A DNA stretch of 64,000 nt from Promethearchaeota archaeon (lineage in GTDB: Archaea > Asgardarchaeota > Lokiarchaeia > Sigyniarchaeales > SOKP01), in NCBI GenBank assembly GCA_048940805.1, contig JBHLOF010000007.1, positions 287-64,286 of the forward strand, written 5' to 3'. Below, piece after piece: positions 1-64,000 of the stretch. Under the pieces are notes generated by a model that was given only the letters and a program-made list of their open reading frames with translations, was not told the DNA's origin and did not search any database. Every line of letters begins with the position of its first letter. Position 1 is the first letter of the stretch. The position numbers and the translations under genes are program-made.

Positions 1-83
1 ACTTTTTTTTACGTTTTATAAAAATATATTAATTTATCAATGATTAAGAAATATATATTGAAAAAGATTGTAGTGTTTAGAAA

Positions 84-656
84 ATGGGAGAAAAAAAACA
101 CCGTAAACATATTATCTGGGGAATTACTGGGACTGGCTACGTTTTAGATGAATGCATTGACTTAATGAGAGAATTAGAAGATGATCCAGCTATAGATTTA
201 ACAGTTATTCTTACAAAAGAGGGTGCTGCTGTGGTAAAATGGTATAAAAAGTGGTTAACTTTAACGGAAGCCGTTCAAAAAGTTAAAGTGGAGAAGACAC
301 CAAATATTCCTTTTTACGCAGGTCCACTGCAAATCGGAAAGTATGATATGTTTTTAGTCTGCCCTGTATCTGCTAACTCGGTGGCTAAAATTGTCCAAGG
401 AATAGCAGATACATTGATTACTAATTGTGTAGCACAGGCTATTAAAGGAGGAATGACAGTACACATATTTCCTTCAGATCAAGACCTAGAACCTATAACC
501 ACTACAAGACCAGATGGGGCTCCTTTAGTACTTAAGATACGTGATATTGAATTGGAAAATATCAAAAAATTAAAAAAAATGGAAGGAATTAAAGTAATTC
601 CCGAATTTTCTAAAGTTAGGGAAATAATTTATCGCAAACTAAAAGAAGAAAAATGA
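84..656 (+). CDS. afpA: Archaeal flavoprotein (AfpA/HFCD family)
   Basis: WGITGTG start, CPVSANSVAKIVQGIADTLITN FMN-binding motif, PSD motif. Confidence 0.8.
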   Translation: MGEKKHRKHIIWGITGTGYVLDECIDLMRELEDDPAIDLTVILTKEGAAVVKWYKKWLTLTEAVQKVKVEKTPNIPFYAGPLQIGKYDMFLVCPVSANSVAKIVQGIADTLITNCVAQAIKGGMTVHIFPSDQDLEPITTTRPDGAPLVLKIRDIELENIKKLKKMEGIKVIPEFSKVREIIYRKLKEEK

Positions 657-776
657 AATACCACCTTTACTTTTCTGTTTTTTTTAGATGATTAATAACA
701 CATAATTTTATAGAGGTTTATTATTTTGAAACACATAAGGATACTAATTTAGGATAATTACTTTATATCGTATGAT

Positions 777-1616
777 ATGAGCCTTCAAAATATAAAAAGC
801 AAGATTGTTAAAAATTTAAAAGGAATAATCCCAGAATTACGAAAAGAGGATTTTAATTTCAATTTGATTGAGTTAAAGAGCAGAAAAAACACGGTTCTCA
901 ATCTAATTTTTGATAAAAAGCCCTTGAATTTTCCACAAGAGATGGTTATTAAAATTTTCAGAACAAAAAATATTGTAAGCGAATATAATATCTTAACAAG
1001 GCTAAAAAACCAAAATTTTCATGTTCCTATAATATATGCCTTAAAAAAGCCGTATTTAATCTTAGAAAAAGTCGATGGGATTAATCTATGTGATTTTATC
1101 AATAACAATTTAAGAGATACAGAAAAATTGGAGGATATAGATCCTGAGTTAAGACTACGGATAATTGAAGGTGTTGAAAAACTCGCAGAATGGCTTGCTC
1201 AATTACATAGAAAAAATACAGCGACCAAAAGGCGAACCGATGAATTATTAGTTTTAAACAAAGGGGACACCAGATTACGAGATTTCATTTATAATGATGC
1301 AAACAATATTTTATATGCAGTAGATTTTGAAGATGCTTTTCAAGGCTCACATATGGATGATCTTGCTTGGATCTGTTGTTCTTTACTGGACACGTCACCG
1401 GGATTATTTGATATGGAAGAACCTAAGCATAAAATTGATCTTATAAATGCATTTTTGAGAAGATATTACAGATCTAACCCTGATTTTCAATTTGATTTCA
1501 ATTATTTTACAGAGAGAATGATAGGTCATTTGAATATAGTAATAGAGAGACGAAATCTTCCTTTTGGACCAATAAGAACAACCTCCTTCATTGAGGATAT
1601 TCCGAGTAAGTTATAA
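777..1616 (+). CDS. Protein kinase-like/phosphotransferase fold protein
   Basis: VIKIF lysine, LILEKVDG hinge, LAQLH, KGDTRLRDF catalytic-loop-like segment, VDFE, DDLA. Confidence 0.7.
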   Translation: MSLQNIKSKIVKNLKGIIPELRKEDFNFNLIELKSRKNTVLNLIFDKKPLNFPQEMVIKIFRTKNIVSEYNILTRLKNQNFHVPIIYALKKPYLILEKVDGINLCDFINNNLRDTEKLEDIDPELRLRIIEGVEKLAEWLAQLHRKNTATKRRTDELLVLNKGDTRLRDFIYNDANNILYAVDFEDAFQGSHMDDLAWICCSLLDTSPGLFDMEEPKHKIDLINAFLRRYYRSNPDFQFDFNYFTERMIGHLNIVIERRNLPFGPIRTTSFIEDIPSKL

Positions 1617-1710
1617 TCCCAAATAAAATATCTAAAAATCAAAATTTAATAATCAGTACACTATTATTTTATAAAATTATAATTTAACAATTTTTAAAGG
1701 AGAATTTAAT

Positions 1711-2457
1711 ATGAGTCTTACCGACACGAAATCATCATTAAAAAAAATACTTTCAATTATTGAGGAACTAAATGGATTAAATTCAAATTCAGTTCCGAAG
1801 CTACAATCTCAACCTACAAATATTCTTGGAAATATTGAGAGACTTGAGGAGGAGAAAGCCAATAATTTAAAAATTATTGAAGCGAATGATGACGAAATAA
1901 ATTCATTAAAAAATAAGATCTCTCAAAATCAAAGAGATGTCGCGTCAATCGAAGAAAATAATGTTGAGCTTACGGTTCAACGTCAAACTCTTCTTGATAA
2001 AATTCAGGATGCCCAAAATGAATTAAATGAAACGCAAACTAAGATTACAGCTTGTAAAGACGAATGGGCTACTCGCAATAGTCGTTTAGAAGAATTAGAA
2101 AACAGACTAGTAGAATTAAAAGATATTCAAGAGAAATTTGATAATCAGATGAAAGAACTGGAGTCTCAACTTCAAGGAGATTTGGAAAAAAAAGAAAAAT
2201 TTAGCAATTCCTATGCAATACGGGCAGCTGCTATGAAATCTTTAATTAAAGCGGGTTATATCCAATCTCCTCAGCTCAAAGTAATTAATTCATTAGTACC
2301 ACACGCAACTTTAGAAATTAAAGGATTGGTCTCAGCAAGTGGTTTACGGGAGGACGTGTTTAGAAATATAATCGTTAAAATGGTTCAAAAAAATGGACCA
2401 ATTGAATATGATGAAACAAGTGGAACAGTTACCTTAAAAGGGGAGGTTGACTTCTAA
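1711..2457 (+). CDS. Long coiled-coil protein with C-terminal winged-helix-like domain
   Basis: Heptad-rich E/K/Q/L body of about 170 aa, then HTH-like helices and IEYDETSGTVTL wing; AAGGAG upstream. Confidence 0.65.
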   Translation: MSLTDTKSSLKKILSIIEELNGLNSNSVPKLQSQPTNILGNIERLEEEKANNLKIIEANDDEINSLKNKISQNQRDVASIEENNVELTVQRQTLLDKIQDAQNELNETQTKITACKDEWATRNSRLEELENRLVELKDIQEKFDNQMKELESQLQGDLEKKEKFSNSYAIRAAAMKSLIKAGYIQSPQLKVINSLVPHATLEIKGLVSASGLREDVFRNIIVKMVQKNGPIEYDETSGTVTLKGEVDF

Positions 2458-3185
2458 TGAGTTCACAAGATATTCTAGCCTTAATCGAGCAATTTGAAAC
2501 TGCTTATGATACCTATTGGCAAGTATTGCAAAAACACAATGAGGAAGTACTATTACAGTTAAGAGAAGCTTGGCGTTATATGCAAGCTGAACAAAAAGAA
2601 GAAGAAACGATTAAAGAAACATTATCTGCACAGAATTCAGAGTTGACTGAATTAAGAACAAAATCAGAAGAATTAGATAGAACAATAGAAGGTCTTAAAA
2701 CAAAAAAGGAGGAATTGAATTCAAAGATATCTGAATTAACTACCTCTTTAGAAACAAATGTTAATGATTTGAAAAAACCTGCTTTTGAACTGAACCAATT
2801 TGAAGAAAAACTTAGTTCTGTAAACGAAAAAATAACAAACAAAGAGGAAGAGAAAACAGCATTAGACCAGAAAACTGTGGAAAATGAAAACAGAGAAATT
2901 GAATTAAAAAATACTTATCAGAAAAAGATGGATGAATTAGAAGCTAAGATTGATCAACTAAGACAGCAGAATTTCTTTACATCATTTTTAATCGAAAATA
3001 GTGACGAAACCATATCCGAAGTAGATATTCTTGCAACAATCATGGAAAAAGGAGAATCCAAATTAGATGATTTGAAAAAACTTCTTGATGTTCCACCAAT
3101 AATGGCAGTTAGGACAATAAAGCAACTTGCTGTTAAGGGAATTCTTAACCTTGATGAAAACAGTGGAAGAGTTACTCTACCTTAA
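2457..3185 (+). CDS. Long coiled-coil protein with C-terminal winged-helix-like domain (probable paralog of upstream gene)
   Basis: Same architecture, ends LAVKGILNLDENSGRVTLP; TAATG stop/start overlap, GGAGGT upstream. Confidence 0.65.
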   Translation: MSSQDILALIEQFETAYDTYWQVLQKHNEEVLLQLREAWRYMQAEQKEEETIKETLSAQNSELTELRTKSEELDRTIEGLKTKKEELNSKISELTTSLETNVNDLKKPAFELNQFEEKLSSVNEKITNKEEEKTALDQKTVENENREIELKNTYQKKMDELEAKIDQLRQQNFFTSFLIENSDETISEVDILATIMEKGESKLDDLKKLLDVPPIMAVRTIKQLAVKGILNLDENSGRVTLP

Positions 3186-3189
3186 GAAT

Positions 3190-3212
3190 CTTTTTTTATT
3201 CTTATTTTTTAT
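3190..3212 (+). terminator. T-rich archaeal-type terminator
   Basis: ctttttttattcttattttttat directly after the stop codon, between convergent genes. Confidence 0.45.
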
Positions 3213-3233
3213 CCTTGTTATTTATTAAATGTT

Positions 3234-3986
3234 TTAATTCCAGGAAATAATATCGTCTAGAAATGATGTCTTTCCCATTAATTTGTATTTCTTTTCAATG
3301 ATTTGTTCAAGAATATCGAGAATTATTTGAGTGGAGTCTTTTATGAATTTATCCATTTCCTCCTTTTTTAGATATATATATTCTTTCTTTAACACTTTTT
3401 TATACTCTTCTTCAGAGATTTGGTAGAATTTTTTAATGAATTCCAATTGGCGTAAAATTGCTTCCCGTGGTAAAAAATCAAGGAAATCTTCATTATATTC
3501 AGCATTGAGAAAGTCTGTCCAGAATAAAGAATCCTTGTTCTCTGTTAGATACATCTTATCCAAGTCATACCAATCAGATTTCACCTTCCAAATAAATTTT
3601 GGATCTAAACGAAGCTCATTAAGATGCTCTTCCTTTAAAGGCTTCATGATATAGTAATTCCATAAGTTATCTGTTAAGAGATGATTGAAGTAACCAAATT
3701 TGAAGGTTTGGCTACTACTCAAGGAATTTATGTTGAGATCTGTCAAATATTTTGAGAAAAATTCAGTATCTTTAAGGATGAATTTGTCTAACTTAATTAC
3801 CATAAACTCTTCCTTTGAAATGGTGAAGTGGGAAATGTCTTTAGGTGGGGTAAAAGAAGTGCGGTTATTGTTAGGGATTCCACAATCAGGAGCGATAGTT
3901 CCTATTGCAAAAATACCTCTATTTAATTTTGTATATTTTCGCAAAATATTTTCTGCAATGCGAAAGTGAGCTCCCCACGTCGCCAT
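3234..3986 (-). CDS. Zinc-dependent phospholipase C-like hydrolase
   Basis: N-terminal WGAH, GTIAPD, SHF, GYFNHLLTD metal-ligand pattern. Confidence 0.7.
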   Translation of the reverse strand: MATWGAHFRIAENILRKYTKLNRGIFAIGTIAPDCGIPNNNRTSFTPPKDISHFTISKEEFMVIKLDKFILKDTEFFSKYLTDLNINSLSSSQTFKFGYFNHLLTDNLWNYYIMKPLKEEHLNELRLDPKFIWKVKSDWYDLDKMYLTENKDSLFWTDFLNAEYNEDFLDFLPREAILRQLEFIKKFYQISEEEYKKVLKKEYIYLKKEEMDKFIKDSTQIILDILEQIIEKKYKLMGKTSFLDDIISWN

Positions 3987-4075
3987 GATAATCTATTTTA
4001 AGAAATAAGTTTATGTTTATAAATATAAATGAATGAATTTATATCATTTTATTTAAAATTATACTCAGCCAGTAG

Positions 4076-4897
4076 ATGAGAAGAAGCATGGAAACCCCTG
4101 TAGGCAGTGATAAATGGTTTGAAGTCATTAAACAAAAGGATTATTTATATATAATTCGAGAACGTTTAGATGAAATTGATCCTCGCTTTTATACCACTTA
4201 TGACAATCTATATTTAATTCTAGGATCTCATTCTGCAATGTTAATTGATACGGGGTGCGGAATTTACCCCCTAAAGCCAATAATCAGTGAAATTATCAAA
4301 GATAAAATCTTATTTGTGGTTAACACACACTCGCATTTTGATCATATTGGTGGTAACTATGAATTTGATACAATATTGATACATGATGGAGAATTAAAAG
4401 CAATAAGAAGACCGACAAGTGTTACCTTTTTACAAGATTCACCCAAAGAAATTACAAAGCGTTATCAGAATAAAAGATATACTATACCCCCAGCCAATAG
4501 TGTTAAATCTATAGTTGATAAAGAAATCATAAAATTGGGAGGTATTAATGTTGAAGTTATTCATACACCAGGACATTCGAAAGGTTCGATTTCTTTATTA
4601 ACTAACACTGATGAACTATTCACTGGTGACACTGCACATTATGGTGCTATGTATGTTTCACTAAAAGAGTTTCCTACTCATCTTGCGAGTATTTCAAAAT
4701 TATTAAATCTATTTCAAGATAATAAAAAGATTGAAATTTATCCCTCACACGAGCAATTTGCTGTGGGTAAAGATTTGTTATTCCATCTTAGTAAAGGTAT
4801 TAAAAACATTGAAAAGATATGGGATACAAAATTATGGGATGATTACATTGAAGCATGGTTTTTAGCTGATGAGAATTTTAAATATTTAGTGTTTTGA
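4076..4897 (+). CDS. MBL-fold metallo-hydrolase
   Basis: LIDTG, THSHFDHIGG, HTPGHS, FTGD, PSH. Confidence 0.9.
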   Translation: MRRSMETPVGSDKWFEVIKQKDYLYIIRERLDEIDPRFYTTYDNLYLILGSHSAMLIDTGCGIYPLKPIISEIIKDKILFVVNTHSHFDHIGGNYEFDTILIHDGELKAIRRPTSVTFLQDSPKEITKRYQNKRYTIPPANSVKSIVDKEIIKLGGINVEVIHTPGHSKGSISLLTNTDELFTGDTAHYGAMYVSLKEFPTHLASISKLLNLFQDNKKIEIYPSHEQFAVGKDLLFHLSKGIKNIEKIWDTKLWDDYIEAWFLADENFKYLVF

Positions 4898-4927
4898 ATA
4901 TGAAAAATTTAAAGGTAGTGATAATAT

Positions 4928-5743
4928 TTGAATAAAAAATATTTTAAGGCAAATAAAGAACTATGGGATGAGTTTGCTAGGTTACACTATGAAATAGAGA
5001 GTGAAGAATACAGTGTAAAATCATTTTTATTGGGACAAACTACTTTAAAAGCTTACGAATTGAAAGAGATGGGAGATGTGAAAGGTAAATCCCTATTACA
5101 TCTTCAATGCCACTTTGGTCTTGACACACTTTCATGGGCAAGAGAAGGAGCTATAGTTACAGGAATTGATATTTCTAGTGAAAGTATTCGATTAGCAAAA
5201 TTATTGACTAGACAAGCTAAACTCGAAGCTCGTTTCATTGAAACGAATGTTTATGATTTACCTAATGTTCTATCTGAAACATTTGATATTGTGTATACAT
5301 CAATTGGAGTTCTCTGTTGGCTAAATGATTTGAAGGAATGGGGCAAAATTATTGCTAAGTTCCTAAAACCCGGTGGATTTTTTTACATCGCTGAAATTCA
5401 TCCATTTTCAATGGTCTTTGATAATGAAACTGAGGATATTAAAGACCTTCAGGTTAATTGCGATTATTTTCATGATCCGAAACCTATGGAATTTACAGCT
5501 AATGGATCATATGGTTCAAACGTTAAAATTGACCCTAAAAAGGAATATGAATGGAATCATAGCATGTCTGATATAGTAAATTCATTAATTGAAGCTGGTT
5601 TGAAAATTAACTTTCTAAATGAATACCCCTTTACAGTTTGGAAACAATTTCCTTTTGTAGAGCGCGGTGATGATGGGTATTATCACTTAAAAAATCAAAA
5701 AGCTGAAGTTCCTCTTTTATTTACCTTAAAAGCAGAAAAGTGA
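4928..5743 (+). CDS. Class I SAM-dependent methyltransferase
   Basis: LLHLQCHFGLDT, GIDIS, FDIVYTS, LKPGG. Confidence 0.85.
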   Translation: MNKKYFKANKELWDEFARLHYEIESEEYSVKSFLLGQTTLKAYELKEMGDVKGKSLLHLQCHFGLDTLSWAREGAIVTGIDISSESIRLAKLLTRQAKLEARFIETNVYDLPNVLSETFDIVYTSIGVLCWLNDLKEWGKIIAKFLKPGGFFYIAEIHPFSMVFDNETEDIKDLQVNCDYFHDPKPMEFTANGSYGSNVKIDPKKEYEWNHSMSDIVNSLIEAGLKINFLNEYPFTVWKQFPFVERGDDGYYHLKNQKAEVPLLFTLKAEK

Positions 5744-5955
5744 AATCTCTTTTGAAGAATTTAATTTTAATGAGAATCTAATTCTTTCTTATTTTCTTGT
5801 TAAACATCATTTTTTCAGAAAAGGCAAGGTAGATTTTTTCTACAACTTTTAATTTTTATACGACCTATTTTTAATGTTGTATTTCATAACTTTTTTATTA
5901 AATTAGAATTTAGAGTATGTTAAATCTCCATATAAATTAATTATGCCTATATGTT

Positions 5956-6753
5956 ATGATAAACCTAAAACTTTCTAAAAGAGTTTTAATACCATCTGTG
6001 TTAGGATTAATTGGTCTTATTACCGTTATAATATCAGAAATTATAAACCAAACTCAAGGATCAAAGATTGTTTTCCTTGTTTGGCTTGCCAGCATTTTTG
6101 TAACAATATCTACTTTAATTATTAGATTTTACTCTATTGATCCTAAAAAGTTTGCAGATATTATAATCAGCACTAATCCTATTGATAATCGTCAATTAAA
6201 ACCACAAAGGTTTTTGAATTGGATTCTGATTTCAATGATCGTTGGACTTATCGCTACTATTACTATTCATTATGATTTTATCATCGGAGTTATTGTATAT
6301 TTATTAATGCAATTCTCTTTAATAACTGCTTTTTCAGGAATTTTCTTGGTTGGCCCACGAGCTCCATTAAGTCATCCAAAATTTCGTCGTGTTTTTATAA
6401 TATCTATAGTATTTTGGGCTATACTTATACCTGTACTCTTCATTGTATTTGTTTGGAGTGATATAGAGTCTCTTATAGTAATCCCCTATGTAGCTACAAT
6501 TGGTGCTATGGCATGTATTTCTTGGTTTGGATTAGGTTATACTCAAAGATCTATGATATTTCGTGCGATGATTGTTACAGCCTCAGCATTATTCATTTTT
6601 TCTGATTTGTTAATTGGGAACGCAAGATACGGGCGATTTCAACTTAACATAAATTTCTTTATAGATATTACCTATGTGATTAATATTCTACTAATGTCAC
6701 ATGCTATACTCTTTTTAAGAGATGATTCTAATCTTAGCCCTCTAAAAGATTAA
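5956..6753 (+). CDS. Multi-pass membrane protein, YhhN/lysoplasmalogenase-like
   Basis: About 8 hydrophobic segments; ALFIFSDLLIG and downstream TY motif. Confidence 0.5.
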   Translation: MINLKLSKRVLIPSVLGLIGLITVIISEIINQTQGSKIVFLVWLASIFVTISTLIIRFYSIDPKKFADIIISTNPIDNRQLKPQRFLNWILISMIVGLIATITIHYDFIIGVIVYLLMQFSLITAFSGIFLVGPRAPLSHPKFRRVFIISIVFWAILIPVLFIVFVWSDIESLIVIPYVATIGAMACISWFGLGYTQRSMIFRAMIVTASALFIFSDLLIGNARYGRFQLNINFFIDITYVINILLMSHAILFLRDDSNLSPLKD

Positions 6754-6829
6754 TTTACCAATATTTAAATCCCAAATTTTCTTTTTTTCTCGGTAAATTT
6801 ATAAGTAATTTGTGATTTAAACACATAAC

Positions 6830-6859
6830 TTTCGATGTGTATGCATATTCATATCGAAA
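6830..6859 (+). promoter_or_regulatory. Inverted repeat, ModE-box-like operator upstream of tupA
   Basis: tttCGATGTGTA-tgcata-TTCATATCGaaa has the CGnTATATA-N6-TATATAnCG spacing. Confidence 0.55.
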
Positions 6860-6880
6860 ATTTAAACAAAAAATTAACAA

Positions 6881-7912
6881 ATGAATATGTCATCAAGAAA
6901 ATCTTTAAAAGAAACTATAATTGAGCATAAAACAGCTGTGATTATAGCATTAATTATTATCGCAGGGGGTTCAATTGGAACTTACTTCGCAATAGACTAT
7001 CTGAATGCCCAAAATCCAGAAAGAATCACATTAGCAACAACTACATCTACTTATGATTCAGGATTATTAGATTTTTTGCTACCCGAGTTTACTGAAAAAA
7101 CGGGAATTCAAATCAAGGTATTATCAGTTGGTACAGGAACGGCAATTCAGTATGGTAAAGATGGGAATGCTGATGTAATTCTTGTCCATTCTAGACCTAG
7201 AGAGGATGACTTCGTTAATGCAAGTTTAGGTGTGAATGGTTTAGCATATGGAATTCATAGAGCATGTGTAATGTTTAACGATTTTATTTTAGTTGGGCAT
7301 TTTTCTAACCCTGCTAATTTACAACCTGGAGACAACATAACAACTGTTATGACAAAACTTAAAGCTGCTATGGATGCGGGGAATATGACTTTTTACTCGA
7401 GAGGAGATAATTCCGGTACCCATTCAAAAGAAAAGGAGTTATGGGCTGAAATAGGTGTGGTAGCAGCGACTGAATGGGCTGCTCAACCAGATAAGTATAC
7501 CGAAACAGGGCAAGGGATGGCAGCAACATTATTAATGACTTATGAAGATGTTGATGCGAATCATGAAGGATATACTCTTGTTGATAGAGGAACTTGGCTT
7601 TCATTTAATGATACTTATACTTCTTTAGAAATTTTAGCCGAATCTGTTATAGGTGAAGATAAATTACTAAACCCATATGGAGTTATACCAATAAATCCGG
7701 TCCTGCATCCACATGTAAAATATGTTTCAGCTTGTCGATTTGTAGGTTTTTTAACTTCTCAATATGGTCAAGATCTAATCAATTCATACCGGAAAAATAA
7801 TGCTGTGCTATTTCATGGCAGTTTTGGAACCTGTGCTAGTAATTATAGCTGTTCAACTACAGATGATGAAATTGCATTATGGACTCCGTTCCAAGGAGAA
7901 TTTAATAACTAA
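6881..7912 (+). CDS. tupA: Tungstate ABC transporter substrate-binding protein
   Basis: LATTTSTYDSGLLD, GTG, SRGDNSGTH motifs; N-terminal membrane anchor. Confidence 0.92.
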   Translation: MNMSSRKSLKETIIEHKTAVIIALIIIAGGSIGTYFAIDYLNAQNPERITLATTTSTYDSGLLDFLLPEFTEKTGIQIKVLSVGTGTAIQYGKDGNADVILVHSRPREDDFVNASLGVNGLAYGIHRACVMFNDFILVGHFSNPANLQPGDNITTVMTKLKAAMDAGNMTFYSRGDNSGTHSKEKELWAEIGVVAATEWAAQPDKYTETGQGMAATLLMTYEDVDANHEGYTLVDRGTWLSFNDTYTSLEILAESVIGEDKLLNPYGVIPINPVLHPHVKYVSACRFVGFLTSQYGQDLINSYRKNNAVLFHGSFGTCASNYSCSTTDDEIALWTPFQGEFNN

Positions 7913-7939
7913 ATATTTTGTGAATTTTAACTTTTCATT

Positions 7940-8638
7940 ATGGCTAATGAAATTATAGAGGGAATTTTAGAAGCTTTTCGTTTAATTTTCACCTTCGATC
8001 CCGAAGTGTGGGGTGTTATTGCAGTTTCATTCCGTGTTTCACTAACCTCAACTTTTCTTGCTGCATTAGTAGCTTTACCAATAGGTTCTTATATTGGATT
8101 AAGAAAGTTTAGAGGAAAGAAAGAGGTTACGAATCTAATAAATACATTTATGGGTTTTCCTCCCGTAGTTATGGGATTAATTGTATATTTATTGCTTTCT
8201 CGGAATGGTATATTTGGTTCTTTGGGATTGTTGTATTCTACAACCGCAATGATTTTAGCCCAATTTCTTTTAGCGATTCCAATTATTGTTGGAACATCAA
8301 AAGCGGCTATAGAAAGTGTTGATCCCGCTTTAAAAGAAACAATTCTTTCATTAGGAGCAAATCAACGCCAATTATGGTGGGAATTAATAAAACATTCTAG
8401 GATGTCTATAATTGCTGGATATCTTGTAGCATTTGGTCAGGCAATCTCAGAAGTAGGAGCAGTAATGATAGTCGGTGGAAACATACGATGGGAAACAAGA
8501 ACTTTCACTACATCAATTGTGTTACAGACACGTCAGGGAGAATTTGGCATGGCAATTGCACTAGGAGTTATTCTTATTTTAGTTGCATTTATAGTAAATT
8601 ATGGATTGACTCGATTACAAACAAAAGTGGGGGATTAA
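7940..8638 (+). CDS. tupB: Tungstate ABC transporter permease
   Basis: MGFPPVVMGL, SEVGAVMIVGGNI..ETR. Confidence 0.92.
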   Translation: MANEIIEGILEAFRLIFTFDPEVWGVIAVSFRVSLTSTFLAALVALPIGSYIGLRKFRGKKEVTNLINTFMGFPPVVMGLIVYLLLSRNGIFGSLGLLYSTTAMILAQFLLAIPIIVGTSKAAIESVDPALKETILSLGANQRQLWWELIKHSRMSIIAGYLVAFGQAISEVGAVMIVGGNIRWETRTFTTSIVLQTRQGEFGMAIALGVILILVAFIVNYGLTRLQTKVGD

Positions 8639-9731
8639 AATAAAACTACTGGAAGTCAATAATCTTGAAAAAGAATTTCACAAGTCGGACAAATCTGTAA
8701 TAAAAGTACTCTCGAATATCAGCTTTCACGTTAATAAGGGGGAGTGTTTTGTTATAATTGGACCAAATGGAAGCGGAAAAACCACATTATTAAGACTTTT
8801 AGGCCTTCTTGATAAGCCAACAAAAGGAACGATCTATTATAATGGAAATAATCTACAAAATATTTCCAGAAAAGAAAGTGTAAAAGTCAGAAGGAACTTT
8901 TCCTTTGTAAGGCAAAAACCTGTGGTTCGTGATACATCCGTATTTAACAACATTAAATATGGTCTAAAGATTCGTGGATTAAAATATGAGGAATATAATG
9001 AAAGAGTAAATGAAATTATTGAATTTGTAGGATTAAAAAGTATGGAACAGAAAAATGCAAGGGCGTTGTCAGGTGGAGAAATGCAACGTGTCGCAATAGC
9101 AATGAATTTCGTTATCAATCCTGATATTTATCTTTTAGACGAAGTTTCGGCTAATTTGGATTCAATGAACATTAAACTACTTGACGATTTCATTACAAAG
9201 ATAAAGCAAGATAAAAATAAGACTATTATCATGAGCACTCACGATCCCCTTGAAGCGATCAAGTATGCCGATCGTATTGCAGTCTTAAGTGAGGGAGAAT
9301 TCACACAATTAGGAACACCAAATGAAATATTTACTGCACCTAAGGATGAATTCACAGCTCTATTTGTAGGATATGAAAATATTTTTCCAGGTATTGCGAA
9401 ATTTGATAAAATTACAGGATTAAACCAAATAAAAATCAATGATTTGATAGTTTTTGCCTCGAGTCAAGTAGAAGGTAATGTAAAAGTGTGCATACGCCCA
9501 GAAAGTATTGGTATCATCAAAAATCCTCCAAAAAGTACAAGTGTTAGAAATACGTTTAAAGGGCGAATAGAAACCATTCGTGATTTAGGTAATATATGTC
9601 ACGTGATTGTTAGCTGTGGAACTGATAAATTTCTAACAACAATAACAGAACTTTCAAAAAAGAAATTAAATCTTAGAATCGGTACTGAAGTATATATCAA
9701 TTTTAAAGCAACAGATGTCAAATTATTATGA
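8634..9731 (+). CDS. tupC: Tungstate ABC transporter ATPase with C-terminal TOBE domain; start moved upstream to ATT 8634 or ATA 8640
   Basis: Walker A GPNGSGKTT lies in frame upstream of the track start at 8922; LSGGE, LLDE, TOBE-like tail. Confidence 0.85.
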   Translation: MKIKLLEVNNLEKEFHKSDKSVIKVLSNISFHVNKGECFVIIGPNGSGKTTLLRLLGLLDKPTKGTIYYNGNNLQNISRKESVKVRRNFSFVRQKPVVRDTSVFNNIKYGLKIRGLKYEEYNERVNEIIEFVGLKSMEQKNARALSGGEMQRVAIAMNFVINPDIYLLDEVSANLDSMNIKLLDDFITKIKQDKNKTIIMSTHDPLEAIKYADRIAVLSEGEFTQLGTPNEIFTAPKDEFTALFVGYENIFPGIAKFDKITGLNQIKINDLIVFASSQVEGNVKVCIRPESIGIIKNPPKSTSVRNTFKGRIETIRDLGNICHVIVSCGTDKFLTTITELSKKKLNLRIGTEVYINFKATDVKLL

Positions 9732-9759
9732 TTAAATTTTTAAGAAATTTCAAATTATC

Positions 9760-9783
9760 CGATATGTACAGATAAACATAAAG
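9760..9783 (+). promoter_or_regulatory. Second ModE-like site upstream of moaC
   Basis: CGATATGTA-cagata-AACATAAAG resembles the tupA site. Confidence 0.35.
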
Positions 9784-9791
9784 CACCTACA

Positions 9792-10220
9792 ATGATCGAT
9801 ATCTCGGATAAAAATACAGTAGAAAGAATTGCTACCGCTTCTGGGAGTATAAAATTAAGTGAAATGACTATTGAGAAAATAAAGAATAATCAGGTTCAGA
9901 AGGGAGATGTTTTCACCATAGCAAAAGTAGCTGCTATTAATGCTGTTAAGAAAGTTCCAGATTTGATACCTTTTTGTCATCTAATACCTATAACAAGCGT
10001 GAAAATCGATTTTAGTATAGAAAACAAAGACAACATAAAATGTATATGTACTGTTAAAAGTATCGCGCAAACTGGAGTGGAAATGGAAGCTTTAACTGGA
10101 GTAGGTATTGCACTTTTAAATATTTGGGATGTAGTAAAGATGTATGAAAAGGATAAGAATGGTCAATATCCATTCACAGAAATATTTAATCTAAAAGTAG
10201 AAAAGAAAATAAAAAACTAA
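9792..10220 (+). CDS. moaC: Cyclic pyranopterin monophosphate synthase
   Basis: MIDISDK, KGDV, LIPFCH, TGVEMEALTG. Confidence 0.95.
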   Translation: MIDISDKNTVERIATASGSIKLSEMTIEKIKNNQVQKGDVFTIAKVAAINAVKKVPDLIPFCHLIPITSVKIDFSIENKDNIKCICTVKSIAQTGVEMEALTGVGIALLNIWDVVKMYEKDKNGQYPFTEIFNLKVEKKIKN

Positions 10221-10224
10221 TCAT

Positions 10225-11142
10225 ATGAAAGATAACTTTAATAGAAAAATTAAACATATTCGCTTCTCATTAACCTCAAAATGCCAATATTCCTGCCTTT
10301 ATTGTGATAGTGAAGGATACAGTAAAACAAATGAGCTGAATATTGTAGAAATTACTAAATTATGTAAGATATTAGCAGAAATTTTACAAGTTACAAAAAT
10401 TAAATTCACAGGAGGGGAACCATTGTGCAGGGAAGATATTGTAGAAATAATCAGAAATGTGTCTGAATTACACCTTTATAAAGATATTTCTATGACAACG
10501 AATGGGTTACTCCTGCTCGATAAAGCAGAGGAATTATATAATGCAGGATTAAATCGAATAAATGTTTCTTTAGCATCGCTTAATCCAGAAGTGTATAAGA
10601 AAATTTATGGTTCAGATACGCTTGAAATTGTTTTGAATGGTTTACAGAAATCAAAAGAAATAGGATTAAATCCAATAAAATTGAATTTTGTATTGATGAA
10701 AGGTTTAAATGATAATGAATTAGAGGATATGATTAATTTTTGTGCACAGAATGGCTTCATTTTACAAATGATCGAACTACACGAGGTTTCTAAAGCAGTA
10801 GGAGGAAACTCAAAATTTTATGAGAAACATCACTTGGATATAAAGCCTATTATAGAAAAGCTCGAAGCAAGAGCAAAAAAAGTAAAAGTAAGAGGATCAA
10901 TGCAAAATCGAAAAGTTATTACATTACCTAATTCAGCTGTAATAGAAACAATCACACCTAGTCATGAATTTTGCATGGGGTGTACAAAATTACGTATTGG
11001 ATGTGATGGCAATCTTTTTGGATGTTTATACCGATCCGATCTTGGGAAAAATATAAAAGACGCTCTTCGTAATCATCATTCATTATCTAAATATGAACAG
11101 ATCGTAAAACAAGTTGTAGATTCAAGAGAACCCTATTTTTAA
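10225..11142 (+). CDS. moaA: GTP 3',8-cyclase (radical SAM)
   Basis: CxxxCxxC, TGGEP, TTNG, C-terminal FCMGC..R..GCL. Confidence 0.93.
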   Translation: MKDNFNRKIKHIRFSLTSKCQYSCLYCDSEGYSKTNELNIVEITKLCKILAEILQVTKIKFTGGEPLCREDIVEIIRNVSELHLYKDISMTTNGLLLLDKAEELYNAGLNRINVSLASLNPEVYKKIYGSDTLEIVLNGLQKSKEIGLNPIKLNFVLMKGLNDNELEDMINFCAQNGFILQMIELHEVSKAVGGNSKFYEKHHLDIKPIIEKLEARAKKVKVRGSMQNRKVITLPNSAVIETITPSHEFCMGCTKLRIGCDGNLFGCLYRSDLGKNIKDALRNHHSLSKYEQIVKQVVDSREPYF

Positions 11143-11167
11143 AATACGTTAATTATGAGTTGGATTA

Positions 11168-11452
11168 ATGATAGTTGAAGTTCTATACTTTGCGGAGTTT
11201 AAGGATATTACAGGAAAGGAGAAAGAGAAATTTGAGTTATCAAGCAATCGACTAAATGAGTTGATTGATTTGTTATTAGGAAAATATGGACTAAGACTTC
11301 GAAAGCTATTATGGGATCATCGTATTCAAAGAATCAGCAACCTAATCTCAATTATAATAAATAATAAACCTCTTCTTCAAAAAAATCCTCTAGAAGCACA
11401 TTTAAATGATGGAGATGTAATCGCTTTCTTAACACCCGTATCAGGAGGTTAG
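11168..11452 (+). CDS. moaD: Molybdopterin synthase sulfur carrier (MoaD/SAMP)
   Basis: VLYFA start, DGDVIAFLTPVSGG diglycine end. Confidence 0.92.
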   Translation: MIVEVLYFAEFKDITGKEKEKFELSSNRLNELIDLLLGKYGLRLRKLLWDHRIQRISNLISIIINNKPLLQKNPLEAHLNDGDVIAFLTPVSGG

Positions 11453-11458
11453 AGTAAA

Positions 11459-11908
11459 ATTAATAAAAAGAAAACGTCTCAAATCAAGTCAGGTATTTAT
11501 AATAAAGGGGAAATCGACCTTGAGAGTGTTATTCGATCAATAAAAAAAGATTCAAATATTGAAGAAGCTGGTTCTATCCATACTTTTACAGGTATAGTAA
11601 GACGGAGTTCCCAGACTGGAAAACCTGTTATTAGTATGAAAATAGATGCTTATGATGATCTGGCTAATGAGAGCATCAATAAAATTTGTGCTAAATTAAA
11701 ACAAGAAAAAGGGATTATTGATGTCAAATTAATTCATTTAAAAGGAGATTTTGCCCTTACTGAAGATTTAGTTTATGTGGTTGTAGCTTCAACTCACAGA
11801 AAGGAAGGTTTCGAAGTTATAAGCAAAGCAGTTGACATGTACAAAAAAGAAATAACGGTATGGAAAAGAGAAAATTATAAGGATGGAACTTCGGATTGGA
11901 TTCATTAA
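11459..11908 (+). CDS. moaE: Molybdopterin synthase catalytic subunit; start moved upstream to ATT 11459 (149 aa)
   Basis: GSIHTFTGIVR in frame upstream of the track start; VASTHRKEGF and VWKRE motifs; GGAGGT 9 nt before the ATT. Confidence 0.88.
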   Translation: MNKKKTSQIKSGIYNKGEIDLESVIRSIKKDSNIEEAGSIHTFTGIVRRSSQTGKPVISMKIDAYDDLANESINKICAKLKQEKGIIDVKLIHLKGDFALTEDLVYVVVASTHRKEGFEVISKAVDMYKKEITVWKRENYKDGTSDWIH

Positions 11909-11929
11909 AATGTTATCAAGGGGAAAAAA

Positions 11930-13156
11930 ATGAAATTTTTAAAAACAATTAAGGTGGAAGAATTTAGGGAAATTCTTGAATCTATCTCGATTTTAAGAGA
12001 TTCCGAAGAAAGAGTTAATATTGAAAACAGTTTTAACAGAATACTTTCAAGAGACATAATTAGTAGAATAAATGTTCCACACTTTCGGAAATCAAGAATG
12101 GATGGATATGCTGTAATTGCTGAAGACACCTTTGGGGCGGAAGAAGATAATCAAATTGAGTTAAAACTTATTGAAATAATCCAAGCAGGTGATATACCTC
12201 AAATAGGATTGAGTAGAGGTCAATGTTCATACGTAGCAACAGGTGCAGCTATTCCAGATAACGCAACTGGTGTTGTAATGGTAGAATTTACTGATCGAAG
12301 AGAAAATACAATTTCGATCTCAAAAGCTATTACTCCAGGAACTCACATAATTGAAATCGGGCATGACATTAAACAAAACAATATAATAGTTAAGAAAGAC
12401 ATTTTAGTGGATTTGGCAACCATGGGTATTTTAGCTTCAGTGGGAAGCAAGGAAATCTGGGTATATAAACAACCAATCGTTTCACTTTTAAGCACTGGGA
12501 ATGAAATAGTAAGTCATGATGTGAATAATTTGGAGATTGGAAAAATTTACGATGTGAATTCTGTGGTATTAAGAAAAGCAATAGAAAATACTGGAGTGAT
12601 AGTACAATATTTGGGAATTATAAAAGATGATTACAACGAGTTGAAAAATGTTATCGATAAAGCTCTAAAAGTAAGTGATATAATAATATTATCGGGGGGT
12701 ACTTCTAAGGGGGAAGGAGATTTAGGACCCCAAGTCTTAGAAAAATACGATAATATTGAATTAATGATACATGGAGTAAAAATTAAACCTGGTAAGCCAA
12801 TTATTTTTGCGAAACTAAATGAAAAAATGATATTTATTCTACCAGGCTACCCCACTTCTGCTTTAAGCTGCTTTTATGTCTTTATTGATAAATTCTTAAG
12901 GAAGTTATCAGGATTTCCTTTACGAGATCAATATTCAAAAGAATTGGAAGTTGGAGAAAGAATTTACAGCACTGTTGGACGACATGAATTCAAAGCGGTG
13001 AAGATCATAGAAGAAAATGGGATTAAAAAAATCTTTCCAATTAAAACTGGTTCAGAAGCTATGAGTACAATTTTCAATGCTGATGGTTATATTGAAATAG
13101 AAGAGTTAGAATCCATAATTGAAAAAGGGGATAAAAGGAGGATTAATTTTTTCTAA
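11930..13156 (+). CDS. moeA: Molybdopterin molybdo/tungstotransferase MoeA
   Basis: SRMDGYAV, STGNE, SGGTSKG, KPGKP, LPGYP. Confidence 0.93.
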   Translation: MKFLKTIKVEEFREILESISILRDSEERVNIENSFNRILSRDIISRINVPHFRKSRMDGYAVIAEDTFGAEEDNQIELKLIEIIQAGDIPQIGLSRGQCSYVATGAAIPDNATGVVMVEFTDRRENTISISKAITPGTHIIEIGHDIKQNNIIVKKDILVDLATMGILASVGSKEIWVYKQPIVSLLSTGNEIVSHDVNNLEIGKIYDVNSVVLRKAIENTGVIVQYLGIIKDDYNELKNVIDKALKVSDIIILSGGTSKGEGDLGPQVLEKYDNIELMIHGVKIKPGKPIIFAKLNEKMIFILPGYPTSALSCFYVFIDKFLRKLSGFPLRDQYSKELEVGERIYSTVGRHEFKAVKIIEENGIKKIFPIKTGSEAMSTIFNADGYIEIEELESIIEKGDKRRINFF

Positions 13157-13176
13157 ATTTAAAATAATCTTTAGGA

Positions 13177-13749
13177 GTGTTAAATAGAATGAAAAAAGAA
13201 ATTAAAATACATGAAGAACATAAGAAAAAAGCTCCAAAGAGGGTTGTTTTTGCTTTAATTGTGGTAAGTACAAGCCGATATCAGGAACTTAGCCATGAAA
13301 AGGTGACGTCTGATAAAACCATTCCTATTGTTAAAAAGGTATTCAATAAGGAGCCGTTTATTTCACTAGATTTTGCAGAGATTGTTCCAGATTCAGAAGA
13401 AAGCTTAAACAATGTTTTAGTTAGAGTTATGAAAGAAGATAATATAGATGCAATCATATTTAGTGGTGGGACTGGTTTATCCCCAAAAGATATTACCTAT
13501 GAAATAATTGAACCTCGATTAGAAAAAAAATTTGATGGATTTGGAGAAATCTTTCGAAATCTTTCATATAACGAAATAGGGGCATCTGCGATGTTATCAC
13601 GGGCTGTTGCGGGGATATTAAGAAGCAAAAAGAAAAATAAAGCAGTATTTTTACTTCCAGGTTCACCGAGAGCAGTTAAATTAGCATTAGAAGCCCTAAT
13701 CCTCCCTGAAATCGGTCATATCCTTTATATTATCAATAAGAAAGAGTGA
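13177..13749 (+). CDS. moaB: Molybdopterin adenylyltransferase MoaB/MogA
   Basis: [31 protein letters not shown]. Confidence 0.92.
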
Positions 13750-15002
13750 GAAAAATGGAAAAACTTAGGAAGATTGGATTCTCAAAACTAACATCTGTGG
13801 AAGAAGCTATTGAAAAACTTCTTACTCATATTAAAGTAAATCCCATTGAAGAAATTGAATTATTAAATTCATTAAATCGAATATTAGCAGAGGATATTGT
13901 AAGTGGAATTGATCTCCCACCTTTCGACCGTTCTGCAATGGACGGTTATGCTATTCAAGCAGAAGATTCATTTGGTGCTTCTACCATAAATCCAAAAACA
14001 TTGAAATTAGTAGGGACCATTGAAATTGGTGAATCTTCCCACCTCAAACTTAGAAAGGGTGAGTGCATCAGAATTTCCACGGGTGCCCCAATACCAGAAG
14101 ATGCTAATTCCGTTGTTAAAATTGAAGATACGGAAATTGAAAACGACCGTATGAAATTATACGTATCTCTACCTCCCGGAAAAAATATTTCCTTAAAAGG
14201 AGAAGATATTAAAAAAGACACTAAAGTTTTAGATAAGGGTGTTGACATCAAATCTGAACACATAGCATTATTGGCTTCTTTAGGGTTTAAGAAAGTTAAT
14301 GTGGTTAGTAAACCAAAAGTTAGTGTTTTCTCTTCTGGAGATGAATTATTTGAACCCGGAGATGCATTGATACCTGGGAAAATTTACAATTCGAACACTC
14401 CAATGATTTCTGCGTTAGTAGATTTATTTGGGGGAGAAGCTATTCGAGGTGAAACAGTAAAGGATGATAAAAATTCTATCAAAGAGAAATTATTTGAAGC
14501 AGCAGAAGACTCACAAATAATAATTTTTACAGGAGGTACATCTGTTGGAACTAAAGATTATTTACCCGAAGTAGTCAATGAATCAGGTGTAATATTATCT
14601 CATGGTGTTGCTCAAAGACCAGGAGCACCTGTATTAATTGGTTTATTAAATGAATCTCTAATTTTTTGTTTACCTGGGACTCCGGTTGCCGCTTATGTAT
14701 CATTCATAAAAATCGCAGGATTAGCTATACGTAGTTTGTTGGGGTGCTCTCTTATAGATCCTCGAACAGAACTAATCGCAGAGATCAGTAAGGATGTTCC
14801 AGTTTCAGGTCTTGGATATCTACATCATTTAAGGGTAACTATAGAAAAATCGGGAGAAAAACTTATCGCTATTCCTGTAAAATTAAAAGGATCCGGAGTT
14901 ATTAGTTCCCTTACTAATTCTGATGGGATAGTTGAAATTCCACCTTATCAAGAGGGATTAAAAAAGGGAGAAAAAGTAATCGTAAAACTTTTCCCTAGGT
15001 AA
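13746..15002 (+). CDS. moeA: Second MoeA paralog
   Basis: [29 protein letters not shown]. Confidence 0.93.
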
Positions 15003-15010
15003 AGAAAATC

Positions 15011-16513
15011 TTAAATCTCGAGCAATCCATCCCATGCTGCTCTTTCTTTATCAAAAAGAGCTTCCTCTACCTTGCAAGTTTCTCCAAAAACCATGGTTGT
15101 ACGCGCTTCAGAATCATAAGCAGGCCAATTCGGAAGATTTTTATGATTTGGATTACCAGTTTTTGCAAAATTTATCCAAGCATCCATCATTTTTTCGGAT
15201 AGCTCCTCAGGTGCTCCCTTTAAGAACTCTTTTAAGTTTGGAGAACTCAAATTCCCAAAAACAAACGGAATTTCAAGCGAATGACAAGATCCTAATATTC
15301 CATCTAATCCAGGTGAAGGCCAAGTGAATAAATAATTAAAAGTGTTAGGTTGATGAGGTCTTTGTGCTTCCAGTAAACGTGTCATTGGGATACGGAATGC
15401 AAAATCATTTATAACTGCTGTTATTACGTCAACTGATTCTGCAGAATATTTTCCTGCTCTAGCCTCTTTATATGTTTTTATAATTTCTTCACCTTTTTTA
15501 ATCCCCTGCAATGCAAGGAATCCAATAATCATCTTTTCAATATCACCACCAACCATCGATTTAAAAGGTTCCATGGCCGTATATAATTTGAATTCATCAA
15601 GGTTTGTCCCAATCATGAAATCAATGTTTGCACATTCCCCATTGAGAAATGCTTTTAATGGATGTTTAGGGAATGTTTCAGGATTAATTAAAGGTCTTAA
15701 TGCCATGACTTCAGTTGGTACTGTAGAAGCAACCTGGTTTTGAGCTTCGATAATACTCTCTGGTGGTATTTCTCTCAATGAATCTATATCTCCTGGTTTG
15801 ATCTGAAGTTTGTGGAAAATGTTTTTTGAAATTCTATCACTTACCGTGGTATCAATATAGGGGGCGCTTTGTGCAATAACTCTGTGAAAGAGTCCTTCTG
15901 CTTGTGGTACGGTGCATAATGCAAGTACAGAATATCCTCCCGCAGATTCTCCGAATATTGTGATATTTTCAGGGTCTCCACCAAAATGTACAATATTCTC
16001 ATATACCCACTGTAAAGCCATTAGTTGGTCTTGAAATCCAACATTCAGAGAAATATTCTCATTGTGTAGGAAACCAAAAGATCCTAATCGGTAATTGATG
16101 GTAACTATTACAATATCACCTCTAAGAGCTAAAGCAGAACCGTCATAGGTTGGTTCCGCTCCTCCACCCGTCATGAAAGCACCCCCATGAATCCAAAACA
16201 TTACTGGACGCTTTTTTTTATCAGTTCCGGTAGTCCAGATATTTAGTGTTAAACAGTCTTCACTCTCTGGTTCAAGTTTACCTATGTATTGAGCCATTTC
16301 AGAATGCCCTTGGAATGCACTAGGTCCATAATCCATGGCATTTAGTACTCCCTCCCATTTTTTCTTTTTAAGAGGAGGTGAAAATCGCAAATTCCCTAAG
16401 GGTGGTTCCGCGAATGGAATCCCCTTGAAAATCGATAAATGATCTTTTCTATACCCTTGAACCTTTCCAGTTTTGGTTTCTATGATATCTGATTTTTCTA
16501 TAATTATTTCCAT
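15011..16513 (-). CDS. Type B carboxylesterase
   Basis: FKGIPFA, SEDCLTLN, WIHGG, FGESAG, CHSLE. Confidence 0.93.
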   Translation of the reverse strand: MEIIIEKSDIIETKTGKVQGYRKDHLSIFKGIPFAEPPLGNLRFSPPLKKKKWEGVLNAMDYGPSAFQGHSEMAQYIGKLEPESEDCLTLNIWTTGTDKKKRPVMFWIHGGAFMTGGGAEPTYDGSALALRGDIVIVTINYRLGSFGFLHNENISLNVGFQDQLMALQWVYENIVHFGGDPENITIFGESAGGYSVLALCTVPQAEGLFHRVIAQSAPYIDTTVSDRISKNIFHKLQIKPGDIDSLREIPPESIIEAQNQVASTVPTEVMALRPLINPETFPKHPLKAFLNGECANIDFMIGTNLDEFKLYTAMEPFKSMVGGDIEKMIIGFLALQGIKKGEEIIKTYKEARAGKYSAESVDVITAVINDFAFRIPMTRLLEAQRPHQPNTFNYLFTWPSPGLDGILGSCHSLEIPFVFGNLSSPNLKEFLKGAPEELSEKMMDAWINFAKTGNPNHKNLPNWPAYDSEARTTMVFGETCKVEEALFDKERAAWDGLLEI

Positions 16514-16720
16514 AATTTATTAAGTAATTTGGTTTAAGCTTTAAAATTAATGGTTTCGAAAATTTTATTTAGATTCTCTGTATACAAGGTTTGGTTGGAT
16601 TAACATTATATACAACTTATGAATAAATATTAAATGAGATCTTAGATTTATAGCAAAACTTATATTTAGAACCCACTTTTTTAGATTTTTTTAGCGATAG
16701 TTAAGAGAAAAAAATACTTA

Positions 16721-16736
16721 TTTAGGATAACCTAAA
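16721..16736 (+). promoter_or_regulatory. DtxR-family-like operator upstream of the iron permease
   Basis: TTTAGG-ATAA-CCTAAA palindrome directly before a TTTATAA TATA-like box. Confidence 0.6.
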
Positions 16737-16793
16737 AATTTATAATTAATGAATATCACTTCTACTCAGATCTAAAGTTTATGGTGAATTATA

Positions 16794-17708
16794 ATGACTA
16801 TATATATTGACTTAATAACCCCCGCCTTTTTAGCGTTTAGAGAGGGATTAGAGGCCACTTTAGTTGTTGTTATTATTCTACTATATTTGAAAAAAACAAA
16901 TCAGAGATCTTATAATGAATATGTATATTTCGGCGCGATTCTCGCTATTATTTCAAGCATAGTTTTTGCTATAATTTTCTCATTTATTTTTGGAGGTTTC
17001 ACAGGGATCTTAGAACAAGTATTTGAAGGATCTACATTTATTATCTCGGGGATCTTTATTATCACTTTAGTTTTATGGGTCAGTAAAGAAGGTCCAAAGA
17101 TGCGTAAACGATTAGAAGAGAAATTAGAACAATCAATTGAACGTCAAAAAGCCTTTTCAATTTCAACACTAACATTTGTAATTATAATTAGAGAAGGCAT
17201 TGAATTAGTATTATTATTAACGGGAACTGCGTCTGTAGGCTCGATCAGCCAAATTTCAACTATATTAGGTTCAATTATTGGATTAAGTATTTCTATACTT
17301 ATTGGAATGCTGATATATTATGGAGTGAAAATGATTAATCTATCTAAGTTCTTTAAAGCAACTAATTTAATTCTAATTCTATTTGCTGCGGGTTTGATCA
17401 CGTTTGGCATCCATGAATTTTTAGAAGCAGGTATACTAAACCCAATTATACCAGAAGTTTGGAATATAAAACATATCTTACCAGAATCATTCCCAGATGG
17501 GAATCCTGCCACCCCAGAATGGCTTGAAATAATTGGTTCTTTGTTAAAGGCTTTATTTGGATACAATGCTAATCCTGCACTTTTAGAAGTCATTGTATAC
17601 CCGATTTTGCTTTTATCTATTGGCTATATTGCATTTAGATTATGGAAGAAAACGAATTCGATTGTTCTAATGGAGCATGAAAAAGAAGAACAACCCAAAA
17701 TTTTTTAG
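16794..17708 (+). CDS. FTR1/EfeU family iron permease
   Basis: Two RExxE motifs (REGLE, REGIE), GIHEF, LFGY. Confidence 0.92.
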   Translation: MTIYIDLITPAFLAFREGLEATLVVVIILLYLKKTNQRSYNEYVYFGAILAIISSIVFAIIFSFIFGGFTGILEQVFEGSTFIISGIFIITLVLWVSKEGPKMRKRLEEKLEQSIERQKAFSISTLTFVIIIREGIELVLLLTGTASVGSISQISTILGSIIGLSISILIGMLIYYGVKMINLSKFFKATNLILILFAAGLITFGIHEFLEAGILNPIIPEVWNIKHILPESFPDGNPATPEWLEIIGSLLKALFGYNANPALLEVIVYPILLLSIGYIAFRLWKKTNSIVLMEHEKEEQPKIF

Positions 17709-17731
17709 TTTATTTTAAATACATAAATAGG

Positions 17732-18748
17732 TTAAATACTAGAGTCCTTTTCTTTCAATTTTCTCTCCAGTTCTTCTTTTTCTTCTTCAAGCTTCTGAAT
17801 TTTTTTATCTTTACTCCTCATTTTTAAAGTATTAATTGTGATCCCTTGAAGATTGAGCAATTTTCTGATAAATATATATGTTGCCACCAAAATTCCAATT
17901 AAGTAAAAGATATTAACGCTCCAGAAATATGGATCAATGGTTTGATAAATTTGTAAATTTAAAAAAGGGAGAAAAGGTGAAATAACAGCAACAAATCCAA
18001 CCCATATCATTCCGATCAAGAGTATTAACTTCTCCCAAGCTCTAGTTTGAATTCTGAAAAATACGTATAAATGCAACCAATACATTAAACATATGAAAGC
18101 AATAGGTGTGAATATCAATGACCCTATTGCTAAAACTAATAAGAAATTTATCGCAAATTTGTTACGCCATAAATCTAAGATTTCTTTTATTGTCATTTGA
18201 TCCTGTACTTGTGCTCTAGCAAATTCCTTTCTTAAAGAAAAATATTTCTTTTTAATCTCTCTTGCCACTTTTTTCGCTTTCTTTTTCCAAAAAGTTAACT
18301 TTCCCAACTCTACTGCCTTTTGAAACTGTTCACTAGCCAAAGGTAAGATATAAAGTGTGAGAAGCAGGGATACTATTCCATAGATATAGATAATCTTATC
18401 AATCCAAAACCAAAAGCCTTCTTGAGTCACTGCTGTAGCTTGAAAGTAACTTGAAAATATTTTGTACAATGCATAACCGATTAAAATAAGAGGGATTATA
18501 CATTCTATTACAATTAATGTATTAGTACCTTTCTTCTTGAGTTTATTGCTAAATTTGTCCATAAGAAGAAGAAATCCATTTGCGATGCCTAAGATTAATC
18601 CAAAACCAGAGAGAAACATAATCACCCAAAAAAAGATAAGGAAGGTAATGTTTAAGGTTAGGATTCCAAATAAAAGAATCCAAAGCATTGCTAAAGAACT
18701 AACAATTATTCCGATGATGTAAATAACTTTATAAGATTTTTCTTCCAT
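17732..18748 (-). CDS. Hypothetical multi-pass membrane protein
   Basis: About 7 TM segments, basic cytoplasmic loop, coiled-coil tail. Confidence 0.6.
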   Translation of the reverse strand: MEEKSYKVIYIIGIIVSSLAMLWILLFGILTLNITFLIFFWVIMFLSGFGLILGIANGFLLLMDKFSNKLKKKGTNTLIVIECIIPLILIGYALYKIFSSYFQATAVTQEGFWFWIDKIIYIYGIVSLLLTLYILPLASEQFQKAVELGKLTFWKKKAKKVAREIKKKYFSLRKEFARAQVQDQMTIKEILDLWRNKFAINFLLVLAIGSLIFTPIAFICLMYWLHLYVFFRIQTRAWEKLILLIGMIWVGFVAVISPFLPFLNLQIYQTIDPYFWSVNIFYLIGILVATYIFIRKLLNLQGITINTLKMRSKDKKIQKLEEEKEELERKLKEKDSSI

Positions 18749-18860
18749 TAATTAATAATAGGAGTCGCCTTATTTAATATATAAGTAAATTCTGTATTTA
18801 TGTCTAAATGATTTATCCTATAACCTAAAATTATTTTAGAGATGGTTAATTCTTAAGTCT

Positions 18861-19733
18861 ATGGTTGATACGACCACTATAGTCTCTGAAATACAAGAAA
18901 AATATAAAATTATAGGTAGAACTGAAGAACTTAGACAAATTGTTTTAGCTCATTCGGTGGGAAAAAATATATTACTAGAAGGAAATGTTGGTGTTGGAAA
19001 AACCACTTTAGCTAAAGCTATTGCTGAATACTATGGCTCTAATAGTTCTAATTTTTATAGGGTAGATTGCAGTGAAGAATTATTACCTCACAATTTAGTG
19101 GGTTATTTTGAGCCCCCTCTAGTAATCGCAAAAGGTTATAATGAAGAGTCCTACAAGCATGGACCACTAGCTATGGCAATGCTCGAAGGAGGGTGCTTAT
19201 TTATAAATGAAATCAATAGAATGCCAGAAAACACACAAAATTCTTTATTAAGTGCTCTAGATGAAGGTATACTTGAAATTCCAAAATTGAAAACAATTAA
19301 AGCTCATAAGGATTTCTTTGTTGTTGCAACCCAAAATCCTGTTGCTCATGTTGGAGTAACTGTATTAGGTGAGGCCTTAATCGATAGATTTATCTGGATT
19401 AATTTAGATTATCAAAATCCTGATGAAGAAATTAAAATAATCAAACAGGAAGCAAATATAACCTCTGATAAAATTTCGAAAATATCTCAAAATATTATTC
19501 AGGCCACTAGAGAGACAATCTCAATCCGAAGAGGAAGTTCAATTAGAGGTGCAATTGACTTAGCTACATTAATAAATCAATATGATAATTCTGATAGTTC
19601 AAGCAACTGGGTTGAAGCTGCGGTAATGGCATTACATAATAAAATCGAATTAGAAGATGGACTCACTCAATCAAAAAAAGAGATTATTACGAATATTGTT
19701 TTAGCTGTTTTAAATAAATCGGATTTTCAATAG
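18861..19733 (+). CDS. MoxR-family AAA+ ATPase
   Basis: GNVGVGKT, FINEINR, ATQNP, EALIDRF, SIRG. Confidence 0.9.
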   Translation: MVDTTTIVSEIQEKYKIIGRTEELRQIVLAHSVGKNILLEGNVGVGKTTLAKAIAEYYGSNSSNFYRVDCSEELLPHNLVGYFEPPLVIAKGYNEESYKHGPLAMAMLEGGCLFINEINRMPENTQNSLLSALDEGILEIPKLKTIKAHKDFFVVATQNPVAHVGVTVLGEALIDRFIWINLDYQNPDEEIKIIKQEANITSDKISKISQNIIQATRETISIRRGSSIRGAIDLATLINQYDNSDSSSNWVEAAVMALHNKIELEDGLTQSKKEIITNIVLAVLNKSDFQ

Positions 19734-20842
19734 TCGATGATTTCTCTGAGGGGGATTCCAAAGAGATTGAGAATAAACCGCACGTTAGACTTACTGAAAG
19801 TAGGCAAAATGAAGATGTTTTAGAGTACGAGATTGCTAGAAAAAAGAGAAAAAAACCTGATTATTACAAGCATCTTGCTAATACTCTAGATTACAAAACA
19901 ATTAAAAGATTAACCCAGTTAGCAATGGCTTCCGACAATTTAGACGCAGTTCTAGGGCTTATAAAGGCTAATGTTTATGCGGCAACGGATACTTTGGATA
20001 CTGAGGAGGGTGTAAAGTTCTTCACTGATAAGATTAAAGAAGCACCAGACTTTATGCCAGAAATTTACTTTTTTATTAGGCGTCCTATATCAGCAAGGTA
20101 CAAATCTATTTTTAGGCGCTTAGCCCGACAAAGTATATTAAAATTATCATTGAAGATAACTAGTAAGGGTATACGAGGTCAATTTAAAAGATCAATTCCC
20201 TATTACAAAATAGGAATGCCTGAGTTTAGTTTAGATGAAACAATCCAACATAATCCGTTAAAAATTTATGAGAAGAATATTAATTATAAGGATATCTTTG
20301 GAATTGTAAGAAAACGTCAAAAAAGAAAAATTGTGCTCATACTAGATACTAGCGGGAGTATGTATGGTCGTTTATTGTTGAATGCAGCCCTTACTACTTC
20401 AGTATTAGCTTATAATATGGAGAAGGAAGATTATGCTATAGTTTTATTTAACTCAGATGCAATGACCTTAAAAAAAATCAACGAAAGAACGTCAACTCTT
20501 AAAATTATTGATGACATCTTGGATTCAGAGGCAGTTGGATTTACGAATATACATCTAGGTCTTGAAAAAGGTTTAAAAGAATTAAATAAAACCAGAGAAG
20601 ACAGAAAAGGTCGTTTCGGAATTTTAATTTCGGATGGTGTATTTAATCGAGGAAAAGATCCAGTTGAAATCGCGAAACTCTTTCCAAAGTTGCATGTCAT
20701 TGGTATGCCCGCTGAAAACGATGCCGCCCAAGGGATTAGAACTTGTCAAGAGATAGCAACGGCAGGAAGAGGTAAATTCTATGCTGTTACTGATTATAAG
20801 GAAATACCTAGGGCTCTAATGGAATTATTAACACATGCCTAA
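19730..20842 (+). CDS. VWA-domain protein (MoxR partner); frame open from 19718, first ATG at 19925
   Basis: MIDAS DTSGS, FTN, ISDG; 65 further in-frame codons reach back to an ATA overlapping the moxR stop. Confidence 0.8.
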   Translation: MVDDFSEGDSKEIENKPHVRLTESRQNEDVLEYEIARKKRKKPDYYKHLANTLDYKTIKRLTQLAMASDNLDAVLGLIKANVYAATDTLDTEEGVKFFTDKIKEAPDFMPEIYFFIRRPISARYKSIFRRLARQSILKLSLKITSKGIRGQFKRSIPYYKIGMPEFSLDETIQHNPLKIYEKNINYKDIFGIVRKRQKRKIVLILDTSGSMYGRLLLNAALTTSVLAYNMEKEDYAIVLFNSDAMTLKKINERTSTLKIIDDILDSEAVGFTNIHLGLEKGLKELNKTREDRKGRFGILISDGVFNRGKDPVEIAKLFPKLHVIGMPAENDAAQGIRTCQEIATAGRGKFYAVTDYKEIPRALMELLTHA

Positions 20843-20920
20843 AAATATTAGATCTCGTCACATGAAGACTATTTTATAGTAAAAAAATGTGAAATAAATA
20901 ATCAATAAGAGAGGTATAAA

Positions 20921-21511
20921 ATGTTTCATGATATCCCAGACAAAATAATAAAAAAGATGCAATCCCTAGAAGAAATTGACTCGAGAGATAGAAATGATGG
21001 TACGCCTCGTTTAAAAAGATTACGTCAAATTCCACCTGAAACAGGAAAATTCCTTTCAATTTTAGCTGCTTCTGCACCTGAGGGTAAATTTGTTGAAATT
21101 GGGACAAGTGCAGGATATTCAACCTTATGGATAGCTCTCGCCTGTAAATTAAAAGGAATTAAAATAACCACATTTGAAATTTTAAAGAATAAAATAGAAT
21201 TAGCAAAAAAGACATTCAAAGACACTGATATGGAGGATTACATTGAATTGATAGAGGGTGATGCAAGAAATTATATAAAAGATTATCAAAATATAGCATT
21301 CTGTTTTTTGGATGCTGAGAAGGAAATATATGAAGAATGTTATGACTTATTAGTTCCTCTTATGATTCAGGGAGGAATTCTCATAGCTGATAATGCGATA
21401 AATCATTATGAAACTCTAAAACCAATGATTGATAAAGCTTTGAAGGATTATCGAGTAGATGCCCTTATTGTCCCAATAGGAAAGGGAGAATTAGTATGTA
21501 GAAAATTATAA
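20921..21511 (+). CDS. O-methyltransferase (Methyltransf_3-like)
   Basis: [20 protein letters not shown]. Confidence 0.88.
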
Positions 21512-21799
21512 TGCTCCCATTACTACAAAATTTGATTTAATATCGAATATTTTCTTAAAAACCAATTTAAAGAAATTTTTATTTTATATTCTGAAGCAAA
21601 GAGTTTCTCAACTAAGCGTATTGGAATCCTTATATAAAAACAGTTTAATTTAAAGCTCTGTCGTTTGATAAAGATTTTAAATCCATATAAAAAAGTATAT
21701 CAAAAATATAAATAACAACATTTTTTCTAAAGTATTATAGTATCATTTTATTACAACAAATTTATATGCAACTAAGAAGTTAGTGTTACTCATAGAACC

Positions 21800-22375
21800 A
21801 TGGAAGACAGGAATTTTAAATATATTTTTAAAATTTGTTTGATTGGGAGTGGTGGCGTAGGAAAAACATGCATTGCCCGTAGATTGTGCTTTAACACTTT
21901 TAATGCAGACACTAAATTAACAGTTGGTATAGATTTTTATACCCATGACATCCCCATTGTAATTAAAGGAGAAGACACGTTTGCTCGCCTTTCAATTTGG
22001 GATTTTGGAGGGCAAGAACAGTTTAAAACTCTATTTGGATATTATATTTCAGGAGCAAGTGGTATATTTTTAGTTTTTGACTTATTGCAGATGGAATCAC
22101 TTGTAAAATTAGATTGGTGGTATGAAAATCTGGTTCAATTTAAATTGGAGGATCGCCCTAAAGTATTAATCGGTACAAAAATTGATTTAGCGCAAGGAGA
22201 AGATAAAAAGTTTAAGATCGCTGATTATATCATCACCCAATTCCTTCAGAACCACAATGAAAAAGATTTTATTAAAACCTCTTCGAAAGATAACACTAAT
22301 ATCCTCTATAGCTTTAAAGAAATAACAAGAAAAATAATGGATTATCATCATTTAGATTATGATAAATTTCCTTAA
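21800..22375 (+). CDS. Rab/Roc-like small GTPase
   Basis: G1 GSGGVGKT, G2 TVG, G3 WDFGGQ, G4 TKID, G5 SSK; no C-terminal Cys prenylation motif. Confidence 0.92.
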   Translation: MEDRNFKYIFKICLIGSGGVGKTCIARRLCFNTFNADTKLTVGIDFYTHDIPIVIKGEDTFARLSIWDFGGQEQFKTLFGYYISGASGIFLVFDLLQMESLVKLDWWYENLVQFKLEDRPKVLIGTKIDLAQGEDKKFKIADYIITQFLQNHNEKDFIKTSSKDNTNILYSFKEITRKIMDYHHLDYDKFP

Positions 22376-22463
22376 TACATCTTCTTAAAGGTTATTATAT
22401 CCCTTTTATAAAGTTTTAACATTTAAAATTTAGTTGCTAGGCTTAACTTTTTTATAAATTAAA

Positions 22464-23105
22464 TTGATTTCACTAAAATACGGATTTTTCTCTTTAGAAT
22501 CTATGGAACATGTGAAAATTAATAAAAAAAGAATTTACATAGATAAACAAATCTTGTATTTAGAGCATTTCAATATACGAAATATAGGTGAAATTAAACG
22601 GATAAAAAAAATAACTGATTTATTGGAATTATATTTAGAGAAAAACAAGATTTCCAGAATAGAAAAATTAGATCATCTTAGTAAGTTAAAAAAACTTCAT
22701 TTAGAAACAAATTTAATATCAGAAATTAGTGGTTTGGATTCACTTATTAATCTCGAGGAATTAGAATTAAGTGGAAATCAAATCTCAATTATTACAAACT
22801 TAAAAAATTTAAAAAATTTAAAGGAATTACTCTTAAATGATAATAACATCAGTGATATCAAAGGTCTTAAGTATTTGACAAATCTTGAACATTTAGATTT
22901 AAGTAATAATCAAATTAAAGAGATTGATGGAATAGCAGATTTAGAAAACTTAAGATACTTAAATCTATCTGGTAACGAAATCAAATCTATAGAATCTTTA
23001 GTTCATTTAAAAAAATTAGAGAAATTAGATGTTGCAAATAATCCCATTATTGATTTTGAGATTATTAAACGGTTTGAAAACCTAAAAGAATTTAGAAAAG
23101 GATAA
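22464..23105 (+). CDS. Leucine-rich repeat protein (SDS22-like); real start may be ATG near 22504
   Basis: About 7 22-aa LxxLxLxxNxIxxI repeats. Confidence 0.9.
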   Translation: MISLKYGFFSLESMEHVKINKKRIYIDKQILYLEHFNIRNIGEIKRIKKITDLLELYLEKNKISRIEKLDHLSKLKKLHLETNLISEISGLDSLINLEELELSGNQISIITNLKNLKNLKELLLNDNNISDIKGLKYLTNLEHLDLSNNQIKEIDGIADLENLRYLNLSGNEIKSIESLVHLKKLEKLDVANNPIIDFEIIKRFENLKEFRKG

Positions 23106-23124
23106 AACTATTTTAAGAACTAAC

Positions 23125-23565
23125 GTGAATTTTATGAGTTTAGATGATGTTAAGGAACAAATCAGAGAAATTGTTGATCGTGAAACTAGGGCATGGGATA
23201 CTCAAGATGTGGATTTACTATTGACCATTTTTCACCCTGATATGGTGTGGCCATGGCCTAAAACACCTCAATCTCATGATCCTATGAATTGGATATTGGA
23301 GTGGGGTAGATTTAATGAGAAACGTTGGAAAAATGGCTGGCTAGAGCTTTTTAATACCCATAAATTGAGCCATAATACCCGAGAGATAAAAAAGATTGAA
23401 GTTTCTAAAGAATTAGATGGTGCCTTCGCAGTTGTAGATATCGATACTTTATGGATAGATAAAAATGGAATTAATAACCATTGGAAAGGGAGAACTTGTA
23501 AGGTTTATACAAAAATTCAAGACGAATGGAAAATGATTATGCAAACTGGAGTTCTAGATTATTAA
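23125..23565 (+). CDS. NTF2/SnoaL-like domain protein
   Basis: AWDTQDVD..IFHPD and C-terminal WKM pattern. Confidence 0.7.
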   Translation: MNFMSLDDVKEQIREIVDRETRAWDTQDVDLLLTIFHPDMVWPWPKTPQSHDPMNWILEWGRFNEKRWKNGWLELFNTHKLSHNTREIKKIEVSKELDGAFAVVDIDTLWIDKNGINNHWKGRTCKVYTKIQDEWKMIMQTGVLDY

Positions 23566-23567
23566 GT

Positions 23568-24419
23568 TTAACCCATATCCATATCTTCTAAAACAGGTTT
23601 ATCTTCAAGAAACTCACAACTCAATCCTAAATTTTCAAAATATTTACACAGTGCAATGCACGCAAATTTTTCTGTGGAATAATGAGTCCCCCCGATGATA
23701 TTGAGTTGGTTTTCTTTTTCAAATGTATGTACTTCTTTACTGTAATCATTTAATGCTGTAATCCCAGTTACATATGTATTAATCCCGAGATCTAATACTT
23801 CTTGAACAATATAAATTTCATTTCCCCCTCCAGCAACCACAGCAACTTTTTGGTTTTTTATATCATCTGAACCATATTTCCATAATTTCGTCCTATGACC
23901 AATTGCCGAACTTAGTTTATTAGCTAATTCCTCAGGTGTTTTCAAATTGGTTTTACCATATATACCCACCTTGACTCCAAAATATTCACAGAATTCACCT
24001 TCAGGTATAATATCTAACGCTCTAGCTAAATTTGTAGTAGTGGAATATTCTCCATTTTTGTCTAAAGGCACATGCATGGTGTACATCGAGATCTTACGCT
24101 TTTTCAGCTCTGGCAGCAATTCCAGATTAACATTTTCAAAAATTTCTTTTTTAGTAATATCCCATACCATCGGATGATGGGTTACAATTAGGATATTTTC
24201 CTCGTTTAATTCTAAAACTTTGTTCAGAATTAGGTCTGATGGGAAAACTGCAGTAAATATCCTCTCAATCTCTTTAGAATTATCTAAATAGATCCCCATA
24301 TATCGCTTTTTGAACTTTTTGCTAATATATTTGTTATAATCCAAATATTTCCAATCATCCTTACATTTGTCAAGCTCAAAATCTTTATCGAGTTTTTTGT
24401 ATAATTTTTGTGCTATCAT
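23568..24419 (-). CDS. Nif3-like dinuclear metal protein
   Basis: THHP, HVPLD, VAGGG, GTHYSTE. Confidence 0.88.
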   Translation of the reverse strand: MIAQKLYKKLDKDFELDKCKDDWKYLDYNKYISKKFKKRYMGIYLDNSKEIERIFTAVFPSDLILNKVLELNEENILIVTHHPMVWDITKKEIFENVNLELLPELKKRKISMYTMHVPLDKNGEYSTTTNLARALDIIPEGEFCEYFGVKVGIYGKTNLKTPEELANKLSSAIGHRTKLWKYGSDDIKNQKVAVVAGGGNEIYIVQEVLDLGINTYVTGITALNDYSKEVHTFEKENQLNIIGGTHYSTEKFACIALCKYFENLGLSCEFLEDKPVLEDMDMG

Positions 24420-24501
24420 TAATGATGTCTCTTATTATCAATGAAAAAAATTGATATAGATTCTCTCTATTATATATAAAGACCGTAATTTAGGAAGGAT
24501 A

Positions 24502-25257
24502 TTAAATGTTTACAGCCATTTGATCTAAAATTTCTTTTCTAATTTGATTGAATTGAGGACCAGTTCTGTTTCTAGGCCTTTGTAAATTTATAGGTATAGA
24601 TCTCTTTACATTGGCAGGAACTGAACTTAATATAATAATCCGATCAGATAAGTAAACTGCTTCATCAATATTGTGCGTAACAAACACAATTGTTCTTTTC
24701 GATTTTTTCCAAATTTCTAATATTTCGTCTTGTAACTTATTTCTGGTTTGAGCATCTATAGATATTAATGGTTCATCTAATAGAAGTAAAGTTTGGTCTA
24801 TTGCTAACGCACGAGCTATAGCTACTTTTTGTCTCATACCCCCAGAAATATCTTTTGGATAATAATTTCTAAATTCACCCAAACCAATTAATTTTAATAA
24901 TTCTTCAATTTTTTTTTCTGAATCAATCTTCTTTACACCTTGAAGTTTTAAACCAAATTTTATGTTGCTCTCAATATTTTTCCAAGGGAATAAAGAATAT
25001 TCTTGAGGCACATAACCTATTTTTTTAGAAGGTTTATGAATTTCAATTCCATCGAGAATAATAACTCCTGAGGTGGGTTGTTCTAAACCCGCGATAATTC
25101 GAATTAATGTAGTTTTTCCGCAACCACTTGGACCCAAGATTGTTAAAAATTCTTTTTCTTTGACATTTATAGATATAGAATCTAATACATGAAGTCTATT
25201 TCCATTTCTTTCAAAAACTTTTGAAATGTTTTGTATTTCTAATTTAGCTACTTGCAA
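24502..25257 (-). CDS. NitT/TauT-type ABC transporter ATPase
   Basis: GPSGCGKTT, ISGGM, LLDEP, VTHNIDEA. Confidence 0.92.
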   Translation of the reverse strand: MQVAKLEIQNISKVFERNGNRLHVLDSISINVKEKEFLTILGPSGCGKTTLIRIIAGLEQPTSGVIILDGIEIHKPSKKIGYVPQEYSLFPWKNIESNIKFGLKLQGVKKIDSEKKIEELLKLIGLGEFRNYYPKDISGGMRQKVAIARALAIDQTLLLLDEPLISIDAQTRNKLQDEILEIWKKSKRTIVFVTHNIDEAVYLSDRIIILSSVPANVKRSIPINLQRPRNRTGPQFNQIRKEILDQMAVNI

Positions 25258-26032
25258 TTGTAGCCCTCCATCGTAATAGGTAATTTTCTATAAATTTAAC
25301 CAAAAAATTTATTCCAAAACCGATTAAGCCCGTTAAAAGCATGGCGGAAAATGTTAATCCAAAATTACCAAATTGAGCTGAATATTGTATTAAATATCCC
25401 AAACCAAGAGGGGTATTTAATCCTACTAATTCAGCAGCAATAACACACATCCACCCCACACCTAGCCCAATCCTTATTCCTACTAAAATAGAAGGCAATG
25501 TTGATGGTAAAACAACATATAAGATTGTATCTGAACGAGAAGCACCTAAAGTTTTAGCTACATCCATATGGATTACTGATGTTTCTTGTACACCCTTTAT
25601 TGTACTTGTTAAAATTGGAAAAAATGCACCAATGAAAATTATAAAGGATTGGGAAATTAAACCAAGTCCAAAAAAGACTAAGGCAAAAGGGATCCATGCA
25701 AAGGGGGGAATTGGTCTAAAGATTTCTATTATAGGATTAAATGCGGATTGAATTTTCTTTGATAACCCCATAAACAATCCTAAAGGGACTGCAATAATTA
25801 ACGCAAAATAAAATCCCAAACTAACTCTTAATAAGCTAGCAAATATGTGATCAAAAAAATTATAACCAAAATTGTCTCCTTGAATACTAAAATCGATAAA
25901 TGCCTTCATAACTTCGAAAGGGGTAGGAATTATTGTAGAAATCTGTAGACTAGCAATTACTTGCCAAATAATAATAAAAATAAAAATAGATAAAATTGAA
26001 ATTTGAACACGCTTAATTTTCTGTTTATTCAC
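25244..26032 (-). CDS. NitT/TauT-type ABC transporter permease
   Basis: RPIPPFAWIP, LGAS, AAEL, GLGY. Confidence 0.92.
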   Translation of the reverse strand: MNKQKIKRVQISILSIFIFIIIWQVIASLQISTIIPTPFEVMKAFIDFSIQGDNFGYNFFDHIFASLLRVSLGFYFALIIAVPLGLFMGLSKKIQSAFNPIIEIFRPIPPFAWIPFALVFFGLGLISQSFIIFIGAFFPILTSTIKGVQETSVIHMDVAKTLGASRSDTILYVVLPSTLPSILVGIRIGLGVGWMCVIAAELVGLNTPLGLGYLIQYSAQFGNFGLTFSAMLLTGLIGFGINFLVKFIENYLLRWRATIASS

Positions 26033-26041
26033 TTAAATCCC

Positions 26042-27046
26042 TCAAGCATTCAAATAGCTCTCATCAAACAATTCTTGGAAGAAATTAGCTCTCCCAGAAG
26101 ACCACGCAGCGATGTTAGAATTTAAAGTAGTAAGATCATCATAAAATCGTTCTATTTCAGATTGAAATAATGTATAGTTATACACGTAACCCACATTGTT
26201 TAAAGCTATTTCAATTACGCTATTGGAGACAATACCGGTATATTTTTTTGCTATAACAATAAGATCATCATGATTTGAAGTATTTGCCATCCATTCCAGA
26301 GCCCTTTTATGAACTCGTACTATTTTTTGAGCTTTGTCGGAATTAGAATTCAAGAACCCTGTAGACGCTGCTATTATACAACAAGGATGATTAGGCCAAA
26401 TATTTGAGCTTTTATTCAAATAAATTGCTCCAATGTCAGTAGCTTTAGCATTGAATGGTTCCCAAGCCACAAAAGCATCAATTTGATTTCCTTCTAAAGA
26501 AGTTTCCATGTTTCCTACTGATAAAACTACTCGAGTAACATTATTTATACTTAAACCTACTTCTGTAAGAGCAATTTGAAGTATAAAATCTTGCATATTA
26601 TTCAATGAAGGTACCCCTATTTTCTTGTTTATCAAATCTATGGTTGTGTTTATTCCTGAGCCCCCCTTTACTATAATTGCACTACCATTTACATTTACAC
26701 CACTTATTATTTTTATAGGGGCATTTTGAGTGAGTTTATGAGCCATCGCAGGCGCAAGGCCCAAATACGATACATCTAAAGCTGAGGCCTCAAAAGCAAC
26801 CATAACTTCATTACCATTTGGAAACCAAATAATGTTTTCACTATTTATTTCTAATCCCTCCTCTGCGAAATAATCATTTTCTAATGCGACAAATAAGGGT
26901 AGATGATGCAGATCTCCCGATAACGCCCCAATCCGGATAGATGGGTTCAGTGTATTTTGAAAAATAACAACTCCTAATATTATCCCTGATGATGCAATAG
27001 CTATAATAGATATTAGAATAATTATTTTGCTTTTAGATGTTAACAA
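26042..27046 (-). CDS. NitT/TauT-type substrate-binding protein
   Basis: DLHHLP, AWEPF, HPCC; N-terminal anchor. Confidence 0.88.
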   Translation of the reverse strand: MLTSKSKIIILISIIAIASSGIILGVVIFQNTLNPSIRIGALSGDLHHLPLFVALENDYFAEEGLEINSENIIWFPNGNEVMVAFEASALDVSYLGLAPAMAHKLTQNAPIKIISGVNVNGSAIIVKGGSGINTTIDLINKKIGVPSLNNMQDFILQIALTEVGLSINNVTRVVLSVGNMETSLEGNQIDAFVAWEPFNAKATDIGAIYLNKSSNIWPNHPCCIIAASTGFLNSNSDKAQKIVRVHKRALEWMANTSNHDDLIVIAKKYTGIVSNSVIEIALNNVGYVYNYTLFQSEIERFYDDLTTLNSNIAAWSSGRANFFQELFDESYLNA

Positions 27047-27106
27047 TTATATCCCTTCAGATTTTTTATTATAATTAAACTTTTTAATGGCATACTATAA
27101 TATAGA

Positions 27107-27139
27107 AAATTACATGAATATTTAAATATTATGTAATTT
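27107..27139. promoter_or_regulatory. 33-bp near-perfect palindrome in divergent promoter
   Basis: AAATTACAT-G-AATATTTAAATATT-ATGTAATTT. Confidence 0.55.
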
Positions 27140-27194
27140 AATATAATATTAATGACATTGTTTTTAAAAAAATAAAAATATTAGTTTTACGATC

Positions 27195-27773
27195 ATGTCG
27201 AAATCAAAGGAAAGCCCAAAAAAATCTGTACATGCAACTATATCAAATCAATCCTTTAATATTGTTGAACAATTTGAAGAGGAATATGGCTCGAAATCAG
27301 CAGTAGTGGATGAGGCTATTAAAATATTGAAAAAGTTTAAAGAACCGCATCAAGGATCAATTGAAGAAATATGGTGCAGAGCTAGAGCGGAATTAAACAT
27401 GGTTCTTGTAGGCAAAACTACGTTTCTTTCTTATATAAAAGGTAAGTATGAGGAAGCCATTAAAAACAATATTGCTATTGAAGCAATCGAATGGTTTCTA
27501 GGAAAAAGAAAAGAAGAACTCTCATTAGAAGAGTTTTTAAAAGGTTTAACGGGGATGTGGGAGGTTGCAAATTATTTCTATAAAATTGAATTGGAAAAGA
27601 ATGATAAGGGAGTTTTTCAAATACGATTTAACCACGACTTGACTCGAGATTACAGCCAGTACTGGGCGAAATATTTTGAAGCTCTTCTCAAGGAAAATTG
27701 GGATTGTACAGTGGATTCCTTTATTCGGAATGAGTCATTCTTTCTAATAATAAAAGAATTGAAAAAAAATTAA
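27195..27773 (+). CDS. Putative ribbon-helix-helix regulator with C-terminal ligand-binding domain
   Basis: SVHATIS..SKSAVVDEAI RHH pattern; divergent from the ABC operon. Confidence 0.5.
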   Translation: MSKSKESPKKSVHATISNQSFNIVEQFEEEYGSKSAVVDEAIKILKKFKEPHQGSIEEIWCRARAELNMVLVGKTTFLSYIKGKYEEAIKNNIAIEAIEWFLGKRKEELSLEEFLKGLTGMWEVANYFYKIELEKNDKGVFQIRFNHDLTRDYSQYWAKYFEALLKENWDCTVDSFIRNESFFLIIKELKKN

Positions 27774-28930
27774 TACTTATTTTGAAAATAATATATCTTT
27801 TCATTACTCCCCATTAAAACAAATCTACCATCTGAGGAAATTGAAGTGGAGGATATATAGCGACTCATGTCATACCTCCATGAATTAGATAATAAATCAA
27901 AATTAAATACATAAAGTTCTCCTTCATCATCTGGACAAGGACATCCCGCACACGCTAAACAATAATAGAATATTGTGCTTGCTGCTACAACACTTCTACC
28001 ATTAGAAGAAATTGACAAATATTCGATTCCCCATGGAGTTTCATAAGAAAATATCGGTTCTGATAATATAGGACTGAAAATGTTAATTAAACCATCCGAA
28101 TTTCCTGCTGCGATTATTGAACCATCATCGGAAATTGCTACTGATGTAATATATCGACCAAAATCACAACTCCAAATTGGTGTATCGCTATCTCTATTGA
28201 ACAGATATAATGTTTTGGGATATTTGTCGAGTACTATATATTCACCTAATACTACATACCTTCCATTTGCAGACATTGCGATTCGTTGACTACGATTATC
28301 TATTGGAAATCTCCATAACGATGTATTACTAAATTTAGAAAACATATAGAGATAATTCCCATCTACAGCTACAATAAAGGAACCATCAGAGGAAATTTTT
28401 ACCATACCGAATAATTCTTCTGATGTAAAACTCCAAATTGGTGAAAATGTTGTAGTTGAATATAAAAAAAGTGTGTTATACTCAGTCACTACAAAGTATT
28501 CACCATTCCGTGAGAATTCTACTGAGTGCAGCCAAGAAGAAGCTTTAATAAAACGTTGATTAATATATCCATTTTCTATTGAAAATACATAAAGATTATC
28601 CCAATCAACTCCAGCGAAATATTTACCATTAGCTGTAATAGAAACGGGATGCATATGATCAATATTATCATACTCCCATATTGGGTAACGGTAAGATTTA
28701 TGAAATAACAGAAGCTTTGAAGCAGTACTTATAACATAGTAAGAGTTATCATACGAAATCTCTATATCTGTTACCTGACCTCCTGTATCATAAAACCAAC
28801 TATAGTTTTTATAAGAAAGAAATGAACTAGAAAAGGGGGTTATTAATATTGGAATAGTAAAGCCTAAAATAATAATGAGTCCAGCTACAATATTTTTGTT
28901 AATATTTCTTAAGTGGGTATCCATCACCAT
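27770..28930 (-). CDS. Membrane-anchored WD40/PQQ-like beta-propeller protein
   Basis: Repeated W..V.ISxDGxYxV blades; N-terminal hydrophobic segment. Confidence 0.8.
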   Translation of the reverse strand: MVMDTHLRNINKNIVAGLIIILGFTIPILITPFSSSFLSYKNYSWFYDTGGQVTDIEISYDNSYYVISTASKLLLFHKSYRYPIWEYDNIDHMHPVSITANGKYFAGVDWDNLYVFSIENGYINQRFIKASSWLHSVEFSRNGEYFVVTEYNTLFLYSTTTFSPIWSFTSEELFGMVKISSDGSFIVAVDGNYLYMFSKFSNTSLWRFPIDNRSQRIAMSANGRYVVLGEYIVLDKYPKTLYLFNRDSDTPIWSCDFGRYITSVAISDDGSIIAAGNSDGLINIFSPILSEPIFSYETPWGIEYLSISSNGRSVVAASTIFYYCLACAGCPCPDDEGELYVFNFDLLSNSWRYDMSRYISSTSISSDGRFVLMGSNEKIYYFQNKY

Positions 28931-28943
28931 TATTCTGTGAAAG

Positions 28944-29357
28944 TTAAACTTTTACGCTTCTAATTTCTTTTTCTTCTAGGGCATAACCTAAAATGGCCCC
29001 TAGTAATATTAAGACAATGTCAGTAAAGTTTCCCGTACCACTTAAATAAAAAAATTGAATATAGCCAAAACCTGTATCATAGAAAAAAATGGGAACAAAG
29101 GTTCCTATGATCGCTCCGATTCCAGATATCATACAAAATTTATAGCCTTTAGTATCACCTCTCAAGACAATTACCGAACCCACAATAGCAAGACTACTCC
29201 AAATTAATGTTACCACTAAATGAATGTATCTAAAAGTAGTTGTTATATCTATAGTGAAGTTTCTTATAAATAGTGAATATTCTAATCCCCATCTTAACAA
29301 AAGAATCCCGCCTAATAAACTTATAAATGAACCTACTTTGGGTATGCTTAATTCCAT
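28944..29357 (-). CDS. Small hypothetical membrane protein
   Basis: About 4 TM segments. Confidence 0.55.
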   Translation of the reverse strand: MELSIPKVGSFISLLGGILLLRWGLEYSLFIRNFTIDITTTFRYIHLVVTLIWSSLAIVGSVIVLRGDTKGYKFCMISGIGAIIGTFVPIFFYDTGFGYIQFFYLSGTGNFTDIVLILLGAILGYALEEKEIRSVKV

Positions 29358-29546
29358 AAATCTCCCTCATATGAATATTTCTTTCATAAATTTATATATT
29401 TTTCGTTCAAAGATTGATATTGTCAATAAAATCAAGGATTTCATTATGAGAAATACATTTCTCTTTTTAAATTGTTGGTTCTTTAATATAAATATTAAAA
29501 ATTTATACTCTTCTTCTCTTTTAATAGTAGAATATATTTATTATTA

Positions 29547-30911
29547 TTGAATAACGAAAAAGATTCAAGAGAAGGACACTTGGTAAGACCTCAAACTGAA
29601 AAAAATATTTGCCTTCGTTGTAAAGGAGGGAGGTTACTATGCGGGAAAAAAACCTGCCCAATTCTATTAAAGAAATCTGTCCTAAAATCGATGGTTCCTT
29701 TCGAGATTGATAAAACACAGAGAAATGTTGAGATTTTTGGGGCAAGCCCTCCCGGATTTTTTGTAGGACATTTCAGCTATCCAAATGTATACTTAGGACC
29801 ATTAGTACCTTTTCAAGAATTTGAAACGGGACTTGATATCTCTGATTATCACATCCTTGATGCTCCAGAATTATGGTTTGGGAAAAAAATGGTAGATATA
29901 ATCAGATACAGAAGTAGTTTAGTCAGAAGTAATTTCAAAACAAATGTGTTTATTGGTCGTAAAAACCCAAAAACAACACCTTCGATAAAAATTCAAAAAC
30001 TTCTCGAAACATCTCAAGAATTATCAATGGCGGCACAACCAGTAGATACAGAAACGAAAATATCAAAGATGAATTTACGTATAATGATGGATAATCACTC
30101 ATTACCTATGGGCCCCTCTGGTATGACAGAGAAAATTATTATTGCTGAAAACACTAAGGTCCTTCCTCAAGTTGAATATTGTGTATCAGATACAGATCTA
30201 AAGGCAACTGAAGCCGTTTCAGAACATCTCTATTTCAAAGGTAAGGTACCTGAATCCACAATAAAAAGAATATTTTCAGCAGGATTACTTGGTGAAGAGA
30301 AAAGACGCAGAATTGTACCGACTCGTTGGACCATTACAGCAGTAGATGATATCATTTCAAAAGGCTTGATTAAGGAAATTAAGAAATTTCCTGAAATTGA
30401 CGATTATCAAATCTTTGAAGCCACTTATCTCGATAACCATTTCAAAATTTTATTATTTCCCGGAAAATTTATGTACGAAATGAACGAGGTGTGGGCACCA
30501 AATACTTTATGGAATATTTCTCTCAATGGAGATACTCGAAATCTAAAGCCACAGATAATGACGGATTTTGAATTTTATGGAGGGAGAAAAAACTACGCAA
30601 GTAATATAACCGGGGCTTATTACGCAGCAAGAAAATCTGTTTGTGAATATTTGTACAAAATAAAAAGGCAAGCAAGGGTTTTAATATTCAGAGAAGTATC
30701 TGGTGGTTACGTTGTTCCCTTGGGGGTTTGGGTTATTAGAGAAACTGTTAATAATGCGATGTGGACAAGCGATCCTATAAAATTAGATAATTTTAATGAT
30801 GCTATCCACAAAATGGCTGAAGGTTTTATTGTAGACTTTAAACATTGGAAACAGAGTAGTAAACTAATTAATTACATTAAAACCCAGAGATCTTTAGATC
30901 AATTTTTATAG
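29547..30911 (+). CDS. nreA: Archaeal DNA repair protein Nre
   Basis: CLRCKG..LCG..CP, PTRWTITAVD, GAYYAAR, PLGVWVIRE, C-terminal PIP box QRSLDQFL. Confidence 0.93.
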   Translation: MNNEKDSREGHLVRPQTEKNICLRCKGGRLLCGKKTCPILLKKSVLKSMVPFEIDKTQRNVEIFGASPPGFFVGHFSYPNVYLGPLVPFQEFETGLDISDYHILDAPELWFGKKMVDIIRYRSSLVRSNFKTNVFIGRKNPKTTPSIKIQKLLETSQELSMAAQPVDTETKISKMNLRIMMDNHSLPMGPSGMTEKIIIAENTKVLPQVEYCVSDTDLKATEAVSEHLYFKGKVPESTIKRIFSAGLLGEEKRRRIVPTRWTITAVDDIISKGLIKEIKKFPEIDDYQIFEATYLDNHFKILLFPGKFMYEMNEVWAPNTLWNISLNGDTRNLKPQIMTDFEFYGGRKNYASNITGAYYAARKSVCEYLYKIKRQARVLIFREVSGGYVVPLGVWVIRETVNNAMWTSDPIKLDNFNDAIHKMAEGFIVDFKHWKQSSKLINYIKTQRSLDQFL

Positions 30912-30932
30912 GTTTTAAATTTATACATTTTA

Positions 30933-31907
30933 ATGAGAAAGAGCATTAAAATAACAATAAAGTTAGTAGTTGTTTTTAGTTTCTTAGTTCTGATTTTTTC
31001 CGCACTTTTTAATTATTTTTATGCTAAAACGCTATATTTTCCAAATACTCCGGAATTAATATTAAGTAAAGCTAATGTCCTTGTTTCACTGAGTATATTT
31101 TCTTTAATTCTAATGTTCATAATGAATATTAGTATCTTTCGGAAGTTGTTTCTTATATTTATTGTCTGTGGTGTTATAGCGTGGAATTTACTTCATTTGA
31201 ACAATGGTCTTGGAGTTATTTCACTTCCCAGTATTGTCCTAAATTTGCTTGAAGTAGTATTTTATTTGTCGGTTGCGATGGTTACACCTGGTATAGTCCT
31301 TTTCATCGTTTATTATATTAAGAAGATTTCCGTGAAATTTGAAGGAAATTTTATTAGAGGGTATCATTTACATGAGAGCTTCTTAGGGATTATTCTGTTG
31401 GGATTAGGTATTACTCTTTTTATTATACGGTTTAATATAATTCAAATTGAAATTTTTTGGAAAGAATACAAGTTATATTTAGCAATAATAATGATTTTCC
31501 TTTATGCTTTTATATACTTCGGGAGTTTCTTTGCATTTCGAGATTATCATGATCTAATTAGATTGAGGTTTCTTGAGAAAGTAAATAAGCTGGTCAAAAA
31601 TGAGAACTCTACTGTTTCAGCATTCAATTCTATTACTACAGATGATCTACATTTTTTCAAGCATCCTAAACTATTCCTCTTTCCTTTTGGATTGCTACTC
31701 ACCAGCTTAGCTTTTCTAATGGTAATATACGGAAATGATTTTATACCTAAAGAATATTTAACTCATGAATTTATTGTAAATTCTGGTTACCTTCTAAGTT
31801 TTGTCGCAGGAGGAATTATTGGAATTGACTGGTTAAGAATTTTTAAAATCTTTTATCCTAGTCACTACCAAGAATTACAGCTTAAAATAAAAGAGATATC
31901 AAGTTAG
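30933..31907 (+). CDS. Hypothetical multi-pass membrane protein
   Basis: About 8 TM segments, GYHLHES motif. Confidence 0.6.
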   Translation: MRKSIKITIKLVVVFSFLVLIFSALFNYFYAKTLYFPNTPELILSKANVLVSLSIFSLILMFIMNISIFRKLFLIFIVCGVIAWNLLHLNNGLGVISLPSIVLNLLEVVFYLSVAMVTPGIVLFIVYYIKKISVKFEGNFIRGYHLHESFLGIILLGLGITLFIIRFNIIQIEIFWKEYKLYLAIIMIFLYAFIYFGSFFAFRDYHDLIRLRFLEKVNKLVKNENSTVSAFNSITTDDLHFFKHPKLFLFPFGLLLTSLAFLMVIYGNDFIPKEYLTHEFIVNSGYLLSFVAGGIIGIDWLRIFKIFYPSHYQELQLKIKEISS

Positions 31908-31979
31908 TTTGTGAGTTTATCCATGTTAATGATTAAACTTTTTAGAATTTCAACCTTTAGATTATTAGAATAGTTTTAA

Positions 31980-32867
31980 GTGAGTATTATGATATGGAAA
32001 ACCCGGATTACAAAAATAACTAAAACAAAGTATCCATTGATTATGGCAGCGTTTTCGAGACATGGAATAACTGAATTTGCTGCAGCATTTTCAAACGCAG
32101 GTGGTTTTGGGATAATTCAAGCGCTTAATTATGATGTTAAAACATTTAAAACTGAACTCCAAAAAATAAAAACTTTAACAGACAAGCCATTTGGGGTGAA
32201 TCTAACTGTTGATCGACCACGTGGTAGATCTGATGCTGAAACAAAGAAAGAAGAATATTTAAGATATATTGAAGTGGCAATCAATGCAGGAGTTGAGATA
32301 TTTTCCACTTCATCTTATCAAGCCCTTTACATTGGAAAAAGAGTTCATGAAGCGGGATGTTATTGGTTTCCCAAAGTACCATTACTAAGGCATGCCATAT
32401 CAGTGGAGAAAGCAGGGGCAGATGCTATTACCCTTATGGGTATGGAATCATCGGGGTATAAAAATCCATATCAACATTCCACCCTTGTTAATTTAACTAT
32501 TGGTAAGAAAATATTAAAAGTCCCTTTAATTGCTGCAGGAGGAATAGGAGACGCTCGTGGTATTTTAGGTGCATTAGCTATGGGTGCTGAGGCAGTTTGT
32601 TTAGGAACGGTAATTTTAGTTACCAAAGAAAGTCCCTTACCTTTAGATAAAAAGAAGAATTGGTTAAATACCAATATATTTTCAGAAGATTATCACAAAC
32701 GACTCTATCATCGAAAATTAGGTGGAACTAGTGTTCCTTCTCCAGCGGTAGGATATAACGATAAAATGGAATCTTTGAAGGATCTATTCGATAACATCAT
32801 GGGCGATGCTGAAAAAATCATCGATTCTTGGGGTATCTCTGAAGGCGAATTTAGTACAATTGGATAA
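31980..32867 (+). CDS. Nitronate monooxygenase/FabK-like flavoenzyme
   Basis: DKPFGVN, GADA, PLIAAGGIGD, GAEAVCLGT. Confidence 0.85.
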   Translation: MSIMIWKTRITKITKTKYPLIMAAFSRHGITEFAAAFSNAGGFGIIQALNYDVKTFKTELQKIKTLTDKPFGVNLTVDRPRGRSDAETKKEEYLRYIEVAINAGVEIFSTSSYQALYIGKRVHEAGCYWFPKVPLLRHAISVEKAGADAITLMGMESSGYKNPYQHSTLVNLTIGKKILKVPLIAAGGIGDARGILGALAMGAEAVCLGTVILVTKESPLPLDKKKNWLNTNIFSEDYHKRLYHRKLGGTSVPSPAVGYNDKMESLKDLFDNIMGDAEKIIDSWGISEGEFSTIG

Positions 32868-33014
32868 AGTTCTAACCGATTTCCTTAAAATGGTTTTGTT
32901 TTTAAATGATAATTATATTCTAAATTTAATCTTAAATCATACAATTTTCGTCTTTACATTTATGTTAAATTGTTAAGAATACTAAATTGTAAAAGTTAAA
33001 AGGTATAAATTGAA

Positions 33015-34853
33015 ATGACAAAGGGTTATTTTGGACAAATTTTATGGATTGATCTTTCAAAAAAGGCTTTTTCTGAAGAGTATTTATCGGATGAATATTA
33101 TCGATCATATTTAGGTGGGTATGGTTTAGCTACCATACTAATATATGAAAATATGCCTGCAAAAACAGATCCCTTAAGCTCGGAATCAGTTTTTGGATTT
33201 TTTCCAGGATTGTTAACTGGTACGCCTGCCCCGTTAACAGGAAGGTTCATGGTTGCGGGAAAATCACCGTTAACCGGAACATGGGGAGATTCAAATTGTG
33301 GAGGATATTTTGGTCCCGAAGTAAAAAAGTGTGGATATGATGCTATATTGATTAGGGGAAAATCAGATAACCCCGTATATGTAAGTATTATTGACGGGGA
33401 AAAAAAATTTTTAGATGCATCAGATCTATGGGGATTAGACGCGGTAGAAACTGAAGATAAACTTAAGGAAAAACATGGAGCCGTTCAAATTGCTTGTATT
33501 GGTCAAGCGGGTGAGAAATTATCTTTAATCTCTGGAATCGTTAATGATAAAGCAAGAATAGCTGCTAGATCTGGTTTTGGGGCAGTAATGGGTTCTAAAA
33601 ATTTAAAGGCGATTGTGGTTAAAGGGAATGTGAGTATTCCTGTAGTAGACAACAAGAAACTAATAGAACTTACTAGAACCTATAATGAAGGTATAAATTC
33701 TGCTAAAGGGGGTATAGTAACCATATTTAAGAATTTTGGAACCGCTGCTGGGAACGTTTTCTCAGCAACATCTGGTGATACTCCTATTAAAAATTGGGGA
33801 GGTACGTTTCAAGAGGATTTCCCCCTTGAGAGATTAAACAAAATATCTGGTCAAGAAATTAATAAATATAAACAAAAAGTATATGGATGTTTTTCATGCC
33901 CCCTTCGATGTGGTGCTATAATGAAGGTTCCAGAAGCGGGAATTGAGGAAACACACAGACCGGAATATGAAACATGCGCAAGTTTAGGTCATTTGATTCT
34001 TAATGATGATCTCACTTCATTATTTATTATGAATGATATCTGTAATAGAGCAGGTATTGACACTATATCTGTGGGAGGGACAGTAGCGTTTGCAATTGAA
34101 TGCTATGAGAATGGGTTGATTACATTAGAAGATACTGATAGTCTTGAGATGAAATGGGGTAATTCTTCAGCTGCAATAGAATTAGTAAAAAAGATTATCC
34201 AACGAGAAGGTATCGGTGATATTTTAGCGGATGGCTCCAAAGTAGCTTCAGAAAGATTAGGAAAAGGAAAGGAATATGCAATTCATTCATTAGGTCAAGA
34301 ATTAGGGATGCATTCTCCCAAATTTTACAAAAGTTTGGGAGCATCTATGGCATATGATCCTACTCCTGGTAGGCATACAACAGCAACTTTAGATATGATG
34401 GGAGGAGGAATAATCGCAAAACCAGATGGATTAATTGATGGTTTTTTTCTCCCAGAAAATTATAAAGAACCGGGAATCGATAGAGCTGAAGCTGAAATGA
34501 AAATAGCTGGCATATGGCAAACAATTAATAGTCTGGGATTGTGTGAATTCGCAACTTTTTTACAAAAATACCCATTAGCGGGACTAGTCAAAGCTTTAAC
34601 TGGTTGGGATATATCTATTGATGAGTTTTTGGAAATAGGTTTGAGAATCCAAACACTTAGACAAGCATTCACAATCCGAGAAGGTATTGATATCATTAAT
34701 AACAAATTACCTAAGAGAACTTTTGATACTGATTATCTTAGTGATTATAAGGATTATTGCATAAAAATGGGTTGGAACCCTAATAATGCATATCCTTTAG
34801 AAGAAACCTTAAAAAATCTAAAATTAGAATTTGTTATCAAAGATCTTTATTAA
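33015..34853 (+). CDS. aor: Tungsten-type aldehyde:ferredoxin oxidoreductase
   Basis: KSPLTG, GAVMGSKNLKA, CFSCPLRC, PEYET, GIDTIS, GLCEF. Confidence 0.93.
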   Translation: MTKGYFGQILWIDLSKKAFSEEYLSDEYYRSYLGGYGLATILIYENMPAKTDPLSSESVFGFFPGLLTGTPAPLTGRFMVAGKSPLTGTWGDSNCGGYFGPEVKKCGYDAILIRGKSDNPVYVSIIDGEKKFLDASDLWGLDAVETEDKLKEKHGAVQIACIGQAGEKLSLISGIVNDKARIAARSGFGAVMGSKNLKAIVVKGNVSIPVVDNKKLIELTRTYNEGINSAKGGIVTIFKNFGTAAGNVFSATSGDTPIKNWGGTFQEDFPLERLNKISGQEINKYKQKVYGCFSCPLRCGAIMKVPEAGIEETHRPEYETCASLGHLILNDDLTSLFIMNDICNRAGIDTISVGGTVAFAIECYENGLITLEDTDSLEMKWGNSSAAIELVKKIIQREGIGDILADGSKVASERLGKGKEYAIHSLGQELGMHSPKFYKSLGASMAYDPTPGRHTTATLDMMGGGIIAKPDGLIDGFFLPENYKEPGIDRAEAEMKIAGIWQTINSLGLCEFATFLQKYPLAGLVKALTGWDISIDEFLEIGLRIQTLRQAFTIREGIDIINNKLPKRTFDTDYLSDYKDYCIKMGWNPNNAYPLEETLKNLKLEFVIKDLY

Positions 34854-34912
34854 TACTCTTTCTTTTTCTTATTTAATTAGTATTTTAGTTCAAGTAGATG
34901 ATTTAAAGTATA

Positions 34913-36109
34913 ATGAAGTCGATTGTTTATTGGGCATCGCCAAATGAAGTTGCAACACTTCCAAATACGGCTCAAAACATGATAACAAATAATTTAGTGA
35001 AAACCAGATTTATTTTGGATAAAATTTTAGATAATATCGGCACTGGGGATAAAGTTGGGGTAAAAATTCATGTTGGGGAATCACACAATACTCACTATTT
35101 ACGTCCTGATTATGTCCGAGAAGTAGTGAAAGCAATTAAAGCGAAAGGGGGAATCCCAACTTTAATTGAAACTCAAGGACGTGGAAACGCTATTGAGAAA
35201 ATTGAAATTAATGAAGATTATACAATTTGTGTGGGACATAGAAAAACCGGAACTGATCACAAAAAAATAGCTCGATTACATGGATATCATGAAGCCGTTA
35301 TAGGTGCACCATTAGAATTCATTGATGGTGAAGAGGGCATTAATGGAAAAAAGGTGGAAATCAAGGGACTTCATTTTAAAAGGGTATCAGTAGCAGCAGG
35401 ACTTTTCAATTATGATAAACTTGTTGTAATCTCCCATTTTAAAGGGCATCCATATGGGGGTATTGGGGGTGCATTAAAGCAACTGGGATTAGGTTTTGTT
35501 ACAAAACAGAACAAAGTCTTAGCTCATTTTGACGGTTTATTAACTGTTAATATTAGTATTTGTAATCCCTCAAAATGTAACCAAGAGTGCATAGCTGCAT
35601 GTAGAGTGGGAGCAGTCAAAATGCATGAAAATAAAGCGTTAATAGATGAATCTGTTTGTTATGGATGTTTTCAATGCTCTCAAGATTGCCCTGTAGAAGG
35701 AGCAATAATAAGACCAAAATGGAATAATGTGGAGAAATTCATTGAACGCTTTATTGATAACGCAACTGCAGTCATAAAATTCGGTTCAGAGAAGATTCGA
35801 TATATTAATTTTGCTCTTGATATCCCTCTGATGTGTGATTGTGTTTCAAATCCGGGTGTTCCAGTTATACCCGATCTTGGAATTTTTGGTTCTTCTGATC
35901 CCGTGGCAATTGATAAAGCTTGTTTTGATAAAGAAATAGATGCTCCAGGACTCCCGTTTCTTAATGATGAAGGAGAATGGACAGAACCGTTAAAAAGGGG
36001 AGTTGAAAAATTTAAGGCTTTAATGCCTAGAGTTAATCCAGCTCATCAATTTGAAGCAGCTAAAAAAAATAATATTGGTTCAATTGAGTATGAACTAGTT
36101 AAGATTTAA
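34913..36109 (+). CDS. DUF362 Fe-S protein with ferredoxin insert
   Basis: VKIHVGE, SHFKGH, GGALKQ, CxxCxxCxxxCP, CDC, SDPVAID. Confidence 0.85.
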   Translation: MKSIVYWASPNEVATLPNTAQNMITNNLVKTRFILDKILDNIGTGDKVGVKIHVGESHNTHYLRPDYVREVVKAIKAKGGIPTLIETQGRGNAIEKIEINEDYTICVGHRKTGTDHKKIARLHGYHEAVIGAPLEFIDGEEGINGKKVEIKGLHFKRVSVAAGLFNYDKLVVISHFKGHPYGGIGGALKQLGLGFVTKQNKVLAHFDGLLTVNISICNPSKCNQECIAACRVGAVKMHENKALIDESVCYGCFQCSQDCPVEGAIIRPKWNNVEKFIERFIDNATAVIKFGSEKIRYINFALDIPLMCDCVSNPGVPVIPDLGIFGSSDPVAIDKACFDKEIDAPGLPFLNDEGEWTEPLKRGVEKFKALMPRVNPAHQFEAAKKNNIGSIEYELVKI

Positions 36110-36170
36110 GTAAGGAAAAAGATAAATAATAACAAGATTAAATTTAAAATTCTCAATACCTCATATTATA

Positions 36171-37382
36171 ATGGCTCTATCGGGAGAAAAAGTAGGAATT
36201 CCGTCTGCAGATGAAGCCCCTATGATTGTTATGGCTCGTTACAGGCAACCTATTGCAGGTATTCTTGCAATCTTAATTGTTTTTATAATAAGCATAGTTT
36301 CTTGGTGGATTTTTTTTGATCCTCGATTGCATAATCCATTACCTCTACAGGAAATGGAAATTACAGCTTGGGCTACAGTAATAGGGGGATTTGGTCTAAT
36401 TGGAGTAGTGTGGGCAATTTGGTTTGAAAATTGGCCCTATTATAATTGGTTTAAAACACCGTGGAAAGTAGGACTAGTTGGGACTATGATTAATGCTTTG
36501 ATTATAATTATTTTTGTTTTAGCACTTCTACCCCTTTTTAATTCCTTTTATAGTAGCCAAATAACAGATCCTTATATTGCTTGGTTTTTGGGGGCGTCTA
36601 TATTTGGTGCTTTAAGTGGTTCATGTTTTTCTTTTGCTGTTCTTTGGGTAGCAGGTACAATGTATTGGCCCTTTTTTAAAATAAAACAACCAAAAAGAGG
36701 ATTAATTGTTTGGATAATTGGAAATGCAATAACATTACTAGTGTGGTTTTTATTGTTTATTCCTGCTGGTGAACGGACCGCTACATCTGAAGCTAGTGCT
36801 GTGAAACCCATTACAAGTTTCCCAAGTTATGCCTTCTCTCTAGGATGGACGCAATGGTTAATTTTCTTTTCACTACTCACCCTTATGGTATTTGAATACT
36901 GGCCTTGGAGTAAAATCGGAAGGAAACAACCCTTTATCGGGATGATAGCCTTTATATCTTGCATTTTATTAGGATTCTTAGTTTCCATCTCCTTTCCTTA
37001 CATTGTTCAATATATATTTGATCCATTCTTTGTCGTCATAGGAGGCTCTCCTCCCGATCCTGTTACAAGGCTCAAGGGTTGGTATATGATGAGTATTACT
37101 TACGCTATATTTCTCATATGCGCGGTGGTACTTGTTTCACTATTTTTTGATAATTGGCCAAAAAGATTTACTCAATGGAAGAACTTTTTATTTAGATTTA
37201 TTCTTGTAATTATAATTGGAACAACGACATTTTTAGGTTATTACTTACTTTCTCCTTTTCTTTTTGGTGACAACTCAAACTACTGGAGGATGAATCCTAC
37301 TCCTTTCATATTATGGTTTTTGTGGATTGAAATTCTATTTGCATATGTATGGAGAAAATGGCCAATTTATAGGGCATTATAG
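36171..37382 (+). CDS. Multi-pass membrane protein with five WP repeats, possible transporter
   Basis: FENWP, MYWP, FEYWP, FDNWP, RKWP each follow a TM pair. Confidence 0.6.
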   Translation: MALSGEKVGIPSADEAPMIVMARYRQPIAGILAILIVFIISIVSWWIFFDPRLHNPLPLQEMEITAWATVIGGFGLIGVVWAIWFENWPYYNWFKTPWKVGLVGTMINALIIIIFVLALLPLFNSFYSSQITDPYIAWFLGASIFGALSGSCFSFAVLWVAGTMYWPFFKIKQPKRGLIVWIIGNAITLLVWFLLFIPAGERTATSEASAVKPITSFPSYAFSLGWTQWLIFFSLLTLMVFEYWPWSKIGRKQPFIGMIAFISCILLGFLVSISFPYIVQYIFDPFFVVIGGSPPDPVTRLKGWYMMSITYAIFLICAVVLVSLFFDNWPKRFTQWKNFLFRFILVIIIGTTTFLGYYLLSPFLFGDNSNYWRMNPTPFILWFLWIEILFAYVWRKWPIYRAL

Positions 37383-37407
37383 GAATTGTCAGTATTGGTG
37401 AATCGTA

Positions 37408-38193
37408 TTATTTTGACCAAAAAGTAATAACTTGATTATTAAATTCTTGTGGGTGATCTAAAATAATCAAGTGCCCTGCATCTTGAATTATTTTCAACTC
37501 TGATTGAGGCACCCATTCATGTATCATTTCACTCGCCCAAACAGGGGTGGTGATATCTTTTTTACCAACCAAGATCAGCACCGGCATTTTTAATGATTTT
37601 AGGTTTTCGCAAATATTAAATCCTGCTGAGGCTGCGGTTGCAATTAAACAGTCCTTTTTTGTCATAGTATCAATTATTAGTTTTGCAACAAATTGAGCTA
37701 TCTCTTCATTATAAGGAGTTAATCCCCTAATACTAACACCCAAGGCAAAATCTTCCAATTTTGAGCTATTAATTCGGCCCAGTACATCTGTAATTGCTTC
37801 TTGGCTTATGAAACAAAAACTATCCGCTATCACCATTTTTTTTACATGAGTTGGATTCTCAAGCCCGTAGACCAGTGCAACCATTCCTCCTAAAGAATGC
37901 CCAACCAAATAAAGCTCATTTGTCCATTTTAGATGATTTAATAATGCTGTCATATCATCTACATAATCCCGAATAGTGAAGCGTTTTTTTGGTTTGGTTG
38001 ATTTTCCATGACCACGAAGATCAAACCTGAGAACTTGAAATTGTAATTCAAAATCAGGAAGTTGAAATTTCCAATAATCACTATTTAGAAAGAGTCCGTG
38101 AATTAGAATCATTTTAGGACTACCAGCCTTTCCACTTATTTCATAATAAATTTCGATCGCTTTCTGAGTTGAAAAGAATGGCATAGTTTTCAT
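37408..38193 (-). CDS. Alpha/beta hydrolase (enol-lactonase-like)
   Basis: LIHG, DLRGHG, GHSLGG, GKKD, AGH. Confidence 0.9.
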   Translation of the reverse strand: MKTMPFFSTQKAIEIYYEISGKAGSPKMILIHGLFLNSDYWKFQLPDFELQFQVLRFDLRGHGKSTKPKKRFTIRDYVDDMTALLNHLKWTNELYLVGHSLGGMVALVYGLENPTHVKKMVIADSFCFISQEAITDVLGRINSSKLEDFALGVSIRGLTPYNEEIAQFVAKLIIDTMTKKDCLIATAASAGFNICENLKSLKMPVLILVGKKDITTPVWASEMIHEWVPQSELKIIQDAGHLIILDHPQEFNNQVITFWSK

Positions 38194-38352
38194 AAACCAT
38201 TTTTTTAAAATAAGTTTATCGATATATTGTTATTTCAGGATAAATATATATGCTGAAAAAAAAGAGATAATTTAGCAATATTTATATATATTACTTGGAA
38301 ATAAAAGATTAAGCTGAAATCTATAAGTAAAAAATAAAAAAAGAGGATATGT

Positions 38353-39162
38353 ATGAAAAAATCAAAATTTTTAATTACTTCGCTAGTATTCTTAGGGATT
38401 ATCTTAACAATTAGTCCACCAACTATTTCTCAAATTGGAACTTATGAATTTCATGGAGCTGCCGGTAATCAAAAGATTCTTAAAGTTAGAACCGTTGATA
38501 ATGCGAGTTTGGCAGATTTATTTGGACCCGCAGATTGGGTAAATGTTATTGAGATATTTGGAGAAGGAGCTGCAAACGTTGGTGCAAGGAAAAAATCAGT
38601 TGTAACTGCAGTAAATACTAGTTTCACCTATTTTGGATATGATGCGACAAATTACACAACAGATAACTGGGATTGGACTTTAGGAGGATTCTCAGCTACG
38701 CCAGATGATATAGGTTTTGAGGTATATGGCTTATATAATCCGGTGGAACTGACTGCTGTGATTAATCTTGTTTGGACTATGAATGTCACGGTTCAGAATG
38801 CCGCACTACTTTTTGCTCAATTACCCACTCCAGTTGCTCAGTATTTAGGAGCAATAGTATGGGAACCAAAATGGGAAAATATTGATAATACTGTTGTTCA
38901 TAATGCAGAAATGGGTGATACTATTTTTTTAGCAGGTTATCAATATTTAGAAGATTGTACAGAAACATGGACTTATGATGAGACGTTCGGGGCTTGGATT
39001 AGTTATAAAATTCAAGACAATGAATCTAATACAATATATGAATTTTCAATAGATTTAACTACCGCAGCTCAAATTCCTGGTTTTGAACTGCCAATTATAC
39101 TCAGTGTGTCTATAAGTCTAACTGTGGGTTTAATATATATAATCATCAAAAAAAAACGCTAG
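38353..39162 (+). CDS. Secreted surface protein with IPGF-TM-basic C-terminal sorting signal
   Basis: Signal peptide; C-terminal IPGFELPIIL...IIIKKKR. Confidence 0.75.
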   Translation: MKKSKFLITSLVFLGIILTISPPTISQIGTYEFHGAAGNQKILKVRTVDNASLADLFGPADWVNVIEIFGEGAANVGARKKSVVTAVNTSFTYFGYDATNYTTDNWDWTLGGFSATPDDIGFEVYGLYNPVELTAVINLVWTMNVTVQNAALLFAQLPTPVAQYLGAIVWEPKWENIDNTVVHNAEMGDTIFLAGYQYLEDCTETWTYDETFGAWISYKIQDNESNTIYEFSIDLTTAAQIPGFELPIILSVSISLTVGLIYIIIKKKR

Positions 39163-39188
39163 AAAATTTTTTTTAATTTTTAAATTTT

Positions 39189-39965
39189 TTAATTCTTTAT
39201 CTTTTTATTAAAATGCAAAGCATTAGTAAATTTCCCAAATAGATCAATCCTCCCACTTACTATACCCCTTGATAGATACATAAAAGGTGTGTCAATTACC
39301 CCAAAAAACCATTTTGTTAAGATTTGACCCCATATTATTGATAAAATTGAGTTAAATGAAAATAAACCCCCAAATGCTATACTCACAAAAATTATGCTGT
39401 CCAATGCAAGGGTAGGGATATCGCTAAACACATTCCTTATCCACAATTTCTTGCTCTTTGTTAATTTTTTGATTTTGGCAAATAAAACCGCATCTAAATT
39501 TTCAGTTATCAAAAAGGATATCCATGAAGCAATAATAATTCGTACTGTAGATCCAAGAATATTTGTCCAAAATTGCTGTGCTTCAGTAGGGTTACTCCCC
39601 CAATCAAATCCCCAAAAATTGGCGGGAATAACTTCAATACTAAACCAAATAAAAATACTCATGAAAATTTGGGTAAGAAATGCGATGAAAATCATTCTAT
39701 GGGTCGCTCTTTGCCCAAAATTTTCATTCACTAAATCTGTAATTTGAAAAGTAAATGGGAATATAAGCACAGCAACCGGAGCAGTTATAGTGAAATTTCC
39801 TATACTAAAATCTCCTATCTTTGCTGCAAGGATTTGAGACATGGCAAGAAAGATGATATAAAAAGCTATAGCAACATCTTCCCTTTTTTGCGTTTTAATA
39901 TATTGACTTATGAAATAAGTTGATAAAAATATAACAATAAACCAGATTAATAGAATTAACCACAT
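39189..39965 (-). CDS. yhhQ: Queuosine/archaeosine precursor transporter (VUT/YhhQ family)
   Basis: FPFTFQITDLVNENFG, RIIIAS, LWIRN, DSIIFVSIAF, DTPF. Confidence 0.85.
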   Translation of the reverse strand: MWLILLIWFIVIFLSTYFISQYIKTQKREDVAIAFYIIFLAMSQILAAKIGDFSIGNFTITAPVAVLIFPFTFQITDLVNENFGQRATHRMIFIAFLTQIFMSIFIWFSIEVIPANFWGFDWGSNPTEAQQFWTNILGSTVRIIIASWISFLITENLDAVLFAKIKKLTKSKKLWIRNVFSDIPTLALDSIIFVSIAFGGLFSFNSILSIIWGQILTKWFFGVIDTPFMYLSRGIVSGRIDLFGKFTNALHFNKKIKN

Positions 39966-40068
39966 GAAAGATTCGAAAGTTAAAATTTATTAAATCTAAT
40001 TGAGTAATGTAAAATTATTAAGATTTTTTATTTATCATTTATATCCTAATTTGAGTTGAGAGAAATTA

Positions 40069-41307
40069 ATGGAAGAAAATACTAAATGGTTTAATAAAAA
40101 TTGGTGGGTTTCACCATTAAACTATATAGATGATGTAAATGGATCTTTTAATTTCCCACAAAAAGTTTATGTTAGAGATTCTACAATAAGGGAAGGTGAA
40201 GAAACGCCAGGGGTATTCTATTCATTAGATCAGAAAATTCAAATCGTAGAGCAATTAGAAGATATTGGTGTTGAGCACATTGATTGTGGTTATATTGGAA
40301 AAGTTCAGGATCAATGGGATTTGGCAAGAAAAATTAAAGAAATCGGCTTGAAATTAAAGACATATTCTCATCTTAGCTCAAACCCTACAAGATGGATAAC
40401 TGAAATTGAAAAATCTATAGAGGCAGAAATAGATTACATAGGTTTTGGGATAGTTCTTACAGAATGGCAATTGCAATTATTTACTCATGATAAGAATATA
40501 ACTCCTAATGTAATGATTTCAATGATTCCTTCTGTATTAAAGCGCATCAAGAAAATGGGAGCTAATGTAATATTAGACTGTGTTGATGCAACCAGATCAG
40601 ATCTCTCAACATTAACTAAAGCAATAAAGCATGGAATAGATAATGGTGTAAAAATGGTAATATTGTATGATACTGTTGGTGCTTGTAATATTCCGGCAAT
40701 TTCTTACATGTTAAAGCAATTGAAGGCTAATTTTAAAAAGATTCCTATTGGAATTCATGTTCATGATGATTTTGGTTTAGGAACTGCCTCAACTATAGCT
40801 GCTGTTGAACAAGGTGCATCTTATATAGATCTTGTGGTGAATAAACTTGGGGACAGAGCGGGTAATACCTCATTGGAGGAAGTTGTTGTGGCATTAGAAA
40901 TGTTGTATAATATAGATACCGGTATAGACCTTTGCAAACTATATGATCTAAGTAAATTTATTGAACAAATTTCTGGAGTCCCGTTACCATACAATAAACC
41001 AGTGGTTGGTAGAAATACATTTTTACATGAGAGTGAGCTTCATGTTATGAGCGCATTAGAAAAAGAAAACTTTTGGATGTGTTTTACGCCTTATAGACCA
41101 GAAATTGTTGGACAAAAAGAAAGAATAATTTTTGGGCCTACGACTCTTCATGGGGATGCAATTCGAATGAAGTGTGAGCAATTGCAAATAATGAATTATC
41201 AAAGTCATATTGAAGAAATTTTAGATAAAGCTCACTCTTTAATCGTAAAAAACAAATTTATCACGGAAGAAGATTTAGAATTACTCATTAGAAAAACCTT
41301 ATCTTAA
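40069..41307 (+). CDS. DRE-TIM LeuA/homocitrate synthase-family enzyme without regulatory domain
   Basis: DSTIREGEETPG, DTVG, HVHDDFG, GDRAGN, HESE. Confidence 0.85.
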   Translation: MEENTKWFNKNWWVSPLNYIDDVNGSFNFPQKVYVRDSTIREGEETPGVFYSLDQKIQIVEQLEDIGVEHIDCGYIGKVQDQWDLARKIKEIGLKLKTYSHLSSNPTRWITEIEKSIEAEIDYIGFGIVLTEWQLQLFTHDKNITPNVMISMIPSVLKRIKKMGANVILDCVDATRSDLSTLTKAIKHGIDNGVKMVILYDTVGACNIPAISYMLKQLKANFKKIPIGIHVHDDFGLGTASTIAAVEQGASYIDLVVNKLGDRAGNTSLEEVVVALEMLYNIDTGIDLCKLYDLSKFIEQISGVPLPYNKPVVGRNTFLHESELHVMSALEKENFWMCFTPYRPEIVGQKERIIFGPTTLHGDAIRMKCEQLQIMNYQSHIEEILDKAHSLIVKNKFITEEDLELLIRKTLS

Positions 41308-41424
41308 TATTCTAATTATTTAGATCCACGATTTTTAGGCACTTTCTATTAGATTAGAAAAATTAGTTTTAAATGTGTAATCTTTCATTTAGATCTAAAG
41401 TTAATTTGAAGTAAAAAAGTTAAA

Positions 41425-44400
41425 ATGAGGATATATTTCATGAAATTAACGAAAAATAAGATGCTACTCTCATTTTTCCTAATCATTATAATCCTTATAC
41501 CTGTGTTCAATTTGCGCTTTCAGTCAGAATACATCGCAAAACCTACTTTCAACCTTAATCAGCTTTATCCTCAATCAATTAACCGAACAGGGAAAGCTTT
41601 TAGCAATTTTACCTGGATTAATAAAAATTGCTTTATAAATCGAGAGGAACCAGGCTTAAATATCCAACCTAGTATTTATATCCCAAATTATAATCTATCA
41701 CACGCTACAATGGAATTTGAGAACATCACAGCTTTAAATTATACTCGGTACATTGAAGATGATTTCGCAGAATTTATTTATAGTTCTCGTTCGGGACCTA
41801 CCTATATTTATCAAAAGTTTTCTATTGAGATAAATCAATATGTCAATAATGTTAGTATCTTAATTCAAGATATTAATAATCCAAGTTCTTTTACTGATGA
41901 AAATTCATGGGAAGTTGCAATTGTAAATTGTACCAATGATGTTAGGGGGACTCCTAATACTGTAGACACATTGGGTGTTTTAAAAAAAGCTCATCCATTA
42001 GTTCTTGCGGCTCACTGGGAGGTTTTTGATTTTAAAGATTCGGAATCAGGTCCCATCTATTTGGATATAACAAAAACAAATATGACAATAGAACAAGGAA
42101 CTGAAAAATACTGGTTTGCCTTCAGAATAAAATTACCACAAGATGATTCTCTAACAGGGGGTGGTCCTAAATTCCTATATTTTAATCCAGATGGCGAAGA
42201 AAATGATGGTTTAGGAGAAGGATCCACTTTTGCGATATCCCCTGATTTTTATTTTGACGATTACACAAATAACAATGTAATGACTTCTCAAGTAACGAAT
42301 GGGACTTATTATAATGGTGATATTAACTCATTTACAAAAGATGATGAAGATAGATATATTGTCGGCGATAACAGTAATGTAACTATCGATGTAACATTTG
42401 AACTCCAAGAATTAAAGAATTCCCCTTACACGTTTTGGGAATTAGTTTGGGGTCTTAAAAATCTTAACTGGCTCTACGAGCATTACAAATATATTTTTAG
42501 CTTTGACTTTTACCTAACAGTCAATGTTACTAACATAACACATATCCAAACTGCAAATCTTTCAATTTATAATTATAAAGCTGGACCCCTAGCAGAAAAA
42601 TGGATACCTCTTGATTATAATATAATACAAGAAAACGAAACCACACTCTATTTCTCAATAAGAAACCCTGAGGAAAAGTACATGATTCTCCTATTTATGA
42701 ATAATAACCCTATGAAACCTTCCGCTAATAACACTCTTAGATTTAAACTGGATTACATAGGGAATGGAATTGATAATTTCAATGTGTCTGTTAATCAATT
42801 TAGAGTTGAGGTGGGAGAATTGGAGAATCTTGATTCAATCCAAGCTCACGATCCGTTGGTCCAAGAATTATACTTTACAAATACGGTAAATGTTTTTAAT
42901 GGAACAACGGCTCCATTTGGTGACCAAGACATTGAATCACTAAATTATATTGATAATGATTATTATAGAGCTCAGGCTGATAATGACACTCTATCGTTTT
43001 TCCTTACCTACAATGTATTAACTGATCTCGATAGTTCTCTCTGGAATATTGATTATTATGATTGGATTGCTTCTTACCCGAATCCAATCGTACCCTTAAT
43101 GGACATAAGAATTACATCTAATGTTAGCAACCCGTATAATCTTGATTTTGCAACTTTAGCACTCTATAAAGGTAACCAAACTTTTGATGTTCTTGATGAT
43201 GAGACAAATAAAGGAGAATGGATATTTATGAGTGCTGCTAGAGAATTTGCTCATTTGAATGAAACGACAGTAGTACTTCAATTTGATGCAGGTTTTACAT
43301 GGATATTTCTGAATATATTAAATGAATCACAGAATAATGAAGCGTTCTTCATTTTGTTCTATATTACAAATAGCTCATTTGATGTTGGATTCAATGTGTC
43401 AATTAATGAATTTAGCGTGAATTTCTACATACAAAATGCTATATCTTCTGACATATCATCATCTCTTGGATTGGGTATTGATAGTAATACACTAACGGCT
43501 TCAGATATTGGTTTAAAAAATTTTGGTACTGAAGTGTCTGATAATGGAATTGGAAAAGGTACTTGGATTGCTGATATTGATGATGCAGAAATTAATCAAG
43601 GATTTTTTGAATTTAACGTGACTTCTTTATGGCATACAATTAAATTTGATGTCAATGGGACCTACGAACTTTTCAAAATAGAACCCATTATAGAATTTAT
43701 TGAAAGCCCTGCATCCCAGCATATGACAGGTACTAGCTTCTTTTCAGTAAAAGTGTTTGAGCCAGGAGGAGCTCCACTTCAGAATGTTAAAGTAATTTTT
43801 GAGGTGTTAAACCCAAATAATTTTACTGTAGATGAAGCTACTGCTGTAACCAATGACCAAGGAATCGCCACAGGTTCATTGAATTTTATAAGCACAGGGA
43901 CTCGATATTCAGTCCGAGTTCGGTTTACAGAAGAAGGTTTATACACCAGCGCTGAGATTGTCTCTGGATATATTAAGGTAGTAAGTGAGATGAGTCTTTT
44001 CATGGAACAGTTCATGCGATATTTACCGTATATCATAGGCGGATTGGCAGCCGCGATTACTTTTGTTTCTGTACGACAAGTACGACGCTCTAGGCAAAGG
44101 AGAGTTTGGGCAGGGGAAGCTATGATATTAGATGATTTATTGAAGATAGCTTATATTATGATTATTGACAAGGAAGGAGGGGTGTCTTTGTACAACAAAC
44201 AAATCTCCTTGGAAGGGTTAGACTCTGACTTAATATCAGGTTTCCTACAGGCAATTTCACAATTCCGAACAGAATTTAAAAAGAAAACAACTGATATCAC
44301 AGAAGGTATGGGATTTGAAATGGATTATTATGACTTTAAAATTGTTATTACTGATGGAGATTATGTCAGAGTAGCGTTAATTTTGGATGGTAAACCTTCA

Positions 44401-44769
44401 GAAAAATTAAGGGATAGTCAGATAGCTTTTACTGAACATTTTGAACGAAGGTTTGAAACTACTCTAAAGGATTTTCAGGGTGATATTACACCCTTTTGGG
44501 CGACAGATGATTTAATTGAAAAATATTTCAACGTTACTTTTGTATACCCTCTTCAATTAGGAAAACATTATGGAGTCGTAAAATTGAAAGGATTAGAAAA
44601 AGCTCTCGTAGAAGTTGCTGAACAAATTCAAAAAGAAAGAAAATTCTTTTTCGTCTCAAGTTTACTTAACTTTGGTTTGGCAGGCAGAAAAGCGTCGCGA
44701 GATGAAATTATTAGTACCATTATCTCATTAAAAAGAAAAGGACTTATTGTACCAGTAGAATTAGAGTAA
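41425..44769 (+). CDS. Large single-pass surface protein with cytoplasmic longin-like and winged-helix-like domains
   Basis: Signal peptide, NxS/T-rich ectodomain, TM near aa 870-890, IMIIDKEGGVSLY..DLISGFLQAI. Confidence 0.7.
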   Translation: MRIYFMKLTKNKMLLSFFLIIIILIPVFNLRFQSEYIAKPTFNLNQLYPQSINRTGKAFSNFTWINKNCFINREEPGLNIQPSIYIPNYNLSHATMEFENITALNYTRYIEDDFAEFIYSSRSGPTYIYQKFSIEINQYVNNVSILIQDINNPSSFTDENSWEVAIVNCTNDVRGTPNTVDTLGVLKKAHPLVLAAHWEVFDFKDSESGPIYLDITKTNMTIEQGTEKYWFAFRIKLPQDDSLTGGGPKFLYFNPDGEENDGLGEGSTFAISPDFYFDDYTNNNVMTSQVTNGTYYNGDINSFTKDDEDRYIVGDNSNVTIDVTFELQELKNSPYTFWELVWGLKNLNWLYEHYKYIFSFDFYLTVNVTNITHIQTANLSIYNYKAGPLAEKWIPLDYNIIQENETTLYFSIRNPEEKYMILLFMNNNPMKPSANNTLRFKLDYIGNGIDNFNVSVNQFRVEVGELENLDSIQAHDPLVQELYFTNTVNVFNGTTAPFGDQDIESLNYIDNDYYRAQADNDTLSFFLTYNVLTDLDSSLWNIDYYDWIASYPNPIVPLMDIRITSNVSNPYNLDFATLALYKGNQTFDVLDDETNKGEWIFMSAAREFAHLNETTVVLQFDAGFTWIFLNILNESQNNEAFFILFYITNSSFDVGFNVSINEFSVNFYIQNAISSDISSSLGLGIDSNTLTASDIGLKNFGTEVSDNGIGKGTWIADIDDAEINQGFFEFNVTSLWHTIKFDVNGTYELFKIEPIIEFIESPASQHMTGTSFFSVKVFEPGGAPLQNVKVIFEVLNPNNFTVDEATAVTNDQGIATGSLNFISTGTRYSVRVRFTEEGLYTSAEIVSGYIKVVSEMSLFMEQFMRYLPYIIGGLAAAITFVSVRQVRRSRQRRVWAGEAMILDDLLKIAYIMIIDKEGGVSLYNKQISLEGLDSDLISGFLQAISQFRTEFKKKTTDITEGMGFEMDYYDFKIVITDGDYVRVALILDGKPSEKLRDSQIAFTEHFERRFETTLKDFQGDITPFWATDDLIEKYFNVTFVYPLQLGKHYGVVKLKGLEKALVEVAEQIQKERKFFFVSSLLNFGLAGRKASRDEIISTIISLKRKGLIVPVELE

Positions 44770-44907
44770 TAAATTTATTTTTATTCTTTTTTTATAATTA
44801 TTTATATTTTTAGTTTGCCATAAAAAAGGTCATTTATAATAAAAATTGTAGACATCATAGAAATACTTAATTTATTAGTAAGGTTTATTAAAGGGGATCC
44901 GTCTCCA

Positions 44908-46137
44908 ATGAAGAATTTTGGATTTAATCCCCGAATTATTCATTATTACAATGAAATAGTGAGATATTGGAATAAAATTAATTTTATACGTAGTAGAGTA
45001 GACCTTAACCCTAAAACTGAGTCCAACATTGATTTATCAAAAAAGATCTATTGTGTTTATAGAATATTTTGGGAAAAAGCCTCAAATCAAACGATTTTAA
45101 GAGAGTTAGAGGATATCGATAGATCTTTCTTGAAGAATATAAAGAATTTCTCTTGGAAAAAAGCGCTAGCAGGGAAAACTGAGAAAGAGAAATTAAGTAT
45201 TTGTGAAAGTATTCCTACATTTATGATTGACTGTCTTTTACCTGTTATGAAATACGGGTTTTTAAAAGATAATCTTAAATATATGAACGGTTTAAATATC
45301 AATACTATAGCGTATCTTCGACTAAACACATTAAATAGTAATTTCACGCTAGAAGATTTATTTTCTCTAGTTAAAAGAGAGCTCAAAAATGAGAATATCA
45401 AATATAAAGAGGATTCAGACATACCTTTTTTGATATATATTCCTATGAGCATGAAAAGTAAAATAATTCGGAACTATTTATATCAAGAAGGGTATATATT
45501 GTTCCAAGATAAAGCATCAATAGCGGTGATTCAAGCACTCTCACCACAAGTAAGAGATTTTATCTGTGATATGACTGCCGCTCCTGGTATTAAAACAAGT
45601 TTAATGGCTCAAAATATGAAGAATAGTGGTCGCATAATAGCGGGAGATTTCAAGTTTAATAGATTAAAAGTAATGAAGGAATTACTCCAAACACTTAACG
45701 TATCAAATACATATATTGTTAATATTGACAGTATAAAAACGCCAATTAGATTTGAAAATTGTTTCGATCGTATTTTACTTGATGCACCTTGTACAGGAAA
45801 TGGAACCTTCTTAGCAAACCCTGAATTAAAGAGGCGTCAAAATTCGAGATTTTTACATCAAAATATGTTATTACAAGAAAAGCTATTTGAGAAGGCTTTA
45901 AAATTGTTAAAACAAGATGGTGTTCTTGTTTATTCAACATGTAGCTTATACCCCGAGGAAGGTGAATATCTCATTTCAAAATTTATAAATCGTTTAGAAC
46001 CATTAGAATTACCGGATTGGTTTTCTTCTAGCTATACTCTTAATAATTCTATTTTACCCGGTACTGGAAGGTTATTCCCTTCAATCCAGCATACCCAAGG
46101 ATTTTTTATCGGAAAATTCAAAAAAAAAGAAATATAA
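44908..46137 (+). CDS. RsmB/NOP2-family RNA m5C methyltransferase
   Basis: FQDKAS, AAPGIKT, LLDAPCTG, YSTCSL. Confidence 0.9.
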   Translation: MKNFGFNPRIIHYYNEIVRYWNKINFIRSRVDLNPKTESNIDLSKKIYCVYRIFWEKASNQTILRELEDIDRSFLKNIKNFSWKKALAGKTEKEKLSICESIPTFMIDCLLPVMKYGFLKDNLKYMNGLNINTIAYLRLNTLNSNFTLEDLFSLVKRELKNENIKYKEDSDIPFLIYIPMSMKSKIIRNYLYQEGYILFQDKASIAVIQALSPQVRDFICDMTAAPGIKTSLMAQNMKNSGRIIAGDFKFNRLKVMKELLQTLNVSNTYIVNIDSIKTPIRFENCFDRILLDAPCTGNGTFLANPELKRRQNSRFLHQNMLLQEKLFEKALKLLKQDGVLVYSTCSLYPEEGEYLISKFINRLEPLELPDWFSSSYTLNNSILPGTGRLFPSIQHTQGFFIGKFKKKEI

Positions 46138-46175
46138 CTTTCTTTATACAGAGTAAAGGAATTTAGGTTTTTCTC

Positions 46176-46994
46176 GTGACGCAAGAAAATAGAAAGTTCA
46201 TGACCGTTGGACAAATTGATGCTACTGGTGTAAGAGGACCCCACGAAAAAGAATTAGAAGACATTAGCAAGGCTAAGTACGGGCTTTTTATAGATATTAA
46301 TAAAGAAAAGCTTGAAGTTATCGTAAAAAATGAACTTGGAGGGATCATTGAAAATATAGGATTTAGTGAAGATTGGTCAATAACTATTGAGATGTTTCCT
46401 GAGGTAAATATTCATATGGCTTATTCTTATTTCGGGAATGAATTTGGTGATGATGTGGAGGGTGAATTCAAGTTTTATTTTTCAGGGAAACATGCTACTT
46501 GGGTACCTGGTGAAGATAGTGCCACATACATTGACATTGTCTTAGATTTTATAGAAAGGAAATTGAAAGGAGAAGAACCATTTGAAAAAAACTATACATC
46601 CAAATCAGATTTGATGAAAAAAGTTCTTTTACAAAGAAACGAACCTTTTGAGTACTTACGAGATAATGACATAAAACATTTATCCGAGTTTTTAGGGGCT
46701 GAAGTATGGATGGAGGGTACTCAATGGAGAATTAAGAAAGAAATTTTTCCGCAAATTTATACCGAAGTAATATGGGATAAGAAGGAAGGATTAGATATCA
46801 AATTTTATGGGGAAAAATTAGCAACAAATTTGGATAGTTATCATGCTGAATTTATAGGCATATTTGTGATTAATCATATTCTTCGATTTATTACAGTATA
46901 TAACCTAGATAAAACTTTACCTGACATCTGTTATATCATGTTTTCTCGATACTATTCCAAAAATATTGGAAAGTGGGATCATAGGACAAGATAA
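46176..46994 (+). CDS. Hypothetical protein, possibly tandem DUF3786-like domains
   Basis: Two similar halves (WSITIEMFPEV / WRIKKEIFPQI). Confidence 0.5.
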   Translation: MTQENRKFMTVGQIDATGVRGPHEKELEDISKAKYGLFIDINKEKLEVIVKNELGGIIENIGFSEDWSITIEMFPEVNIHMAYSYFGNEFGDDVEGEFKFYFSGKHATWVPGEDSATYIDIVLDFIERKLKGEEPFEKNYTSKSDLMKKVLLQRNEPFEYLRDNDIKHLSEFLGAEVWMEGTQWRIKKEIFPQIYTEVIWDKKEGLDIKFYGEKLATNLDSYHAEFIGIFVINHILRFITVYNLDKTLPDICYIMFSRYYSKNIGKWDHRTR

Positions 46995-47010
46995 ATCTAT
47001 AGTAAAAAAT

Positions 47011-47571
47011 TTATACCGCGGTCCAGAGTTGTGATCTTCCTTTCTTTTCTGCTCGTACTACTTTTTTAGAACTTTCTAGATCAGACATAACCTTCCAAAT
47101 TTGAGAATTACTTAATTTAAAGTATTTTCTTAATTCTGGAGTAGACATTTTTGTGCCACTTAATAAATTAGGTATGATTCTTTTGATTTCTTCAACAGTG
47201 TTCTCGTCAGAATCTTTCGAAGGTGATGATTCCTCTTGTTCTTCTTCTGATTCCATTTCAGTAGTTAATCTATTAGCAATTTTGTTTAATTGTTTTATAT
47301 TATTTTCTATTCCCTGAGGTTTCATAAATAGACAACATAGTTCCAAATCTTTTGGAAATGCAACAATATAAAAATTATCATATAAAATTGCCCTAGGCTT
47401 TTTACCTGCATTTCCACCCCGAAAAGCAAGATAAAAATTCATCGCAAAATCATCTAAATTGACAAAATTATTTGTGTTCTCAAATTCTTTTTTCCATTTA
47501 AGGAAAGGTCCATCAATCATATCAAATCCGATTAATGCTGCACCAAAAAGTTCATTTTCCTCAAAATTCAT
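47011..47571 (-). CDS. Longin/uDENN-like domain, acidic linker and wHTH domain
   Basis: LIGFDMIDGP start; C-terminal MSTPEL..SQIWKVMSDLE..KVVR. Confidence 0.5.
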   Translation of the reverse strand: MNFEENELFGAALIGFDMIDGPFLKWKKEFENTNNFVNLDDFAMNFYLAFRGGNAGKKPRAILYDNFYIVAFPKDLELCCLFMKPQGIENNIKQLNKIANRLTTEMESEEEQEESSPSKDSDENTVEEIKRIIPNLLSGTKMSTPELRKYFKLSNSQIWKVMSDLESSKKVVRAEKKGRSQLWTAV

Positions 47572-48098
47572 TATTCTTTTAAATTCCTCCTATTTGATAT
47601 TTTTTCTAATTCTTTTTTTATAATGCTCAGAAGTTTGCTTCTTTCTTGTGGTTCTATTGCTGTTAATCCATAAGTTTTCACATGTAATAGATCTTCAACC
47701 CTTCTTGCATCCATACGACCATCAGTTTTAACTAAATCTTGTTTATTCGCTATACATATAATAGGACATTCTTTTCCAACGAAATGGCAAGCATAATTAA
47801 TTAATTCTCTTGTATTTAATACATTTCGAGGTGTTGAATCAGATACAGTAAAAATAATATCTGAGCCTAATAAGTAATCTCTTGAATAGGTCCGTAGATA
47901 TCCACTCTGACCTGCGAGATCCCATATTCTTAGATAATAATCATCGAATTTCACCGTTCTAAGATCAAGTCCATGGGTTGGTATATAAAAACGATCAATA
48001 TGATCCTCTGTAAGTAGTTTTAACATGGTAGTTTTACCTACAGCAGGAGCCCCTATAAAAGTTACTTTTACTAGTTTACTAAGTTCAGAGCTTAACAT
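47571..48098 (-). CDS. Small GTPase (Arf/Rab-like)
   Basis: GAPAVGKT, PTHG, WDLAGQ, NKQD. Confidence 0.92.
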   Translation of the reverse strand: MLSSELSKLVKVTFIGAPAVGKTTMLKLLTEDHIDRFYIPTHGLDLRTVKFDDYYLRIWDLAGQSGYLRTYSRDYLLGSDIIFTVSDSTPRNVLNTRELINYACHFVGKECPIICIANKQDLVKTDGRMDARRVEDLLHVKTYGLTAIEPQERSKLLSIIKKELEKISNRRNLKE

Positions 48099-48178
48099 AA
48101 CTGATTATGATATTAAATGATTTATTAAGGAGATCTAGTGGAAAAAAAATATGAATCTGGATAATATCCGTGTATTAT

Positions 48179-48904
48179 CTATTTCAGTTTAAGAAAGAGC
48201 TTTTTCATCCACTTAGGAAGTAAAAATCCACCATACCAAAAAATCGCACTCGCAATCAATATTAGCCTAACTATTATTAATCCTAATTCATTTAAACGTA
48301 TTGAGGAATCTAACAACGCTCCCACGAAAAATGCGATATATGCAATTACTAATAATTTACCTTTCAGTTTAACTTCTGGATCTTTAGATTTCAATGATAA
48401 TCGTGCGAATAGAAAGCCACTAATGACAACAATTAAGATGAAAATTAATAGAAAAATCATTATGAAGAAGTTATAACTCACATCGACAGGTGGATTTAAA
48501 TTTCCAATTAGATCAGGTTTTATGAATAGGAATGTAAAAAATGTAATTTCAAAAATCACACCGATAACGCTAAATACCAGCAGTATCAATTTACGTTGCT
48601 CAGTGAATAAAAATTCTGTAAAAGCTAATAACCAAAGGGCTATCGCTAATGGAACTAACACATTCCCGATTAAAAAGTATAACGATGGGGATAACCCTAC
48701 TCCATTACCTAGTGATATTAAAAAAGATAAACTAGATGGCCACCATGGTTCAGATATCAAAATCCAAGTAGCTCCAACTAAAAAATAGATTTTCTCTTTA
48801 TATCTAAAATATCGTAGTAAGATTAGAAAGCCCACGACTAGAGATATAATTACAAATATAAAACTAAATATTCCGTTTATGATATCTAAAGGATTAAATG
48901 CCAT
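48179..48904 (-). CDS. Hypothetical 7-TM membrane protein
   Basis: Seven hydrophobic helices, no enzyme motif. Confidence 0.65.
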   Translation of the reverse strand: MAFNPLDIINGIFSFIFVIISLVVGFLILLRYFRYKEKIYFLVGATWILISEPWWPSSLSFLISLGNGVGLSPSLYFLIGNVLVPLAIALWLLAFTEFLFTEQRKLILLVFSVIGVIFEITFFTFLFIKPDLIGNLNPPVDVSYNFFIMIFLLIFILIVVISGFLFARLSLKSKDPEVKLKGKLLVIAYIAFFVGALLDSSIRLNELGLIIVRLILIASAIFWYGGFLLPKWMKKLFLKLK

Positions 48905-48989
48905 CTTCTCTCATCTTTCAATCTAATATATAATTAATCATTAGGAGTTGTAATTATTTAAATATTGAATTATTGAATCTAGAATTGTA

Positions 48990-50876
48990 TTAGATATTAT
49001 AAAGGAAAAATAGTAAAATGAGAGAAAAGAAGGTTGGAATAATTAAACTAAATGTCAACAATCTCTGTGATACCCTAATGCATTCTTTAAGTGTATCTAT
49101 AATTGCGTTAAAATACCGTGGATCGCCCCAAATCTTAACATTATCTTCCATTGAAGCTTTAAAGTAAAATTCAACAGGTTCCAGATTAGCTTCAGCTTTT
49201 TGGATTAATATTTCTAATTTCTTTAAAATATCTTCAATTTTAATTTTATCACCGATGGGAGAATAACCCCTTGCGGAAAATTGTCTTGCGACTGTGTGCG
49301 AATCAGAAGTTGTAATTTCTCCTCTCTCTATGCCCCTGTTTTGCAACATGTTTAAGATTGATGATCTAATATCGACATATGCATTATTCCCATCAAAATG
49401 GATTAGTATGGTTGTTTGCCCTGTGGCTGAATTTTTAAATAAATGAACGACAATCCCTCCATAACCAATTCCTTCTTTTTCAGAATATCCTTTAAAGGTA
49501 TCTTTAGCAACACCGTACAACATTTGGACTTCTTGAGAGTCTTGAATTGTTTTACTGTCCAGGTAATTTTTAGAAACATTTATTAAATCTTGAGATTCTA
49601 TTGTATTTTTTGTAATTAAAATTTCATCACCAATGATTGCATTATGAGAATCCACTATTATAATGTCCTTATGACCTTTTGAAATCGCATATTCTCTAAT
49701 CTCTTCTCCTATTTCTGATTCTATATCATCAGAGGGAAGGGGATGTCTTGTAATAAACACAATTGGCACATTTGCTACTTCCATTCCAATCAATTTCGCA
49801 GAGTTTGAAATTTTTCGGGTGAAATCCTTTGCGTGATTCACCCATTCAATATCTTTATTGCGTTTTATTTCAGCAATATCTTGTTTCACTCGATTTACAA
49901 CTTTTTCCACATAACCCTGTGTCGTTAAATTTTGAGAATGATCATTTGTCGTATGATAGACCGTTGTTCCCGGAATATCTTTAAATGCCCGATAAAGATG
50001 TTCAGGTAAATCAGAGGAACCACATGTTTTAAATGGTCCAAAGTGAATATGTGGAGTTATCATTAATCCCTTTATATCCTTAGTTTTCGTACTTCTGATA
50101 ATTAAATATTGAATTTTCACCTTAGATTTAATACCCACCCTGTCAAAGAAGGATTCTATCAAGGTGTCGTTACCTTCAGTCATCATAGAAAGAATAAACG
50201 CTCTTATAAAGGGGTATCCGCTTATTCCAGTTGCTTCTCGATAAACGTTACTAACTCTAAATATACCTCTTCGATAAGGTATTGCAAATAGCAGGGCACA
50301 TCCAGTAAAAAAGATTATAGCTTTGATGAAAAAGTCAGGGTTAAATTGCCCAGTGTATAGAGCATAGAGACCAATGGTAGCCACAGGTTGAGCTAATGAG
50401 AGTAATAAATATCCTTGTCTACCTACAGTTGTAAAAGAATAATAAATTATAAAGGCAATAGCATATGCAATTATTGTCCCCAGTATCAGAAATATTTCTT
50501 GATATAGAATATTATTCAAAAGGATAGCAATTATCTGTCCAAAAATAAACGTAAGTTCAATTACAGCACTGAAATACACATTCATTTGAACTGACCATCC
50601 ATGCGGAGGAGGACGTAATATGGGAGCTTTCTTAGAAAAGAAAATAATTGAAAAAAGAGCTGATAATCCGGAAATTAATAAAAAGAGAGCAACGAATCTA
50701 AAAAAATGGTAAACTTCTAAGTATCCTATTAGGAATGTGTGAATCAAAAGCGAGATTAAACCAAAAAGTAATGGAATCCCAAAAAATATTGAATAAGCCA
50801 ATTTTCTTGAAGAAAATAACTCTAAATAGGAAATGATTCCCGGAATTTGACGAGATGATTGTTTTTTTAGATACAT
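48990..50876 (-). CDS. DUF2070 family membrane protein
   Basis: HFGPF..GSS, DSHN, DGNN, TSDSH. Confidence 0.8.
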   Translation of the reverse strand: MYLKKQSSRQIPGIISYLELFSSRKLAYSIFFGIPLLFGLISLLIHTFLIGYLEVYHFFRFVALFLLISGLSALFSIIFFSKKAPILRPPPHGWSVQMNVYFSAVIELTFIFGQIIAILLNNILYQEIFLILGTIIAYAIAFIIYYSFTTVGRQGYLLLSLAQPVATIGLYALYTGQFNPDFFIKAIIFFTGCALLFAIPYRRGIFRVSNVYREATGISGYPFIRAFILSMMTEGNDTLIESFFDRVGIKSKVKIQYLIIRSTKTKDIKGLMITPHIHFGPFKTCGSSDLPEHLYRAFKDIPGTTVYHTTNDHSQNLTTQGYVEKVVNRVKQDIAEIKRNKDIEWVNHAKDFTRKISNSAKLIGMEVANVPIVFITRHPLPSDDIESEIGEEIREYAISKGHKDIIIVDSHNAIIGDEILITKNTIESQDLINVSKNYLDSKTIQDSQEVQMLYGVAKDTFKGYSEKEGIGYGGIVVHLFKNSATGQTTILIHFDGNNAYVDIRSSILNMLQNRGIERGEITTSDSHTVARQFSARGYSPIGDKIKIEDILKKLEILIQKAEANLEPVEFYFKASMEDNVKIWGDPRYFNAIIDTLKECIRVSQRLLTFSLIIPTFFSLILLFFLYNI

Positions 50877-50985
50877 GGGATTCGTTTTAAATAATTGCCG
50901 TCTATGATGATGAACAAATCATATTAATATACTCTTTCTAAAAAAATATAATAAAATTATAATAAAATACTTTTTTATAGACAAT

Positions 50986-52008
50986 ATGGAAAAAAGTTCC
51001 CAAGGATTAGTAAATTTCGCAAATAGAAGCTTTAGTGACATCCTTTCTGAAGGCTTTAGATTGTTCATTAATAATTATAAAACATTGATTTTACCCCTCG
51101 CTTTTTTTCAAGTTATATTAATTGTTTTAGATACATTGTTATTAACCGATCTTAAAGTATATATAGATTCTATTGGAATTAATGTGGTGAGTTTAATGGA
51201 GAATTTATTACAAGATGTAGCTCTTACTCCAAGCGAATGGAATTTAATCTCTCTTTTTCTACTTTTAAGTCTGGTCTTACTTTTCTTACAAAACTTAATT
51301 GGAGCAATAGTTATTACGGTTGCTATGTGCTCAGTTAGTAATTATGTTTTTAGAAAACTTATGCATGAAAATCCATCTTTTTCCTCATCCTTCAGATCCG
51401 CTTTCAACAAAAAAATACTTATTGTAATATTTATCATAGGAATATGCTTACCATTCAGTTCTCTTTTGTTATATATTCCAGCAATTTTCGTCTTCACAAT
51501 GTTTATCTTTTTAATTTTTACTTATAATATGGAAGAGATTGATAAACCGATATCTGAAGCTAGAAGAATTGCGAAAGGAGCTAGTAATAAACTGAAGATA
51601 CTTGGCGTTTTTGTTTTTAATTTCGTTATTATTTTCATCTTTAGTTTTATCCTTAATTCAATTATCGATTTATTGTTAAATCCCAGTATTGTTGCCTTTA
51701 ATTATGATATTTGGTTAACTACAAGGAACTATGGGTCCCTTATACTCTATCAAATTTTAATTAATCTAGCGAATATTCTATTAGCGCCTTTGTTTATATG
51801 CTTAATAACTGCTCTATTCGCTTCACTTAAAGCTAAAAGAGAATTAGGTTTTCATTACCCAAGAAAAGCTTATCCTGTAAAAGAAGAGAATGCCTTAACT
51901 CTGGGTATTGAGGGTAGATTCTACTGTCCATATTGCGGGATATTAATAGATCGTTTAGAGAGATTCTGTCCTCGATGTGGGGAAGATCTTTCAGTGCTAA
52001 TTAAATAA
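50986..52008 (+). CDS. Membrane protein with C-terminal zinc ribbon
   Basis: TM segments, then CPYCG..FCPRCG. Confidence 0.7.
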   Translation: MEKSSQGLVNFANRSFSDILSEGFRLFINNYKTLILPLAFFQVILIVLDTLLLTDLKVYIDSIGINVVSLMENLLQDVALTPSEWNLISLFLLLSLVLLFLQNLIGAIVITVAMCSVSNYVFRKLMHENPSFSSSFRSAFNKKILIVIFIIGICLPFSSLLLYIPAIFVFTMFIFLIFTYNMEEIDKPISEARRIAKGASNKLKILGVFVFNFVIIFIFSFILNSIIDLLLNPSIVAFNYDIWLTTRNYGSLILYQILINLANILLAPLFICLITALFASLKAKRELGFHYPRKAYPVKEENALTLGIEGRFYCPYCGILIDRLERFCPRCGEDLSVLIK

Positions 52009-52033
52009 ATATATCTGAATTACTTCTAATAAA

Positions 52034-52834
52034 GTGAGGAAAATGCATGTACATATTGAAAAGAATTTTGAAATAGAAAAGGAAAGCATCAAAAACCCAG
52101 TTGTGTTAATTGGATGGCCAGGAATAGCACATGTAGCGAAACTTGCAATCACATCCATTATTGAGTCATTGGATGCAAAGGAATTTTTAAAAATTCAGTA
52201 TTTTGATCTATCACCAAAGGCAATCGTAGAGAAAGGTACACTTGAAATTCCAACCGCTATTGTATTCTATAAAAAAAAGGAAAAAGTAGAGGGTAATGAC
52301 TTCTTTATTTTAACCGCTTCTTCCCAACCTCAAACTCCTGAGGGGATTTTTGAGTTCTCAAAAATTTTCTGCGAAGAAATGGACAAAATTACGGGAGGAA
52401 ATATAGAAATGTATGTGAGTACAGGTGCGATGATTTCTGATAGAATTCATGACGATCCTTTAGTGTATGTGAGTGGAACAGACCAAGATCTTGTTCAATC
52501 ATTCCTGACATTTGATAACACTACATTGCATGAGAGTGGATATATATCTGGAGCGAATGGGATAATTCCGGCATATGCTGGTTCCAATAATTATGCTCCT
52601 GGGATATGTTTATTAGCTGAAACAGTACCATTACCAATGATGACTTTGGATCCTCGGTCTTCAAAAGCATTAGTTTCTCTCCTAATAGATTATTTCTCAC
52701 TTGAAATGGATTTCAGCAAGTTGAATGAAAAAATAGAAGAAATGGAACAAGTTTTTGAATCCTTCAAAAAACAAGCAGATCAGTTTTTAAGCCCACCTCA
52801 AGATGACAAGGGAACTGATTCTTATTTTCGTTAG
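52034..52834 (+). CDS. PAC2-family proteasome assembly chaperone
   Basis: GWPGIAHVAKLA, QP, ISGANG, CLLAET, DPRSS; C-terminal YFR. Confidence 0.85.
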   Translation: MRKMHVHIEKNFEIEKESIKNPVVLIGWPGIAHVAKLAITSIIESLDAKEFLKIQYFDLSPKAIVEKGTLEIPTAIVFYKKKEKVEGNDFFILTASSQPQTPEGIFEFSKIFCEEMDKITGGNIEMYVSTGAMISDRIHDDPLVYVSGTDQDLVQSFLTFDNTTLHESGYISGANGIIPAYAGSNNYAPGICLLAETVPLPMMTLDPRSSKALVSLLIDYFSLEMDFSKLNEKIEEMEQVFESFKKQADQFLSPPQDDKGTDSYFR

Positions 52835-52985
52835 GCTTCTTTATCTTGAATTAAATCCTCATATTCTTCTTTTATCTTAATTAGAATTATCTTACTTTTC
52901 GAATAGCTATATGTTAAATCGAAGCATTTTCAATTTTATTAAAAGATTTAAAACTCATTAAGAATAACTAGTAATAATTATAAAA

Positions 52986-55025
52986 TTGAATGTGAAAAAA
53001 ATGAAACTCATAAAATTATTTGAACCTTTAAAAATTCAGAATTTGGAAATAAGGAATCGTATTGTTATGCCATCTCTGGGTTTGGGATATACTCCCAAAG
53101 GAGAAGTAAATGATGTTTTTACTAATTTTTACGAAAGACGAGCGGAGGGTGGAGCAGGACTAATAATAATTGGAGGGTTAGGAATTAATCCCAATAGTGG
53201 AGGTACACCATATATCGGAGATGATAAATTCATCCCTGGATATACCGCATTTGCCGAAAAAATGCATAATCATGGCGCAAAGGTCATGGGACAATTGATG
53301 CATCAAGGTGCATACTATCCCAGCCCAAACTCGGTAGCCCCTTCTGCTGTGAGATCAAACCTTACCCGATTGGTACCTAAAGAATTAACCATTGAACAAA
53401 TAAAGCAAATACAAGAAGATCATGCCTTAGCTGCAGAACGCCTATTAGAAGCTGGTTTTGATGGAGTTGAATTGCTCGGAAGCGCAGGATATCTTATTAC
53501 TCAGTTTTTGAGCCCATTAATTAATAAAAGAACTGATGAATATGGTGGATCTTTAGAAAATCGTCTAAGATATCCAATTGAGTTGATAGAATTAATAAAA
53601 AAGAGAGTTGGGGGTAAAATGATTGTGGGTATGCGTATTGCTGGCGATGATTTCGTTCCGGGTTCTAATAATTGGACCCAAAGTCCAATTTTTGCAAAAA
53701 AATACGCTGAAGCGGGTATAGAATTTTTAAACGTTACGGGGGGATGGCATGAAACTAGAATTCCACAAATCCCCATGATGGTACCGCAAGCAGCATATGT
53801 ATATTTGGGTGAGAATATTAAAAAGGAAGTAAATGTCCCTGTTTTCATGGCAAATCGAATAAATGATCCAATAATAGCAGAAAAAATATTAAGGGATGGG
53901 AGAGTGGATGCTATAAGTATGGGAAGAGCCCTTATCGCTGACCCAGAATTACCCAAGAAGGCAAAAGAAAATCGATTTTGGGATATTATGAAATGTGTAG
54001 CGTGCAACCAGGGTTGTTTTGACACAATCTTTAGTGGTAGGTCAGTTGTATGTATGAGAAATTATATAACTGCGAAGGAAGGAGAAATCGACCTAACCAA
54101 GCAAACAGATAATCCCCAAAAGGTATTAGTCGTTGGAAGTGGTCCCGGTGGACTTGAAGCAGCTCGAGTCGCTGCAGTATTGGGGCATGATGTGACGATA
54201 GTCGAAAAAGGTGAATCCATTGGTGGACAAATGAAAGTAGCTGCTGTTCCCCACAGTAGAAGAAATATTTCGGAGATGATACGTTATTATGAAGCACAAA
54301 TACGTCACCGCCACATAAAATTAAGGTTAGCGACTGAAGTTACTCCAGAATTTATCAAGGATTTTAATCCGGACGCAGTTATATTTGCGACTGGAGTTAA
54401 GTTCTCTATCCCTGATATTCCTGGGATTGATGGTTCAAGGAGGAGTGATATTTGTTTTGCAGATGAAGCTTTAGCAGGAGATCATGTTGTGGGTAAAAAT
54501 ATCGTGGTTGTCGGTGGGGGAGGAACTGGTTTAGAAACGGCAATTTGGGCTGCCGAATTAGGAGCCATTAATTCTGATATCGCACACTTCCTTAGTTTTT
54601 ATGAATTAATACCTCAAGAAGAAATAATGAAAAGATGGTTAAAAGGAAATCGGAATGTTACTATAATAGATGTGTTGCCGAGACTCGCCACTAACGTTGG
54701 ACGAACTACAAGGGGTTATTTGATTGGGATTTCAAAGAAATTGCAGATAAATGAAATATTGAATGCAGAAATCACCAAGTTCGAGGGTAAATCGATGGAA
54801 TATAAGATTAAAGACACTGAAAAGGGAGAAGAAACGCATACAATGGATGATGTCGATACATTTATTTTAGCAACTGGAGTGGAGAGTAATACAGATCTAT
54901 ATGAAAAAGTAGAAGCGATGAATCCCTCATTTAAAATGTTTAACATTGGGGATAGTAAAGAACCGCGAACGATGATGGAAGCAATACATGAAGGATTTGA
55001 AGTTGCTTATAATCTTGATAAATAA
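52986..55025 (+). CDS. fadH: 2,4-dienoyl-CoA reductase-like NADH:flavin oxidoreductase
   Basis: OYE barrel (GYLITQFLSP..NKRTDEYGG), CVACNQGC cluster, GSGPGG, GGGGTG. Confidence 0.85.
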   Translation: MNVKKMKLIKLFEPLKIQNLEIRNRIVMPSLGLGYTPKGEVNDVFTNFYERRAEGGAGLIIIGGLGINPNSGGTPYIGDDKFIPGYTAFAEKMHNHGAKVMGQLMHQGAYYPSPNSVAPSAVRSNLTRLVPKELTIEQIKQIQEDHALAAERLLEAGFDGVELLGSAGYLITQFLSPLINKRTDEYGGSLENRLRYPIELIELIKKRVGGKMIVGMRIAGDDFVPGSNNWTQSPIFAKKYAEAGIEFLNVTGGWHETRIPQIPMMVPQAAYVYLGENIKKEVNVPVFMANRINDPIIAEKILRDGRVDAISMGRALIADPELPKKAKENRFWDIMKCVACNQGCFDTIFSGRSVVCMRNYITAKEGEIDLTKQTDNPQKVLVVGSGPGGLEAARVAAVLGHDVTIVEKGESIGGQMKVAAVPHSRRNISEMIRYYEAQIRHRHIKLRLATEVTPEFIKDFNPDAVIFATGVKFSIPDIPGIDGSRRSDICFADEALAGDHVVGKNIVVVGGGGTGLETAIWAAELGAINSDIAHFLSFYELIPQEEIMKRWLKGNRNVTIIDVLPRLATNVGRTTRGYLIGISKKLQINEILNAEITKFEGKSMEYKIKDTEKGEETHTMDDVDTFILATGVESNTDLYEKVEAMNPSFKMFNIGDSKEPRTMMEAIHEGFEVAYNLDK

Positions 55026-55124
55026 AGTTAAATAGATTAAAATAATCATAATTTCTTTATTTTTCTAAAAATCATAAAGTTAACAATTCTCATCAAGTAA
55101 GTGACATTGGATAATTGATTTAAA

Positions 55125-56096
55125 GTGCAAGATACAAGTATTATTAATTACACTAAAAAGATTGAAGAGAATTTAAAGGATATTAATGAACAATCACGTA
55201 ATTACATAAAGGATGTATTAATTCTTATCAATAAAGAAATTGGGATAAATAAGATATTATCAATTCTATTATTTGGAAGTCAAAGAGCACATAGTAAAGC
55301 TACAGCTGTTTCTGATTGTGATCTACTAATAATTTTTAAAAATAGAGTTTCAAATCATCATATAAGAGAAATGGAGAAATATTTCATTGCATTAGAGATC
55401 AAACATAAGTTCAGAGATTTTAATAAGAAGTTACCCAAAAAAGTTCTAGGGGTTATTCAGCAAACCACAGGCATTTTTGTAAGTCATTTTTTAACTAAAA
55501 GAAAATACTGGGAGGAAAGGCATTTTCATAAAATCTTTCGGGTAAATAAAGTCTTTTCAGCAGTTTTTGCCCCTCGAAACATTGTATTAGGAAATGTTAT
55601 TTGCAATAGCACAAATCTATACGGAAAGGATCTAAGAAATAAGCTGAAATCTAAAATTCAGATATCATTTATTGAGATATTAAAAAGTACAATCATGAAT
55701 TTGATGATTTCATTTTTCTCGATTATAATATCTTTATTTAGAAAACTTGAACCAACAAAATATCAGTTAGAAGCAGTAAAATGGGCATTAAAGGCTTCAA
55801 ATTTTTATTGTTATAGAGATGCTGAAGATCTTGAAATAATTATTAACCGTTTCATTGCTTTTGAAAAACCAAGATCTCAAATAAGGGCAAGAAAATTTTT
55901 CGCAAGATTCATGAATTACAGAAACGCACCTATTGGTGATATGAATTTCATGTTACGATGTCCTATGCGAATCATTAAAATTCATCTACAAGCAATTACT
56001 TATCAAAAATTTATAAATCGAAAATTGAGCTCTCAAATTCCCTCTATACCCTTAGAAGCAATAATACCTGACCGAACTTTTCCTTTGAGAATTTAG
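55125..56096 (+). CDS. Pol-beta superfamily nucleotidyltransferase domain protein
   Basis: LLFGS..SDCDLLII. Confidence 0.7.
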   Translation: MQDTSIINYTKKIEENLKDINEQSRNYIKDVLILINKEIGINKILSILLFGSQRAHSKATAVSDCDLLIIFKNRVSNHHIREMEKYFIALEIKHKFRDFNKKLPKKVLGVIQQTTGIFVSHFLTKRKYWEERHFHKIFRVNKVFSAVFAPRNIVLGNVICNSTNLYGKDLRNKLKSKIQISFIEILKSTIMNLMISFFSIIISLFRKLEPTKYQLEAVKWALKASNFYCYRDAEDLEIIINRFIAFEKPRSQIRARKFFARFMNYRNAPIGDMNFMLRCPMRIIKIHLQAITYQKFINRKLSSQIPSIPLEAIIPDRTFPLRI

Positions 56097-56286
56097 TGAA
56101 TACAATTCAATTATTATTAAAAAGATTATCTAAATGTTTTTAAAAGCATGATACCTTGTTTTATTCATAAAATATAAATATTTTAGAATTTAATTAGAAT
56201 TGTAATAATTAAATGATTTTTTAATAGCCGAGGAGATTTTCGGCAACATTATAGAAATTAAGGAGATTGACCGAAACGGTGATATA

Positions 56287-56838
56287 ATGACCGAGCAGAT
56301 TGATATACGTGAACTCTTCTTTGATATATTAGATATTGTTAAGTTTGAACTTCGGTTTTACACCGATAAAAATTCACCTATGTTTGAGCGAATTGTAAAG
56401 ACTCGAGTGTTTCAAACTAAGCTGCAAAAATTAAAAGATTTCATTATGCATTATTTTGATATTCTGTATCGAGACGAAGAGAGCCCTATCAATCAAGCAG
56501 CACTACGCTTACAACTTGATAATATCGCTAGATTAACAAATTACTATGATGATTTATCTGATTTTTATACAGATCATACAAAACTTATGATCACCAAAGA
56601 AAAGCTTCAAAGTTTAATAGATTATTCGCATATAGAAGTTTTGTTTTTAATTTTTACTAATATCCTTGATTGGGAACACTATAAAAGTAGCTTATTATTT
56701 CCAACCGATAAATCAAAAGAAAAGTTATTGAAAGAATTTCTTGAAAAGCTTGCAAGCTCAGATATCCGTGAAATTGAGGATTTAATCGATTTAGAGCAAT
56801 CAATAGATAAATTCGTTGAAAGTATTGAATTTACTTAA
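56287..56838 (+). CDS. Hypothetical helical protein
   Basis: 183-aa ORF with SD-like GGTGA upstream. Confidence 0.6.
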   Translation: MTEQIDIRELFFDILDIVKFELRFYTDKNSPMFERIVKTRVFQTKLQKLKDFIMHYFDILYRDEESPINQAALRLQLDNIARLTNYYDDLSDFYTDHTKLMITKEKLQSLIDYSHIEVLFLIFTNILDWEHYKSSLLFPTDKSKEKLLKEFLEKLASSDIREIEDLIDLEQSIDKFVESIEFT

Positions 56839-56882
56839 AAAAAAAAACATTCTATAATTCTTATTCTCGTTCAATTTGAATT

Positions 56883-57374
56883 ATGTCTATTTCTATAAAA
56901 TTATATGGGGATTTAATAAACAAAGTACCTCACAAGAAAACTAACCCTGGAATCCCAAATACTCTAACCCTCGAAATTAATAACTTAACAACGGTATTAG
57001 AAATTCTTGAAGATTTAAACATAAAGGATGAGGAAATAAGTCACGTTTTCGTTAATGGCATCTATAGCGGTGTAGGGAAAATCGTTAAGGAGGGAGATCG
57101 TATCGGAATTTTCCCCAAACGAATGGGAATAATGTTTTTAGAGATTACTCAAATAAAGTCCATTTACGTGAAGGTTGTACTTCATGAAGAATTAAGAGAA
57201 TTTGGTCCAGCTGAAGCAATATTCGATTTACCAGAGGGTAGTAACATTAAGACAGTCTTGAAAAGATATAGAATTTTACAGGATAACTTAGAAATCGTAA
57301 TAAATGGCAAACCAACCCATGATTTGAATTATATTTTAAGAGATTGGGATAATATGGCAATTTTTCCCGTATAA
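56883..57374 (+). CDS. Tandem MoaD/ThiS-like beta-grasp protein without C-terminal GG
   Basis: VFVNG..KEGDRIGIFP and IVING..LRDWDNMAIFPV. Confidence 0.75.
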   Translation: MSISIKLYGDLINKVPHKKTNPGIPNTLTLEINNLTTVLEILEDLNIKDEEISHVFVNGIYSGVGKIVKEGDRIGIFPKRMGIMFLEITQIKSIYVKVVLHEELREFGPAEAIFDLPEGSNIKTVLKRYRILQDNLEIVINGKPTHDLNYILRDWDNMAIFPV

Positions 57375-57531
57375 AGGATTTTCAGTTTATTATGAAAAAA
57401 AGGTTAAATACCTTTTATCTCGGGAGAAAAGCGACAAAAGATACTTTTAAATTTACGAATCCTTATGTTACAGCTTAACATCTTAAGATAGATTAGATTT
57501 GGGAAGATAATTTATAAATTATTTCATAGAA

Positions 57532-57798
57532 ATGGAAGATTGTTTCGATAAAATTTTAGAAGCAAACAGCAAAAGCGAGGTAGCGAAATATAAGGTTATC
57601 ATAAAGTTGATGAAAGACCTCGAAGATGGATTAATAAACGCTTTAGGAATCAGAAATTGTTTACTATTTCTATTAAATTTGAGTTTTCATAAAGGGTACG
57701 CTGATCATTTAGATAAATTAGGAAAGCGCCCCCAAGATCTTACTGATGTTGAAAAGTATAAGATGCATGAATTGTTAAAGTTGGAGTGCAACAACTAA
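57532..57798 (+). CDS. Small hypothetical protein
   Basis: 88-aa ORF filling the intergenic space. Confidence 0.45.
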   Translation: MEDCFDKILEANSKSEVAKYKVIIKLMKDLEDGLINALGIRNCLLFLLNLSFHKGYADHLDKLGKRPQDLTDVEKYKMHELLKLECNN

Positions 57799-57803
57799 AC
57801 TCT

Positions 57804-60086
57804 TTAAAATACCTTTTGATCTACTTCTTTCCAGTCATCATATTCTTTAAATATGTTGTCAATTGTGTCTAATGTTTCAATAAGAGCATATTTTGTAAGT
57901 GGGTCTTGTTTGAATGTATCCAAAATTATATCATATAAATCTATATCGTATTCCTTAGTTAGATCGGATATTTTCCGCAGATCTTCGAATTCTATTCCCT
58001 TTTCATTTAATTGATCAAATGTAGACTCAATTTCTTCCTTTAATTTTAAGGTGGCATTTAATGATTTAGTACATTTATTAAATAACTCTTGCTCTTTATC
58101 GCGTATAATTGAATCATCTTCGGTTAATTCTGGTTTTTCTTCAACAATTTCCAATCTTTCGCTTAATAGATACTTTACTCGCTCATAAATCTTAATTGCC
58201 TCGGATATTTTCCTCAACCCATTGATGAGGTGCTTATTTCGGTTTAATCTAGCCTCGATAATTTTCAAATTCGCATCTTCATAATAGGTCTGGATTTCTC
58301 CAAATGTACTTTTCTCCCATTCACTGATAGTTCTATAATTTTCGTTTAATTCTTCTGTTAGTGAATCTATTTCATCTGAAGTTAGATTAGGATCTTCAAG
58401 TTTTTTGTGAATAATATTTGTCTCATGTTTTATTAGTAAAACCCTTAAATACATGATATGCGCCTTTTTTTCGATATTAGTAATACTTCTTGATTCACCT
58501 TCATGTTCACAGTATTTAAAAATAATCAACGCATCTTCAAGTAATTTGTTAAATTTGTCTAAATTTGTTCGAATATAATATTTTGAATCCTGAACTTTTT
58601 GAATGGCTCTATCCATCTGTATTTCTAATTCAAATATGTGATCAATTAAACTTACTTGCTTTCTCTCGGAAAGAATTCGCGATTTGCGAGTCATATCATT
58701 TTCTACATTTCTACTGGCTAAAAACCATAAAATCGCAGCGGGGAGCCAAAAAAAGATTGTTAAAAATATCATATTAAAAATACTACCGAGAATAGAAATG
58801 AGAGTGAAAGAAATCAAAAGGGTTATCCCTTTACTAATCTGCTCAGATAATTTAAAGAAAGAAGCTGCAGAACCCTTATGTTCAGGCATATTAACGTCTA
58901 TCATGACTGCATTTTTGTTAGCAACCGGTCCAGCTCCTAACATTGAAGCCATTAAAGCAAATATAAAGAAAATTATATACGAAGGATAAGTTATAAAAAT
59001 TGCGCCAATAGTGTGAAGGATATAAGACCACATCTGATCTGTGGGAATCGGTTCAGTAAAAAGGGGATAGTTAATACCTAGAAGGTTTGCATTAATTGGT
59101 CGTAAGGAAATTAGTAAAATAATAGCAAAAGGAATAGAAAAAACAAGACAAATCGTAGCTAACCTAGCTCTATTTTTCTTATTTCTCCGGAATAGAATAT
59201 CTCCTAAACGAGCAAATACCGCATTTCCTAAAATATAACCAATTCCAATCATTCCTGCAAAAATAGTAGCGGTTTGAAGTCGAATATCTGGATGTATGTT
59301 ATTAAAAAAATCAGTTATTAACATTGAAGTTGTGAAATACACAAGAACTGTTCCTGGTATAACAGAAAAAAAGCCTTGAATTATCAAATAAAGATTAGTT
59401 TTCTTTCTAAGGATAACTCCTAAATCCTCTTTTGAAATGCGATAACTATATTCTAAATTCATCTCTATTAGATCCAAAAGCTCATGCTCTCCCGCACCTC
59501 TTTGTGGAATTTTAACAAAATAGAGTATTATCATGACAACTACACTTATTATGGCAAGTAAAAGAAATGGAAACCTCCAAGAAAAAATGGGTCCTAAAAA
59601 AGCAGATAATCCTTGTCCAGCACCGTTAGAAATCGAACTCAAAATCGCAAGAGTACCAAACCACCCCGATCTTTCTTCAGCGGGAATCGCATCAGAAATA
59701 ATGGAATATCCAACAGGTAAAACACAACCTAACCCTGCTCCGCTTGAGATTCTTGAAATAACTAATACCCAATAATTACCAGAAAATGCCGTGATAATCA
59801 TACCAATTGTCCATGAAAATGCTCCAGCCATTAGAACTTTACCTCTATCAATCTTATCGGCCCAATACCCCCATAGTAAAGCAAAAAAAGCACTTATTAA
59901 TACAAAAAAAGCATCTGGAATTGCGATTAATGCTTGAGGAATACTAAACTCGATTCTAATCGTGTTATAACTGGGAATAAGCATATTTGCACATGCTGTT
60001 GAGACAAACAGCAACAACATAACTAGAATAATTGGTGCGAGATCTTTGAATTTGACAGTTGTTAATTTAAATCGTCCGATAGGCAA
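57804..60086 (-). CDS. MFS transporter (spinster-like) with long C-terminal helical domain
   Basis: GYWADKIDR motif A, SIISDAIPAEERS, SWRFPF; about 300-aa charged tail. Confidence 0.8.
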   Translation of the reverse strand: MPIGRFKLTTVKFKDLAPIILVMLLLFVSTACANMLIPSYNTIRIEFSIPQALIAIPDAFFVLISAFFALLWGYWADKIDRGKVLMAGAFSWTIGMIITAFSGNYWVLVISRISSGAGLGCVLPVGYSIISDAIPAEERSGWFGTLAILSSISNGAGQGLSAFLGPIFSWRFPFLLLAIISVVVMIILYFVKIPQRGAGEHELLDLIEMNLEYSYRISKEDLGVILRKKTNLYLIIQGFFSVIPGTVLVYFTTSMLITDFFNNIHPDIRLQTATIFAGMIGIGYILGNAVFARLGDILFRRNKKNRARLATICLVFSIPFAIILLISLRPINANLLGINYPLFTEPIPTDQMWSYILHTIGAIFITYPSYIIFFIFALMASMLGAGPVANKNAVMIDVNMPEHKGSAASFFKLSEQISKGITLLISFTLISILGSIFNMIFLTIFFWLPAAILWFLASRNVENDMTRKSRILSERKQVSLIDHIFELEIQMDRAIQKVQDSKYYIRTNLDKFNKLLEDALIIFKYCEHEGESRSITNIEKKAHIMYLRVLLIKHETNIIHKKLEDPNLTSDEIDSLTEELNENYRTISEWEKSTFGEIQTYYEDANLKIIEARLNRNKHLINGLRKISEAIKIYERVKYLLSERLEIVEEKPELTEDDSIIRDKEQELFNKCTKSLNATLKLKEEIESTFDQLNEKGIEFEDLRKISDLTKEYDIDLYDIILDTFKQDPLTKYALIETLDTIDNIFKEYDDWKEVDQKVF

Positions 60087-60145
60087 TTACCACGTAGGAT
60101 TAATTATATTAGATAAACTTTGAAAGTTAAAAAACTTATGAATAT

Positions 60146-60832
60146 CTATTTTAGGGATAGGTAATAATCAATTATGGCTTCTACATGAAGCTCTACAGTA
60201 TCAAGAAGCGTGATTTTTGTATCTTTTTGATTTAGAATTAAAGGTAGTTCGGTACACCCTAGGATTACTCCATCTATTTCATAAGAATTGATAATTTCAA
60301 TAAGTCTCTCTTTGGATTCTTGTTTATTAATACCAATTACCAATTCACTAAAAATTATCTTATCTATTTCATCTTGTTCCTGAACGGAGGGAGTTATTAT
60401 TTTTATACCTAAACTTTTAGCATAATCTTGATAAAATGTTGATTGCATAGTAAATTTGATTCCCAGTAATAGTAATGTTTTCAAATTTTGATATTTTGCT
60501 TTCTTTATCGTGACTTTTACAATACTCAAAATTGGAATTTCTGTCAATCTTACCAAATCATAGTAAACTGCATGTGGGGAGTTGGCTGCCATAGAAATAA
60601 AAGTAACTCCCGCACTTTCTAATGATTTGATACCACTCATCAGATAATCAATATATAATTCCTTTTTATCTCCCCGCTCATAGTCTATTACTTTCTGGAA
60701 GTTCAAACTAAAAATTATAATCTCAGGATAATTGTAGTCATTAATCTTCTCATAATAATTCTGAAGAATTAATTCATAGTATTTGAGGGTTGATTCATAA
60801 GACATTCCCCCTAATATTCCTATTCTGTTCAT
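60146..60832 (-). CDS. Aspartate/glutamate racemase family protein
   Basis: IGILGGMSYEST, ANSPH, LGCTELP. Confidence 0.88.
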   Translation of the reverse strand: MNRIGILGGMSYESTLKYYELILQNYYEKINDYNYPEIIIFSLNFQKVIDYERGDKKELYIDYLMSGIKSLESAGVTFISMAANSPHAVYYDLVRLTEIPILSIVKVTIKKAKYQNLKTLLLLGIKFTMQSTFYQDYAKSLGIKIITPSVQEQDEIDKIIFSELVIGINKQESKERLIEIINSYEIDGVILGCTELPLILNQKDTKITLLDTVELHVEAIIDYYLSLK

Positions 60833-60878
60833 GCTAACCTTGCCTCCATTTCCGGTTCCTTTTTAGGTTTTTTCAAAT

Positions 60879-61427
60879 CTAATAATAAATTTTTTCAGTA
60901 TTAGCTTTTCCATTCGCGGAAATCTTCACTCCTTCCATTTCTAATAACATTTTCTTCATTTTAAGACCCCCTTGATAACCTCCAACCTCGCCGTTTGATT
61001 TGATCGCCCTATGACATGGAATAACTATTGGGAATGGATTTTTTGCTAAGGAATTTCCAACTACTCTGGCTCCGTTGGGTTTACCTATATAAGCAGCAAT
61101 TCGTTTATAAGTACTAACCCAGCCTCTCGGAATTCCGTACTCCGCTTTTAAAACTTTTTTTTGAGTTTCAGAACAAATATTAAAATCAAGCAATTTTAAA
61201 TCAAATTCTATATCTTCGCCAATCAAAAATCGTTGGATCTTATCAGCAAGAGATTCTATTAGTGAAGAGTACCCCGAATTAATTGTTACAAAAGACTCCT
61301 TGGCTTTCTTTTCTGATATATGTGTTGGATCACTGAGAAAGATACGTTGTAGTTGAATATCAGGTTCCTTCCCTTTCCATATTATAGTAATTTTACCAAA
61401 GGAAGTTGAAAAAGTAAGATATTCCAT
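60879..61427 (-). CDS. ogt: Methylated-DNA-protein-cysteine methyltransferase
   Basis: STY..IA, ARVVG, IPCHRA, GGY. Confidence 0.92.
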   Translation of the reverse strand: MEYLTFSTSFGKITIIWKGKEPDIQLQRIFLSDPTHISEKKAKESFVTINSGYSSLIESLADKIQRFLIGEDIEFDLKLLDFNICSETQKKVLKAEYGIPRGWVSTYKRIAAYIGKPNGARVVGNSLAKNPFPIVIPCHRAIKSNGEVGGYQGGLKMKKMLLEMEGVKISANGKANTEKIYY

Positions 61428-61574
61428 GTTTTATATCCATTATTGTTAAAATTTAAAATTTTTTAAGAATAACCGTAATCTAGACTTTATAATATCAATC
61501 TTTAATTTGGTTCTTTAACTATTTTTCAATTAAATTTAAAATACTCATGATTCTAAAAAAGAGGATTATATACA

Positions 61575-62387
61575 ATGCTTTTTCAAAATATTATTGATAT
61601 TATTTTTGGATGGATTTTTGATAATTTATTTAACATCATATTAGTCGCTGCTGCAATTTTAATCGGCTGGATCATTTTTGTGATCTTTAAGAAGCAAATT
61701 AAAAGACTCCAGAGGCAAGAAAAATTAGAGGAACAGACTGCAAGAAATTTACTACGAATTGTAAAAATTGTGATTATATTAGTCATCATAAGTATGATTT
61801 TGGTTCAATTTGTAGAGGCAATTGGTTTAATTACTTCATTATTCACACTTGTTGGAGGTACAATTATTGGTTTTGCAGCAATTAGTACTTTTGGAAATGC
61901 AATCGCAGGAATAATTATTATGACAAGTAGACCTTTTGTTGTGGGTGATCATATTATTTACAATAATAAAATTGCAAGAGTTCATGTAATCAAATTAATT
62001 TTTACATCATTAATTGATTTCGATGGAGTTAAGATTTCGATACCGAATCAGAAATTATTAGCAGAAGAAACCGAAAATCTTGGAAAGAAAGATGTAATTC
62101 GCAGAAAAATAAAAATCACTGCTGATTATAATGAAGATCATAAAAAGGTAGAAAATGCATTACTTGAAGCAGCCAATTCGGTCCCAAATGTATTGAATGA
62201 CCCAAAACCATTTGTATCAATAACAGGATTTCAGAATTTTGCCATTGAATATACCTTATTCGTATTTATTAATGATGTAAAATTACTGATGGAGATAGAA
62301 GCCAATTTAAGATTAAGTGTTTTAAACTCTGTAAACAAATACGGTATAGACATTAGTACTCCAAGTATAGTAAAAACAGTAGAATAA
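61575..62387 (+). CDS. mscS: Small-conductance mechanosensitive channel
   Basis: Three TM segments, GFA..NAIAG, RPFVVGD, IPN. Confidence 0.88.
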   Translation: MLFQNIIDIIFGWIFDNLFNIILVAAAILIGWIIFVIFKKQIKRLQRQEKLEEQTARNLLRIVKIVIILVIISMILVQFVEAIGLITSLFTLVGGTIIGFAAISTFGNAIAGIIIMTSRPFVVGDHIIYNNKIARVHVIKLIFTSLIDFDGVKISIPNQKLLAEETENLGKKDVIRRKIKITADYNEDHKKVENALLEAANSVPNVLNDPKPFVSITGFQNFAIEYTLFVFINDVKLLMEIEANLRLSVLNSVNKYGIDISTPSIVKTVE

Positions 62388-62417
62388 TCAAATCGGAGTG
62401 GAAGGTAAGTTAGTCAT

Positions 62418-63491
62418 ATTTCAAGGATTTTAGGTAAAGGTAGGAAAAAATCAAAAAAGATAGGAACGCCTCCAGGAACATTAATATACACTGGAGAAAA
62501 ACCAAAAATAACACCTAAAATTACATTGATTGATTACAATGAAGAAAAATATTCTATTAATGAAGACATTAGGCTTGAAAGCGAGATATCGATAATCAAA
62601 GAGGGTATTATTAGATGGGTCAATATTACAGGTATATCGGATGAAAAAATAGTTGATGTCATTGGTAAATACTTTAACCTCCATCCACTCGTTTTAGAAG
62701 ATATCTTGAATCCTGACCAACGCCCTAAATTTGAGGATTATGGAGATTATATTTTTATTGTTTTAAAGAGAATTTTATGGCATGAGAGAAAAGAGATTTT
62801 TGAATTTGAACAAATCAGTTTAATTTTCGGACATAATTATGTGATATCCTTCTCAGAATACGAGAGTGATGTTTTCAATCCAATTTTAACCAGAATTGAA
62901 ACTGCAAAAGGCAGAATAAGAAAAATGAACGCCGATTATTTAACCTACACTTTAATTGATGTGGTTGTGGACAATTATTTTACTGTTTTAGAAGATATCA
63001 GAGAAATCATAGATACATTAGAAGACAATTTAATTAAAAGTCCTGAACCTGATGTTTTACAAGCAATTCATAAATTAAAAAGGAATATAATAGATTTAAG
63101 AAGATTAATTTGGCCATTAAGAGAGTTATTAGGTAAAATTCAAAGGGAATCATCTAAACTCATTAGTGATGAGTTAAATATTTACTATCGTGATGTTTAT
63201 GATCACGTATTCAGAATTAGCGAACTATTAGATAATTATCGAGACATTATGTTTGGAATGTTGGATATGTATCTTTCAAGTGTTAGTAACAGAATGAACG
63301 ACATTATGAAAGTTTTAACAATGATTTCTACAATTTTTATCCCGTTATCTTTTTTGGCGGGATTTTACGGGATGAATTTTATAGATGTTCCAGAATTTTC
63401 CGCTCCCTTTGCTTATCCAGTGATTATCATAGTTATGATAATTATTGCTGTATCAATGGTTATGTACTTTAGAAAGAAAAAATGGATTTAG
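62418..63491 (+). CDS. corA: Mg/Co transporter CorA; start moved upstream, probably to ATT 62418 (357 aa)
   Basis: YGMNF signature, LHPLVLEDI, QRPK; KKIGTPPGTLIYTG lies in frame upstream of the track start. Confidence 0.9.
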   Translation: MSRILGKGRKKSKKIGTPPGTLIYTGEKPKITPKITLIDYNEEKYSINEDIRLESEISIIKEGIIRWVNITGISDEKIVDVIGKYFNLHPLVLEDILNPDQRPKFEDYGDYIFIVLKRILWHERKEIFEFEQISLIFGHNYVISFSEYESDVFNPILTRIETAKGRIRKMNADYLTYTLIDVVVDNYFTVLEDIREIIDTLEDNLIKSPEPDVLQAIHKLKRNIIDLRRLIWPLRELLGKIQRESSKLISDELNIYYRDVYDHVFRISELLDNYRDIMFGMLDMYLSSVSNRMNDIMKVLTMISTIFIPLSFLAGFYGMNFIDVPEFSAPFAYPVIIIVMIIIAVSMVMYFRKKKWI

Positions 63492-63515
63492 TCATATTCT
63501 TTTTTTATTTAATTT

Positions 63516-63537
63516 TCGTGAAATCATCGTTTCACGA
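63516..63537. terminator. 8-bp hairpin between convergent genes
   Basis: TCGTGAAA-tcatcg-TTTCACGA flanked by T-rich and A-rich runs. Confidence 0.4.
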
Positions 63538-63575
63538 TCATGTCATGAAAAAAATTAGTAAGAGCATTGGGAGGT

Positions 63576-64000
63576 TTAAAAATGGATCTTTGTTTTTAAA
63601 AATTCTGCTGGAATAACTTCACGTTTAGATATCAACGCACGAGCCTCATCCACTTTTTCCCATACATTCCATAATAAGACTCCTACTACTCGTTCATCTT
63701 CCAAATAATATACAATACCTTCTTCAAAGGTACCTTTCCAAATCTCAACAGTTTTTAATTTTGAATTTAAAATACCAACAGCCTCATATCCATGATCAAA
63801 TAAATCAGAATAAAAATAAGTTAACTGTTCGAATTTAGTTTCTTTTCCTGCCATATTTAAACCAACTACATAACCCATATTTAAAGCGTTATCTTCATGT
63901 TCCACACGAAGAGGTTTATTAAGTGTTGTATTATGAATACAAGCTACATCCCCAGCAGCATAAACATCCATGATATTTGTTTGGAGGTACTCATTTACTA
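63576..64000 (-). CDS. FAD-dependent oxidoreductase (ferredoxin reductase/AIF-like), C-terminal part, truncated by window edge
   Basis: VNEYLQT..VYAAGD, RVEHEDNA, FYSDL, GYEAVG, GVLLWN; frame open to the window end. Confidence 0.85.
   Translation of the reverse strand, partial: VNEYLQTNIMDVYAAGDVACIHNTTLNKPLRVEHEDNALNMGYVVGLNMAGKETKFEQLTYFYSDLFDHGYEAVGILNSKLKTVEIWKGTFEEGIVYYLEDERVVGVLLWNVWEKVDEARALISKREVIPAEFLKTKIHF

Follow-up and report, generated by a model that had tools for sequence, protein, structure and literature searches.

The locus described here raises the question of whether a MoxR-type AAA+ ATPase open reading frame (ORF) and the VWA ORF that follows it are two neighboring genes or a single gene read in two frames. 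The features concerned are collected in Table 1, where positions are those of the window, the whole stretch of 64,000 nucleotides of archaeal DNA that was analyzed. Based on the comparisons below, the two ORFs are most likely a single recoded gene with two products, a short ATPase and, through programmed slippage of the ribosome into the -1 frame, an ATPase-VWA fusion. In the proposed mechanism, most ribosomes would end at the zero-frame TAG and release the 290-aa MoxR-type ATPase, while some would slip back one base at G_GAU_UUU, with tRNA-Phe moving from UUU to the overlapping UUU. Once slipped, these ribosomes would carry on in the -1 frame and add a disordered acidic linker, then a helical domain, and lastly a VWA domain with a MIDAS motif, giving an AAA-linker-VWA product of ~660 aa with a ChlD- or midasin-like architecture. 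Stimulation would likely come from the nearby stop, one codon further on, and from the conserved RNA element that follows it directly, and the machine that slips is presumably the ribosome rather than RNA polymerase. Because the VWA part lacks a start codon of its own, it would occur solely within the fusion. Conceivably, the frameshift might have a role in the stoichiometry of the (ring) complex.

Table 1. Features of the ATPase-VWA locus, in window coordinates.
Feature	Position	Strand	Remark
Zero-frame ORF, MoxR-type AAA+ ATPase, 290 aa, putative short product	18861..19733	+	Pfam AAA_3/AAA_5
-1 frame, 374 codons stop to stop	19718..20842	+	
Proposed slip site G_GAT_TTT	19721..19727	+	conserved core T_TTT at 19724-19727
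Acidic linker, predicted disordered, model residues 1-28	19724..19807	+	pLDDT <50 at residues 1-26
Zero-frame stop TAG	19731..19733	+	one sense codon (CAA) past slip site
Conserved hairpin, directly after stop	19734..19772	+	6 nt past heptamer; arms nearly invariant
Helical domain, model residues 29-146	19808..20161	+	pLDDT ~87-95
First ATG/GTG/TTG of -1 frame (ATG, model residue 68)	19925..19927	+	not conserved
VWA domain, residues 205-364 of second ORF	20330..20809	+	Pfam
MIDAS motif DxSxS	20345-20359	+	invariant in 46 aligned sequences

The ATPase ORF ends in TCG GAT TTT CAA TAG. The original prediction had read this end as a G_GAT_TTT heptamer in slippery-site phase, and GAT (19722-24) and TTT (19725-27) are indeed zero-frame codons. 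It was also correct that the -1 frame opens only at 19718, with a TAA at 19715-17 shutting it upstream, and continues into the VWA gene without a stop. From 19727 on, this frame would supply the C-terminal 371 residues of the putative ~660-aa fusion. The first ATG had been placed about 200 nt downstream; it lies 192 nt past the ATPase stop, following 69 codons without any ATG, GTG, or TTG. At the base composition of the window, 69 codons would be free of stops with a probability of 0.003. The acidic, linker-like stretch is seen in the -1 translation, and the MoxR AAA+ and VWA assignments agree with Pfam (AAA_3/AAA_5 in the first ORF and VWA in the second).

The comparison of this arrangement covered 84 orthologous loci with split genes, drawn from ~20 families in the phylum. 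The VWA frame is at -1 in 80 of the 84, a count that overstates independence because the loci are related. In all 38 loci from four families of the order, the ATPase is directly upstream, the VWA frame is at -1, and the overlap ranges from 13 to 295 nt. The same -1 arrangement occurs in 19 of 19 further loci of the class, a 20th being interrupted by a contig end. A broken gene or a homopolymer assembly error could in principle produce such an offset, and the four split loci with a +1 offset, at or near a run of T6-T8, are possibly errors or decay of this kind. However, contigs from four public DNA runs and three studies, one of which may itself be the source of the window DNA, carry no insertion or deletion between 19500 and 20000, which speaks against an indel error, and the -1 arrangement is common to 80 independent assemblies. 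Purifying selection on both halves likewise speaks against a broken gene, and the explanation is hardly credible for the window.

The start-less stretch between the stop and the first ATG bears on where the VWA part begins. The ORF finder starts the VWA protein at ATG 19925 (305 aa), and the database entries of many relatives begin inside the extension too; the 69 upstream codons would then be untranslated or a relic. Yet the extension evolves as -1-frame coding sequence. Across 38 loci, column entropies by codon position are 0.51/0.33/1.11 for the start-less stretch in the -1 frame and 0.54/0.18/1.20 for the zero frame 5' of the junction. This alignment marks the stretch as coding sequence of the -1 frame, and the phase of variability switches at the junction. 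Relatives match the extension from the outset, with protein matches starting at residues 1-3 of the open -1 frame. Additionally, a structure model with a pLDDT of 82.7 places two helices (29-39 and 45-52) and the greater part of a third (57-69) ahead of the first ATG. Counted from the ATPase stop, the first VWA start of relatives varies in position between -3 and +324 nt (+15 to +324 within the family). A beginning at ATG 19925 is therefore highly improbable.

The junction itself is conserved in a way that suggests slippage. On TTT, perfect re-pairing of tRNA-Phe one base back is possible, and an in-phase T_TTN lies within the last three sense codons of 78 of the 80 -1 loci, so that both phase and slip motif, whose conservation the original prediction had proposed to check, are widely retained; a single locus without T_TTN has A_AAC_CCT directly 5' of the stop. 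In 77 of the 80, no more than one codon separates the slip codon from the stop. In alignment A1 (38 loci), columns 2-7 are invariant, while neighboring third positions have entropies of ~1.1-1.3 bits. The predicted heptamer stood in its U_UUU-plus-stop core but not in its position-1 G, in place of which some loci of the family have A or T; different heptamers occur in other families. Because this G is not conserved, the invariant core is U_UUU with a stop 0-1 codons later. The window heptamer is non-canonical, as the P-site tRNA-Asp re-pairs poorly on GGA; seven loci have AGA there. Canonical X_XXY_YYZ heptamers occur near the stop in 28 of the 80 loci (A_AAT_TTT, T_TTT_TTC, T_TTT_TTA, G_GGT_TTT, C_CCT_TTT, and A_AAT_TTC). 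In a locus of 62% G+C, codons outside the junction number 2 TTT vs. 21 TTC and 7 GAT vs. 23 GAC, whereas the junction reads GAT TTT TTC, and the motif is likewise kept against codon usage in other loci of 45-55% G+C. By these codon comparisons, the junction bases are under selection beyond that on the residues alone.

These properties have parallels in the literature. U_UUU is reported as one of the three best tetramer motifs in Escherichia coli (PMC4066793), and the G_GA-type sites that the original prediction named for dianthoviruses are described in both dianthoviruses and umbraviruses (PMC5009743, PMC4737148). In PEMV2, the site is G_GAU_UUU with a stop 3 nt further on; changing the stop to a sense codon is reported to have lowered frameshifting by 72% (PMC4737148), and a stop at such a distance is described as required for full PEMV2 frameshifting (PMC4737148, PMC5009743).

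Natural in-frame fusions, which the original prediction had suggested looking for, were found at five loci of one genus of the same phylum, with open frames of 717-732 aa; one of the five loci is interrupted by a contig end. Among long database matches, AAA_5 was present at the N-terminus in 10 of 10 tested and VWA also in 9 of the 10. Specifically, the fused protein P0046 (711 aa) shares 50% identity with residues 7-289 of the window ATPase, ending at the same ..SDF, and runs on in frame into the VWA part at 29% identity, so that its alignment with the ATPase extends to the exact Phe of the proposed slip. At the junction, the fused genes read xxT TTT TTT CGN.

An alternative is translational coupling, in which termination at the TAG would be followed by reinitiation on ATA 19730, or on an ATC or GTC just after it, releasing a free VWA protein of ~370 aa. 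The -1 phase alone cannot separate this from frameshifting because ordinary ATGA and TAATG overlaps also give -1. All loci of the window's family carry ATA or ATC beside the stop codon, and a canonical start overlaps the stop in 8 of the 80 -1 loci (ATGA in L091; TGATG in L067; GTG in L033; TTGA in L040, L072, L076, L078, and L079), so coupling may be ancestral or used in some lineages. The five overlapping TTG codons, however, arise of necessity wherever an ORF ends in TTT TGA, and in 64 of the 80 loci the interval between -12 and +30 nt of the stop holds no ATG, GTG, or TTG. Neither is any near-cognate codon conserved: the ATA at 19730, which the original prediction had named as an alternative start, is GTA in 4 of the 38 family loci and TTA, CTA, or GTA in other families. 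Coupling also offers no reason for T_TTN, together with the third-position T just before it, to persist in the face of codon bias, or for the fused orthologues to join at exactly the same Phe. Overall, it is an unlikely account of the window locus.

The same junction could in theory be served by RNA polymerase, slippage of which on the T run would add one U to some transcripts and bring the fusion in frame. The junction is always a T run, T4 to T8, and run length separates the fused genes (T7) from split genes (T6 in several -1 loci). Nevertheless, the run is just T4 in the window and most loci, while transcriptional slippage is placed at runs of ~8-9 or more in a published account (PMC3711429), and the requirement for phase and a nearby stop is typical of ribosomal sites. 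A search for RNA runs covering 19300-20200 listed none. Polymerase slippage is very unlikely, and ribosomal frameshifting is the reading retained below.

The RNA directly after the stop is also conserved. The 5' side of the hairpin consists of UC (19734-35), GAU (19736-38), GA (19739-40), UUUCUCU (19741-47), and GA (19748-49); its center is a GGG/UCC stem with a 4-nt loop (19750-59), and its 3' side consists of AGAGAUU (19762-68) followed by GA (19769-70) and GA (19771-72). The weak stem noted originally is part of the minimum-free-energy fold, where TCTCT (19743-47) pairs with AGAGA (19762-66). Folding energy was discarded as an argument for the hairpin: at -8.1 kcal/mol over 37 nt, z is +0.31, with 117 of 200 shuffles equaling or exceeding its stability; for 123 nt z is +0.36, and per-locus values run from -2.2 to +2.1. 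Covariation is weak as well. The pattern UC-GAU-GA ... GA-GA is nonetheless invariant in 38 loci, with an outer stem of just 2 bp, and an Rfam search of 19600-19950 gave nothing better than E = 0.25.

In its pattern, the hairpin resembles a box C/D kink-turn. Kink-turns comprise a canonical stem, a 3-nt bulge, and tandem G.A/A.G pairs that open a second stem. At this position, a kink-turn-like element replaces the TCTCT/AGAGA stem in many other families, clear examples being those of L079 and L083. In 17 of 42 loci of other families, GA, a stem of at least 5 bp, a 3-nt bulge, and GA follow in this order from 0-8 nt past the stop, compared with a background rate of 1.5% of 106,347 control windows for the same pattern. 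In the window's family, the scan matches 20 of the 38 loci in differing registers, and in the other strand order it gave no match in the window. In family f2, only the 3-bp core of a long-loop stem pairs in 14 of 14 loci, one pair being GC in 10, UA in 3, and CG in 1, with flanking pairs that hold in 6-7 of the 14. This stem was set aside and re-read as the outer stem of a kink-turn-like motif; five of the 14 loci (L021, L025, L032, L042, and L043) pass a strict kink-turn scan. MAFFT misaligned the arms of the kink-turn-like element.

One tentative and rather doubtful extension of these patterns is that the element after the stop is a kink-turn where L7Ae, or a protein of the same fold, is recruited as an obstacle at the entrance to the mRNA channel, forming a natural, protein-dependent -1 switch that Asgard archaea have conserved. 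If so, the amount of fusion, and hence the make-up of the ATPase-VWA complex, would track free L7Ae. Such a switch would be conceptually parallel to SECIS/SBP2 recoding, with the slip-site-plus-stop grammar of plant-virus cassettes that operate on eukaryotic ribosomes.

The two protein parts have recognizable relatives. The Walker A motif of the ATPase is GNVGVGKT, and its Walker B is FINEINR. The Walker B consensus is hhhhDE; the window ATPase has hhhhNE instead, and hhhhNE[ILV]NR is found in 67 of the 67 loci in which the regular expression reached Walker B, the expression having matched elsewhere or failed in 17 of the 84. By sequence, the best matches of the ATPase among solved chains are MoxR 2r44 (61.6 bits) and NorQ (52.5 bits). 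Searched by sequence, the VWA ORF matched no solved structure at E <= 0.01; in a fold search of the VWA part, NorD VWA chains are among the longest alignments and the MDN1 MIDAS domain is among the matches. Elsewhere in the same genome, a paralogous AAA_5/VWA pair consists of two conventional genes, a TTG start lying 4 nt past the stop, and provides an internal control.

If the recoding is real, frameshifting would be the rule across a phylum, the Asgard archaea, the closest known relatives of eukaryotes, and it would follow slip-site rules best known from viruses of eukaryotes. Hundreds of annotated 'MoxR' and 'VWA' pairs, many with VWA starts annotated within the coding part, would each be one gene with two products, and one ATPase protomer would carry the VWA adaptor in covalent linkage, an arrangement known from ChlD and midasin. 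A literature search, with subscription journals and supplementary files outside its scope, found no published account of MoxR-VWA, Asgard or Lokiarchaeal, or L7Ae kink-turn frameshifting.

Among known systems, NorQ/NorD and CbbQ/CbbO are alike in that an AAA_3/AAA_5 ATPase adjoins a MIDAS-bearing VWA protein. They are, however, two proteins that each have their own start, whereas the VWA part here has none and the Walker B reads NE. Midasin (Rea1/MDN1) combines AAA_5 modules, an acidic linker, and a C-terminal MIDAS domain in a single chain, but has six tandem AAA modules and ~4,900 residues. A special kinship with midasin was rejected, since its score of 137.6 bits (E 4.5e-39) sums six modules, the best of which reaches 40.4 bits vs. 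61.6 for MoxR.

At the level of the junction, the cassettes of umbra-, diantho-, and luteoviruses (PEMV2, RCNMV, BYDV, GRV) offer a parallel. As described in PMC4737148, they use G_GAU_UUU, A_AAU_UUU, and G_GGU_UUU, the stop lies 0 or 3 nt past the site, and the structure begins at the stop after a spacer of ~6 nt. In contrast to the eukaryotic ribosomes and the large bulged stem-loop with long-distance pairing described for these viruses, the present case concerns a cellular archaeal gene with a small hairpin or kink-turn-like motif. Among cellular archaeal genes, Sulfolobus fucA1 has 0 and -1 ORFs joined by -1 frameshifting and is given in a review as the sole archaeal gene with experimentally shown cellular programmed frameshifting (PMC8211752). 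According to the same source, its site is A_AAA_AAT, the arrangement occurs in few strains, and full-length relatives are the rule, whereas in the present case it is the split form that prevails throughout a phylum.

The frameshifted chlD genes differ from the window locus in their slip site, described as A_AAA_AAR or poly-A (PMC3711429, PMC9227772; reviewed in PMC5009743) as opposed to U_UUU with an adjacent stop. The ATPase here is of the MoxR/AAA_5 and not the ChlI type, with PF01078 covering residues 16-55 only. CobN/ChlH (PF02514) was not found in the genome of the window, which is 97.09% complete, in a search that matched 5 of 14 control genomes; with no CobN found and an ATPase not of the ChlI type, a chelatase reading was ruled out. 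As the original prediction had stated, frameshifted chlD genes are described as making AAA-only and AAA-VWA products (PMC3711429, PMC9227772), one locus giving rise to an AAA-only subunit and a -1-shifted AAA-linker-VWA subunit; they are likewise annotated as two adjacent genes, have in-frame fused relatives, and include some archaeal members (PMC3711429, PMC9227772; PMC5009743). The frameshifted chlD genes are the closest precedent for the recoding proposed here.

The overlapping MoxR-type AAA+ ATPase and VWA open reading frames (ORFs) are probably linked by a programmed -1 ribosomal frameshift. This reading, advanced in the original prediction, is the best explanation of the pair when related sequences are compared for phase, slip motif, missing start codon and natural fusions. 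Ribosomes would slip by -1 at a U_UUU core before the ATPase stop, yielding an ATPase-VWA fusion beside the short ATPase.

Positions of the ATPase and VWA reading frames and of the signals at their junction
Feature	Position	Strand	Remarks
AAA+ ATPase ORF	18861-19733	+	290 aa; 3' end TCG GAT TTT CAA TAG; Pfam AAA_3/AAA_5
TAA shutting the -1 frame	19715-17	+	-1 frame open thereafter
Candidate slip site G_GAT_TTT	19721-19727	+	in phase with the zero frame
-1 frame (VWA ORF)	to 20842	+	374 codons without a stop; Pfam VWA at residues 205-364
Earliest ATG/GTG/TTG of the -1 frame	19925	+	69 start-less codons before

Re-reading confirmed the predicted end of the ATPase ORF, the phase of G_GAT_TTT, the opening of the -1 frame at 19718 and the late ATG. 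At the composition of the window (32% G+C), the chance of 69 stop-free codons is 0.003. No indel error was seen across the junction in contigs assembled from public DNA data (four runs from three studies, with one run possibly the source of this DNA). A canonical heptamer, T_TTA_AAT (19709-19715), likewise in phase, precedes the candidate slip site by 12 nt; a slip there would be unproductive because the TAA of the -1 frame is met at once.

Comparative evidence indicates that the start-less stretch is coding in the -1 frame. Across the 38 loci of the window's family, the column entropies by codon position are 0.54/0.18/1.20 in the zero frame 5' of the junction; from the stop to the first ATG, read in the -1 frame, they are 0.51/0.33/1.11. 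Protein matches to relatives start at residues 1-3 of the -1 open frame. In an AlphaFold model of the VWA open frame built on 46 sequences (pLDDT 82.7, pTM 0.73), residues 1-26 are disordered, in keeping with the acidic linker. A helical domain follows from residue 29, with two helices and most of a third preceding the first ATG (model residue 68).

The ATPase is of the MoxR type, and a chelatase was rejected, CobN not being found in the 97%-complete genome. Compared by sequence with solved chains, the ATPase comes closest to a MoxR (61.6 bits) and NorQ (52.5 bits); the large score against midasin adds up six modules. The VWA domain has a generic VWA fold, the NorD and MDN1 MIDAS domains being among the longest alignments. 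The Walker B motif of the ATPase (19185-19205) is hhhhNE (FINEINR) and not the usual DE. Among 84 related loci scanned, the Asn is found in all 67 where the regular expression matched the right site, and it recurs in the fused database proteins P0046 and P0031. It may signify altered nucleotide handling across the whole clade.

The original prediction had proposed comparing phase and heptamer in orthologous pairs. Of 89 oriented loci with both halves (a 90th, L041, lacks the ATPase, cut by the contig end), five are in-frame fusions; in the other 84, which are split, the VWA frame is -1 in 80 and +1 in four. The heptamer is conserved only in part. Of the 80 -1 loci, 78 contain an in-phase T_TTN in the final three sense codons of the ATPase frame, and in 77 the stop comes 0 or 1 codon after the slip codon. 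The heptamers themselves vary by lineage: G_GAT_TTT (38 loci), A_AAT_TTT (13), T_TTT_TTC (8), A_GAT_TTT (7), T_TTT_TTA (3), G_GGT_TTT, C_CAT_TTT and T_GAT_TTT (2 each), and C_CCT_TTT, C_CTT_TTT, T_CAT_TTT and A_AAT_TTC (1 each). The sole locus without T_TTN has A_AAC_CCT immediately 5' of its stop. Therefore, conservation does not extend to the first-position G, and the alignments indicate that what is kept is the U_UUU core and a nearby stop. In GC-rich loci, the junction stays GAT TTT TTC, whereas the same ORFs otherwise favor TTC over TTT (21 vs 2) and GAC over GAT (23 vs 7); retention against codon preference suggests that the bases themselves are under selection. Summed metagenome contig depth rises from ~25 to 320-670 over the junction (19704-19754) in two runs; the matches there include many short contigs of other organisms, a reflection of the strong conservation of these roughly 50 nt. 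In the +1 split orthologues (L065, L066, L069 and L090), the junction lies beside TTT TTT CGN or a T8 run. These could be +1 frameshift sites, in which an Arg codon that may be slow follows a Phe codon, or the result of decay or homopolymer assembly errors.

Ordinary ATGA/TAATG stop-start overlaps also give a -1 offset, so phase alone cannot tell frameshifting from translational coupling, in which the VWA protein would be made separately by reinitiation near the ATPase stop. The missing start codon separates the two and makes coupling improbable: 64 of the 80 -1 loci have no ATG, GTG or TTG from -12 to +30 nt around the stop. While a start codon overlaps the stop in eight, five of these are TTG, an automatic result of a TTT TGA ending. 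Nor are near-cognate codons conserved. The ATA at 19730, originally suggested as an alternative coupled start, is GTA in 4 of the 38 family loci, and TTA, CTA or GTA occurs in other families. As a control, a paralogous AAA_5/VWA pair in the same genome (L039:1163-4598, minus strand) consists of two ordinary genes, a 313-aa AAA_5 ATPase and, 4 nt after its stop, a VWA protein of 829 aa that has a separate TTG start.

Frameshifting is further favored by natural in-frame fusions, which the original prediction had suggested seeking and which were found in five loci and in long AAA_5/VWA database proteins. Among 1.84 billion representative proteins searched, there were many matches of 563-711 aa; all ten long matches tested possess an N-terminal AAA_5 domain and nine also a VWA domain (E <= 1e-5). 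P0046 (711 aa) shares 50% identity with the ATPase of the window across residues 7-289, up to the same ..SDF, and runs on in frame into a VWA part with 29% identity. Genomic in-frame genes (717-732 aa) were seen only in a single genus from a different family of the phylum (L060-L064), where the joint is xxT TTT TTT CGN, a T7 run. In L060, a -1 slip at this run would, by eye, reach a stop within a few codons. Therefore, the short ATPase might still be made from the fused genes, with the ratio inverted as in dnaX.

The VWA ORF has close relatives (64-87% identity in full-length matches) in Promethearchaeota/Promethearchaeia MAGs, that is, in Asgard archaea. The gene is present in 40 of 41 related genomes and, at E <= 1e-25, in 130 of the 161 from the class. 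None of the matches in these 130 lies in an open frame >466 aa, and therefore no fused gene was found in the window's class. Of 301 genomes from the phylum, 253 gave matches when a fused homologue served as query (E <= 1e-30). Two VWA matches from two genomes of one genus (G064:C95:56486-57601 and G066:C68:936-2054) contain one in-frame TGA each. Downstream in the window, translations read by eye suggest a small Ras/Rab-like GTPase ORF (21800..22375) with an ORF of leucine-rich repeats (22464..23105) 3' of it. Several relatives (L007, L016, L018) likewise have small-GTPase-like ORFs after the ATPase/VWA pair.

The predicted weak TCTCT/AGAGA stem, a candidate stimulator of slipping, is real and forms part of a hairpin beginning 6 nt 3' of the heptamer, both arms being nearly invariant, synonymous positions included. 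Its folding is weak (-8.1 kcal/mol, z = +0.31) and its covariation modest: paired cells make up 90.1% in one register vs 31-59% with partners slid, and in a second 8 cells changed on both sides vs 2.5 +/- 1.3 in shuffles. Outside the window's family, 17 of 42 related -1 loci carry a kink-turn-like pattern 0-8 nt after the stop (GA, a stem of at least 5 bp, a 3-nt bulge that is mostly GAU, and GA), against a background of 1.5% of 106,347 control windows from the same loci. Because these loci share ancestry, a binomial figure for this enrichment is too favorable. The inner stem is wholly different between families, with the GA and GAUGA parts fixed. The motif is degenerate in the window's family, and the window itself, which has a box C/D-like UC-GAU-GA ... 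GA-GA with an outer stem of just 2 bp, does not pass the scan. A putative kink-turn after the ATPase stop is partly supported as a lead, not as a finding for the window. Families L086/L087 and L091 apparently, by eye, have plain strong hairpins in its place.

The stop one codon after G_GAU_UUU, another candidate stimulator, matches that of pea enation mosaic virus 2, and for related viruses the heptamers A_AAU_UUU and G_GGU_UUU are listed as likewise next to a stop (PMC4737148, PMC5009743). Judged by sequence comparison, the ATPase/VWA pair would be a new case in the known class of -1 recoded genes, its closest precedent being the frameshifted chlD.
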